This document shows, in pieces, positions 1 to 64,000 of a stretch of DNA of 64,000 nucleotides. The position numbers and the translations under genes are program-made. The notes beneath the pieces were generated by a model that worked only from the letters and a program-made list of their open reading frames with translations, did no database searches and was not told the origin of the DNA. Numbering within the stretch: the stretch's first letter is position 1; each line of letters starts with the position of its first letter. Source of the DNA: Zygnema circumcarinatum SAG 698-1b. Lineage: Eukaryota; Plantae; Zygnematophyceae. The stretch lies in NCBI GenBank assembly GCA_037447605.1, contig CM074804.1:4875909-4939908 (forward strand). Direction: 5' to 3'.

Positions 1-2
1 TT

Positions 3-3000
3 CATGTGGTGGAGGTCGTAAGGGAAAACATCTTGATTGAACTGGAGACGGATCGACGCAAGCTTGAGGTGGCGCAAGAGTGGAACGAGATGAGTGTGGC
101 AGACCAAAATCTTCAGAATGACATCGAGACAACAGAATCGAAGTGGACTCAGGAGGAGAAGCAGGTTCAGCCGGACTTGAGAGATGTCGGACAAGAGGCA
201 TCCGGACAGCAAGATCAGGTTAAAGTGGTAGAGAAGTTAGGTGATAAAATTCTTGAGCAAGGGAATATAGGTAGAACACAAGATGAGGAGTTTACCAGGA
301 TAAGGCTTGTAGAGACAGCTGGCAAGGAGTCAGTGGATGAACCAACAAGTCGAGAAGCTATCAAGTTATTGACGGAGGTCGGAAGAGAGGAAGAAGCTGT
401 TGAGGAAAAGCATCAGCTGGAGTTAAGGACTTCGGAAGCTAACCATTCAATTGAAGAAGCACAGTTTGTAAAAAAATTGACGGATATTGCAGTTGGGAAA
501 AGAGAGAGCGAGCTTGCAGTGGAGGGGACTGAACCTCAGCAACAACAATCTCCGTTAGTTGAAAACACAGAAGCCACCAATGGTCTAAGTCACCCTGAGT
601 TGAAGGAAGAGGAACAAGAACTCAAGATAGACGAGAGAACACCTGAGGCTGGTATACAAGAAAATCAGGTGCAGCAGCAGAAAGGTCTTGAGTGGGACGT
701 CAGTCGTAATGCTGAAGTCATTGGGCTGCAAGCCGGCGAGGTTGAAAGCAGGGAGGTACAAGCAATATATACCGTTCAAAAAGGCAATGTTGACGTTGAG
801 GGAAAAGCGCAGGACTCTGATTTGCAGGAGACAAAAGTAGAAAGTGTGAAAGACAGTGATGACAACCTCGCAGTTGGAGACAAGATAGCTGATGAAAATA
901 TCACCCTGGTAGCACTTGGCGACATGACGACGTTTCATGAAGTGCAAGAAAGAAGACCAAAGAATCAGGACCAGGAATTGGTAACGGACCGCACTGATTT
1001 GCCGGGAGGAAGTCGGCAGATGAATGAGGACGCTACATCGTTAGAAGGTTTTCAAAGAATTGCAAAGGTGGGTGAGACTGCGAGTGAGAGGGAGATCATC
1101 GTGTTTGTGGAGACTGAGGAAGGGGAGACTGAGAGGGCAATCAACATAGCGAACGAGCCGCAGAACCATCCAGCAATCAAAGGGTCTGCACTGGGATATG
1201 ACGATGGGGTGGAGAATGCTGCCCTCGCATATGATAGGACGGTGGCAGAGTTTGAGGAGGGCGCAATGGTAAGCGAAAGAGGAGAGGCAGGTGACATCAT
1301 GTCAATGGAAACCGGAGTTGGAATGGCGGGTCGGACAAGAGAGCAAAGTAGTGGTTTGCTAGACGGTGTGGATGGCCATGGAAAGGTCAAACTGGCTAAT
1401 TGTGACAGGAAGGAAGATGCTACTGTCGATATAGAGGCAGTGCAGGCGACAGTTCACATGGAGGGTAGCAGTGAGAAAGGAGTCGCAACTAGGGTTCCGG
1501 AGAGGGAGGCTGAAAAGAGTAATGATGTGGCAGAAGATGACGTGCAGGCTGTAGTCGAGGAGGTCATCAAGATTTTGCAATCGGATGCTGCTGCTGAAGG
1601 CTACAACGGGCTTCCTAACTGTGTATTGGATGGCAACCAAGACATGCAAACAGATGTCAAGGAATCAAATACGACTCTCGAAAAAAATGCCGACTCCAAA
1701 TCGGCCGTACAACATGGGATTCCGGAACAGATTGGACCGACTTCTGAATCGTCCAAAGCCATTGTTGGAGTAGACAGCCTGAACGACTGGCAAGGAGGAA
1801 GCATTTCAGAACTTAACATGCATTCCATATCAGGTGAAAATCCCAGTGTTTGTAAGCACATGTATGATGCACTTAGTTAAAACGACAAGATTCATGCAAC
1901 TCTGGTTCAGCCATGATGTGCTTTTGTTGCCAACTTCATGCCCTTGTCAATGCCAACCTACGCAAAGTACGCGTGTTTAATTCTTCCACTGACATCATGC
2001 AGTGATGTGTTGCTGTGCCCTTTTTTGCCCCCCCACCTTTTTTTTTTTTTTTTGCAGATTCTAAGCCTCAGGACCCAGTTACGAACGTCCTAGATCTCGC
2101 CCATAAAGAACATGTCTCCCATGTTTCAGCCGCGATTGATTTAAGCGTGGAGTGCCTTGCAGCCATTTTCTCCAGACTGAATACTGCTCAAGAATGTTTG
2201 AACTTTGCACTTGTTTGCAAGGCGTGGCATGACATTGCGTTTCAATCAAGAACCACTCTGAGATTGGAGCGAGGGAAGCGGACACCTTTAGCAGCCATTC
2301 AACAGTTGCTTCGTCGATGCCCTAATCTCACTCAGCTGGAATTCCCGGGAAAGTCCTTAGACAGTCCTGTATCCGATTCCTTTCTTGCAGCTATTGGATC
2401 ATCATGTCGTCGGCTTGTAACTCTGATCATAGGTCCTGATTCAGAACTTGGGCATACGTTTAGTCATTCGGGCCTGGACTGCATATTTCAGAGCTGTCAA
2501 GAGCTTGTAGAGCTCACATTGGAGGGATTGGCAGAACGTGCAACTGAAGACAGGGCACCCATTGCTATTCCAGAGAGTCTGGGATGTTTGACTGCCCTGC
2601 AGAAACTGACACTGGCTGGCAAACATTCAAAAAGGTCTTCAGGCAGACAAGGTGGCAGAACTCTGCAATTGCCTGAAAGTTTGGGCAAGCTTCAACAATT
2701 ACAAGTATTGGCCCTCACCTTTAGCTCCCCTCCTGCACTTCCCAGCTCCATTTGGAGTTTGACCAACTTGAAGGTCCTCAGATTACATGGGTGGCAAGGA
2801 ATCCTTTTTCTTCCTGACTGCCTGGATGACCTAAAATCTCTCGAGGTGCTGGACCTTAAGTGTTCGGACCTAGTGGACCTCCCGAGTTCAGCTGCAACCA
2901 TCTCAACTCTAAGAGAATTGATTTGGGAAACAGCTTCAAGTTCAGAACTCGTGGGAGAAGACACCTCTGTTCCTCCATCTTTGGGTCTTTTCACACAGCT

Positions 3001-4096
3001 AGCGAGCCTTCAGTTGAGAAATGTCGTTCATCTCCCCCACGTGCTTCCCAATCTTCCCAATCTGACCAGTCTCGAGGTTTGGGGAGCCGTGAGCAGCTTC
3101 GAGATGGTACCTTCTTCATTATGCTCATTTGAAAATCTGAAGCGTTTGCGACTCCGAGGAAACTTCCAGAAACTCCCGCAGAGTCTTGGACAGCTGACAT
3201 CCTTAGAGCACCTGATACTGACCAGCTCTGCATTAGATTCTATTCCCTATTCTATTGCTGGATTGTGGCAGCTCAAAGAGCTTCGATTAGATGGTTGTGG
3301 AATCAATCCCCGGCTTCCAGACACTCTTTGGGACCTTCCAAACCTTCAGATATTGTCCATACCCTGTGAATTTCTTTCCGAAAAGGTTGGCAAGTTAGTA
3401 TCCCTCACACATCTTAATGTTGAATGTGAGACCGAGCGATCTCTACCGTTCAATGGGTTACCTTCGAACATCGGTCACTTATCGGAGTTACGAGAGTTGC
3501 GAGCACTCTGCCCCTACATGAAGTCCCTTCCAAGAACATTTGTTGCCCTCACTTCTCTTCAGTCGCTGCAACTGGTTTGGGATGGTGCTCTTCCTGCCGC
3601 TTTTGGGCAGCTGCTTGGTCTGAAGAAATTAGTACTGGACAGTGAAAGGATGAGCTGGTTACCTGACTCATTTGGGCAGCTCACCGCACTTCACACTCTC
3701 ATTCTAGTCTGCAGGAAATTAAATTCTCTGCCTGAAACGTTTGCTGATCTCCAAAGCCTACGCATTCTTTCCATCCGAGGCTGCGACTACCTTTGTACAC
3801 TACCTGACAACTTTTGCGACCTTGTGGGATTGGAGACATTAGAATCAGACTGTCCGAATTTGCTCCGCTTGCCTGCAGCATTTGGCCGCATGACTTCGCT
3901 TCAAAGGCTGGAGATTTGGAGTAAGAGGCTTTCTAGACTACCGGAAAGTTTTGGATATATCTGGCGACTTAACAAAGTAGAGTTGAGGTGCCCTAGGCTA
4001 TGGGAGCTGCCAGCGTCTGTAAAGCTGCTGCCCATGTCTGTTCAAGAAACCTTGGCAAAGGCTGTGGAGGAAGCAAAGGTGCGTTTTCTTACTTGA
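3..4096 (+). CDS. F-box/leucine-rich-repeat protein with a long Glu-rich N-terminal region (5' end outside window); exons <3..1851 (or ..1833) and 2058..4096
   Basis: Frame is open from the window edge. Donors at 1834 (GTGAAA) and 1852 (GTAAGC) are both phase 1 and match the polypyrimidine/CAG acceptor ending at 2057, joining the 624-aa and 693-aa ORFs in frame. F-box-like motif IDLSVECLAAIFSRL...FALVCKAWHDI is followed by many LPxSFGxLxxLxxLxL repeats. A possible extra donor (AAG|GTGCGT near 4079) makes the C-terminus uncertain. Confidence 0.8.
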
Positions 4097-6211
4097 CTTT
4101 GGATTTCTCAGTAATTGCATGTGTTTGAGTTCGTCATCCTCAGTTTGTCTCTCAGATGGATTTTGCGTCTGTTGTTTAAAACGCCAAGTATAGGACATGT
4201 CATCTCGTGAATCTGCTGTGCTTTCCTGCATATTTTGACCCGTGATGAGCAAAAGAGTCATTTGCTGTTTGACTGCCATATTTTGCAGAGTCTGCTGATG
4301 ACTGCAGGCAGGTGAATTGCATGGTCATATCGTTGTATAGTTTGGTCTTTGTGTGTGGCGCGTCTTTGAGTTCATAGCAGAGGCACGATTTGCAATTCTG
4401 CATGCCAATAATTATATGTTGATCATCCTGTGATGTAAATGTTGACTGGGTGAAGACTCACTTCAACTTGCTGCTACTGGAAAGATGGTCGATGGAAAGT
4501 AGGTTCAGTTTTGCATCTTTGGATCACCGTAAGCACCTTGTGATGCGTGGCATGCTGTGGAGTTGCTGTGGCTTGATGTGCTTTCTCGTGTAGTTCTCCT
4601 TTGTCGATACATACTCTGAGTTGCAGATCGAAGCGGTTGGATGTCTCAAGGGTCATACCTGAACTACTTAGTATTGGTGGAGGGAATAGTTTTTTACTGT
4701 TATGTTGACTTGCCGCAATCCTTATATGTTGGCGCAGGCAGGATCAGAAAATCTGTCTGATGTTCGAAGTGTAAACCTTGACGTTTCGAAAGAGGCTCTG
4801 ACGCCATTAGTGGGCCGAGCAATTTCTTTGGAGCACACGCCAACCGCGCTGTTCTCACCTGCCTTGCGGCGAACCCTATCTCTGACCGTGCCTGGATGGG
4901 GTCGGACATGAGGAAGCGCTTTCAAGAGGGCGATCACATGTATTGGATATTCATATCTGAGGGTTATCAACTTACCATGGTTCATACATAAATTTTATGC
5001 TTATGTTTATTTTAAATGTTAAGACCAAAGCTTATACAGTACAGTTGCATAGAACGCGGTCGTCAGACTTTACCTCAATTACTCTTGTATAGCTTGGTTA
5101 ACTGGCTATGACTTTTACTTATTGACATGTCCAAGGATTCAGTTTACCGCTAGAGCTGTAGCGGGGTAATCAGGAGTTAAAAATTCAGGGCTTTATTGGC
5201 GATAGTTGTAGACACGTTAGTTCATTTATTGTTTTTAATTTACTTTATGTTCACAGCCTGACATTTAGCTCTCAAAGGACGGATATTTCAAACATGTGTA
5301 GAGGGGCTGTGTGCTGACAAAGCGGCCAGCCTTTCAGCCTTTCAGCCTTTGGACTTGCCATCTCCAGAGATTTTTGTTTTGGTAATTAAATAATGTTCCC
5401 ATGACCTATGTAAGACTTCGTAGGAGGCCGATGTTCACTTAGTCGCGTAAGCCGTTCAAGCCTATGCAAACGTTGCTTACGATTTGCGCTTAAGGAACGT
5501 ACGTCTGAGAAGGGCAAGAAATTCGAAGCAGAAGATGCCCCCTGACTGATAAAAAGTCTAGACCACGGGGTGAAAAAGGACCTGCTCTTCTGTGTTTATC
5601 ATCGAGAATGTATTGACCTTGTTGCTCCTTAAGTGTCGGAACAGTAAACAAAGTAGAATAACTACCGTTGTTAAGCTTAAAAAGTTCTTCGAAAGTTGTA
5701 GTTGTATCTTTCTTCTTTACTTTTTAAGCGAGAAACTTGCAGTAACGACTCTGATGTTCAGAAGTCATTCACATTCGTGGGCTCGAACCACGGACCTCAA
5801 GGTTGTCATCCTTACGCTCTGGCCACCCTGTTAGTCATCTGCAGTATTCAGTACGCAGCCATCAAAATGGCCACTGTCCACTCGAAGTGTGATTCCATGT
5901 AAATTTCAAATGTGGATCCCCATTTTGAAGGGATACTAACTACACACATCTTTCCGGCACGAAACTGCACAGATGCGATGCGCCACATAAAATAGGCCTC
6001 GCAATCGAAGCCACTTGACATCTCTTACATGGACTCTCTATGTACATCAATGGATGTGTCGTTGTTTGTTCAAGGGCGCTGAAAAAAACTAGAACCATGC
6101 CGTTTGCTTTAAAAACTTGTATCGTTACACCAATGCTCTCTCAAATCTATGAGACATGAAGCATAAGCACAGATGATGCCATTTTCACCTCCATGGCGGG
6201 CCCGAAAGGAG

Positions 6212-9200
6212 TCAGGGTGACGCGGGCTCATAGCGGCATACGCAGTCGTAGATAACTCCTCCACAAAGCCTTTCTGCAAGCCGCTGGTTCTTGATCATTG
6301 CCAACTGCCAAATTCCCAAACCAGACGAACATCCCCCAACAGGTCCACGAACGCAGGTCAGGATAATAAAAGATCTTGCAAGTTGTACTCACTGTGCGCA
6401 CGAGGGAAAAAGAGTCTGCCACAGTGAAGCCAGAGTCAGAGAGAGAGGGAGAGAGATTGGACATAAATACCACAGATTCTTCTGGTTGACATAGACACTA
6501 AGGTTATTACTGCTAAAAGCATACTGCATACAAAATGAGAATCTAAACCTTCGGACCCAAACCTTTTTGTTCGTGAAGCTTTCAAAGAGATTCGTCCACT
6601 CGACCTCTCTCCTAGGAATGGAAATACATGTTCAGCAAAGAAGCAAATCCACACATGCGCAGACATAAAATGCTTCTCAAATATGTTTCTGCGGGCAAAC
6701 TCAGTATGGCACTTACCTTTAATGATTCACATTTGAACCGTGCAGTGAAGTTGGTGTGCAAACTCCGTCCCATACCCTCCAGCACCACCTGCATACCGCA
6801 GTTTCAGCATAGCAGTCCAACGTTCATACGCAGTGTTTAAACATCATGCTTCCAGAGCTCTCCACAACGTAAAAGAATGTTTCCACAAATCCACCGACAA
6901 TCAACAAATGCAACCGGTAGATCTCTAAAAAAGCTGAAAAAGTCACTGGCGAAGTCGAGTGATGCAGCTCTTTACCAGATCAGCTTCCCGACTGGCCTGT
7001 GCAAGCTCAGCACTGACTTGGCGGAAGTCAATGCAAGGACTGCCGGACCCACTTTCAACCACCATGAGCTTGGCTGATTGGGGGCTGCCATTTGACAGAG
7101 AGTTATTGACCTCTCCCTCGGCTGCTACAGCATCCACAATTACTCCGCCAGCCTCTGCTGCTCGTCGCAAAATATCACAGCACTGCAGGCAGATAACTCA
7201 TGGCAGGTCATCAAGAATGGTCCGAGATAGCAAGCAGGCTGAAGAGCACAGACAGTGACGCATAGATCAGTTAAGATGAAAGCTGAGAGAGAAAGCTCAA
7301 GACCAAGCATTTTGCAATGGGGCTCACTTTGGATGCAGCCGCGATGATTTCTGGCAGTTCTGCCGCTGTTACATCATTTATGGCTGGCAGAGAATTGGCC
7401 ACCAATACCACCTGCACATCACCTCAGCCATCGTCGACTTCGTAAAGGAGGCCGGTTCTAGAACTAATCTGGCATTCAATAATAATCTGAATTCAAAACG
7501 CAAGCAATGAGTATGTGTGTATATATATATATATATATGAATATTCATTCACTGTCCGCAAGTACAAAGTTTCTGTGTCTCACCTCTGTCCCACGCCGTA
7601 GCAACTCTCTGGCGAGTGGCAGCATTCCCAACACGATGTCGGCCCCTGCATTATCCACGAACAGAAGGGCTCGCTTGTGGGGTAGAGGGGGGGGCTTTCC
7701 TTCCTTGCCAAGAATCCGCTCTTCGAACTGATCAAAGTCGTCTATCTGCTATGCACGTCAAAATGCAACATCCCTGTCACTATGCAACCGGAGGGCTTAC
7801 ATGAACTGGAGAGGTAGAGAACAAAGAAAAAACGGAAACCCAAATAGCAAGCGAGAAGTAAAACACCCGATGAAAAATGACTAACACAGGAAAGGCTTTA
7901 ACTCCACAATCTGCATAGAGCACAGTCCATGACCAACAAAGGCTGAACCCAAAAAGAAACGACCATAGAAAACCTGCCGACTTATGATTCCTGCCTCATT
8001 TCCCGGCTGCTCTCGCACTTTCCTTTCACGATCACAAAGAAACAGCTTACCCGCCATGGCCGCTGCATTTTCTTTCTGCTCATGCGATAAATTTCCAAAA
8101 TTGTCCCTCTCTGATAAAGCTCAACGCAGGCTCGCGATCCCCAGTCGAATATGTTTGCCGCCAAGACGCCTTCGACAAGTGCCAAAAGTCGCCTCTCCTG
8201 AGAAGCAGCAGCAGTGCTTCCCCTGCAGTTAAAATCAAAAGCAGCTTTCTGCCTTCACACACCTTCCGATCATCTATCTCAACCAACAGTCTCCATCATT
8301 GGCACTCATCATGGCCATTGCAGCAGTAGAAAACTCCTTAGTATTTCTACATCCCCACATTTCTGTTCCGTGCTTGCTTCTCCTGTATATGCTGCTCTTT
8401 GATCAGGCCCCGTGTAACAGCCTTCAAGGAAAGAGTTCAGCTTCAAGGAACTAGTTAATGTTCAGGTGAGTCAAATTGTTCTAAAAATTCTATTGTTATT
8501 GTTATTCTATTGTTTTAATTCTAAATTCTAATTGTTCTAAATTTATCTAAAGCAAAGGGACATACAGCGGTCATGGAATCGAGCTCCGATAGAAGGTCTG
8601 GCAGCACCGCCAAGGAAGCCTCGTTCTCTCTGTCACCAACCCACGAGCTAAAAATATAATTAAACGTATACTAATCTGTGATCGACCGGAACAGATAAAC
8701 TGTAATTAATGTCTCTGAACTGGCCAACAAGTTCTCTTTGTGGCCTACCTTCCTTTATGCATACCTAATATTGACCTTGAAGAACCAACAAGCATACCTT
8801 GGGACCACCATTATAATAAGCTGAGGATCAGTTAGCAAGTCCTCAGCTTTTGCTACATAAACTTCAGCAAAGTAAAGCTGATCAGGCTTACCTTAGCTTC
8901 ACAGCTCGATACGGATCACTGAAATGAAACTCGCGCAAGCATTCTTCCCGTAGTTCAAGCAGATTTGCAAGGCCGAGCTTCCCATATGCAGCAGGCTCCT
9001 CATGCAGCCTGCGAATCCAGTACTCCAATGTGAGCATAAAACTCCTAATACTGAAAACACCCCAAGGAATAGTAATTTTGAAAAAAAGCAAACGCTAGGT
9101 TGTCACTAACCGCAATACATTCCCGCGTCCTTCGCTTCCAAAAGAAACAGGATTGCCTTACACTGAAGGAGGCAGATAGTTTCACTACCTGCCAAGATGT

Positions 9201-12200
9201 GCTCGGAAAGCTCGTGCAAATGCATCTCCTCTCCTTTTAGAATCCTCCGTCGCTCCCTCACTCGCCACAGCCTGATGATGATGCAAACAAGTCACTGCCC
9301 CGTGAGATAGAGCCCATCTGCATTCACTGCAAATGAGAAGTATGTGCAAAGTTCTGACCGTTCCTTTCAGCTTCACTACGGGAGACACAGCGCAGGGGCT
9401 TCATTCGTAGTAGGGTGGTAAACCGAGAGCCGAAATGCCGTCCGTTCAGCCTCACGAGTGACACGTGGCATCAAGTTTCCGTGGGTTATCACACTCACCA
9501 TTTCCACTAAGCTCGGTGTATGTGCTTCCAGAATGGAGAACCAATACCTATACAACCCAACACAATACAACCCGAATTAGGTTAGGTTTAACACGAATTC
9601 CTGGCCCTGAAACCACTCATAAAGTAACCATCAAATGAAGGTTCCATATAACAAATGACCATTTCAATAAGCCCGGCCGGGACTTCAGCCGATTGCAATA
9701 ATATTTTTCAGATTCCACAACAGGACCAGAATTGAGCAAGTTCTCTTCACTACAAGCAGAGCTCTCGGAAACGAATCCAACTGTAGGCCATGTCTTAAAA
9801 CTTATCCGAGAAAGAACGTAATCTACCACACAATCACTTTCCTGCATCGTGTTTCTGATGGTTCGCTTGGAATAGGAGAGACATTCTTACTCTCGCTCCG
9901 CTATCTCCCCGAGGTCAATAGTATTGGGCTCATAACTGCATGATTCCCTTTCCCATTGTCTATGTCATACAGCAAGTGGCAGAGGAAAATGGAGGTCAAT
10001 AAAAGCACATCCAAGCATCCTGCTCGTATCGAGAAGTTGATGAATCACATGCTGTCTGTAGGCAGCGTAGGGAACAAAGGTAAAAAGACGGAGGACTGAG
10101 GATGACCTGGCTGGACAAGACTACAAATAGAAAGGTGCCTTAATTCAGAAGAGATTCAACAGAACACGTATAGGCTTAGGTGCACTTTTCATCCTTTAGC
10201 ATGTTGTCGAACCAACATTGCTTGACACGCAAAACTGCAGCCAATAAGAGCTAACACGCCAAGTGAGGATTGCATCAATGAAGTAAGGTTCCATGCTGCT
10301 TTTGTTTCATAAATCAGTTGAAGGTAAAGGCAAGGTACGGTTGTCCAGTAATAATCCTGAAGGGAAGTAAGTTAAAAAATGGCAATGGGAGTTGACTAAC
10401 TCTACGTCACAGGGTGTAGGTCTACTTGGAAGACTAACTGTTACTGTTACGCAGGGACACATGCAGAACAGAGATTCTAAATATGAGCTTACCCTTTAGA
10501 ATCCGCCAACAGGGGGAACATCTCTAGAGATGGAATGAAATGCAAGACACCAATGCTAAGGGCCGCATTATCAGAGCGCAGCGATGCAGCGCCACGAGCA
10601 AGGGGCCGCTCAAAACCACCCAATCCAGTCGTCCGTACAGGTGTAGGAGCCGTTATTTCGCTTCCTACTTTGACAAATTTCTCCATCCAAGAGATCTGCA
10701 ATAGACCATGCTCACCAGAAATAGAAGAAAGAGTGGTGAAAGACAAGAGCAGTTAAGGAAAGTTGCCACAAAAGATAGGAGAGGTAAAATCAAGTTCAGA
10801 TGTATGTTCCACACCTCCCTTCTGCTGCAAAGGGCTCACAGGCTCACCAGCTGCGCAAAGGATTGCAATGTAACTTCCTTATCACAAACATTTCATGCGG
10901 GCGCTCAACCTTAACCTTAATTTCACTTTTACGTGCCAACCTTTTCATTGAGATCACGAATAGGTGGCCCTTGAATCTGCCCGCGAGCATATGGTGCACC
11001 CATGGGGAAACGCTCTACAAACTGCGACGGCATGAGATGGTCGAGCCCATGCTCGTCATAGCCCAGGAAGGCTCCAAGAACTCCCAGGAAGCCCTCATGG
11101 CGGAGAAACATGGCCTGCATCTCTCCCTTTGACCTGGAATGCAAGAAGGGGGACACGGCTTCCCGTTCACAGCCAAGATTACGAGTATCACTATGAGGAC
11201 CTATTTAGCATTCCAAACATTGGACTATTCAGTGTCAGCAAATAGGCATTCCATGTCTACTTATACAACAAGGCGAGCAAACAAAATAGAGCCTTGAAAT
11301 GGTCATGCGTGAAACGAGACTACACCACGTGCAAGGTTTTCCAAATTGGATCTCTTCAACTGGACAATAGTACGTGGACTTCGGACTTAGAGCGATGCCG
11401 ACATGCGTCCTTTAACCTTGTTTCGAAAACCGAACGTCAGACCTCACATGGACATAATCACAAAGAAACCTGCCTGCACATTGTTTCTAACGATGCGTAT
11501 GAGGAGAGGTAAACAACAGTGTCAAAACCAATCCGATGATGGATATTTACATATGGCTTTTGCAAATTCAAAGCCAATCAAGTGATTCATCTAATAGTTG
11601 GAGCGATTCCATGGTAGAGCTTGACCGTGAAAGGGCCAAGTGACGTACCAGAATTTGATTGCAAATGACATAGTATCCATAGTGTAAGCATGGCCGCGGA
11701 TAAAAAAACCTCCAAAGAAGATCCTCTTCAGCCCATATCTAAGGGCATTTAAATATGCAATCTACACACAATGATTCCCCATAACCCGCAACAGAGGTTC
11801 CTTCACAGTTCTGAAACAACGAAGGATTCAATTGGAATGAAATAAGGGAAGCGCAGCCTCAATTATGTGTGTCAAACATGTTGTTCATTGAGACAAAATC
11901 ACCAGAAATGGAATTTGAAAGGAAATGGGCCAAAGGAGTAAACCATGCAAAGCAAGCCGTCATCAAGTGAGACACTCAGGATATCCTTGATGCGAGCCAA
12001 AGCATAGGACACGGAAGTAAACCAACCTGTCCGATGTTATAGGATATCATGCGCAGCAAGGAAAGGGCTATATCTTGTGGCCGATACTCCTCAAGCTCTT
12101 TTGACTCCCCAACAACCTTCCCAAAACTGGACGCAATTGTGGAAGCTGACAGCCCAATCTGTTGCAAGAGCACGTGACACGGCAAAGATGGTAAGAGTTC

Positions 12201-15200
12201 AGTTCCATACAAATAGGAGCAATTCCAGGGCAAACATTCATTGTATCGAAAAACACGGCCAAAACAAAGGTAATATTACTATAGTAATAGCCAATATTAC
12301 TTCTACCTTTTCATAGTCAAGGCCACCATAAATATCTCCAACCAACATGTCAACAGCCGCGTTATCTCCGCCTTGGCTTAGCTCCAAAATTTCATCAAAA
12401 CTGCTCGCCCGGCCGCCCGAAAATGCACGACAAATCAGCGGCTCCTTTGCCCCGTCCCTCCAAATACAGCCAATTTAATGCAACTGCCTCGTCTCTTTAC
12501 CCTTCGTAAGCCATGGAATTTTTTATGTTTAAGCAGGAACAGACGCACACAAAAACGAAGAGGAGCAGCACCTACAGTGGTGGTGCGTTCGTTTCAACGG
12601 ACTCTCATATCACGCCAACTCTTATTGCACACTAAGGACAGTTGCATAACAAGACTCAGCTGCACAACTTCCCTATCTTACCAACAGGCCGTACACATTT
12701 CATGGGCTTCGGTCACATTGGACCGAATGACAATTATTACTCAAACTGGATTTACGGGAGAAGAAAGAGACTATGACATGTGGACGCATGTGCTTATATG
12801 GTCCACAATCACAGCCCTTCATAGATACGCAAATACTAAGACAGCAAAGTGTAACCCAACCTTGTCGTCTTGGTGAGGAGTCGGCCGAGTCCCCAAAATG
12901 TTCCACCACCCAAGTTGGTGCCACTCACTCGTTGAAATTGGCCCGGCCCGTCTACCTGTCTTTGCAGGAAATGAGACAATCGGAGCTCTATGCTACTGAC
13001 ATCATACAATCCTCAGCATCAAAGAATTATTAACACACTCCTCTTGTTCAACAATTAAGGAGCAAAACGGCATCAAAGCAACCGTGACTATGCCTGATTC
13101 CTGAGGTTTAGTCTAAGTGAGGCAAATCTTGCTCAGCTAATTGGAGACTTCACGCCAACATCGACTAAATATTCATTCGGCACATGAGAGGTAACACGGA
13201 AAAGGTACAACTCTGAGAAAAAGCTTGCCCAGAATGTATTAAACATGAACACTATAGGAGGCCGCAACATTGGGGAGTCAAAAGTGCACCTTCAGGATGC
13301 TGACTCCTGAACCGATGTTCACAAGCAGGTATGGAAAGAGTTCTCCCTCATCGATCTGTACAAATTCCTTATGTCCTTCCAGATGTGTGAAGGCCTCATC
13401 CCGAATGGCCTGGCAACGTCACAGCTCACAGTTGTCATTGGGAAAGATTTCAAAAAAGAAAAATGACCACCTGAGACGATTTTTTATATCAATGGCACAG
13501 GAGAACGAAGCGGTGATTCCACCTTAAAATACATCAGCCAATGCATGTCCCAAGTTGGTGAAAGCTTAAATCCATTCTCCTACTTCAGAAGAGATTGATA
13601 GCAGTCATTCTCCCGCAACTTACATCGCCCACATTCTGTTAATAAGAATTTGCTACGTCCAGTGTGAGTCCTAATCATCATGGCAGGGAGAAAACGGGAC
13701 GGGGATCAGTGAATGCGCTAAGAACCTAATAGAGTGACAATTTAACCAGGTGGTTTACGAAGAGTTATACTCAGCAGTTTAAAAAAATTGGAAAACCACC
13801 GAAGCGGAAGCGAAGACTGTATGTTTTTGCTTGCATAAAGGACCTACCCTGAGCAGGAAGTTAGCTCCCGCCACCAGTGACTTCATTTCGTCCTCCTTTT
13901 CAAGTGTCACGCCCAATTTTTCCTTGAATTCGTCGGCATACTTGAATGCTCCACCACCTGTTGCCTGCTCAGTGTGCCCAACCGGCAAAAGCTTCAACGT
14001 TTTCCCTCGACATATCGACTTCCACCATAGTTCTACTTTATGCATTTCTTCACTTGTTGTTCACATCACACTCTTGCGAATAATAGGCGCACGCTACAGA
14101 TGGAGTTAGCTGCAGCGCAGTTCTCTGACGGCAGCACACGTCTCAACAAACTTGCGACAGAAGAACCCCACGTGTGATAGCCATATCTGAAAGTTCTTTT
14201 CTGGCCCTTTTCCTTTTCCTCTCCGTCTTTCAAGGCCTCACCACAAACGGAGCATCGTGCAGCTCCTGTTCCGTTCAATGACATTTAAGGCTGCTTACCT
14301 ATTCGACTGTTACAGGAGGTATTCTGTGCCGTTTTAAGTGCTGAGAGTACACCAGAAACGAAAGGAAAATGCTAATGCAAGTCTGCGTAGACTATGTAGG
14401 AAACGTGGAAATGCAAGCTACGTCGGCTATGCATAGTAAAACTATGCCTCCACTCTCTTATAGGTGAAGGCAACAACTTAAAACCAAATAGACATCAAAG
14501 GATGCCTCTCTCGTGTTGCCTTGAACGATGCAACTGGAACCCACTTCACCTTAATGGAGGTGACACCGTCACCAAATCTCCATGCGCCGCCCTCATCCAC
14601 ATCGGGTGCTGCGAATGAATCAACGATCAGGTATGGAACATCAATAGTGAAATCCAATACTAGTAATCTCCTTAACCAATTTCCCTCCAAGATCAAAGAC
14701 CATTAGAGCGTTCAAGATCGTTAACTGCGGCAGAAACAGCAGAGATCTATTGGATCACTGTGCTGGCAGTTCATGCAAGCTTTAGCACAAAAAGACTTCA
14801 ATGACTGTCAGATCTTGTGGCTCACTTTTGTAAGGATCCTACACGAGGCTGGGCCATGGCTAGGGATGGCCGGTTGTACGGAAATTATAAACTTTACTAT
14901 AGAAGTACTGGGATGCTATTTACAAACCTTTTTGGCTAGATACACACATTTTTCACCGGTCAGATTTAAGGGTTTTGGGGGTTTTTATTTAACCAAAAAG
15001 GTGTGCATCTAACCAGAAAAATATGTGTAAAAACCAAATTCCTAAAAATAATTTTAAATCAGAATTTTATAACGTATAAGGAAAATGCTATTTACACACC
15101 TTTTTTGTCTTGATACACACCTTTTTTCGCCGGTCTGATTTTATTTTAGGGTTTTTATGGTGATGGGGGGTTTTTTTTTTAAAGGAGTGTATCTAGACAA

Positions 15201-17299
15201 AAAAGGTGGGTAAATAGTAATTTCCCAATATAAAACCCAAATAATTTTGGTTTGTACGAACAAATGTACGGTCAGTACGAACGAATTTATTGTGAGATTG
15301 AACAGTACGGACATTATGGACGGTACGGCCGGTACAAGTCGCCAGTCGGTGACATGACGTCATCCCAAAATTGTTATAAAATTGAATTTCAAATGGACCC
15401 TAATTCTATAAGCGTTATGAAATTAATAAAAAAATTATAAAATAATTGCATTGCCATCCCTAGCCATGGCTGCAGATGGGTTGAGCCAGAACGTTTTGCT
15501 ATGGAAACGAAGGAAATTGAATGAAAAAACGAAAGACAAGATGATCACGAATGTACACGCACTTTGTTTCTCTCGTCTGCAAGTAGAGTTTAAGCTTGAG
15601 TGATTGGACATACAGCCAGTGAAAAGCTTGGTACAGCATGAAAAGAGGCTCACCAAGAGGATTATAGGACTGAAGTTTTTTCGACTGAATAAAGTCGAGG
15701 CAGTCCGATAGCTTGCTGGTTTCAAATTTCACAAAGTGAAGGCGCCCACCCAGAATCGGAAACTGTGTGCTTCTTTGGCTGCGTCCTGCCTGCAGTCGAT
15801 CGGCCAGTTCCTTTCTGCTATTCTGACGTACAAAGACCTGTGGAGATTCTACGGGCTCTGAATGGCGAGAGAAGTATACAAGCTTTATAAGGGATCCTGC
15901 AACCAAACACAAGGATAGTCTCCCGTCGAAAAATTATTCGGGTGAATGCACTGAAAGCATAACGCAGGACTGCTCGAAGATAAAACAAATTTTGCACTCG
16001 TGAAAGAGGGCGAATTGGTTTCTAAGAGTTTGAAGCATTTTCCACAAAGCTGACGATTCTGATGCTTCTTCATTCAAACAATATTTTTACATGCTTTAGT
16101 TCTTATGGGTACATAATTGACAACCACACATATTGCATGGTATTTATTGTTTTAGAACAAATCGACCATGTACTGATCAGGTCCTGAAACAACACTACCG
16201 ATTGCTGCATTCAGCATTGATCAGCAAAAGGACGTCCAACTGTCAGTTTGAATGACCTAGGTTGAAAATTATCAAGAATAAGTCATTAAAAAAAAGAAGA
16301 CTGCCTTCCACACGTCTACATTAATCTCAAATAAATCTGCCAATGGCACACGTTACTCTTTCTTGTATCATCATTTGTAAGTTCCACACAGGAGTTACTT
16401 CGTTATCTTCTACTTAAAATCAAACCGCCAATGTTTCCGTTTGGTTCGTACACCTGAACAGTCGCGAAAAATTCTGACTAGATTTTATTATTAGAAAATG
16501 TCAAATATGCGGCATCTTGAATGTTTCTTGAAATTATTCCCCTAACATTCTGCTTCAAAAAGCTACATGCATGATTCAATAGCTGGAACAAGTTAAAAGC
16601 TCACAATTAAAATTTTACTACTCTCACTACATTGGAAAGTGGCACAACTGATTGAGCTGCGCCAAAAAGTTCTCTAGCCTCTCACAAGTTATTTTCTTTG
16701 AAAAAGTGAATCAAAACGAAAAAAGAAGGGTTCCGCTAGGACATAACAAACCATTTGGCCCACACTTAGGCGTGTTTAAGCCTGCAATTTGCACAGCAGG
16801 GACATAAGCATCTCGCTAAGCGTCAATAAATTCCCTGAATAATTTTCGTAGTGTGCTCTCATTCCTCCGTAGTTAATGTGCGCCAATACGCGACCGGCCT
16901 TGAGAAACTTCCCTCTGAACTGGACGAAGAAGGGCCCATGAACTCACCTCCAATATCGATGGCGAAATGTGACACATCACTTGTCTGGTTGGGGAGCACA
17001 ATGCTCGGGTTCTTGTCCTCCCGTGACCCCTGAATTGCAGCTCCAGAGAGGTCCAGAAACGGCCGCCCGAAGGCGTTGTTACCGCTATGGCTGCCATGGA
17101 GCTCACCGGAGGAGACAGCCCCCCCCTCCTCCTCTCGTTTGCTTACATCCGAAGCCTCGCCACGGCTGCCATGAGCTGCGCCGGTCTGCTGCTCCTCCAT
17201 GTCCCCGCCCTCCTCCTCCATGGCTCCCCTCGCTCCCCCCCTGCCCCTCGCTCCCCCAAAAGTGCTTCTCCTCCTGTACGAACCGTACGGTGTCGCCAT
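6212..17299 (-). CDS. PANK2: Pantothenate kinase 2 (type II PanK fused to DUF89/ARMT1-like phosphatase domain), 22 exons
   Basis: Exons 17299-16948, 15896-15654, 14608-14550, 13964-13848, 13409-13290, 12955-12861, 12400-12307, 12158-12027, 11761-11649, 11133-10941, 10695-10493, 9935-9891, 9547-9499, 9271-9189, 9008-8892, 8629-8566, 8197-8051, 7745-7584, 7411-7328, 7182-6976, 6788-6717, 6304-6212; all GT-AG with consistent phase. Motifs IDIGGSLIKLVYF, TGGGAFKYA, LLVNIGSGVSI, GTNLGGGTFWGLG, LAANIFDWGS, LFVDNAGAD, VVLEGMGRSLHTN, YDCVCRYEP follow plant PanK2. Start could be the ATG at 17222. Confidence 0.95.
14861..15462. mobile_element. Non-autonomous hAT element (MITE, 602 bp) in PANK2 intron 2
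   Basis: Ends TAGGGATGGC ... GCCATCCCTA (10-bp TIR, similar to the Ac end (T/C)AGGGATG). Identical 8-bp TSD GCCATGGC at 14853-14860 and 15463-15470. AT-rich interior with no transposase ORF. Confidence 0.9.
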
Positions 17300-17510
17300 C
17301 GGACCGTACGAATCGTACGAAAAACAAGTGCTGTCAGATCTGTGTCACAACGGCTCGTTCAACTGCCAACGGGCGGACGCGCCGGTCCATGTGGGAGGAT
17401 GCTCGGGGGAGGGCGCCAACTGCCATGCTCGGAGCGGAGGGGTGGAGGGGAGAGAGAGAGAGGGCGGGAGGGGACGGCTTTACTTATGTCCTGTGGCCTT
17501 TCTAGCAAGC

Positions 17511-20500
17511 ATGAGGCATCCACGCAGCAGGAATCAAGGAGTGGATGAGACACTTTGGGAAGTGAAAGACGGTCCTCACCGGACGGAGAATGGCAATGAA
17601 GGGCTGCAGGGGAGTGGAGAGGAGACTGCTCTCTTGAAAGCTGTTGGGCAAGCTCCTCTTGAGGATCCTTTTTCCTCTCTGCATTTGGAACGGCCGCAGA
17701 GGAGAGCGAGAAAACCGCGCGCAGAACGAAGTTTTTCCCGGAAGGGCGTCTTAGTTTGGCAGATCAGCTGCTGCGTTTTTGGAGGAGTGCTGGTTCTACT
17801 CATGCTCTCCCTTTTTCAAGGAAGTTTTTCTTCATTAAAATCACTGAAAGACAAGGTACTTTTGCAGCAAGATAAGCTTCAACCTTTTTTATTTATTGCT
17901 TCGCATGGATGCACAGCAGTGCGGTGCAGAGGAAAGAGATATGGAAGCGATTTGCTGCTAAATTCGATGGAAGGGGAAAACTCAAATTTACTCTGCAGTG
18001 TACACGATTGTTGCCTGTGATGAGTTATGCAGTTCACTCTGAAAAAACTCTGAAAGCTAGCTATCACCCTAGCGCTTGGTAGTGAGGAAGTTGAAAAAGT
18101 TGCTTCCGCTACATTGTTACTGCAACAAACAACGCTTGTGGGTGTGTACATAACACGATATACATGATACGTTCGTGTATTCAAGCATGTAAAAACGTTA
18201 TGAGTGGTGACAGTAGTTTAATTTTCACCATCTTCATGAAACGTATATCCATGTACATACCCACATCCATGTTCTTATATCCATATCCATGTATATTCTT
18301 TGTAGCTATACCCGTTTGTATTAGTGAAGGCATGTAGTTTGGATCGGGAAACTGAATGAGAATAATTCAATGCACAGCTGCCCAACATAATCCATCGAGT
18401 GAAAATTCTGAAGTATTCTGAAGTATGTGTCTGCATATGCCTGCGCAGTTATGTAAGTCGTTGGATCAGTCAAGCATCTAACTCTAGCAGGCATATCCAT
18501 GGCTGGTAGTCATTCGCAATTGTCAGATTTTCTTCGACGTAAGGCTGCTCCATCTGAGCTTCCTGTACGGGCTTTTGTTTACCTCGCCACATAAGCGTCA
18601 TTTCTTAATTTTATTGTTCTATTGCTCACTCAATTAGACGCCTAGCTAAGGTTTACTTGACTCATGAAGTAAGAACTTTGCTTCAATTTGTAAAAAGGTA
18701 CGTTCTGATTGCGGATATTGAATGCCACAGAAATTGGAGAATGAAGAATCTCCAGCATCTATCTCTGTTGCAACACACACCGGAGACAAAGAGGATCCTC
18801 AGGATTGTAGTTTGCACTCGGAAGAACATCTCAAGCGGGCAGGCAAGCAGGGTTGCTGGAGCCTCCGTGGAAACACTAACCTATATCCTCCTATCAGAAA
18901 GCATAGCAGGCCGACAGCAGCACTTTTGAAAGCTCTCAGACATTACGAAAAGCTGCACAAGGTACTCGTCGTGGCCCGTGTGGATGATGGACCCAAGAAA
19001 GTTGTGATGTTCTATTGACCATAGAGGCAATAGTGTTGAAAGCTTAAGGATTTTTGAGGACGGCTGAAATGGGCCCACACTAAGGAACAAATATAGGAGA
19101 GGCCAACAACGACATGTATCAGAAATGTACTGAAATTCCAAAATAATGCGTTATTAGAGCCAGTAGGTGGTAACATTTGTAGGTCTAGGCTATCCTTTCA
19201 CTTGATTTACGCAAGCCTACAGATTAAGTCTTAGAATGACAAAGATCTCTTACGTAGGACTAATTCTTGATAGTTCACTCTTCAATCACCTGTTCTGCTG
19301 CAGCACCAGGAAGGTGTTTTCTGAGGATTAATTTTTGTCTGTTAGTACATATCTGCCGTAAAATCATCTCCACCAGAGAGCTTTGTATAACCAATCACAT
19401 AGGTCGGTGTCTTCAAAACAGTCAAAACTTGAAGTAAAGGTCGAGAAGTAGAGTTTGATCTATGACTTAGCTGAGAACAAGGGAGAGTCATTGTTGTACA
19501 TAACAATACTCAGCCTGTTAGATGCTGTTATGATGCCTCAGATAAGTCAATTTGGATGATTAATAATCAATGGGGCAATCCAGATGGATCTAAGGCAGTC
19601 ATGCGGAGTGGTCGCTGTTGCCATTGCAGAGCTGCGTGGCCGGGATATCTACAGGCGAGTGGGAGAAGCACTTCAATAGCCCTCTGCCTGGCTACAAGCA
19701 TTGCAAGTTGTCTCGCCCTTTTGAACTACATTTATCATTTACACACCCCCCCCCCCCCCCCCCCCCCCCCCCCCNNNNNNNNNNCCCCCCCCCCCCCCCC
19801 CCCGCCCCAACATCATGCTTGGCAAACCCTGTTTTATAGCATCGCTCCTTGTCTTTGTCAAAAATTGAGATGTGATCTACAATTTCCAAACGCAGTGAAC
19901 CCGTTTATCAGAACCTTCTCTTTCAGGAAATGGTTGATGAATTTTTCAATCGTCCAACAAACGTCAAACCTTTCCCAAGTATCCGGATTGGTCTTCTGGG
20001 GAATACTTTATGATAACCACTTAAATGTTGGAGGTAGTTCATGTTTCTCATCCCCGGGCTGCTTTCCACAGGTACTTGATCTGGATGGAGCCAAACCGAG
20101 GCGTCCCCACTCGCCTCCTTTCCTTGGTTTCCGCCTTCCTTTATGCAATCCTCACAGAACGTACCCTTCTGGTTCGAACAGATCAGGGCATGTCTAGGTA
20201 AATAATACAATAGTATATATGGCTTCACAGAGAGAGAGAGAGCTGCAATCTCGTCTGAGTCCAGAGCTGAGTCTCAGATGGAGCCTATGATGTTGTCTAT
20301 GCTGCCAAATTTTGGGCCAACTTCAAAAAGGGCTACGAGTGCAAGCAAGTCTGTTCAGCTTGACTTTCCAAGCTTGAGAAGCTTAGGGTGCAGCTGCCTC
20401 TGTGCTGAATGTCTATTTTGACTGTGGGGTGGGAGCAGCCTTTTGTGTGAGCCATTTCCACTTTCTTCATGGTGGATGCCCAGTGGCTTTTGGCCGGAAA

Positions 20501-23500
20501 CGCTTTCTGTGGCACCTCATCAGGGGGAGTATGTCAATGGCAGTACAAGCAACTGGGTCAATCCGGTACTTGCAATGCACCAGATTGGCTCTAATTGACG
20601 GCTTTGAAATAATGTATGCGTGGTGAGACTGAAGACTGCCAAGGGGCAGGAGGTTCGCAATGGTCGCATGAATGGGCTGAATGGAAGAAGACTTTAAGAC
20701 ATGGCAGTTCGTCATGAGCTGGACTGTTTGAAGGCGTTTGTACTTCTTTAGTCTGACCTTGTTGCTGGGTCTCACTCTACTGCAGCTTGACTTTGTCATT
20801 GTCTTTCCTGATGGGGTGGATACTATGGACGGAGCAACCAGCCAACAAATCGCCAAGATTTGGTCAACATCTATCTTCATGTGAGTCAAATATTATTTTG
20901 ACTTTACTTTATACTGTCATAACTTGCTTATGCTTGCAATCCAGGGACATCATGTGGTGATAAAGGTAAACTTTTATATGCTGGATGTTGAAGGGAATGT
21001 GGACCTTCCAACCTTTTCGCACTCTCTTAGTTGTCTTGATTATTCTGATTTGAATTTCAAACCGTTCCCTCTTTTGAAGCACCCCCCAGTAACACAAATG
21101 GGCCTACTATTGCCAAGGATGTTATGCTACTTATTCTATCATGCGGTAATGCGTACCATCCATAACTGTATAGCTTGTGAATGCAGGAATGGAATCAGGG
21201 TATTCTCTTTGGGTAATAGCCTGGCTTACTGAACAGAGGGAGCTATCTTGGGCATGCAACAGGATAAACCGTGGGAGGCGGACTGGCAGTTCTTCTGTGA
21301 TTCCATGCAGGCAGCTCTTGCCAACGTTACATGGATGACATTTTTCAGTGATCAGGTATGCTGGGTGTGCACGTGGAGCATGTAAGCTGATGTTGTTCAA
21401 GTTCTGGAGTGCTGCGGCCTCTGTTGCTCGACGTAACTAGTCAATAACCTCCTTTTCTTTCTGTTATGTTCACTGGAAGACACATGCAGCTGATGCTAAT
21501 TGCAGACAATCTGAAGGTATTCAGACATGCATAGTGGATTCCTGGCTGAATTATGGATTGTAACTTTGTGTTGTCGCAGCCGTCTAAAATTGATACACAC
21601 TGCTTATGTGTTCAAAGCTAATGCAACCAAATTCTCTGTATATCAGTCTAAAGGATTGGAGCCCTGCTATCCAATAGTTATGCATTGCCAAAAGTGAGAC
21701 AGGCTTGAGTAGGGCTCATATGTGACCTGGACCATCACTCGACAAGGAGACTCAAAGACCGGTGTGACCTTGCCTGTGTATGCTGGTATATCCGTATGAT
21801 ATCTATCGAAGCTTTTTTTGGTTGTTTCCAAAGGAATAGGGGACAGGACAGCAGGAGCTTTTAATTCATAGTAGAATGCATTTTTTCAACATATTCACAC
21901 TTCACTCTGGCATGTAATTGCAGTACGTTGTTCCAGGACTCTTCCTCGTTCCCCAGTTTCACCAGCAGCTAAGCCAACTGTTCCCAAACCGAGTGGTTCT
22001 TACAAATCTTGGACGGTATCTCCTACATCCCCATAATGCAGTGTGGGAGAGAGTGTCCCGATCGCATAGCGGATACTTGCGGCATGCTCATCGAAGGGTG
22101 GGGATCCATGTGCAAACGTTTGGTGAAACCGGTCCAGTTGTGTACCAGGTCTGAACCCCTCCTGCCATTCCCGCAAGCTACCACTTGTAGTTAGAGAAAT
22201 ACATGGACACTTCAAAAGACAAATTCACCTCATTTTATAAAATGTTGAGGTTATGAGAGATAGTGCAATTGTGTGTGCGTGCAACTCCTCTGAAAGTTGA
22301 GGCGATGCAACGGAAATCTTGAACTGGAAGTGAAGCTTTAAATCTTGACACATGCCGGTTGCTGCACGATGTATGCTCCCACTTTACAGAGAATATTGGA
22401 TTGTGGTACTAGCCATCACCTGATCCCCAGTCCGATTTCAGCCGATGAATGGAGAGCCTACTTGAAAAGAACAGCCGACAACGAAATCTTTGTCCAGAAG
22501 CAAGTGTCAGCAGAGGAGAAAGGAACGAAGCCCTATTTGTTGGCAGTGTTTGTGGCCTCCACGGATCTGCAAGCTTTTACTTACCTGAAGCAGGCTTTTT
22601 CGGAGCAGCCAGTAGAAAATCACAGGTGAGAGTTATTAAAGAAAACCAAAAGCTAGCCACCTTCAAGGAAGCCTAACAATGGCTGTGTAGAGTAGTGCAC
22701 TCTGGCATCAACGATGAGTTGGAAGTGAATTACGTGAACACTGTCAGAAATCTATGAACTTCCTTGGATGCTTGCTGCTGTGGGGCCCACAGTATTGCCT
22801 CTGGAGCAATGGTTCTGTAAATCGTCCTCAAGTGAGGATTACAAAGTGGTGTACTTTCCCTGCAGAAAATGCTCGTTGCTTGAAATATATAGGAGATGCA
22901 TCTAACTCGTATTCAACCACTGCTTTTTCTTTTTCAGTGTGGTGACAGTGTTCACAGAGAGCTCAGTGTATGAAAATGCTCTATTGAGTCCGGAGCAAAA
23001 GGCTCTTGCAGAACTATGGCTCCTTAGCCTCAGTGACAGCCTCCTTATAAGGTAAATTTTTTTTGACGATCTGAAAGTGAAAAGAAGAAAAGAAACTTGT
23101 ACTGTTGACACCGAGAAACAAGTCGAGAATGTGAATGCTTGTTTTTTACGGCAAAAGCTACTCAATGCTCTACTATTGAAAGCAGGCAGTGCAAAGCAAG
23201 CTGAACCCCGTAAAGATAATCTCTCCGTTTTCCTTAGAAATAGAAGTGCGCCATCTCCTGAAGTTAGCTTCTTTTTGAAAGGGAAAAACTGCACATATGT
23301 GGGTGTATATGGAGAGAAACAAGTGTGCACTCAAACATCTGTGGATGAGAAAACCACACTGCATCGTAACATGCACACTGACAAACCCCTGTTTTGCCAG
23401 CATATTTAAAAAAAAAAAAAAAAACCTTTATACATAGTGGCTTCTTTGCTCCACGTCAACGCAGAATTAGTTCACTGAATTAGTCTCCTTGTTGTTTTGT

Positions 23501-23834
23501 GCATTTGTGCAGCTACCGTTCCGCATTCGGGCACCTCGCCTCAGGACTTGCAGGGCAGCCGACTTACTTGATGAACATTGTTGACTGGCAATCAGAGAAG
23601 GTTTCGGACCACTGGAGGACGAACGGGCGCCCTTTGTGCGAGAGGGCGCTGGCGGAGGAGGGCTGCCAGCAGGTCGCCGCGGAGGTCCGCCTGAAGTGCT
23701 CCTCTGACCCGCGCGGCGATGGAACGGGAGGGCGAACGGAGCTCCATGCAAGCGACGATCCTGCCACTTGGCTGCCCTACATCAGGCGCTGTCAGGACAG
23801 GGAAGACGGCCTAATCGTAATGCCCATAGTTTAA
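17511..23834 (+). CDS. GT37 (xyloglucan/AGP alpha-1,2-fucosyltransferase, FUT1-like) homologue, type II membrane protein
   Basis: Exons approx. 17511-17855, 18731-18961, 19630-19706, 20072-20197, 20439-~20565, ~21237-21355, 21924-22148, 22390-22625, 22938-23051, 23513-23834. TM helix LVWQISCCVFGGVLVLLMLSLF. Collinear GT37 motifs: ALRHYEKLHKSC, CKYLIW...RLLSLVSAFLYAILTERTLLV, LCEPF...SW, FFC, SDQYVVPGLF...LGRYLLHPHNAVW, KALAELWLLSLSD, SAFG, RRCQD...GL. The 20565/21237 junction and the weak donor at 19707 are unresolved. Confidence 0.88.
19746..19803. repeat. Poly-C homopolymer interrupted by a 10-N assembly gap (19775-19784) in a GT37 intron
   Basis: Directly visible; true length unknown. Confidence 0.95.
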
Positions 23835-25028
23835 GCAGTTCTTTTTAGGTACAGCCTTGCGAATTTCGGGTACTTTGGAAAGCGCAGTTCGGTAGGATAA
23901 GAAACAACATAAAGCGACGACAACCAAACACATAATCAACTGGCTAAATTATTAAAATATAGTCGTATAAAAAAGTTGCGCATGCTAGCAGACCGATCAG
24001 AGCAGATGGAGCAGCAGACCGCCTCCGGTTGCAAAGGAAATAGTCTACTAGGCTGTCAGTTAGAGTTGAAATTGTTCCGCGTGTTGACGTGATGAGAGGG
24101 TACTCACGAAGAGCCTCACCGTGTCTTTTCTTTTTTCATTAGTTCTTCGTTTCTGTTACCTTTCAGATGTCACAGTGGGATTTGGGATGACAATCACTTG
24201 GCTTGGTCAAGAAGAAGCAAGAAGTCGACAAATAAACTACTGAAGTAAAAAATACCAAACGAACATTAGTCAAAATCACTTTATCAGAGTTCTTGATTGT
24301 ATTCGCCCATAGGTCATATTAGTAACACTTCGGGAAGATGAAGTCGACGGAACTCTTCAAGTCACTCTAGACGATACGCAACAGCTGCGCTGCCTTATGA
24401 TTCAGGATGAGAACTAACCACATCAAGGGTCTAGGTTGGTACGAACGAGCCATTAGTCACAGTCTGGTCGAGAATTTGCCAGGCGTAATCGGACCCAATA
24501 GGTTTTTGTTAGGTACAAACGCGTGTGTACGGGCAATGAGTACAAGACTTGTTTTCACTAGAGGATAACGCCATGGTGACCTGAGCTTTACTTTATTGAA
24601 CCGTAAAGGCGGCATACTTTGCAGCTGCCATTCCTCCCCCCTCCACCCTCCTGCTCGCAAAAGCATCGGTTAGCCTGTATTTTTTGTACAAAGTGCTCCG
24701 CAATTTTCCATATCCTGAGTGGCCCTCTTTCTAATCCAACTCTCCTCAGCAGCCCTCCCTGGCAACCCCTCCCATACTCTCGGACACGCTCAAACAGCTT
24801 CGCAGAACAATCTGCTCCGTGGCTTCATACTCAACTGTAACAATTGCTACCGGATAATATGGCACATCCTTTGCTACATGAAAAAATTTGTACTCCGGAA
24901 CTGCAAAAACCGCAGAATTGAAAGGTGGATGGACGCAGAACACGAGCAGCGGTGGTACTCATCCTTTTGTTTGTAGTGAGCTCCTCGCGTTTCAATATGG
25001 AAAAATCAAAGCCTCCTGATCTTCAAGT

Positions 25029-28000
25029 TCACATCCGTTGCCTCTTCGCAGGGGGTGGAGGCCCTCGCCCAGACGGACCCCCAGGCCGGACTGGAGTAGA
25101 CCCTGGCATCCTCCGCATTTGAATAGGGGGGCCGTTCCTGCTGCTTGGAGGAGGAGGTCCACTTCTACCGGTTGAAGGAGGGGTCCTCCCAGGCGGCATG
25201 GGCCTCCGAGGACCAACTCCACCAGCAGCTTTCTGCTTCCTTCTCCTGCGCTCATCTTCACTGTCTGACTCCCCTCCCAGTTCCCTGTCCTCTTTCTTCG
25301 CTTTCTCTTCCAATTCATCCCATGTCAAACCTTCCTCTTCTTCTTCTTCTGCATCCTCGTCTTCCTCCTCTTCCTCAGAATCGACCACGGACTCATCCTC
25401 CTCGGAATCCTCATCCGATTCAGATGCCTCTTCCACATCCGACGGTTCATATGCCTCTGATTCCTGAGAAGCTTCCTCACCAGAATCGGATCCTTCCAAG
25501 TTGAGAAACTCCCATCCTCCGGTTTCAAGAAAACTTTGTGGGTCGGACGTTATGCTTTGAAGAATGGGCTTCCACTGCAAGTTCAGTCTCGACTCGTAGT
25601 ACTTAATGTTCATCGAATTGAGCCACTCCTTAATGGAATCTAAACTCGTACTCGGAATCGCATCTATACTCATGACATCTCGCTTGAAATCTTTGAACAC
25701 AATCCGCATATCAAACGTTTTCTGTCCCAGCCCAATACGTTCCAGAGAGACTATCTCAACGTCACTAAGTGTTATCACTACAAACGGCTGTTCAATAAGC
25801 TCCACTAAGCAATTGACGGTTGGCACAATGAAAGCTGACGATTTGTGGGGCACTCCATGAAATCCCAGATCCCGGAAGGGAACATCAAACTCAAGGTCCA
25901 ATTGCTTGAAGTCCTTCTCCCACTGTTCTTGGACTCTCTTTGCAAACGTCTGGAAGTCTGAATTGATCTTGTTTCGGCGAGCTCTTTCCCGCTGCTCTTC
26001 CTCAATCTCATCAGGATCATAACCGGAGCGCCGAGGCCCCCCCACGGCCTGGTTTGCCTCAACGACCTCAGCAAAAAACTGCACATCTTTGGTCTTTTTT
26101 GTTCCCACCATAATTGGATTGTGAAGGTGCAGGTGTAAAAGGGTAATCATCTCATTCTCCGCGGGCTGGAAAAAAGCGTGCTTAATGTTGCGGTACATCA
26201 CATCCACTCGCTCATCTGCCTGCCAAGCCAGAAGGAAGGAGTCATGAGCAGGTTCAACCTTCAGAACATCTGCGAACTTCTAGTTAATTCCCACTCCCCT
26301 CTTCTCCAAAAGTAAGTTACGAGGTGGGGTCAAGAGCAGCACTACAAGGTGCTTAGTGGCAGGATGCAATCGCTTACCCTTGCTGTCTGGTAGCGAAATC
26401 CGTTGAAATGTGCTTCCAGTGTTCCTGTGAGCTTACGGCCCCGTCCTCCAAAATTGGGTCGAATCCACAAATCGCTCATCCTGAATGGTCGGCCCTTAGC
26501 CAGAATGAGGCGCTCTTGTGTGACAAGTGTTGCTCTCTCGGCCCTCTCCGACTCGCGTTGCTTGACTTGCCTGCCCATAGTTTTAATGAGCTGCACCACC
26601 TGCAATTCCTCTCCAATCCACGACAGATGCATCAGGCATAGCCTAATGGTCTAACATAAACAAGCAAATTGCTCTTCATCTGAAAGACAGTAACTTGCGA
26701 GTCTCCTCAAGATACCACTACCTCAATCTGAAAAGGTCCGAGCCAAATTACCTGATTTGAATGCCGTACATCAGTCGAGCGAAATGAGACTTCTTTTAAG
26801 TAAATGGAATCAGGAAACTTCTGCACCGGCAGGTCACTTCCTCCATAGCCTGCTCCAGGAACATTAAAGATAATGCGAATAAAGGAGTGCCCACCATCCT
26901 GTTGGCTTGAAGCATTCTTGATGGTCGAAATATGGAAAGGCACCATCAGCCCATAGATGGGCAGCAACACTGCCTCGTTCTTTTGGTCCACCTGCAGCCA
27001 CCAGCCAAAATTGCAGAACAACAATTAGCCAACAGAATTTTCAGACTAAACAGTACAAGGTTCCTTTCTTCCACATCTAGCAACAGCATATAGACCGACA
27101 TGCAGAAAGCCTTTCAAAATGAAAAATCATCCAAAGTGGAATGTGTCCACTTCAACCAAGTGAGAAACCACTGCAAAGCTATGGGCTTCATCACAAAGGA
27201 AGCACCTGGATCATAAGCTCTCGAGAAGTGGGGATATCATCGATATTTCGATAAGCGACAACGTCTCCAGTAGATCTTTTAGGTCCATCACCTCCGTCTT
27301 GCCCAAGACCTCCATCTTGCAGCCTACGTGCCGTCTCCTCCAGCTTCTTTTCTGCAAGTTCAGCTTGATGCTTTTTCCGTAGCTCCTCCTTCGTAGCTTC
27401 CTGCAGTCATTCTAGCGTGTGTACGTCAAAGAGCTGATTTCAATCAAGGTAGAGGCCAAAATGTCTTATGACGATGGAATTTACAGAGGAATGGTTAAAG
27501 AGTTAACTGAACTGTCGTATAGAAATATTCAACATTTTCTACAAGCCACAGCTTTACCTTGGAGTTTATAAAGGGAAAACAAACAAATATGCACTGTTAC
27601 TGTGATCTGGTACAGCAAATTCATGAAATGGATTCCGATGCCAACGGGCAAAAGGCACCAGAGAATAGAAGGAGAAGTCAAATTGATAGGTTGCCCGATT
27701 GTAGGAATACAAACATCATGACAGCGCATTCTGATAGGGATGCACGCAAGCATTTTCTAAGCCTCCAGCCTACCTGGGTCTCTGATCGCAGCTTGGCTTT
27801 GTGGATCTCATCAGGGATGTGGTGCACTTCCTTGACTGACGGTTTAATCTCTTCACTTTTGTCCGACTCTTCATCCTGCCACAGACATATTCCCCATAGC
27901 GGCATCAGAACCTTCATGTGCTGGTTTTCAAACTTACCAATAGCATCACCCACATGTAACCTTCAATAACACGAATCTTAGCCCAGTGGACCACTGAGTG

Positions 28001-30541
28001 CAGCGTCATTCACCTTCAAGGAGTATCCAACTTCGCTGTACGCCTTTGATGCTGCTGCTGTCGCTATTTCCGGCCTATCTGGCTTGACAATGACTGTGTC
28101 AGCAAGAAGGACAGCGTAGACTTGCGCTCTTGAGTCTTTCGCCTCCTGGTTGGTTAAACCTTGCAGTCCTAACACTACATTGAATGCCATGCCCGGCTTC
28201 ACTCTACGCTCGTTCTTCGCATTCAATGTCAATCCCGCTTCCCGAAACTCTGTGCGCACAGAAAAACAAATAAAGGGTAAATTCAACTTTTCTACAGATA
28301 TTCATAGCCCATCAAATACACGGCCTTATGATTCACTGCATGGCCGAACCTAGCTCTTATCCCAGAGTGCACGTAGATACTCTCTATAACTTAAAAGCCT
28401 TTCTAGATTCCTACAATATGTGTTCACAGCTATTTTGTTTAAGTACACTACAGGCTGTTGTATACAAGGTGCTTCTCAGTCTTTGATTATAGCTCGTAAG
28501 TCTTGCCTTCATTGAAAAATTTGACCTCATACTGATCAGAAATTTACGCTATCGGTTCAAAAACCAAATCTAAATCTTCTTTTCTTGCCACAAACACATA
28601 CATCGCCAACGCATATCGGTTTCAACAACCTAGTGGGCCACAAAATCTATAGAATAGAGCATACGGTAGAGACTCACCAATGCCGATTCCTGTGCCAGCG
28701 TTTCTGGTAAGGTTTCCAACAAATTCCGGTCCCTCCCGTTCCATGACTGCAAGGGCGGCCTTGTACACAGCAGATAAATGGTTGCCTGGTTTCAAGGCGG
28801 CAATAGCTGCATCATGGGCTTTTAGAAGTGCCTTATAGGCCTTCTCCTGCTCCTTGCTGGCACCTATAAGGTACGAGCGAGCGATGTTGGAGCAATATGA
28901 AGCATATCGTGCTCCTAAAGCACAGATAATGACACCCATCTGATTGTAGAACAAAGGCTCATCATTACTTGCTGCACTAGCTTTAAGGTCAAACGTTCCT
29001 CCACTCTGAAGAAGATCGAGGAAGAAACAACCAAGCACAAAATAAGTAGGTTAATAATGTAAGTGAATCGGAAGAGTGAGCCTAAGAAGATGAGCAACAA
29101 GATACGAGACGGGGAAGAGCATAGTAGAATGAGGATTTTGACGTTTTACAAGATAACAAACATATTTCGGTCAAGTAAATTCAATTATTACTGGAAGCCC
29201 TACTTGTAGAGCCAAACTAACGATAAAATGCAAAAAAAACAAGTTTGCGAGTAACCTTAAATCATCATACCTGAAAAACAGGAGGATAGCAAATGTCACA
29301 ATTCTCGGCCTTCAGCTTAACCTTAACCTTTGTAGGCTCTGTTATAACTTCTTCTGTGCTTTCCATCAATTCTGAATGTGTCATTTGCTGCTCCTCATCA
29401 ATAACTGTCTCAACCTTCGGGACGACATAGTTCTGCAACCATCAATGACAGAAATTTGCGTATCCGGGCATCAAAGGATAGTTAGAGCCAGGTTATATCC
29501 AACTAGAATGAACAGTTGGCAGAGAAGAACGGGCTTTCAAGAATAATGTCGACATTTCCTGAATTTAAAAAACGAATTGAACGAAACTTGACCTTTAGAT
29601 AGAAATGAATTTTGAGTCCCAGTAAAATGCAAATGGTTTAGAGAAACCTAGCTAAACCCAACGATAGTGTCTATAGACTTGATGAGCCTTACTTCAAAAA
29701 ACAATATTAAGTGCAAACACTTGAAGGGAGTGCATACAGGAGATTGTCGGTTCAGCAGTCGCCAATGCTCAATAAGCAAGATGCAATAATAGACAGTTGA
29801 GCTGGTACGATAAAAACAAATCATGGTGTCCACATTGTAAGTGAAACTCCCTCCATGAATGCGAACTTTACATAGTGTTTATGGAAGCAGGAAATGAGGG
29901 GCTCAACGACAAACCTTCAAAACCGAGGCACTAAGAAATGCTGCTTTCTTGATGTTGGTTATCTCTGAATCGTCCTTCACAGCAAAAAGATCGGAGAAAC
30001 CATTGGACACATCCACCTTTTCCAGGCTTGCCGACTCCAAAAGCTCCTCCCACTTCAGCATCAAGGGTCCCTCTGCTTGCTCCTTTGCCAACACTCCAAG
30101 CCGCGGAGATGCCTTTCGTGCTGCATCGAACAGCTTCTCTATCTGCACGCTACCATCTTCTTTTTTGTCCTTCGAGTAAACAATCATCTCCACCCCCGTG
30201 AGACCCTTGCAAGTCTTACGAACCTCCTCCAAATGTGCGGCCTTCTTCTGCGAGCATATCACATGGCAGAACTTTCCTGAGTCACCACGAGTGAAGAGCA
30301 TAATGGTCTCCGGAAATTCGTAACTGAGAAGCCATATCTGCAGAGCAGATGACTTCAAATATCTGAGATCTTCGCTTGATGGAGGTGTGGCTATGGCAAT
30401 TGCGTTCACTCCTCCCCAGGATTCTTCAAGCCCGTCCCTCCATGTGTTGTACAACAGCTTCAGCCGCCTCCCAAAAGTCTCTAGGTCAATCTGCAAGCCG
30501 CCTCCAGCAGGCTTTGCCTCTCCGTTTCGCTGCTCCGCCAT
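25029..30541 (-). CDS. SPT16: FACT complex subunit SPT16, 9 exons
   Basis: Exons 30541-29915, 29432-29271, 29005-28678, 28249-28014, 27875-27774, 27400-27206, 26991-26752, 26599-26378, 26219-25029. Motifs SSALQIWLLSYEFPETI, LGARYASYCSNIARS, LPIYGLMVPFHISTIKN, GTLEAHFNGFRY, SAFIVPTVNCLVELIEQPF, FLETGGWEFL and an acidic C-terminal tail. Confidence 0.96.
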
Positions 30542-30943
30542 GGCTACCGGGACGAGCTCCCGGGCAACCGGTTACAACTTGGAAAAGAGAAATTTCCCCG
30601 CCTTCTTACCGTATAACCTCCTAGTTATGCCGTGCAGAGCTGGAAAGCGAGAATTGATGGCGCGCGAGAGAAGAGAGAGCAGGAGCGGAGGGAGACGCGG
30701 TCCGCAGCCTGCTCGCGCCTCCCGCCTCGCCTCCGCGCGGCCTCCTCCCTCCCTCTCTCTCTCGCTCGCGTCACTGACTGACCGACTTGACTGACTGCTC
30801 GTCCGCGGCAGAGGGCGGGCGGAGGCCGTACCGAACATATCGCCCCGCGTGCAAGACGATACGTATCGTATCGACTAAGCTCGGGACGGAACGTCGTGGC
30901 GATACGCGACCGAAGTTTTGGTCCCCTTTTACTTTTCTTGTCA

Positions 30944-31005
30944 TTTAGGGCTTTTAGGGTTTTCTGGGTTTTAGAGTTTTTAGGGGGTTTTAGGGTTTTT
31001 AGAGG
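30944..31005. repeat. Degenerate telomere-like (TTTTAGGG/TTTAGGG) array, a telo-box cluster upstream of SPT16
   Basis: About seven degenerate units: tttagggc ttttagggt tttctgggt tttagagt ttttaggggg ttttagggt ttttagagg. Reads AAACCCTA-like on the SPT16 sense strand. Confidence 0.7.
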
Positions 31006-31479
31006 TCTCCCTGGGCTTCCCTGAATGCGTGAAAGGGATGTGAGGCGTCGGGAAGGCGTGAGTTTGAGGAGGAGGAGGCAGGGCGAATGGAGTGAAGTGA
31101 AACCACAGCGGGGAAAAGACTCGAACAAAGGCCAAGAAGGAAGTGGAGCTGAAAGAACAATTTGAGCAATTAAGAGAGAGCCGAATAGTAGTCCCTATAA
31201 TGATCATCAGCTTTTACAACCGAAGGCCATTAAATCTGCTGCTACAAAGGACCACATCCGTAAGCCTATGTAATGCTGACACAAACGGTAAGGCTATGTG
31301 CTGCCGACACAAATGGTAAGGTACACTGCTAACACATACAAAAGAATTGTAAGAAATAACTCCTTTTTATTCTACAAACGCATTAATATATCCAAATATT
31401 TGGCAAAATAGACGTACAACTTTTTTAAAATTACAATCGCACGACGAGTGTAAGACTGACTGCACAGCAATAAAGGGCG

Positions 31480-34400
31480 TCACTGTGTGGCTGTCGGCAT
31501 GTCCGGTCCATGCCCTTCGTGAGGTAACGCATGGAGTATGGGCGCCTCCTCATCCCCACCAACCTTGACTACTACTAAGGGTGGTGCCTCCTCTGTCAAT
31601 ACGTGGCCCTGCCATGCAAATCATACCCCGACCAACATACATGTCAGCTTCTCACTCGCAGCATGCAGACATGGAGCATCTCTTCCCTCATAGGGTGTTG
31701 TGTTGCTGGGGATGAGGAGAAGGGAAATCGGGTGAAGATGAGAAAGGGAGGAGGTAGGAGCAGGCTAGAAAAGAAGCTGGAGAAACGGAGTGGGAGGGGG
31801 GCGAGGAAAAGTTGAAGAAAAGGAGAGAACACGTGTGCTATGCCCTGCTTGTAAAGGAAAAGAAACCTACCTTTGTTTCCTTAGGGAAAAACGCCGAAGC
31901 AATGGCTGCAGCTACCGGAACGCCTGCAAATAGGAAAATTGCCATCGCCTGGCAAGCACAAGGGGGAAATGAGTTACACTCATTGCCGACGGCACAAAGC
32001 AAAGAGTAGATAACCATTCTACCAAAAAAGGTCAGTTACCAACAAACAAGGGAGGCAAAACCTAATCTGAACCCTCCGTCGAGAACTAGAGAAGATATTT
32101 CCAATCGCATTCTTGAGAGCAATTGATCACTATCCTCTTGACGGCAACCTCCCCATCCTGCAGCCCACTAGAGCCGACAAAGCGTGCGTGATGAGTCAGA
32201 CAACCGTACCCTATGACAGTTGGCAACAAGGCCGATTGCCACAAAAGGACACACAACGCCGCCAAGCCGGCTCCATGCATTCCCCACTCCCACTCCCGTG
32301 GTCCTCACATCCGTCGGATACAGCTCCGGCGCTAAGGCCCATATGATTGCAAATGACCCCATGATACATGCTCGAGCTCCGAACAATAGGGTTGTTGATA
32401 TGATGCTCGACAGTGTAGCCCATAAAGGAACCAAGAATAAGCCTGAGAGCAGTAGGAGAAGCATCAAAGCTCGCTTTCGACCGAGCCTATCTACGATCAG
32501 GAGAGCAGCAATAAGCCCGGGAAGCTCAGCACATGAAGTAATGAGTACATCCAGATAAGTCGAATCTGCAATATTCGGGGTCCCATCTTCTCCACATTGC
32601 CCATTGACGCTTGCAAGGTGTCTTCCAGCAAGACGGAGGTCATACAACGCCGAAGATTCTGTTGCAAAGTTAGTAGCTGCTTTTTCCAACTGCTGGTATT
32701 CATATCTCGTATTTGTCTCGTTATCTATCCGAGATAATTTGTTGCCTGTGTTGAATATGAGGTGTAAACCATCAAAATAATGATGCATCTCAAGAAGGCT
32801 TCGCCCTTCAACCGGATTTGTTGTGTTCTTGGGTTGACATTTAGCATCAGATCCATCGCCCGCGACTGCCAGTTGTGTTGTCAACAAGACCTGGCCATAA
32901 TATGCGAAAGCGCACGCAAAGAACACTGTCCATAGCACAAGACTTGATCGGAGCAAGTCTCCAGACACCAGTTTTGACAGCTTCCCCCAGGCCCCGCTTC
33001 TCTTCAGATGGACAGCTCTGCCTGTTTGTATTAAACTTTTGGAAATCTTGGGATTGATATCTCGGCGAGCTGTTCCACAAAACAACAACAAGAAAAAACT
33101 CTCACCGACCTTGATAATTTCAATGCCGAAGGTAGCCGTAACAAGGCGTAGCATAGGCAGCAGAATAAGGCTCAGAAAAAGAAATATCTCTAGCGAAAAG
33201 GGGCTCACTCTCCTTTGGTTTCCGGTCTATGACAGTTTCAATTGCAAAGGACTTGGCACAAAAGCCCACATTCATGGTCCAAAGGGCAGCAGACGGAGGG
33301 ATAGAAGTGCGTACTCTCAGTAGAGGATGAAGGGAGCGCTTGATTTGGCATCCCTGGAGATGTGGAGAGCACAAGCCGGCCTTCAGGAAGACTTTTTCCG
33401 TTCACTCTTGCAACTCTTTTCAGAACCTCTTCTGCCCCTCTTCTGTCTCCCTTCACCTGGCCATCACACACAAAAAAACAACACGTGACATCCAGTTAAA
33501 GGGCAAACATAGACTAAGAAACAGACTAAACCAGCTTTGCATGCATAGGTTGCCCCATTCCGTCCATCAAATGGCATAGCATATAGGATATTGTTTGCAC
33601 CGGGATTATCTTTTACAGCAGCTCCTTGCGCTTACCAGGAGGTAACGAGGTGATTCCGAAAGAAGAGGATAGAACATCAGAAGTCCCAAAAAGGGGAAAG
33701 CTGAAATAAGCACCAACCACCTGTGAAGGCAATAGAAAAGGGCAGCAAATTAAGTACAGCACATGCATAGTGTTCTCCCATAACAATGTCGTTATACCAA
33801 CGTCAATGCACTTATTGCCGTGAGCACTATTAAGGATCTAGTAAAAATGATGGTTTTGCGTAGCTTACCGCCAATGCAGATTAGGCATCACAGCCCATGC
33901 CAGGACTGCCTCCAGAACAGCACCGACCTGCACATCGCCGAGTGATAGTCAACCTTCTCCTACAGAAGTTTTATGGTTTGTCAGCATTGCAATACATTAT
34001 GCATATGATTTTATGAATTGAAAACTCGACATATGCTGTTTCATTCATGAAACAAAGCACTACAGCAGGAAGTATCAGGCTGAAGCACGCTCCCAAAAAG
34101 GAAGATTAAGGTTCTAGGGGAAAGGTTCCGAGGGGACTCACTGTCCAAAAGAACTCGATGAAGACAAGCCAGAAGCCACGGCTTGACGACGGGAGAAACT
34201 CTGAAAAGAGGGACAAGATAACCTGTAAAAGGAACACAACGAGAGTTCAGAAAAAAACATACGAAGAATGAATTTCCTTTTTCTGCTCAAACGATTCTGA
34301 AGAAGCGTTACATAGATCGTGAAACATACAACACAGAGTGCGTACAAGATGGAGGAGGTTGTTATGAAGTTGGAATTCTTGAAACGTATCCAGCGTGTAA

Positions 34401-36709
34401 CAACAACTCATCAAATGACTAGAAGTCAAGGACGACGTTCTATTTCTCGTTGTGATTCTGAAGCTAAATTCCCTTTCTGTTATTTAACTCGCATGTCTTA
34501 TGACACAATAGGTTACAGAAACAGAATAAGGACATATAACCTACAGGTGCTCCGCCTAAGCCAAATCCCACGAGCATACGAAATAGAAGTAGCATCCAAT
34601 AATATGGAGCCCATGCACTGCCACAGCCAATCACAAATCGTTTCACAGTAAATAATTGTCGCCATGTACCAAGCTCACTAGTTTGTGATTTGCATGCAGG
34701 AAAAGAGTAAAAAACCTCCCTTAGGTTAAGACATCCTTTCAGTAACACCTACAGAATAGAAAACTGAAACTTGCTCAAATTGCAAAGTGAAGGAAACAGT
34801 GTCAGAAGTAATTTCACCCTTTCATGGTGGTCTCCATTTTCTAGCGGAGGAATACTCCCACCTGAGTAGGCCAAAAAAGAACGTGAAGGCAGCGGTTATG
34901 AAGTATCCCAGCCGACGGCCATTTAAATCAGAAATGATGCCCCATAAATAGGCCCCTCTGCAAAAAGTCCGTGACAGAAAATGACATGGAGGTAAGTACA
35001 TCAAAAGTCAGAAGCATGCCAGCAACTACGAAAGGAGTTCCTATAATCTTGATGAAGGAGAATAAAACCAATTCCAGAACTTCGATTGCAATTTTTTGTA
35101 CAAAATTTAAGACAGAAGCAGATTGAACAACCAAGAAACAACTCAATTTCACGACAAATTGGGAGCGGACGGAAAGGACCGTGAAGCATTACTGTCAGAG
35201 AACGGCAGGGCTCACATAAAGACGCCAAGAAACACTGCGCTTGATAGGAGTCCCTCCTGGCGGCCTGTCAGCCCCCATTCGCATCGTGCCTGCAAACACT
35301 CAATTTTTTTTTTCAGGGTTTCAGACCTGGTGAACGATCTATAGGAGCCAAGGGGTTCATGGAATTAAAGATACCCATCTCATGCGTATCTGCATATCTC
35401 TGTTTGAGGTTACAAAAATACCGTACTGAGGAGCATGCCTGAATAAAAGCTTCAAATGTAAAAGAAACTGCTCACTCTAAGTTTGCCACACAGTATTCAA
35501 AAACCAAAAGGGAGTCAGAAACTGACCGCTGGACCAACGTAGGACAACAGAATCATCTCCATTGCATCCGCTAGCCAGGACAGGCCCGTGTATGCCAACA
35601 AGCCTGCTTGAAATTTTCCAAATCCTGAACAGAATTCCGAGGCACAAATAGCATCAGTTCTTCAGTTCATCAATTCTGTCAAGTTCGGGTGCCGGGGCAG
35701 ATTACTGCCGGCAGGCTTTACATAAAGTTCTCGACTGTTGATTCGAACTGTATTTGTGAAATTAAAGAATGACCAATCCGGAAAGTTCGGCAAATAGCAC
35801 AACAAACAGTGAAATCAATGGATCATTAGTCCTCAAATATACTGGATCCAGAACTAGACAAGCTGTCACCAGAGGATGTTTTTGTAGCAAAAAACGTTCT
35901 TCCATTCGAGTTTCTCCCCACTCACCAAGATGCTCGATCGCATCTTCAATTGAATAGGACTCTTCCACTGACTCCTTTGAATTTTCGGCAAGTCTTCTGC
36001 TCGCCACCTGCACCACGTCGGTCCCATCCTAAGCAAAATGTCAGAATATCCGGCATCCAGAAAAGACACCTCTATATGTAATTAGTGTGATTAGTGCCAT
36101 ACTGACATATTAACGGAGTCTCGACTTGAGAAACAAAGCATTCTCTATCTCAAAAATGAACAACTTCGCCAAACGTTTGTCAAATCTTGAGGCAAACAAC
36201 CGAACAAAGACGTTGAAGAGTCACGCTCTGCGGCGAAGTAGAGTTAGACATTGGACGGACGTTGCGACATTTGAGGGACCAGGGACATCTAACATGAAAG
36301 TTGTCAAGCGTTTCTTCCCCCCCAAGGCTGTTGCCACGAGACAGCAACCGAAAACCTAAGTAGAGAGACACTCTTCTAGCCTTATTTAGAGACTCAAAAT
36401 CTCAAACAGCCGCATTTCAAATCTACTCCACTGCGGTACCCTCAAAAGACCTCAAACGCCTTCAAATTCTAAAATCGGACAATAAAGTCAGAAAAGGGAC
36501 AACAATGCTGAAACTGAGCAGGCATATGCAGAACGGCCGCGTGGCAGACGTTCCGCCAGTATGGCAACCGGGCGGGGATAGGGGGCATTCTGCATAGCAA
36601 CACGTACAGACGATGGCAGAAGCTGCGCGGCCATGGCGTCCTCCTCCATGGAGCCGCCCGCAGCCTCTCCGCCGCCAGACCTCGTCCCCATCTCTACGAA
36701 CGCGCTCAT
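31480..36709 (-). CDS. MFS transporter, SVOP/organic cation-carnitine transporter 7 (OCT7/NiaP)-like
   Basis: Exons approx. 36709-36608, 36028-35926, 35624-35527, 35289-35216, 34957-34862, 34617-34545, 34222-34142, 33927-33869, 33720-33636, 33456-33315, 33069-32210, 31948-31871, 31608-31480. Motifs [79 protein letters not shown]. First and last exons are less certain. Confidence 0.9.
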
Positions 36710-36765
36710 CCCCTCTCCCTCACATGGCCGACATGGCCGCGCGTGCGACGGAGGCTAAAGATCGC

Positions 36766-37348
36766 GCCACGTGGCGGCGTGCCAGAGACGCGAGCTGGAA
36801 AGTGCGAGTGTCCATATCGTCCGTACGATCCGGTCCCCCGACCGCGGGCCGACGGGAAATTTCCGTCAGTTGCGGCCGCCCGGGCCCGCCCGCCCGCCTG
36901 CGATGCCACGTGGTGGCCTCTGGTTGGTGCCTTGTTGGTGCCCTTTTGTTTTTTGCGTCGGGGCGGGCGCTGGGCGGGGCAGGGCTCGGGGTCGTCCTCG
37001 CGGGCCGAAGCCAAGCCTGGCGGACCCCGCCCGCGAGAGCGCGGTCGCATGGCATGGCATGGCATGGCATGGCATGGCATGGCTCACTTTCGTCGCGCGC
37101 CGGAGCTGCAAACTGAGGCGGAGGGTGTGCAACTTGCGAGCCGAAGTTTTCCAACCGGCTGCAACTGCTGAACTTGAACCATTCGCACTGGCGATCCGGT
37201 TGGAAGGCGGAAATGAGAAGCCGGAGCGCCAACGAGATGGCGGTACTTGAATACCTTGCAAAACAACCAATGGTAGAGCGTTTCAGGCTGCCCGAAAAAC
37301 ATTTTGATTGCCCAACATTATGGCGCGGATGTGGTATGCCACGTGGCA
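36766..37348. promoter_or_regulatory. Three G-box/ABRE-type palindromes upstream of the OCT7-like gene
   Basis: GCCACGTGGC at 36766-36775, GCCACGTGGT at 36905-36914, TGCCACGTGGCA at 37337-37348. A GCCGAC (DRE/CRT core) lies near 36727. Function is inferred. Confidence 0.55.
37047..37083. repeat. (GCATG)7 pentanucleotide microsatellite
   Basis: Directly visible; produces the spurious WHGMA/CHAMP ORFs. Confidence 0.95.
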
Positions 37349-37402
37349 CCCTTAGTTGGTAACTTAGATTTCGATAGTCTGCCCCGTTTTCCTAGTCGGG
37401 TA

Positions 37403-37787
37403 TAGGGATGGATTAGTTACGACTATATAATATATATTATATTATACAACTGTGACGACTAGATAACGGCTGATATATATTAATTTACAACGCCTTTACA
37501 ACATGTACGGTCGTACGGTCGTACGATTGTACGGTATTATGCGGCCCGAGCACGAGCAGACAGAGAAAACCAGACGAACGCATTTCGCAACGCCAACGCC
37601 AAAACGACCTAATTTTGGTATGGTACGACCATACGACCGTACGAGTACGGTCGTACGGTCGTTAATTGGTGAAAGCGAGTGGGTATAATATCTGTAATAA
37701 AGTGTTTTACTTTGTAATATATTACTAATTTTAAACCCGTTGTAAATTATATAATATATTCGGAATTTATAACGCGGGCCATCCCTA
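37403..37787. mobile_element. Non-autonomous hAT element (MITE, 385 bp) between the OCT7-like promoter and the PP2C 3' end
   Basis: Ends TAGGGATGG ... CCATCCCTA (9-bp TIR). Identical 8-bp TSD GTCGGGTA at 37395-37402 and 37788-37795. Same TIR as the 14861-15462 element. Confidence 0.9.
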
Positions 37788-37942
37788 GTCGGGTAGCGAA
37801 GGAGAGTGCCGAAATTCGTCCTCCGTCTCCACCCGTGCAACATGACATCAGCAAAGTTGAACCTTGTCAGCAAAAGTTGAAGAAGCTGAAGAGAGTTGGA
37901 CCAGGCACCACCGTACCGTACGGCACGTCCCCCGCTGACCCC

Positions 37943-38073
37943 CATGTCATGTCGTGTCATGTCGTGTCGTGTCATGTCATGTCATGTCGTGTCATGTCAT
38001 GTCATGTCGTGTCATGTCATATCGTGTCATGTCATGCCATGTCGTGTCATGTCATGTCGTGTCATGTCATGTC
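37943..38073. repeat. (GTCAT/GTCGT)n pentanucleotide satellite, about 26 units
   Basis: Directly visible; produces the spurious SCHVM/MTRHD ORFs. Confidence 0.95.
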
Positions 38074-38729
38074 CCTCGCCTTTTAATTTTCTCTCTTCCC
38101 TCTCTCGCCTGGTTTGTTCGCCACGGGGGGCTTTCGTGCGAGTTCCTCCAGTCCCTTGTGGAATTTTTTTCGCTCAAGGTATGGTCTGATCGATGCGATA
38201 CTGTACTGAACATTACCATCATGTCGTACCGTCAGGGCAAAATGTTACGTCAGTGAAACGAGAACAGCCAGTTGATCCTTGCTTACTATTTGGGACTCAA
38301 TACATCACTATTCGTCTGCCTTCAATATTATAGCAGCTTCAACACTAGGCAGCCAAGGTGGCTTCAAGCGCATCAACATTTGACAAAACCGCCCTTGCAA
38401 GAAAACCTACAGAACTACGCTCACCTACTTCCACAATACATGACAAGAACGCCTTGCTGGAACAACCACGAGGCTGAGGCTGCACCTGCAGACCTGATTT
38501 ATCACCTTTCCTCTCCCCTCTATACAAACCAAAACCTAGGTCAGGCACTGCTGACAGTGCATGGAAGGGGAGATTCTCACTCTACACCCGAACGATAAGC
38601 TCGGTGGAATCACTTTCAAATCACATATGGCTCTTGGAGGTGCTCCTTAGAGCTGAAACCTACGCTACACGAATCCTGAACTACACATCCACGCAACACG
38701 TTCCACATACCCTTAAAAACCCTAAAGAT

Positions 38730-41700
38730 TCATTCAATGTATGCGACCAGCACAGTGATGTCGTCTTTCTTGCCGCCATCGTGCTGCTGTCCAGCTGCCA
38801 GCGCATTCTCCCGAAAGGGCGTGCTCCCTGAAGCCATGCTCGACTGCTTCTGTGCCACAAGGGCCAGCTGCTTTGATGCCACCTGCGGGGGCAGCCATCA
38901 CCATGCAGAAGATTCAACTCTCCTTTCCTAGGACGAGCTATCTCCAAAACCCTTTAAAAAGTCACCATTTCTCTACCAGATGGAGTGTTTTCCTGAGAAA
39001 CGGCCAGCTATCCCCAAGACCCTTCAAAAGCCACCATCTTTCCAACAGATGGAATGCTCCTACTCGGATTGGATTGACACGGTTGAGAGTGGGCAGAATT
39101 CACGTGATGCTTATCAGTGCTCTTCCCTACCTCTGGGCCTTTGCCCTCACAAAATGCTTGCGTGAGGGTGCCTGCGATGACATCTTCAAACACATTATCA
39201 AAGAGGCCATCTGTGCCCAGCAACAAGATGTCCTTGGGTTGCACCTCCACCTCATACACCTGCATGCACCTCCGGGAACCCGTAACCTAAAGAGTTAGCA
39301 TAAGTGACTTCCACGGTGAAGTTTCTTCTTGAACATTAACCTAAGAGGACCACTCCTCCCTCCTCCCAACTCAATACTAAACAGATTTTGGTAAAAGAGT
39401 GTTCAAGAGTTAAGCAACCCTTCTCTGAGGTAAGCTACTCCGGAGCTCAGCCCCTCCTTTCAGCTAAGCCAATTCACACCTTGTTCAAACAGCTTAATGC
39501 AAAATATTGCATCTAACCATAACAGTGTTTTTAGAGAGAAGCCGTTACAGACAGGGCAAATTGAACCCCTGATCAGGATCTCAAACAGAACGCTGGTGAG
39601 CATCTTGTTCTGTGAATAGGATGACATTAAAGAACATCCGTTCTACCTCCACCTTCTGACAAAAGACCATGATACAAGGTTTGACTCTCCAAAAGTGGCA
39701 GCACGTGACAGTTCATACTACAAGCAGTCTAACCTCCAACGACCTATCCTCCTCTCTCGTAGTGTGCAAGGAGCCTGCTTGCCTCAGTCACTGAAGGGTC
39801 ATCCCCCCCACTGGTGCCGATCTGGAACGGCATGTTGAACGAGTGCTGCATGGAGCGGGATCGTGTCAACAATTGACCCGCCCGGATCAACGCAAATCCG
39901 CTATCCCCAATATTGGCTACCCGAAGAACCTGCGCCAACCGCACTTTCCTTTCCTTTCACGTACATGCAGCACGGACCCAGTAGTACGTAGTAGCAGTAG
40001 TAGTAGTAGTAGTAGTACAGACTCAGTACTGCCCTCATTTCAAAGCAACAGCAGCCGCATTTCGGTGACTCCCCACCCCCCCCCGAGCAAGGTCCGCCCC
40101 GGCCCCCACCTGTCCATGGAGCACGGCCACCGTTGCCGTACAGGAGCCCTGAAGGTCGGTGCGGCTATGGCTCTCCTCTATGACTGCTTTGGGGTCAAGG
40201 CCCACCTCCCCGCTGCGGATAACCTCCTTGCAGTTCCACATGAGCTCCCGCGAATAGAGGCCCGAGTTTACACCTGTGTCGTGAGAGACGTGGCCAATTG
40301 AGGGGAATGAGATGTATTCCAGACAGCTGGTGCAGGAGTAACATATAGACATTGTGATTATTGAGAAAAGGAACATGAAGTGAGATAAAGAAACGGGACT
40401 CACAGGAAAATTATCAGCCTCCCCTTTTACAGACTCTGACGCACGCAATACACGCGTGAAGCGTTTTCTACAGGTGCGCCTGGAAAGGTTGCATGCTGCT
40501 AAGGAACGCAAGCAAACGCTAAGAACGCAAAAGACCAGGACCAACTTCCCTTACTCCTTCATAGCTCCTTCATCGTCCAAGAAAGAAGACAGAAAGCATC
40601 TACATATGCATTTTTCTCAAGCTGCAGGATAAATTTTCACCATGAATTTCTTGTTTTCCGATTATCCACACAACAAAGGGCAGCCTGCTTTCAGGTGGCC
40701 ACTCCCCCACCTAATTCTGCCCAGCCGCTGATGCCATCAGCGACTCCTACCCAGTTGTCCAGAATGAAGTGTGCATCCTCCCCACCTCGCTGTGCCTGAC
40801 AGGCCCTCACGCCACAACAGAGCATGAATCAGCACTCGCATCTAAAGCATGTCCATCGCACGGATGTCATCCCTAAGCCACTTGTCGCACAATCCCCTAT
40901 CTAGATTGCAACAAAAACAAACAAACAAATGTTGAAAATGCGAAGGAAGCCTGCCGTCTCTTTCCTGTCCACTCCGCCGCTAGTCGTGACAAGAGGTCCC
41001 AGAAGGCTTCCTGGTTGCTTCTAGAGTGACCTATAACGACAGCAAAAGATTTCTTTTCCCTTTTATGGCTTTTTTGTAAAAGACTTTCCTTCTTTCACAT
41101 TCGTCAACCGTGCGAAGAGTAAAAAATGTTACAACTGAAGACTTTAGCCATCAAATCAAGATCTAACGTACACCACGAAAAACAACAGTTGAAAGAAAAA
41201 GAAAGAACATGAAGGATAGATTTGCCCTCCTTCTGTTCAACAGAGGCTGCATTTCTTAATTCATATTCTACTCTGAAGGAGGGACATATTTGTATGCATA
41301 GGGTCTACATCAATACCATATCCACACGCCCCTCTTAGATTATCTGACTGATTGCAAGCTTGTTCAAACTCCCTTTCGTTCTCCAAATAGTCTATCCCCT
41401 TCATGGTTGAACGAGTCCACAGCTTACCCTTGACGGGTGAGGGATGCAAGATGCCGCCGACTCTAGCCGCAACGGGCACTTCTCCACAGGATCATCATCC
41501 TCTCTGCATATGTGTCCATTTCATAAAAAAATCAGTCCGCCGTCGTCCAGAATGTTCCACACGAGAGCAATCTTCAAGATCATCATAGAGATTAAATAGC
41601 TTTTTTGTTCAACAGACATAAGCTGGCAGGAAATCGTCAATACAGGCCCGTTTCTTGCACGAAAAAGGAAAAGGGTAACAAAATTCCGCATAATAGTGCA

Positions 41701-44497
41701 ACAGAATCATGTCGCAGAGTTCACTGCCAAATAAGCACACAGTAGGACAGGCTATGGGACTACATGATAAACTCTGCCGGACAAGAGCCTTGCACTAGGA
41801 AGTGTAAATAAGGACATAACATTCTTACCACTTTACACCTCGAAATTCTTACACTACAGACCTCTTTTGTCAATCTTCGAGTTCCACAGGACATTGACTG
41901 ATTCCAAATATCTGAGTCGAAGGTTTACCGCTTTCACTACAGCTTATCTCTTGATTGTTTCTGATTCATCGTGTCAATGTTTGTTTTACTCCCTGCTACA
42001 AAGTTGCAGGAGAGCATAATGTTTCCTTTTGCCCCACAGCTTTCCCCACTATTTTTGGGCTTTTGTAGACAAGTTCTAAACTCTGTGACTGTAAGGAACA
42101 ACTGCCACGTAGAACAACGACAGCAACAGGAACAGCTGCAGGTGACGAATGACATGTAAAACGTAACATGCCCTATGGCAGTCAATTCTCATCTTGCTAA
42201 GGGATTAACAAGAGAGCAGTTTTTTTCTCAAGAGCCCGACTCTGCCTCGTAAGAAATATGGCTTCAAACTTTGTAACTTACTCAGTAAGAATACACTCAT
42301 CCGCCACAAACGGACCTCCCTCCTCGATGAATTGGGCCTCCTGCAATGCACATACGACGCCGGAATGCGACGTCAACGAATGGACATCACAGGAGGAAAA
42401 AACCAAGGTAACTATGACATCGCAAGATTGAAGGAGAGGTCAGGATGAGTACGGGACAGGTTGGTATTGTAGTATTTCAAAAATTCATAAAATTGAAAAA
42501 GAAGAAGAATTGAAGTAGAAGAATTGCAGTCCTATCTTTCCCTTTACCTTCACAAAAAATCACACGGAGAAACAAAACTAGCAGTTTTCCTTTCTTTAGT
42601 TGACACGACACGCGATCGTCTTTCTTGGACACATTTTGTGCCACTGCGTAGCTTGTGAGCACGTGAACACCCAGAATGCCCAAACATCTCAACTGGCAAC
42701 TCACACAGACCTATGCTAACACAGATGCCACGTCACTTGGCAGCAAACAAAACTTTAGTACCTCAGAAGCAAGTGCACCCTCTCCATCTTCACGACTATT
42801 TCCAAGAGGCCACTCCTCCCCTTCACTTTCAATCTCAGCCGCAGTAGCCCCATTGGAAGCGAAAGTCCAGTTGACTTCTCCGTCCCCCAAGTCCGCTTCT
42901 GCCCTCTGCAGCTGCTCTTGTTCAGACCGTGCGCCATACTTGAAAAGGCGACTTCCATCCTCCAGTTCTGTCAACACTCAGGTATGGAGGATACAGAAAA
43001 TTAGCGCCCTCGGTATAACTGGCATATCGTTGCTTGAAATAAGGCAGGGGCTTCACCGCATAGCTTGCAATACAAAGGCCTGATTTTGAAGACGTGCATG
43101 GGGATCACTGAGCAATAGGCTACAATGCTGGAACAAAAACTCAAGGTCTGCACGCTCCTGTCTGATGTTGTTAACCAACCATGCCTCACACAGCTTCAGA
43201 GAAGTTCGATCTCTCCAGTGGGTGTACCATTGAGCCAAGCCGCATCCCCAAAATTCCATGATATACTACGATAATGTCTATTTTTTGTGGAGTCTCTATA
43301 TTACGGCGTGTCAATCTTAACGTTTCCCGAAAACGAAGAAACTAGTACATATATTCCGCGAATAAGTTAAGGTGTAAAGGCGAAATGGAAAGTACAGTTT
43401 TCGAAGCAAATCACGAAATGTCAAAGATTGACACGCCCTATTGTGGGTATTTTGTGATTCGGATTTTGTGAGCAAACTCTCTCGTGCTTTCCATTCAAAA
43501 CGAGGACACCCGCAGAAGAGGTGTACGCAACTCTTTCTCTTCCATTGCTCCTATTGTCCACCGCGACTCCGTCGCTCCTCTCTCTAAGCTTCTATGAATA
43601 AAAGGAACAGCTCAAATATTTCGCAAAACACATTCCAAGACGATATCTTTTGCACACCCGACCAAACCTTACGTCCAAGCCCATGCTCTCTAAATATTTT
43701 CTGTTCACGACTCGCAACGGCGACGCAGTAGTCAGCACAACAAGCTGACGACTACTATGAGACTCCACGCCCACAACTTTAAAACCAGGTAACCCCTGCC
43801 AAATGAATGCATGACCGCTGGAAAAACTCAATCAAGCGGCTTAAATATCTCCTTGCAAATCATGTCTACCTCCCCTCCAATGAGGACGATTGCTAAGTTC
43901 TTCCGTAGCCACCCCTACCTCTCATCCCTGTCCGTTTTCCCTTTCCAACAATCGTCAGCGATGGAATATACCTGATCCAAGCAGCAATGCTCCAAAGTCC
44001 TCTTGATAGCCAAAACTGCACTCTAATCTAACCAATGAAATCCCTAACGAAGAAACATCCCAGCTTCAATTTTACTCTTGGTCAGAGCAAGCCCTGCTGT
44101 AGACCATTTGCCTTCAATTTCATCCAGTCTGTCCGTCACTCACTGGATAGCTGAAAAAGTGCATTTTGGAGGAGTACGAGCAGCCACCATCCCCGCGCTT
44201 CATTGGAGGTGCTAACACTCAAAGCAGTCACTCACCTTCCACAGCTAGCAGCACACTTGCATGCGCACTCCCTGAAGAGAACACGACGTCTGCTGTCGAC
44301 GCAAGCGGGCGTGCAAGCGGCCGTATTTGTTGCGCCTTTCTGTGTTCCAAAAACGAGGACTGCCGAATACATGTCCCTCGAAACCCTAACATCGAAGTTT
44401 GAGTCTCCGAAAAAAAAGCAGAATTCCCTCTGGACTTTCCCTCCACTCTGCACGGCAGCCATGGAGAGAGACGAGGATGGAACAAGGCACACGCCAT
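38730..44497 (-). CDS. PTC7-type (SpoIIE-like) protein phosphatase 2C, probably plastid-targeted
   Basis: Exons 44497-44236, 42967-42762, 42340-42282, 41503-41428, 40795-40711, 40273-40110, 39929-39783, 39259-39131, 38882-38730. Motifs IPHPSR..GGEDAHF, GVADGISGW, GSCTATVA, ANIGDSGF, MQHSFNMPFQIG, GTDGLFDNV, GGKKDDITVLVA. The N-terminus is rich in Ser/Arg/Ala like a transit peptide. One intron is GC-AG. Confidence 0.9.
38936..39061. repeat. Degenerate 70-bp-period tandem duplication in the last PP2C intron
   Basis: agctatctccaaaaccctttaaaaagtcaccat...cagatggagtg versus agctatccccaagacccttcaaaagccaccat...cagatggaatg. Confidence 0.75.
39981..40017. repeat. (GTA)n microsatellite in a PP2C intron
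   Basis: Directly visible. Confidence 0.9.
43304..43438. mobile_element. 135-bp MITE-like element in PP2C intron 1 (TA-flanked; Tc1/mariner- or Harbinger-type)
   Basis: Perfect 14-bp inverted repeat GGCGTGTCAATCTT (43305-43318) / AAGATTGACACGCC (43424-43437). TA lies on both sides (43302-43303, 43439-43440); the outermost base pair is mismatched. Confidence 0.65.
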
Positions 44498-44840
44498 GGG
44501 CGTCGCCACGACGGTGCCTGAAAGCGCACCACGCAAGTGAAATTCCTCGTGGTCTCAGTACTTCTAGACCCGTGTCCTCGTGCCCGCGACTGCTCCTGCA
44601 GACGCGGAGCTGCGAGGCTCCATGGCTCCCCTCGCCTAGGAGCGGTGCAAGGGGAGGCGCCTGCAGCCAGGCAGGCGGGCGGGCAGGCGGGCAGGCGGGC
44701 AGGCGGGCGGGGGGGGAGGGAGGGAGGGAGGGCGAGAGGGAGGCCGGGCAGCGCCGTACGGCGCAGTGCGCGGGGGCGAGCGCGTCGCGTTCTACGGAGG
44801 CGGCCCGCAGGGAGCGCCCCGCCCGGCCCTGCCCCAATGG

Positions 44841-44865
44841 CTGACTGACTGACTGACTGACTGAC
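44841..44865. repeat. (CTGA)n tetranucleotide repeat within the GC-rich PP2C promoter
   Basis: ctgactgactgactgactgactgac, next to CCAAT and GGGCGG-rich tracts. Confidence 0.85.
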
Positions 44866-45688
44866 GGGCTGACGGGCTCTGGCTTGCCGCGGGAGGTCGA
44901 GGAGGAGAGAGACATGGGCATGGAATGCGGACATGGTGATGCGGCGCATGTGAGCATGTGACATGGCCACATGACATGGCTCGTGGAAACACGGCACAGG
45001 CATGAGGCGGGCGGGTCACCTCAGGCCTAGAGTCGGAGTTCCGCTCACAGCCGTTCTGACGTTCATAAGTCTCTTCTGACCAATCCAAATTTATTCTGTA
45101 CCGTATTTTCTCTTTGTCTACGTACATTTGGTGGCATTGCTATCACTTTCACGTTCTTGGTGTGCCTACCATGTTACGGCTCGGGACCTTGGACTCACAT
45201 TCCTGCACAACCTTGTCGGGCTTCCTATTCATGGTGTGGTCGATTAGTAGGGCATTCTGCGTCGAGATACAACAAGACATGCAGAAATCATGTGCCGGTT
45301 AAAACTGCACAAACATCAGAGACGACTAGTTTGTTCATCAAACCATCCATTTTGTGCCATAAAAACAGGCTACACATAGCTTCATTCAGAATACCATCCA
45401 TTCATAGTGACGAACAAGATCATAAAATGAGCATTAGACCTACTTCCATTATTATTCATTCTAATACAACTTGGCATAGACTTGCGAGCTCCATTTCGTG
45501 ATCATTTCGGACACCATTGACTGCTATACAATATAATGCTGCCCCAAAAAAATTACGGACGACTAATCCTGAAACCGTGGCTACCTCTATACACTACATG
45601 CAAGAACCTGCTCCCTGTACACTATACACAGACCCAGCTTTTGCTGGCAAACTATTCGGCCTCTTGCAGGTTCCTCGAACTCGACTAC

Positions 45689-48600
45689 CTAACAGACAAA
45701 GGCCAAGGCCAGTCTAAGCATGCTAACCGCCCCTACTGCCAGCGATAGAGATGCCGCCGTAATCCCTATGAACTGGAAAACAAGACCCGCCCGCCCATCC
45801 CCACTTTTGCAATGGCATGTGGCTTCCATGGCGACCTGCGACTCTCCCACTGACTTCGACTTTGGGTAAGGATGGCTACCTAAGCCACTGATCTCATTAT
45901 CAATGGCATGTTTTTCAAGTACTGGACAAAACTGTGCTCCAGTGAGAAAGCCTGGAAGCTGAAGGGCGCCTATTACCCTCCTTCGCAGGCTTTCAGCAGG
46001 CAGGTTGTCAGTTATTCGCGATGAACTTCTCTTTCCAGTTGATGCCATCCCTAGTGATTTTGGCGCAGACTGGGTCAGAGGATAAGCACACTCCTTTATT
46101 TCCCCCTCAGAAATTATTGACTCGTCTGCCTTAACAGCTGCTGCGGCTCCTGCAGAATCGGGTCGTGCAACCTCCAAAGAATTGACGGCTGTATCATTTA
46201 TGCAAGAAAGGGACCGCTTTGGCTTCCACAAAGTCAAAATTCTTCCAATAATGCGAACCACAGGTCCTGCAGTCACTTGACCTACACCAATCAAAAGACA
46301 GCCCAAAAGACTCGAGTCGTCATAAAGTATACATTTGCGCTCTCTATGCTGTCGTCGTATGATGCAAAAAAGTTCTGCTCATAAGCCTTGGCCTACAACA
46401 GCAGCACGTACATAGAATGCGACAAAGATAACGGCATCATCAGAAGGGGTTAGAAGTCTACCTTTTGTGGGACTGCTCTTTCCTTGCTCATTTAATTCAG
46501 GACTAGTGCCGTCCATTAGCACCTGTCCTCCACGAGAATCCCTGAGGATGCTTAAGGCCTCCAATTGATGATCTACCTGAAACCAACATAAATGTCGACA
46601 GCACTGCTGTCTCAGAAAAATAATTACACAAGCGGGATTAATATATACCACAAAATGCGGCGTTTCTAAGTAAACACCTCACACTCCTCAACTTGACTCC
46701 AACCGCTGGGGAGAGAAGCCAGAGCAACAAAACCTGCACAGAAGTTATAAACTTAAGCAAAAGATCGGCATGAAACGATCACAAATATGGAGTCCCTTCG
46801 TCAAGTCAAACTGTGTGATTTAGGGATGTCCATTTCATATGTTGGTTCATCGTTATTAATGGACGGGATTGTGAAAGTGTTTAGTCGACGAATTTTTGGG
46901 ACATCCTTGCTGCACAAAGCAGCTGCGAAGAGCGCCTTGGGGAGCCAAATGGCAGGTGTCAGGTTCTTCGCGAAAAAAGGCATCCAGCCTCCGCTGACCA
47001 TCATCCACGTACCTCTCTGCTTACGTTCCGTTCTTTTAATTTTCCCGATTGAGCGTTGCTAGAACTGAAAACTTCAGCCCATCGAGCCTGAACCTCAATT
47101 GCTGGTTTCTTCTCATCCATGCTCTCCTCGCCACCTTCAAATCCATACAGGCTTGCCAAATTTCCTGTCAGCTGCCCTGTAACAGAACTATGGCGTTTCC
47201 ACGGCTGCCGTGCCATCAAACACGTAAATTTGGATTCCTGCTCTCCATTGAACGACGAAAACGCCACATTGTCGTCATCTGGATTGACCCCTCCTGTGCT
47301 CACGTCAGTCGCTGCCTCAACTGAAGAGGCCCCTTGCATTCTGTCAATATTCAGCCCTGTTGATTCTTGCGAAGCACCCACAGCTTTGGGTCTGCGAATA
47401 GCCATTCTGATACGTCGGGGTGGAGCCTCAACAAAGACTGCCCTGTCTCCAACAGGACGAACTCCGCCAGCACGAGGTCGCACGCGAATCCGCGTATTCT
47501 CTAGCGTAGAACCCTCTGCCGCCACCTGCTCGACACTTTGAGACAGCAACTCAGGCTGGATAGATTTGGCTTGGAGAACCTTCCCTTCGTTAGGCCAGTT
47601 GTTGGTCACTCCTAAAACATGCCCTTCTGACTCAGAAAGCATGTCCGTCAACCAGGTGGTATCTGCAGCAGCACAGAGCATTTCAGCTTGTGCCCCCTCC
47701 AGTCCATCCTCAAAAACTTTAACATCTTGGCTGTCTGAGAGAAGCCAAGCATTCATCGCTGCAAGCCTGGCATCTCTAGAGTCATCCTCGACCTCCAAGG
47801 CTCCAAGTTGACCGAAACCATTGCAGTCGCCACCGACTCCATCCTCAACAAACGCGTCGGGGAAGCCGCAACCGTTTGCTGCAGTAGCAGGCGATGCTGT
47901 CATTGACAGATTGTAGGAAGCATCAATAGGATTCCAAAGAAAATCCTCTGCAGAACCCGAAATGTTTGAAATATTTGGCTGTATGCCGCCGGCAGCCGAC
48001 ATTCCAAAAAACCTCTGCAAATGCAAAGCCAGTAAGACATCAGATGAAAGCACGAACAACAACGAAGGGCTTTTTTACCCAGCATAAAAACAGGCTGCTG
48101 CAGACAGGCAACTTTACCTGGTCTTCCAATGCGCTGGACGAAAGCAGTGGCCCAGTATCAGCCATGCTGTGGGTAGATTCAGAAGTATACCCTTCGAACG
48201 CCAACAATCCATGAATTTTTGCAGGTGTCTTATATTCAAACAAATCTTCTCCTTCAGGAACTTCAAGAGTTGAGCTGTTCCAGTCAGCTGTCATCGGCGT
48301 CTCCCCAACAACGACTTCCCCACTCTCATCCTGATCTACCCCGCTGCCAGGGGACGCAGCGCCCGAATCACACACACTGGAGGCGCCCATCTTACCAACG
48401 ACCACATTCGAAGTCCTTCTCTGACCGCCATGGAATTCCTCCTCTGTTGCCACAGAAGGCGACCCGCATTCCTCCTTGCTCTGGTCCTTAGACTGTCCTG
48501 AACCCTGTACGTTTAGCCCTGCCGCTGGACCAGTGTCCTTCGCTTCTCCTTTCTTGTTAAATATCCGGCACAAGACAAAGGAGTCCTGATCCCAACACCC

Positions 48601-49655
48601 ACCACAAAACGAATCAGCAAAACGGAGAAGAATCTTGCATCCCCTGTCGACATAACAAATTGGTCACTGGTCCCGACGGCTATAGCAAAGAGAGCGGCAA
48701 GGAGCTTCATCTTGCAGTGTTGAAGAACATACTGCAACGCTCAATACTAGCCAGCAGTTGCTCCTTCCTAAAAGCATATCCAGCTAGAACTTTTAACAAA
48801 GTATTCACCTGTCCTGCCACTGTTTCCCCGTTCGAAGCCTCCAATCTGTATTCGTGCATTATCCAATCTGTCCGGATGCCCTTTGGAGCCCGGCCAATGT
48901 AAAACACCAGAGTCTTCTTCAGGCCTGCCAGAGGGCCCCTGGGCCGTGAATTCACCAGGCGGTCCTTACCTGCAGAGGTGTCAGATGTAAGAGTGAAAAA
49001 ATATTCATCAAGAATGAGAAGGAAATGGAAAAGCGAGAAGATTGACTCGGTGAAAGGTGCGGGCGCTGCGAGACACTACCATGACAGGCAGACGAGAAGA
49101 TATGTACTCAAGAAAGCTGTCACTGGTGAAGTTTGCAATACAAGAATATGCATGTAGCAGGAGGACAGGAGTAGAGGGAGTGAGCGGAGGAGAGTTAAAG
49201 CAAAAAGAGGAAGAGAAGAGGCAAGCGGAGCATGCGCAGAGAAGGACAAAACACTTACCGGTAGCTTTCCAATAGCCCTTCTCTGTAGCTCGGTTAGTTC
49301 GGCCACCATTCGGATATTTACGGTCACGTGGGCTGAAGAAGTACCACTCATTCTCAGTCAAAGACGATTTATCTGCAAAAGATGAATAGCATGCAATGAA
49401 TAAATTGGAACAGAAATATGCAAAAAACGACAAGCTGTAAGGATACAAGCATGATCAAACTACTAATTCATGCTGGTACAGAATACAAGAAACGGCAATT
49501 TTACCTGATACATCCCAAGGTTCACATTTATAAAGGTCAACTTCCGGAATGACATTGCCCTCGAACTCTTGGTTGGTAACTTTGCTCTTCAGATAGTAAA
49601 ACACCAGTTCCTCGTCTGTGGGATGAAAGCGGAACCCGGGCGGATAGGGCGCCAT
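45689..49655 (-). CDS. NAC-domain transcription factor with a predicted C-terminal transmembrane anchor
   Basis: Exons 49655-49505, 49372-49259, 48969-48809, 48585-48118, 48014-~47010, 46576-46462, 46281-45689. NAC subdomains [84 protein letters not shown]. The last two exons join in consistent phase and end [35 protein letters not shown] domain is high confidence; the 3' exon chain is moderate. Confidence 0.85.
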
Positions 49656-50265
49656 TCAAGTAGAAGTAACTATTTCCCACCAGCTGCTCTCGTGTTGAGC
49701 AGGAACGAGTATTGTCAATACGCCGCAAATGCCTCAGCAACCAATAGCCAGCTTCCGCGTACTGGAAAGTCACTTAGTTCAATAAAAGACCTGCAAGCAC
49801 AAGTGCGCAGTTCCAATCAATGAAGGAAACATAGGCGGCACATGTTCAGCCCATCTATCCAGGGGAGAAAGAAAAGCATTCAATCGAATGGGATAGATAT
49901 TTTCTGGCGCAATAGGCCAAAGACTCAGCACCTGCAGGAACTATGGAGACTGTACAAGAGACCCTACATTAGAGCAGTACGCGGTAGCTAAAGCAACGCC
50001 TCCTGACGACCATTCAAATTCCTCAACAATTTTAGCCGCAATCAAAAAGTCATGCTTAAAAGTCCATACGTCGCCCACTTGTCAATGCGTCTTCAAACTA
50101 CCCGTTCCCCCTTCCGCTGCCCCTCCAAATCCGCGATATTCCCCTTCCCCTCCTGTTCTCCAGACGCGTGCTAGCTTCCATCCGCCATAGCTTCCGCCTG
50201 ATCCTCCTGTTCTCCGTCCCTCTCTCCTGCCCGCCAGTGACGCCCGCGAAAGCTCCTCCCCCCCC

Positions 50266-50634
50266 TTATAGGCGGAGGCCCGCGGGCGTCCAAATGCGAT
50301 TTATTCCACGAATCTGGCGCCAATCACCGTTCCTCCAAAATTCGCACTTTTAGAGTTCGATTTGGACCCCTCTAAATAAATGCGGTAAAAGGGGTACGGG
50401 CCGTTCTTGGAAGGTTCCTCCCGCGGCACGCGATTGGCTAGCGGCCGCGACGCCGTTTGACCACCGCCCTCCCCGCCGGGCGTGGCTTGGGGGCCACTCC
50501 ACGCATCCCATTGGTCGGCTGACATGGCAAAATCTTTTCACACGCGGCGGGGCGGCGTGGCGCGTCCACGTCACGCCTTTGCGCATGTCTCGGATATCCC
50601 TGATTGGTAGAGGTGGCCTTGCGCGCCACGTGTC
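50266..50634 (-). promoter_or_regulatory. Putative NAC promoter: TATA-like box, CCAAT boxes, ABRE/G-box and an overlapping MDM-like motif
   Basis: TATAA (minus) at 50270-50266; several ATTGG/CCAAT; GACACGTGGC (minus) at 50634-50625; CTTGcgcgcCACG at 50618-50630. Confidence 0.55.
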
Positions 50635-51729
50635 GTCTCGCGTGGCCTGCATGCTGTACGGAGCGCCGGTCCTGTTTGGCGTTCACACGGCGCCCGGGAC
50701 CCAAACCGCGACCGAGCCTGCGGTGCCTGCTCGCGACTTTTTCGGTTCGGCGGGCGCTCAATTGCTCGGGCTGCGCTCCGCGTACAAATGCTTTGTTCTT
50801 TTTGGCCTTGGGTCCTTCGCGACCAGTTCCTCGTGGTTCCCCATGAAGGTTTTGGCCATGTACATTTGATGGCATCATCGCCATCGTGAGAACAATGCCA
50901 TACCTTTTCATCTGTAAATTTTCCCCGTTGTTTTCATCTGTAAAGTTAAAACAAAAAGCAAAGAAAGGTATGGTTGTTGTACGTCTGAACAGTGCAGGGA
51001 CGCCGTCACAACAATTTGAAGAAGCCTTTCGCTATTTAAAGAAAAAAATATATATTATTAATTTTTTTTTTTTTTTTTTTTTATCATTATTTTCGCCTGC
51101 ACCATGAGGTCGTCAATCTCAGTGTCCTGATCGAAATTGAGATAGACTTTATTGAGCTCGTTGGCAGACAGTGGTTACTGCTTTTGCACTAGAACCCGGG
51201 GGTGACTTTCTGAGAAGCATGGCTTTGAGAAAGTAGCTACTGCACAATTGATAATTCCTTTGGCTTGCTCCTCCAACAGTAACACATACCCCTCATTGGA
51301 AGTTTTCCGCCAGTATAAGACACCCTTGGTCTACGTTCGTAATACAATTGCACGGGCTTCACTACAGCGCGTGTCACGGCGTTTATGGTGGTAAGGCCAG
51401 CCACTTGGAAGCTCCGCATGTGTCAAATCATGGCTTGCTTTCCAGATGCCTTCCCTAACACAGGCGTCACATTGCAAATATTCACATTGCTTAGAACCAA
51501 ACCTCTCCTACATTAGACATGGCATTCTTTTTCTCCCACTACCTAAAGTGCAGCGCATGATTTCTCAAAAGATTGTTTGATTGCGAATGAAAGTCAAAGG
51601 CAAGTGGTAAAGCAAATTAAGGTTACAAAGGACGTTGTAAAGCATTCTTGTGAGGAGCCAGATCCATGTACAATTAACATCACGATAAGACTATAAACGC
51701 TCTTGCTGAGCAGAACTCCGCAGCTGCTG

Positions 51730-54700
51730 TCACTGCTTGGCCGAGCTGCAGGCCTTGCAGGCCTTCCGGCAGTACCCCGGAGTACCCTGCGAATCTTGAA
51801 CCATGTACAGCGGATTCTTCTTGCACTCCCCAAGGGCGGCCCACTCCTCACACTGCGGGTGGGCATTGATGCATGAGGCGGGATCGATGGTTGCCTGTTC
51901 AAAAGAAGACACGTGAATCCATTTTGTAGCTGACCACTTCTCCCCCTCCAACACGGGGCAGCCGGAATGAAGAGACGACTGATCAGGATTCGCATCTGGA
52001 TGGAGACTGAAGAAGAGCAGGGCGTCTCCTTTGGTCGGCTTCACTGCAATAGCCATCCTTCCCAGCTCAAACTTTAAGAGCGCGTGATGGAAAGGCCTTA
52101 CACATCAAGCACAAACCTCTTCAAATGATGCAGAACGATGCAGACTGCTCTGCAATCAAACACCTAATGTCACGATCGGTTGAGGCTGTTGTAAGTTTCT
52201 AACACTACCAGAATTGGCCGGCTCTGGAGACTCATTGTGCTTGAAAAATCGTTTACACAATCAAATCAACTTTCCATGTCTAAGAGCCTGTTTCGTAATG
52301 ATGAAACTCCATCAGAATGGAAGTAGGATCATACCAGCAATGCCTTGTTTTCCGCATGGAGACCAGGTGTCATCTTTGACCGTAGTATCGGGCTGTTCCA
52401 AAATCCCGATCAGAATACAAAAGCAATTTCTATAGATGAGCCTTGAAGGCTTGAGAAAAAGTGGCTACAAAGCTGCAAGCTGGATGGAAAATCAGCACAC
52501 TGCCATACTCTGACTTTGAGTAGATAAATACCCAGCTCTTCCCACGTCTGACACCCACCTCTGATGAAGGAAAGACGGTTTCTCCTCCTTTGGTAACATC
52601 AGAGAGGTACATGAGGACGGTGGCTATTCGGTGGCCTCCCTGCTGTGTGTTCAGTTTGTCGTGAAAGTAATCAAAGTGCGCATCATATTTCTGCCCATGG
52701 TTGTATCTGAGAACTTGGATAGCCTCTCCATTCTCTGCAACGTACAGGAAGCATAATACAGTCAGCTGCGAAACAAATGTTGTCGACTAGAAAGCAAGCA
52801 AGCAAGAACCCGCTGCTTGAGTGCAGTCCTGCTACAGATTCTGCAGGTAAGTGATGACGAGATCTAGCAGGCTTTAACGCTGTGATAACTCTCGTCCACA
52901 TCCGCGGTGGAGATAAGAACATCGCACATTCACGAAAGGTGCAGGAGAGATACCGAGAGATGGACACTAGACGCAAGCAAATCCTTCATGATTTCTGAAA
53001 CATCCGCCAGCAAGAAAAAAGTGAACACCGACCCACCTTTTGGAATAAAAGTCCAGGCAGCGATGCGCTCTTCAATCCTCCTCACAATGTCATCCTGCAC
53101 ACGCAAGGCCACTTGATTTGATGACATATGATGGACAAATAAGAACATCACATTCTAAAATGCTACTTAGAGGTCATGATACCCCACTTCCTTACTACCA
53201 CACTCTTAACATGAACCAGGGAGATTGAAAAGAACAAAATAAACACTTGAGTTCAGCCGCTTCACGTACCAAGGGCATAGAACACATGCAGTCCACCAGT
53301 TCAAGACATATCAAAAGTGAGGGCTGAGCCAAAAAATTATAAATCAGGAAAAGGAAATGCTATTTTGCGGGTGCTAAGTTAAAAGAGTTAAGTTAAAGCA
53401 TGTAAGCTAAGTTAAGACATGTTGCAATGGATGATAACAATACATCGGCTGCTTACGATACGTTATAGTCTTGAAAATCTACGCCATATCCTGTCCGAGA
53501 AAGCTTAGTTACAAAACGAAAGCAGATCAAATGTGTAAAGGCTGCAGTTCTCACAGAACTTACTGAGCCAAGCTTGCTGCACTTCAACATCTGCCAAAGT
53601 ACTGTAAGCAAATCATCTACATCATTATCTCAAATGCATCACAAATGTAAAGTTCAAACATGAACATGTGACAAAACGACATCTCAGATTTGCGTAAGTC
53701 AAAATAATTTAGCAAAGGTTAAGTGATTTCGCAATGCACGTGCAATAAGCGGCAGATCAAAGCCCGGGCAATACGGAAATGGAGTTGTGCGGATGTGAGA
53801 CAGGTGAGAAAAAAGAGCGCAGAAACTGAGAACTGGAACTGAAGGTGGGCAATGGAGCCACCACTGACTCTTCCTAGCATCCAAAAGGACCAGCTAAAAA
53901 CATGCATCCATGAATGAATACTCAGCTTAATAATACTATTAAGCTGAGTTCTTTCCTGATCTCAGCAAACTGACAAATAACCGACAAAGCAATTCAGAAC
54001 AATGAATCGTAAAATGGATCTTGGTGAGAGGACGAGCTTTACGAACTGAGTATACCCAGTCAGCAGTCCTCATATTTTCCACCCTGAACAGTGCGTCCCC
54101 AAGAAATTCGCCCCGATTTTGCCGAAACTACCTTTTTGTACGGTAACAATGTGTTAGTCGTACTATTCGTACTAGCCGTACTTTACCAGTCGTACTAGCC
54201 GTACTAGACGTACTATCCTCCTCCTTGCTGTACTAGCCGTTACGGGCTTAAGCAAAACTAACCGAATCTTCCCGCACGTGAAGATCAGAAGATCACGCGC
54301 GCATCAGAGTGTTAAGAATGCCTCAAATTGCATGATTGCAACTGCTCTCCCTGCATTTTTGGAAGCTTAATTCCAATTCAAGCTCAAAGAAAACTGTGAT
54401 CACGTGGCCTCTTAGAATACCTTCTTGACTTTGCGTATCATAGCTCTTGTGCATCACTTGCCATTATGCTTGACGTAACTGCCAGTGCATGCCACGCATG
54501 ATTGCTGCAAGATGCTTGCCCATCCCAATGATGCTACTTATGTACGCTATATCAGATAATAGATCCTGAAAATGGGGCTTGAGCTGATGACAGCCATCTC
54601 ACAAGTCTAACCCAAACTAACTTCATCATTGTTGCTATGAAAATAACAAGCCAACCGGCTATTCTCTCTAACTTAATGAGTCGGTGGACAGAAAGTATAG

Positions 54701-56672
54701 TGAGCTAGAGAGATCACACACGCCACACCTGCAACTATCGAGGTTTACCGACTACGTGATCATATAAGAGATTAATGTCCAAAGAAAATGTTGTGATCTG
54801 CAAAGATTTGATACCTTCCAACTTATGAACACTGAGACGATCAATTTTGGCCCACTCATTCGTGGCGGACAATAAGTTAGAGATGAAAGACTATTTAACC
54901 ACTCCACTCCTAGCATTCCAAAAATGCAAGTAGGCCACAGCTGGTCCGGATGTGGATACGTCCTTGGGAAGGCTCGTCTGCCCTTTTGGATGAGAAATAG
55001 TGTCTCCGGAACAGAGCAATTACTGCAGGGTGCACTTGAAAGATACCTGGTATTTGGAAAGAAACATTCCAGCGCTCGTCCGAATTTCACTCAAAACACT
55101 CTTCCCGCTGTTATACTCTGCCACCGTTGACCTCTCCACTTTGTCCCTCGCCTGCTCGCAACCGCCGACGAGCCAGGCACACACAAGGACCACAAAGGGA
55201 ATGCGCAAGTAAGCGGGAGAAGCCATCAGGAGCAGTGCATCACCTTCTTGACAATGAACATCCCCGTGCTTGTGCGGATATCACTGGCCAAAGCCTTCCC
55301 GGACACCGTGTCTGCAACCATTGACTTCTGCAACTTGGGCCGCGCCTGCCACAAGGCAGCGCAGGAAATGCCCAGAATCCCGAAAGGCACAAACAGAAGG
55401 GGGGGAGCTATGTTGGGACGGCTCTGTAACTCTAGCTTGCAAACCCTCAAAGTAAACTTTCTATACACCTGCTCAATTCCCAGAAAGACTTGGACTGAAA
55501 AACCAAAGCAAACGGCATAAAGACTCAGTGTGCGGCAACCTGACGAATGTTTTGCTTGCGTGAAGGAGAACACTTCCTTCACTATGTTCAACAGCACAAG
55601 GACTAGGCAGAACCTAATAGCCTAAAAATGCAATGCCAGTCGTAACTGCGACCCTAGCACCCCGCATGGCGACTTAATAAATTGAAGCAGGGTTCAATTG
55701 TTCCGTTTCATTTTCAAAAGTAGAGAATGTTTGAAAACTATTCTCCACACACCTGACCTTAGATCCAGTGATAAAAACATTTTCAGCTCAAAATCCTTGT
55801 GGAATTTGCCGAACTCACCAATTCAACTAGATGATCACATTCTTCACCGGAGAGAAACCCCTTGTACAAGAATGCCCTGAGAAAATGCAACTTCCAATCA
55901 GACGAATGAACTGCCTTGAAAAAATGCACTATGGGAAATTTCACATGCAGCTGCTGCACAATAGAAACAAGGTTACCTTGGCTTCCAAGACAACTGAGTC
56001 ACCTTCGTTGGATCAATAATGATTGGATCAGGTCCCCTTAAAAGAGTCTTTCCTCCAGCATGGATCCCCCCCCCCGCTTCTCGGAAGCTGGCAGACCCAA
56101 AGCCCATCACTAACTGAATAAGAACCCCTTTGTTTAAACGAAGGTATGACATAGGAAACTGAAAGAACCTCAGCCATCAAAGGAGAAAAATAGGTCAAAT
56201 GGTCAGGTTGTGGGTCCGGTGCTCCGCCTTTCCATAAGTCGAAACAACAAGGGCAAGAATGGCCGCGGAATTGCTCGGCTTTATCTACTACAGTTCTGTC
56301 TGTCGGTGCACTTTGACGCGTACAAGAAATTCACACCGCATTCCTCGGCACCGTGATATAACCTAAAACAGTTCCTATTGGAATCTCTAATCACTGCAAA
56401 AGCGGCAAATTACCCCGAGAGACCCCGTATTTTCGAGTCGTAAAAAAAATGCATAGCCATTATTCATCCATTTTTCACACCAAAAGACGATGCTGAGAAC
56501 CTGCAACAGCCTACTCCCATCTCTCCACGCTGCAAGGCAGCAGAAGCAGACAGCAAGCTTACTCATCCCCCAGCCAGCCCGGTAGAGAGTCCTGCTCCCA
56601 TGCGTTTCCTCCAACTCCTGCGAAAATAAGGAGAACGGCAGCCCCCCATAGCCGCACCGCCATGCTGCGCAT
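51730..56672 (-). CDS. P4H: Secretory-pathway prolyl 4-hydroxylase (2OG-Fe(II) dioxygenase) with C-terminal ShKT domain and a tandem duplicated exon
   Basis: Exons 56672-56563 (signal peptide), 56087-55977, 55876-55819, [55345-55244 and/or 55151-55047], 53094-53037, 52734-52559, 52392-52335, 52043-51730. Motifs QLSWKPRAFLYKGFLS.EECDHL, RTS.GMF, YDAHFDYF (HxD), RIATVLMYLSDV..GGETVFP, SLHSGCPV, GEKWSATKWIHV, and ShKT C...CEEWAALGECKKNP.YM...CRKACKAC. Confidence 0.95.
54137..54234. repeat. CGTACTA(G/T) short-repeat array in the long P4H intron
   Basis: Eight GTAC cores at 54138, 54160, 54169, 54178, 54192, 54201, 54210 and 54230, mostly on a 9-bp period. Confidence 0.85.
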
Positions 56673-57154
56673 CAGCGAGGGTGTAACAAAGAAACTGAAA
56701 AAGACCCTTTTCCTCCTCCTCCCCTATCCGCTTCTGCGCTGCCCTGCACAGCCTCGTCCTTCCTGAGGGAAAGTCTCCATTTCGAGCCCTGTTTCAAGCG
56801 GAAGGCAATTAGGAGCTGTCACGTGTGTGAACTTGCCGCGTGGCAAGCTGCGATTGGTCCATCCTGCCAGCGTCCTCCATTTTTTTCCGGAACTCACAGG
56901 TCACAGCTCCATGTGCCAAAATCGGCAGTGGTCTGCCGATACTGCACAGCTATTAACGGCATTTAAGGGATATCCCTTATTTTTATATGATGCCTGCCCA
57001 CGGGCATGGGCATGGGCCATGGGTCCACCATGCATGATGGCATTGGATGTAGGTCCGCTCGAGTCCATGCATGCCATGAGCGAGCATGGTGGTCGCGGGC
57101 GGCCCGCGGGCCGTTGTTGGCGGCGGACAAGATGGACTACAGCGCGCCGAGGCC

Positions 57155-60100
57155 ATGGCTGTGGAGTTGCTGCCGCCGTGGCGCCTCTTCAACCTGCTGC
57201 AGGAACATCTGCAGTCAGACGCTCTCCTTCTGCTGGACACGCGGCCTCGCGCCGTATATTCCCGCGGCCATGTCCGGCGAGCCTCCTGCGTCTCTCGCAC
57301 GCCAGGTGGCAGGACACTACAGGAGCTGGCGGGGCCTGGACCGCCTCTCTGGACTTCGAACTGCTGGTGGGATCACCACGTGCTCCTTATAGTGCCTGCG
57401 AATGTAGAAGCGGCTCTGAAGCGAAAAGAGAGAGAGCGAGAGGGTGAAAAGAGGAGAGGTGAAGATGGCAGAAAGGTGGGGAGCAAGTGGGAAGTGGAGG
57501 GGAAAGAGGAGCAGGCGGAGCAGGAACGCAGAAGCTCCAAAAGGAAGAAGGTGGAAGGCGAAGTAGAGGAGGACCCCGTGCTTTCGTTCCTTTTGACAGA
57601 GGGATTAGCTCGCTCTATCAAAGTTCTTGTGGCAGAAGGTATGGATCCACAATTTAGCGTGCTTAACTTGGATTTTCTGCTTAGGTACAGATGGTCGCTG
57701 TTTTATGCAATGTTCCTATGATGGCCTTTGCAGAATTTCTTTTGGCCTTGTCGTATTGCTCGCATTTACGGCCTTGATAACTTTGTTAGGAGAACTTGCT
57801 CGAAATAAGAAGGTTCCACAAAACAAAGAAAAGGTGAGGAAATATAGTCATGTAGTTTATCCGCCCTGATTTGCTAAATTTGACCTTTTCAACTGTTCTT
57901 TTGTAGGATAGGCATTTTGAAGGTTCATATATCATCCATCGTGCAAACGTTTGAGAGTGTGAATTGTAAAATGTCGAAATAGCTCATGGGCCAAACTATG
58001 TGCAGTGTAGGACCTAATTTTTCGGAAGTCACTGGACTTTGCTGCATGTCTAGCCTTATGAATCTGCAGCCTATAAAGACAGCCCCAAAGAAGTCATGTG
58101 AGTTTACTAATATCGATAACTGAAGTGTGGAGATCCCCGCTAATTGGTGTTGTCAGTGCAGCCTGAACAGTGAATGCAGTTCTAATTGAAGTTGCTGCAT
58201 GCCCTTACCCTTCCCATTGAATGCTGTTCTCAACTACGTTCAAGTTTCCAAGTTATTTAATCGTGTCTATCGAATTGACCCTCGAAATGCTCTTGACGAC
58301 TCTCTTAAATAGTACTGTGGATGTCAGAGGGCGCAAAATGTGGTTCTGATCCCGCCCGAAAGCCGCCTTTGCCACTCAGCTTTCGCCTGATGGATGTAGA
58401 CAACCTTATTTCGTGTCCTTGGAGATGATGGAGCGAATAGTCCTTCCTCCCTCAGGCAATTCCTCACAACGGCATCCAACAGGAGTGTTCTTGCTGCTGG
58501 TGCACTCTGCAGGGGAGGATGACTCGAAAAGTGGCTATGGAGCCTTTGCGGAAGCCTACCCCACTCTCGTAACGCGTCATACCAAGGGTGCGCCCATCCC
58601 GCGCTATCCAGCTGAGGCAAGCACAGAGCTTCAGCCATGACAGAATTGGGAGCAGGTCAGATGCCTGTAAACGTCGTCAGTCTAAACGCTGAAATGAATC
58701 TTCTCCGGTAGAATCTCCTCTCCTGCTTTATGTCCCTTCCATGAGGGAAACCGAAGCAAATCGAGACTTCCTTCTGTATGCGCAACTGAGTAGCGGTACA
58801 TAAAGTGGAGTTGGAGAAATAGCGTGGCATACAAATCTTTTTCATAATGATCTCTGTAATCCAAACCTTTCAATAAGTTTGTCGTTCTCTTTCAGATTCC
58901 ACACCTTTATCCTTCATCTTAATTGGTCTGCACCAAAAAAGGCCCTGAGCCAAAGTAGGATTCGTTCAAGCTAGCCCTTAAGTATGACAGGCGATGACAA
59001 TGCTTTAGGCTTAGTCATCTATGAATGCCGACAATTGCTTGCTGTTTTTGAGACCTTTTAGCACAAATGTTCTTTATTTGGGAACTTAGGTGAGATTTGC
59101 AGGTGGTACCGGGACTGCTTTATTTGGGAGATTTGGAGCATGCTAAAGCGGAAAGTAGGCTGGAGGACTTGGGAGTGACACACATCATCACTGTAACCAC
59201 CGAAGCCTTCACAGACGAGGTGCAGCGCTTCACTCGGCTCTTCTGCAGCTTGAACGGTAAGCTCAAAGAAGCATTAGCACTGTGAAAACTTGGAAGTGGT
59301 GAATAAGCAGCTTGAGTTTTGTCAAGCATCTGGAGTATAATGAATGTGGAACTGCTCGTTTTCAGACGTCCGTTTTGCAGCAGGACAGCAGAATATGTGT
59401 TATTTGGTGACTAGAATATGCGGAACGTGAAGTGTTACAGTTTTTTTGGATTATGAGCGAAGTTTGATTCAATGAATAGATTTCGGCTTTACTTAGAGTT
59501 TGGCGAAAATCTCAAAGATTTCATGTATGGTTCACTCCTATGCAAAGAGACGGATGAATCCTCTCGCAAATCTCTATAGGAGGATCCCAGTAGCTACTGC
59601 ATGTTCACTTTGCCCGGGTCTTCAGGGTTCATTTGACATTTCAATTTCACACCAATCCAATCTGCCTGTATAAGCGGAGGTGTTCCCTCATGTAAGATTG
59701 TATTACTATCTGTGTCGTGGCCGCAGATGAGATTGAAGCTGACATAATGCAGTACTTTGAGTCCAGTTACAACTTCATTATGGCTGCGAAAGAGAAGGGG
59801 GGAGCAGTCCTGCTGCACTGTGGGGCAGGAGCCAGTCGCTCAGCCACCCTGTGTGCTGCGTTTCTTATGAAACAACGCAGGTGGAGTGCGGATCGCGCTG
59901 TGAGGTAAGCGAGGCAGTGTTTGTGCCCATGGCGCCATACTTGAAAGGCTCAGCGTGAGGAAATAGACAATTGAGGGAGATTCCTCCTATTCCAAGCTTC
60001 CACCTCATTCGCGCATTTTTTAACTGTATGGGTTGCTAATTGGTGCAGCTTTTTGAAGGAGCAACGCAGCAAAGTTCAGCCAAACCCCGGCTTCCTTAAA

Positions 60101-60913
60101 GCCCTCAAGGCATTTGAGAAGGAGATTTTAGGAAAGGAGGCTTCCATAGACGAAGAGCGGGAGGGAGGGCATGGTAGCAGTGGAAGGGGTGGAGCTGTTG
60201 AAGCGCAGCAGTCGAGGAGGGAGAGGAAGGAGCGAGCACGAGAAAGAACAGGCCGCATTGTTCAAGGAGAAAATGGGGACAGCATCCGCCTGCAGGTCTA
60301 TAAGGTGTGCAAACTCCTCTATCGCTTCAAATGCGTGGCAGGGATTGCCGCACTGATCGAATGCAGAGCTTTCTCAGCGAGCTTTTCTGGTGCTTATTTC
60401 TGGCTACAATTGGTTCTGTCTGCGGGTGATGGTCCAGGATCAAACTGCCGTTGGAGAGATATTAATAGAAGGAAAAGAGACTCACGTGATTGGCCGCCTG
60501 CCTTCCTGCGACGTTGTTCTAGATCATGCATCGGTCTCCCGCCAGGTCTGAGTTTCGTACTAATGAAATATGCAGATACTTTGATTCGCTCTTAATCATT
60601 ACGTGTATGCAATGCTGGCCTCACCGGGGTCATCACTCAACCGTATGGTCAATTTTTCCTGATGCCTTGGGCTGTTTCTGACTCCGACTCCATGCAGCAT
60701 GCCAAGGTTTCCCATGACGGCGGCACAAACCCCACATTGGAGGATCTGGGGGCGGTGCATGGGACCTTTGTGGATGATCGCCGGCTGAAGTCGAAGGAAG
60801 TCTGCCAGCTTCAAGAGGGCGCCAAGCTTCGGTTTGGAGCCAGCACAAGGGAGTACGTGCTCCGCGGAGTGAAGTCCGCGGACAGTAGATGGGAGGGGGA
60901 AGCCGACTTTTGA
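57155..60913 (+). CDS. Dual-specificity (MAPK-phosphatase-like) phosphatase with N-terminal rhodanese-like and C-terminal FHA domains
   Basis: Exons 57155-57638, 58513-58616, 59103-59256, 59727-59904, 60049-~60304, ~60438-60545, 60698-60913. Rhodanese-like LLLDTRPRAVYSRGHV..A...Y.AFAEAYP; DSP YPAEVVPGLLYLGD, LGVTHII, VLLHCGAGASRSAT, PNPGFLKAL; FHA IGRLPSCDVVLDHASVSRQHA, DLGAVHGTFV, LRFGASTR. One junction before the FHA is unresolved. Confidence 0.88.
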
Positions 60914-62019
60914 TGGCAAGAATATGAGTGAGGGGTGTGGCAATAGATGGCATCTCGAGGTTCGCTGGTCGTAGGAATCTTCGGTTAGTGTACTTTCAAT
61001 AGGGTGAAGCACTTCGTGTTCTGTGGTTGGATCTATCCTCTTGCTAAGCAAGATTTTTTTTTTTTTTTTGCCTTACAAAAGGAAAAACTTTGGAACTCTG
61101 GCGGCTATTTTGCAAAAGGAAAAAAGAAACAAATGTTCAGAATGAAACAAGATTGCGATATTCCTCGCCGTAACAAAAAATCATCATTGACCATTTATGT
61201 TCCCAGCAGAAAAATTAACTTGCTTCGGCGAAAGTATCTAAGGAAAAGAAGGAAAATCCGTCGCTTGACTGTCGACATTTTCTTGTGTGAAACAGATGGT
61301 GTGAATTGGTATTCATTTGTGTGAAAACAGACATTTTGAAAGGTATTGTGCCGATCCTACGGGAGAACCGTAAAGCTATAACCCATACACACTTTCTGTA
61401 ATTTTAATTTGTTTCAATTAGGCCGAATGAATCTGAACATTGCGGGTTAGGGATTAGAATGCTTGCTCGAACATTTGGAACATTCCAGTCGAACATTTGA
61501 AATTTTGTTTGGTATTTTCAAAACGTTCATGGTGTTTTTTTCTTGCTTTCCTTTCCTTTCGTTAATAGAAGTGTTGCCCTGGTAATTGAAAAAATGTGAA
61601 AGTGGGAATATTGCGACGGCCGTAACGCTTTCGAATGTTGCTATGACATGATGAGAGGAGGCGGCTTTCGTCGCCGCATACATCCATACATTTTCCTTCC
61701 CCGCCATTGTTCCTCCTGTTCCTGGCTGCAGACATTGGTGCAGACCATCAAGGTCACAAACCTAAAATTAGCGCGTCTGGCGTCCTTGGCATTCCTCACA
61801 AAGGAGAACCCTAGCCCTACAACCCTATTCCGCATATCCTCGCACTCACTTCCAGCCAAGAGCAGAAAGCAAACACAAACTCTAACTTTAAACGCTAAAC
61901 GCTGAACCTAAGCGAGAAACACCTCCTTGCATCCCACATAAAGTGTAAGGTGAAGGGTTAGAGCTCCTAGGGTTTCCAATTTATTTTTGAGGGTTTCCAA
62001 TTTTTCTGTGTCAAAATAG

Positions 62020-63357
62020 GGTCTATGCGATGTCCAAACCTGTACGAACGGCCCGCCGGCCAGTTCCGCCTGCTACAGGCCGCGCGCTACAGTGCGGCCG
62101 TACGGCCAGCCAGCCGGCTAGCCGGCTCTGACCACCGCCGCCGCCGCCGCCGCGCCTGCTCTCGCCCAGCCGCCTCGACCGTACTGTACTCATTCTGCAT
62201 TCAGTCTGGGAAGCGGTGCGCTTGGTACTAGTTCCGACGTGCGACGGTTTCGTACAATGTCGCCGTACGGCCCCGCCCCGCTCCAATCATACACGGCCAC
62301 TTGGGCGGCGCATTCACTCGCCCGCGCGCGGTCCCTCCGCGCAATGATCGGCCGCGACAAGCGCGAGCCGACATTCGTACGCGCGGCAGTTGGGTGGGCC
62401 GCCCAGCCGGCCGGTTCAGGCGGTTCGCCGGCGGCGGCAGGCGGCCAACGGCCGGTCGGCGTGTCGGCACGGGGGGAGCGGAATTCGCGGTGATGACGGG
62501 GCAGCAGAATCGGCTCGAGCGGGTGCCGACGGAGGTTGGCCGCGCGCGGACCGACAGGCGCCTGACGCCTCCCGGCGACAAACGAACCGACTATTTGTCG
62601 ATGGGAGGATGCCAAAATCTGTTGTCGTATCCGAGTGGGGTGCCCTGGGATGCGCGCTCGTTGACACGTAGAAAAGACATCCAAGATCTTTTAGAGACCG
62701 CGTGACGAACCCGAATATCCACTAAATAGTTTTCTTCTGCCCGTCCTCCGCCCCCAGCCGTTACCCGGCGCGCGGCTCAAGCGACTCGGGCGGCACGCGC
62801 TAAACCAAGTGCCGTGCCCGCCCGCCCGCCCGCCCGCCCGCCCGCCCGCCCGCGGGTCAAGCGCGGCCGCGCGCAATGAATGAAGCGCGAGCGCGCCCGC
62901 TGGCCTGCGCGGCCCAGTAATGAGCCGCCCTGCCAGCTGGCATTCCGCGTGCGCCGACTTCATCAGCCACTTGTCGCATACGCAAAAACGACACTCAAAC
63001 ATGATGACCCGGGCCGAGCACGCCCGGGCCACCCGTACGGCCAACCGCCCGCCGCTCGTGTCCGTACGCTCGCCGCGGTAACGACGCTCCGGCCCCTTAA
63101 TGTCCCCGCCCGCCCGCCCGCGCCCGAACCGCGCCTCGCCGAACGCGACCCCGCGCGTGCGAGACGCGCCGCCCACTGGCGGCGCGGGGCCCGCGAGCAC
63201 GTTGAGCAGCCGTCCGCCCGTACGGCGCCCGTCCGTACGCTCCCTCGGCGGGGCGGGACGGCGCGGCTCTCAAATGCCCCCCCTCCCTCCCCCGCGCGGT
63301 TTGCCCCCTCTCCCTCTCTCCTCTCGCTCCCTTCCGGCCGGCCGGCCGGCCGCCGCC
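62020..63357. promoter_or_regulatory. Very GC-rich promoter island with (GCCC)n tract and CGTAC clusters
   Basis: GC-rich and CpG-dense; (GCCC)n at about 62815-62851; twelve GTAC sites; lies directly upstream of the ATG at 63358. Confidence 0.6.
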
Positions 63358-64000
63358 ATGCAGCAGCACGCAGAGGGGGCTATGGAATCCCCCCTTTCAC
63401 ACGCCTCCTCCGAAGGGACCTTCCACCACGCCCCCATGCTTCCCCCGCCCGCCAGCATCCCTCCCCGCTTGCAGGAGCTCCTGCACAGAAAGGGCCCTTA
63501 TTCTACACTAGATAAGCACGCACGCCCTACGAAGCTGCATCCCGCCCTGAAGCGTCAGCTCACAAACGCCCCAGATTTTATTGCAGATTATGAAGAGCAG
63601 TATATGGGCCGGGAATCTCCGCTTTCAAGACTGAGCACCGGGAGTCGCTCCGTCTCCTTCAAAGAGCGAAACGGGGAACTCGCCCAGCGCCCGTACGCGC
63701 AGAACAACGCCATGGCTCCCGAAGCCTCGCGATCGGGCTCGTCTGCGATGCTTAAATCTGCTCTAAAGAAGCCAGGAGGAAGCGCTACAGGACCTCGGGG
63801 AAAGCCAGTGGAGAAGCAGGTCACTCCGAGACGGGAGCAGGGTCCAGTGTATGCGATCCCTAATGATAGCGCCATGGAGAGAGGGAGAAACGGGTGGTCA
63901 TGGGGAGAGAGTCATAATCCTCCTGAGAACGGCTATGCGCGAAGCCCTCCGATATACCGTGACGAGTATCGGGCCCCTTCCCTGGCACATCACCAGAAGC
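63358..64000 (+). CDS. Unidentified protein, N-terminal part (open to window end; absent from the ORF track because no stop is reached)
   Basis: gccgccATGc start context and 214 codons without a stop: MQQHAEGAMESPLSH...RSVSFKERNG...MLKSALKKPGG...SLAHHQK. Low complexity; a possible internal acceptor (ttttattgcag) lies near 63586. Confidence 0.55.
   Translation, partial: MQQHAEGAMESPLSHASSEGTFHHAPMLPPPASIPPRLQELLHRKGPYSTLDKHARPTKLHPALKRQLTNAPDFIADYEEQYMGRESPLSRLSTGSRSVSFKERNGELAQRPYAQNNAMAPEASRSGSSAMLKSALKKPGGSATGPRGKPVEKQVTPRREQGPVYAIPNDSAMERGRNGWSWGESHNPPENGYARSPPIYRDEYRAPSLAHHQK

Follow-up and report, generated by a model that had tools for sequence, protein, structure and literature searches.

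Mutually exclusive tandem exons encode two versions of the hairpin loop of a predicted prolyl 4-hydroxylase in the alga Zygnema circumcarinatum

Can one prolyl 4-hydroxylase (P4H) gene of an alga give rise to two enzymes that differ in the loop holding the substrate, and, if so, how are the two versions of that loop kept apart during splicing? The question is raised by a locus of Zygnema circumcarinatum SAG 698-1b that lies in the window analyzed here, a stretch of 64,000 nucleotides (contig CM074804.1, positions 4,875,909 to 4,939,908 of the forward strand; coordinates given below are window positions unless another sequence is named). In this locus, the initial annotation had pointed out a pair of homologous phase-0 exons, A and B, with AG/GT borders and without stop codons, and we reproduced both their coordinates and their peptides exactly.

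To place the two exons in their gene, we used Logan contigs from four runs belonging to two studies (one run from the first and three from the second), mapped on window positions 51600 to 56800. No record identifies the runs as RNA; it is the contrast in contig depth, about 100 to 600 in exons versus about 5 to 15 in introns, together with the presence of a GT..AG joint at every intron, that identifies the contigs as spliced RNA. On the basis of these joints and of the translation, the gene consists of eight coding exons on the minus strand, the fourth of which exists in two versions:

56563..56672, minus strand: coding part of exon 1, with the ATG at 56672-56670 (joint 56087/56563 in three runs; isoform assembly and tblastn)
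55977..56087, minus strand: exon 2 (joints 56087/56563 and 55876/55977)
55819..55876, minus strand: exon 3 (AFLYKGF...DHLVEL), whose donor at 55819 is joined to A or to B (joints 55818>55344 and 55818>55150, both 'cut +1')
55244..55345, minus strand: twin exon A, one version of exon 4; 102 nt, 34 amino acids, no stop by translation (an A-specific contig joins both neighboring exons in 4/4 runs)
55152..55243, minus strand: intron between A and B, 92 nt, spliced out in no contig
55047..55151, minus strand: twin exon B, the other version of exon 4; 105 nt, 35 amino acids, no stop by translation (joint from B to 53094 in 4/4 runs, joint from 55819 to B in 3/4)
53037..53094, minus strand: exon 5 (DDIVRRIEERIAAWTFIPK), with the acceptor common to A and B (RNA joints)
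52559..52734, minus strand: exon 6, catalytic core with the His-x-Asp motif (RNA joints; PF13640)
52335..52392, minus strand: exon 7 (RNA joints)
51730..52043, minus strand: last coding exon, with the end of the dioxygenase fold, the ShK domain, and the stop (joint 52043/52335; PF13640 and PF01549)

Exon 1 provides the product with a signal-anchor-like N-terminus, and the coding part of the last exon runs from 52043 to 51733, where it is followed by the stop codon. Pfam model PF13640 was matched by exon 6 (E value of 2.6e-10) and by the last exon (E value of 1.8e-5), and the C-terminus corresponds to an ShK domain (PF01549). The iron triad consists of H-F-D in exon 6, completed by a distal His (SLHSGCP) that the last exon supplies, and the protein is 60 to 70% identical to annotated P4Hs of plants and streptophyte algae. 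Judged by these domains, the gene product is predicted to be a secretory-pathway, plant-type P4H, i.e., a 2OG/Fe(II) dioxygenase carrying an ShK domain at its C-terminus, and to be ordinary apart from its twin exon. The isoforms with A (328 amino acids) and with B (329 amino acids) are both in frame and identical outside the 34- or 35-residue segment that the twin exons encode. The 1952-nt intron downstream of B contains, at positions 54140-54240 (minus strand), a short array of GGCTAGTACG-like units, where contig depth is locally raised in one run and where the runs show the only differences in their sequences (54221-54235). A neighboring gene, at about 49655-47000 (minus strand), starts with a clear NAC-domain N-terminus, after which comes a long open reading frame (48074-47004).

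Exon A (...ggcag/GCGCGG...AAGAAG/gtgatg, with slashes marking the borders) and exon B (...gagcag/GCGAGG...TACCAG/gtatct) are in phase 0 at both ends, with AG/G acceptors and G/GT donors; adjoining, homologous, similar in length, equal in phase, and each equipped with splice sites of its own, they have the characteristics of tandem duplicates. Alignment of the two showed identity at 18 of 33 residues and 62 of 99 nucleotides. Over the 33 codons, the Nei-Gojobori method yielded a dN of 0.43 and a dS of 0.91, and the resulting dN/dS of ~0.47-0.48 might be read as a weak indication of constraint. Searched alone, exon A matched Chlamydomonas reinhardtii P4H-1 (Cr-P4H-1) with an E value of 3.5e-5 and exon B with one of 1.8e-3, while a profile built from six hairpin exons matched the same protein with an E value of 6.6e-14; given these separate matches and the profile match, the likeness of A and B reflects homology, and chance is ruled out. 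Common to both exons are S8, V10, S15-G16-K17, S21, I23-R-T-S26, and G28-M-F30 (exon numbering), and the differences fall at the tip of the loop (D-T-V in A versus E-Y-N in B; A-L-A in A versus S-V-L in B) and at both exon ends. With its tip reading DTVSGKALAS, exon A is one residue shorter than B, and it retains each of the 10 residues on which the six aligned hairpin exons agree, including S8, V10, G16, R-T-S (24-26), G28, F30, and K33. The single exon closest to B, among those checked, is that of Closterium (27 of 35 residues identical). Comparison of these sequences points to B as the canonical version, like those of land plants and Zygnematophyceae, and to A as a diverged copy. The acceptor of exon B (GAGCAG/G; window 55152-55157, minus strand) is a NAGNAG-type tandem acceptor, the upstream AG of which, if used, would lengthen the exon by one in-frame codon; in the contigs, only the distal AG is used.

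What the exchanged segment contributes to the enzyme can be read from the Chlamydomonas structure. Since the 3GZE construct begins at Val29 (PMC9676403), chain position 42 corresponds to residue 70, and A and B align to residues 70-102 of Cr-P4H-1, spanning the whole hairpin loop. This loop is defined as Ser77-Thr94 and forms, together with the betaII-betaIII loop, a tunnel that sequesters a (Ser-Pro)5 peptide (PMC9676403); the identification of the segment as the flexible substrate loop, already made in the initial annotation, is thereby borne out. Both exons retain I-R-T-S, which aligns with Arg93 and Ser95 of the R-T-S motif of Cr-P4H, and both have Ala at the position equivalent to Val80, a residue that makes a main-chain contact (PMC11252719). 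Splice variants of human C-P4H-I alter the hairpin loop as well (PMC9676403), and the variants go back to two homologous exons (reference 16 of that paper), so that the parallel drawn earlier with the exon pair of vertebrate P4HA1 holds for the very same loop. In collagen P4Hs, a docking-based proposal has the hairpin and betaII-betaIII loops setting the preference for the X position (bioRxiv 10.1101/2023.06.28.546674). It is plausible that the A and B isoenzymes differ in substrate preference.

The contigs show how the two exons are used. Joints that include A (55819>55345 and 55244>53094) were present in all four runs, at depths of 573, 397, 192, and 173. For B, the joint 55047>53094 was likewise present in all four (depths of 284, 177, 343, and 211), and the joint 55819>55151 was present in three (364, 299, and 169), with the depth of B-specific contigs amounting to about 320, 177, 320, and 190 per run. 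Neither a joint from A to B (55244>55151) nor one skipping both exons (55819>53094) was listed in the four runs, in contigs, which drop rare variants; joint inclusion or double skipping may thus occur at a low level. Each mRNA thus carries either A or B, and both forms are abundant. If contig depths are taken at face value, which makes for a crude measure, A accounts for roughly 0.64, 0.69, 0.37, and 0.48 of the transcripts; it is a major form in every run and the dominant one in two. The proposal of mutually exclusive use, made before any transcript was consulted, therefore agrees with four exclusive joints in RNA contigs, and the flanking junctions it had named, 55819 and 53094, are exactly those that the contigs use. 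Of two worries attached to that proposal, the first, that the weak donor of A (GTGATG) might keep this exon from being spliced in, is refuted, and no sign was seen in the contigs of the second, that A and B might routinely be included together.

How, then, might joint inclusion be prevented? Enforcement through the reading frame and nonsense-mediated decay (NMD) was rejected, since the lengths of the two exons (102 and 105) are each divisible by 3, which leaves an open frame whether both or neither is retained. Incompatibility of U2- and U12-type splice sites was considered on account of the B donor (GTATCT), which is U12-like, but was likewise rejected: the donors of A and B both use the acceptor at 53094, which makes such a mismatch unlikely, and no U12-type branch site was found near this acceptor. 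A search for competing RNA pairing returned only imperfect inverted repeats of 10-13 nt, and the predicted RNA fold of the A-B intron was no better than that of shuffled sequence (z of 0.23). The distribution of adenosines in the A-B intron is more telling. They occur only at +4, +8, +18, +34, +42, +88, and +91, and the 45-nt A-free run before the B acceptor is the longest among the gene's 8 introns (the others total about 3.8 kb, with 23% A). Given this run, the branch adenosine of B is probably located at +42 or nearer the A donor, with CTGAT at +18 and CTTAC at +34 as candidate branch sites predicted from sequence. A branch point within 42 nt of the A donor would prevent A and B from being spliced together, and we regard such steric exclusion, in which the A donor lies too close to the B branch point, as the likeliest mechanism, at a little short of an even chance. 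A counterpoint is that a 100-nt intron of the same gene is spliced normally. Between exons 2 and 3 of alpha-tropomyosin, the intron cannot be spliced because its donor and its branch point are spaced too closely. The algal arrangement would resemble that pair in having a distant branch point near the upstream donor, followed by a long A-free tract; unlike that of alpha-tropomyosin, the branch point of algal exon B is predicted from sequence.

Related loci differ in whether they have such an exon pair. The orthologue in Klebsormidium nitens (GAQ88739.1), 65% identical, has a gene model of 356 amino acids with two tandem hairpin segments. These are encoded by two 105-nt phase-0 exons (DF237404.1, positions 7493-7597 and 7656-7760) at the same position in the gene, and here too the second copy (Kn2) is canonical and the first (Kn1) divergent. 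The two loci differ in the intron between the twins (58 nt in K. nitens versus 92 nt in the window) and in the first copy, with only 14 of 35 residues identical between Kn1 and exon A. Because a doubled hairpin is structurally implausible, the K. nitens pair is probably used alternatively too, and the gene model with both copies is probably an annotation error. A seeming second duplicated exon in Klebsormidium (tblastn match at DF237404.1, positions 8812-8913) proved to be the first half of a split exon.

In the other loci compared, the hairpin is encoded once. At the Closterium sp. Naga37s-1 locus, a single hairpin exon is fused with the exon that follows it; the Physcomitrium P4H6 locus, which lacks introns in this region, likewise carries a single copy; and no second copy was found in 80 environmental P4H loci, 62 of which extended 300 nt or more to either side of the match. 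Of the other algal P4H loci compared, that of K. nitens has the duplicated exon and that of Closterium does not. The view that such exons are rare in plants is tempered by the Klebsormidium twin at the same spot. In searches of 1.84 billion representative proteins and of 5.8 billion proteins, also by a profile including the window's exons, neither the alga's own protein nor any close relative was found, the best match being 70% identical and coming from mosses.

In a tree of the 35 hairpin columns, which is poorly resolved throughout, exon B groups beside Closterium; constraining A and Kn1 to group together costs 3.3 log-likelihood units (p-AU of 0.23), and constraining Kn1 and Kn2 costs 0.04. 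The balance tilts slightly toward separate duplications in the two algae, and there may instead have been one old duplication, shared among algae, with later losses.

Some further irregularities were seen in the relatives. About 70 nt downstream of the fused exon, the Closterium locus (CANJKZ010000213.1, positions 9481-9537) contains a partial in-frame repeat, SSGAFLNKYQ plus DDMVKRIEE, which duplicates the tail of the hairpin exon plus the beginning of the following one and may be a relic of local duplication. The gene model covering this locus (positions 8001-21552 of the same contig, 568 amino acids) fuses the P4H to a Vac14/HEAT-repeat protein and probably represents two merged genes. In Vanilla planifolia HPP92_010484, an exact tandem repeat of ~43 residues (CDHLISLAKSELKR...FISKGK) extends over the hairpin and reflects either an artifact of assembly or annotation or a very recent duplication.

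We consider it probable that the exclusive use of A and B yields two P4H isoenzymes with different substrate binding, the exclusion being perhaps enforced sterically. By this route, the tandem pair at exon 4 would allow one gene to specify two enzymes with different hairpin loops, these isoenzymes would bind hydroxyproline-rich glycoprotein substrates differently, and the A:B ratio would tune which prolines are hydroxylated.

Unlikely, if still to be taken seriously, is a reading in which the isoenzymes are functionally equivalent and A is a tolerated, drifting duplicate, included through splice-site competition and without an adaptive role. The dN/dS value reported above is not strongly purifying, as drift would have it, and no A-like exon was found in the other taxa searched. 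Moreover, the two splice forms of human alpha(I), with exon 9 or exon 10, reportedly form tetramers with similar kinetics in vitro, so that a swap of the loop need not change catalysis. On the other hand, an exon that is a major form in all four runs and dominant in two is not what this reading would lead one to expect; A also keeps all 10 invariant columns and yet differs from B at 15 of 33 positions, and the segment being swapped is the loop that contacts the substrate.

We regard it as quite improbable that A and B are independent cassette exons whose both-included and both-skipped forms exist and were lost in contig assembly. Such forms would be in frame and escape NMD, both exons being multiples of 3, and contigs can prove presence but not absence; still, no joint from A to B or from 55819 to 53094 appeared in four runs in which the exclusive joints reached depths of 170 to 570. 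Nor is a tandem hairpin easily accommodated, as it would double a 34-amino-acid structural element of the fold, and the Klebsormidium model, which does carry both exons, is a prediction and not transcript evidence. That a paralog at another genomic site is the source of the A-containing contigs is scarcely credible: although the contig sides flanking A measure only 27-28 nt, A, its canonical AG/GT sites, and the sequence to either side agree with this locus, and in four runs the joints coincide precisely with the splice sites predicted.

Returning to the preferred reading, that of two isoenzymes with exchanged loops, some of its elements are already known, namely, exclusive exons arising by tandem duplication and the swap of the hairpin loop in vertebrate P4HA1; a limited literature search found no report of such a swap in P4Hs of the plant lineage. 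The locus thus adds an RNA-supported mutually exclusive exon pair to that lineage. In plants and algae, the O-glycosylation of extensins and arabinogalactan proteins follows a hydroxyproline code that P4Hs control, and the determinants of the substrate choice of these enzymes are still poorly known (PMC11252719); an enzyme pair that differs solely in the hairpin loop is a natural experiment on what this loop contributes. We speculate, tentatively and knowing that the idea may well overreach, that the hairpin exon is a recurrent target, duplicated and exclusively spliced independently in vertebrates, in Klebsormidium, and in the alga studied here, that its versions serve different classes of wall glycoprotein (e.g., extensin-type Ser-Pro4 versus arabinogalactan-protein-type Ala-Pro/Ser-Pro), and that the A:B ratio is regulated by conditions.

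Among the closest known systems is Cr-P4H-1 of C. reinhardtii (PDB 2JIG and 3GZE), which belongs to the same family and has the same fold. In its solved chains the hairpin has a single sequence, and the literature searched mentions no splice variants of the loop. Another is vertebrate P4HA1, in which, as in the alga, homologous tandem exons (exons 9 and 10 of the human gene) alternatively alter the hairpin loop of the same dioxygenase fold (PMC9676403). The enzymes themselves differ: the animal one works on X-Pro-Gly collagen as an alpha2beta2 tetramer with PDI, whereas the algal one is of the plant type, a family represented structurally by Cr-P4H-1, which has proline-rich peptides, e.g., (Ser-Pro)5, as substrates. 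Since in the plant lineage the hairpin exon is as a rule present once, the animal and algal duplications are almost certainly independent. Animals and streptophyte algae thus use one splicing device to vary one and the same loop of a shared fold.
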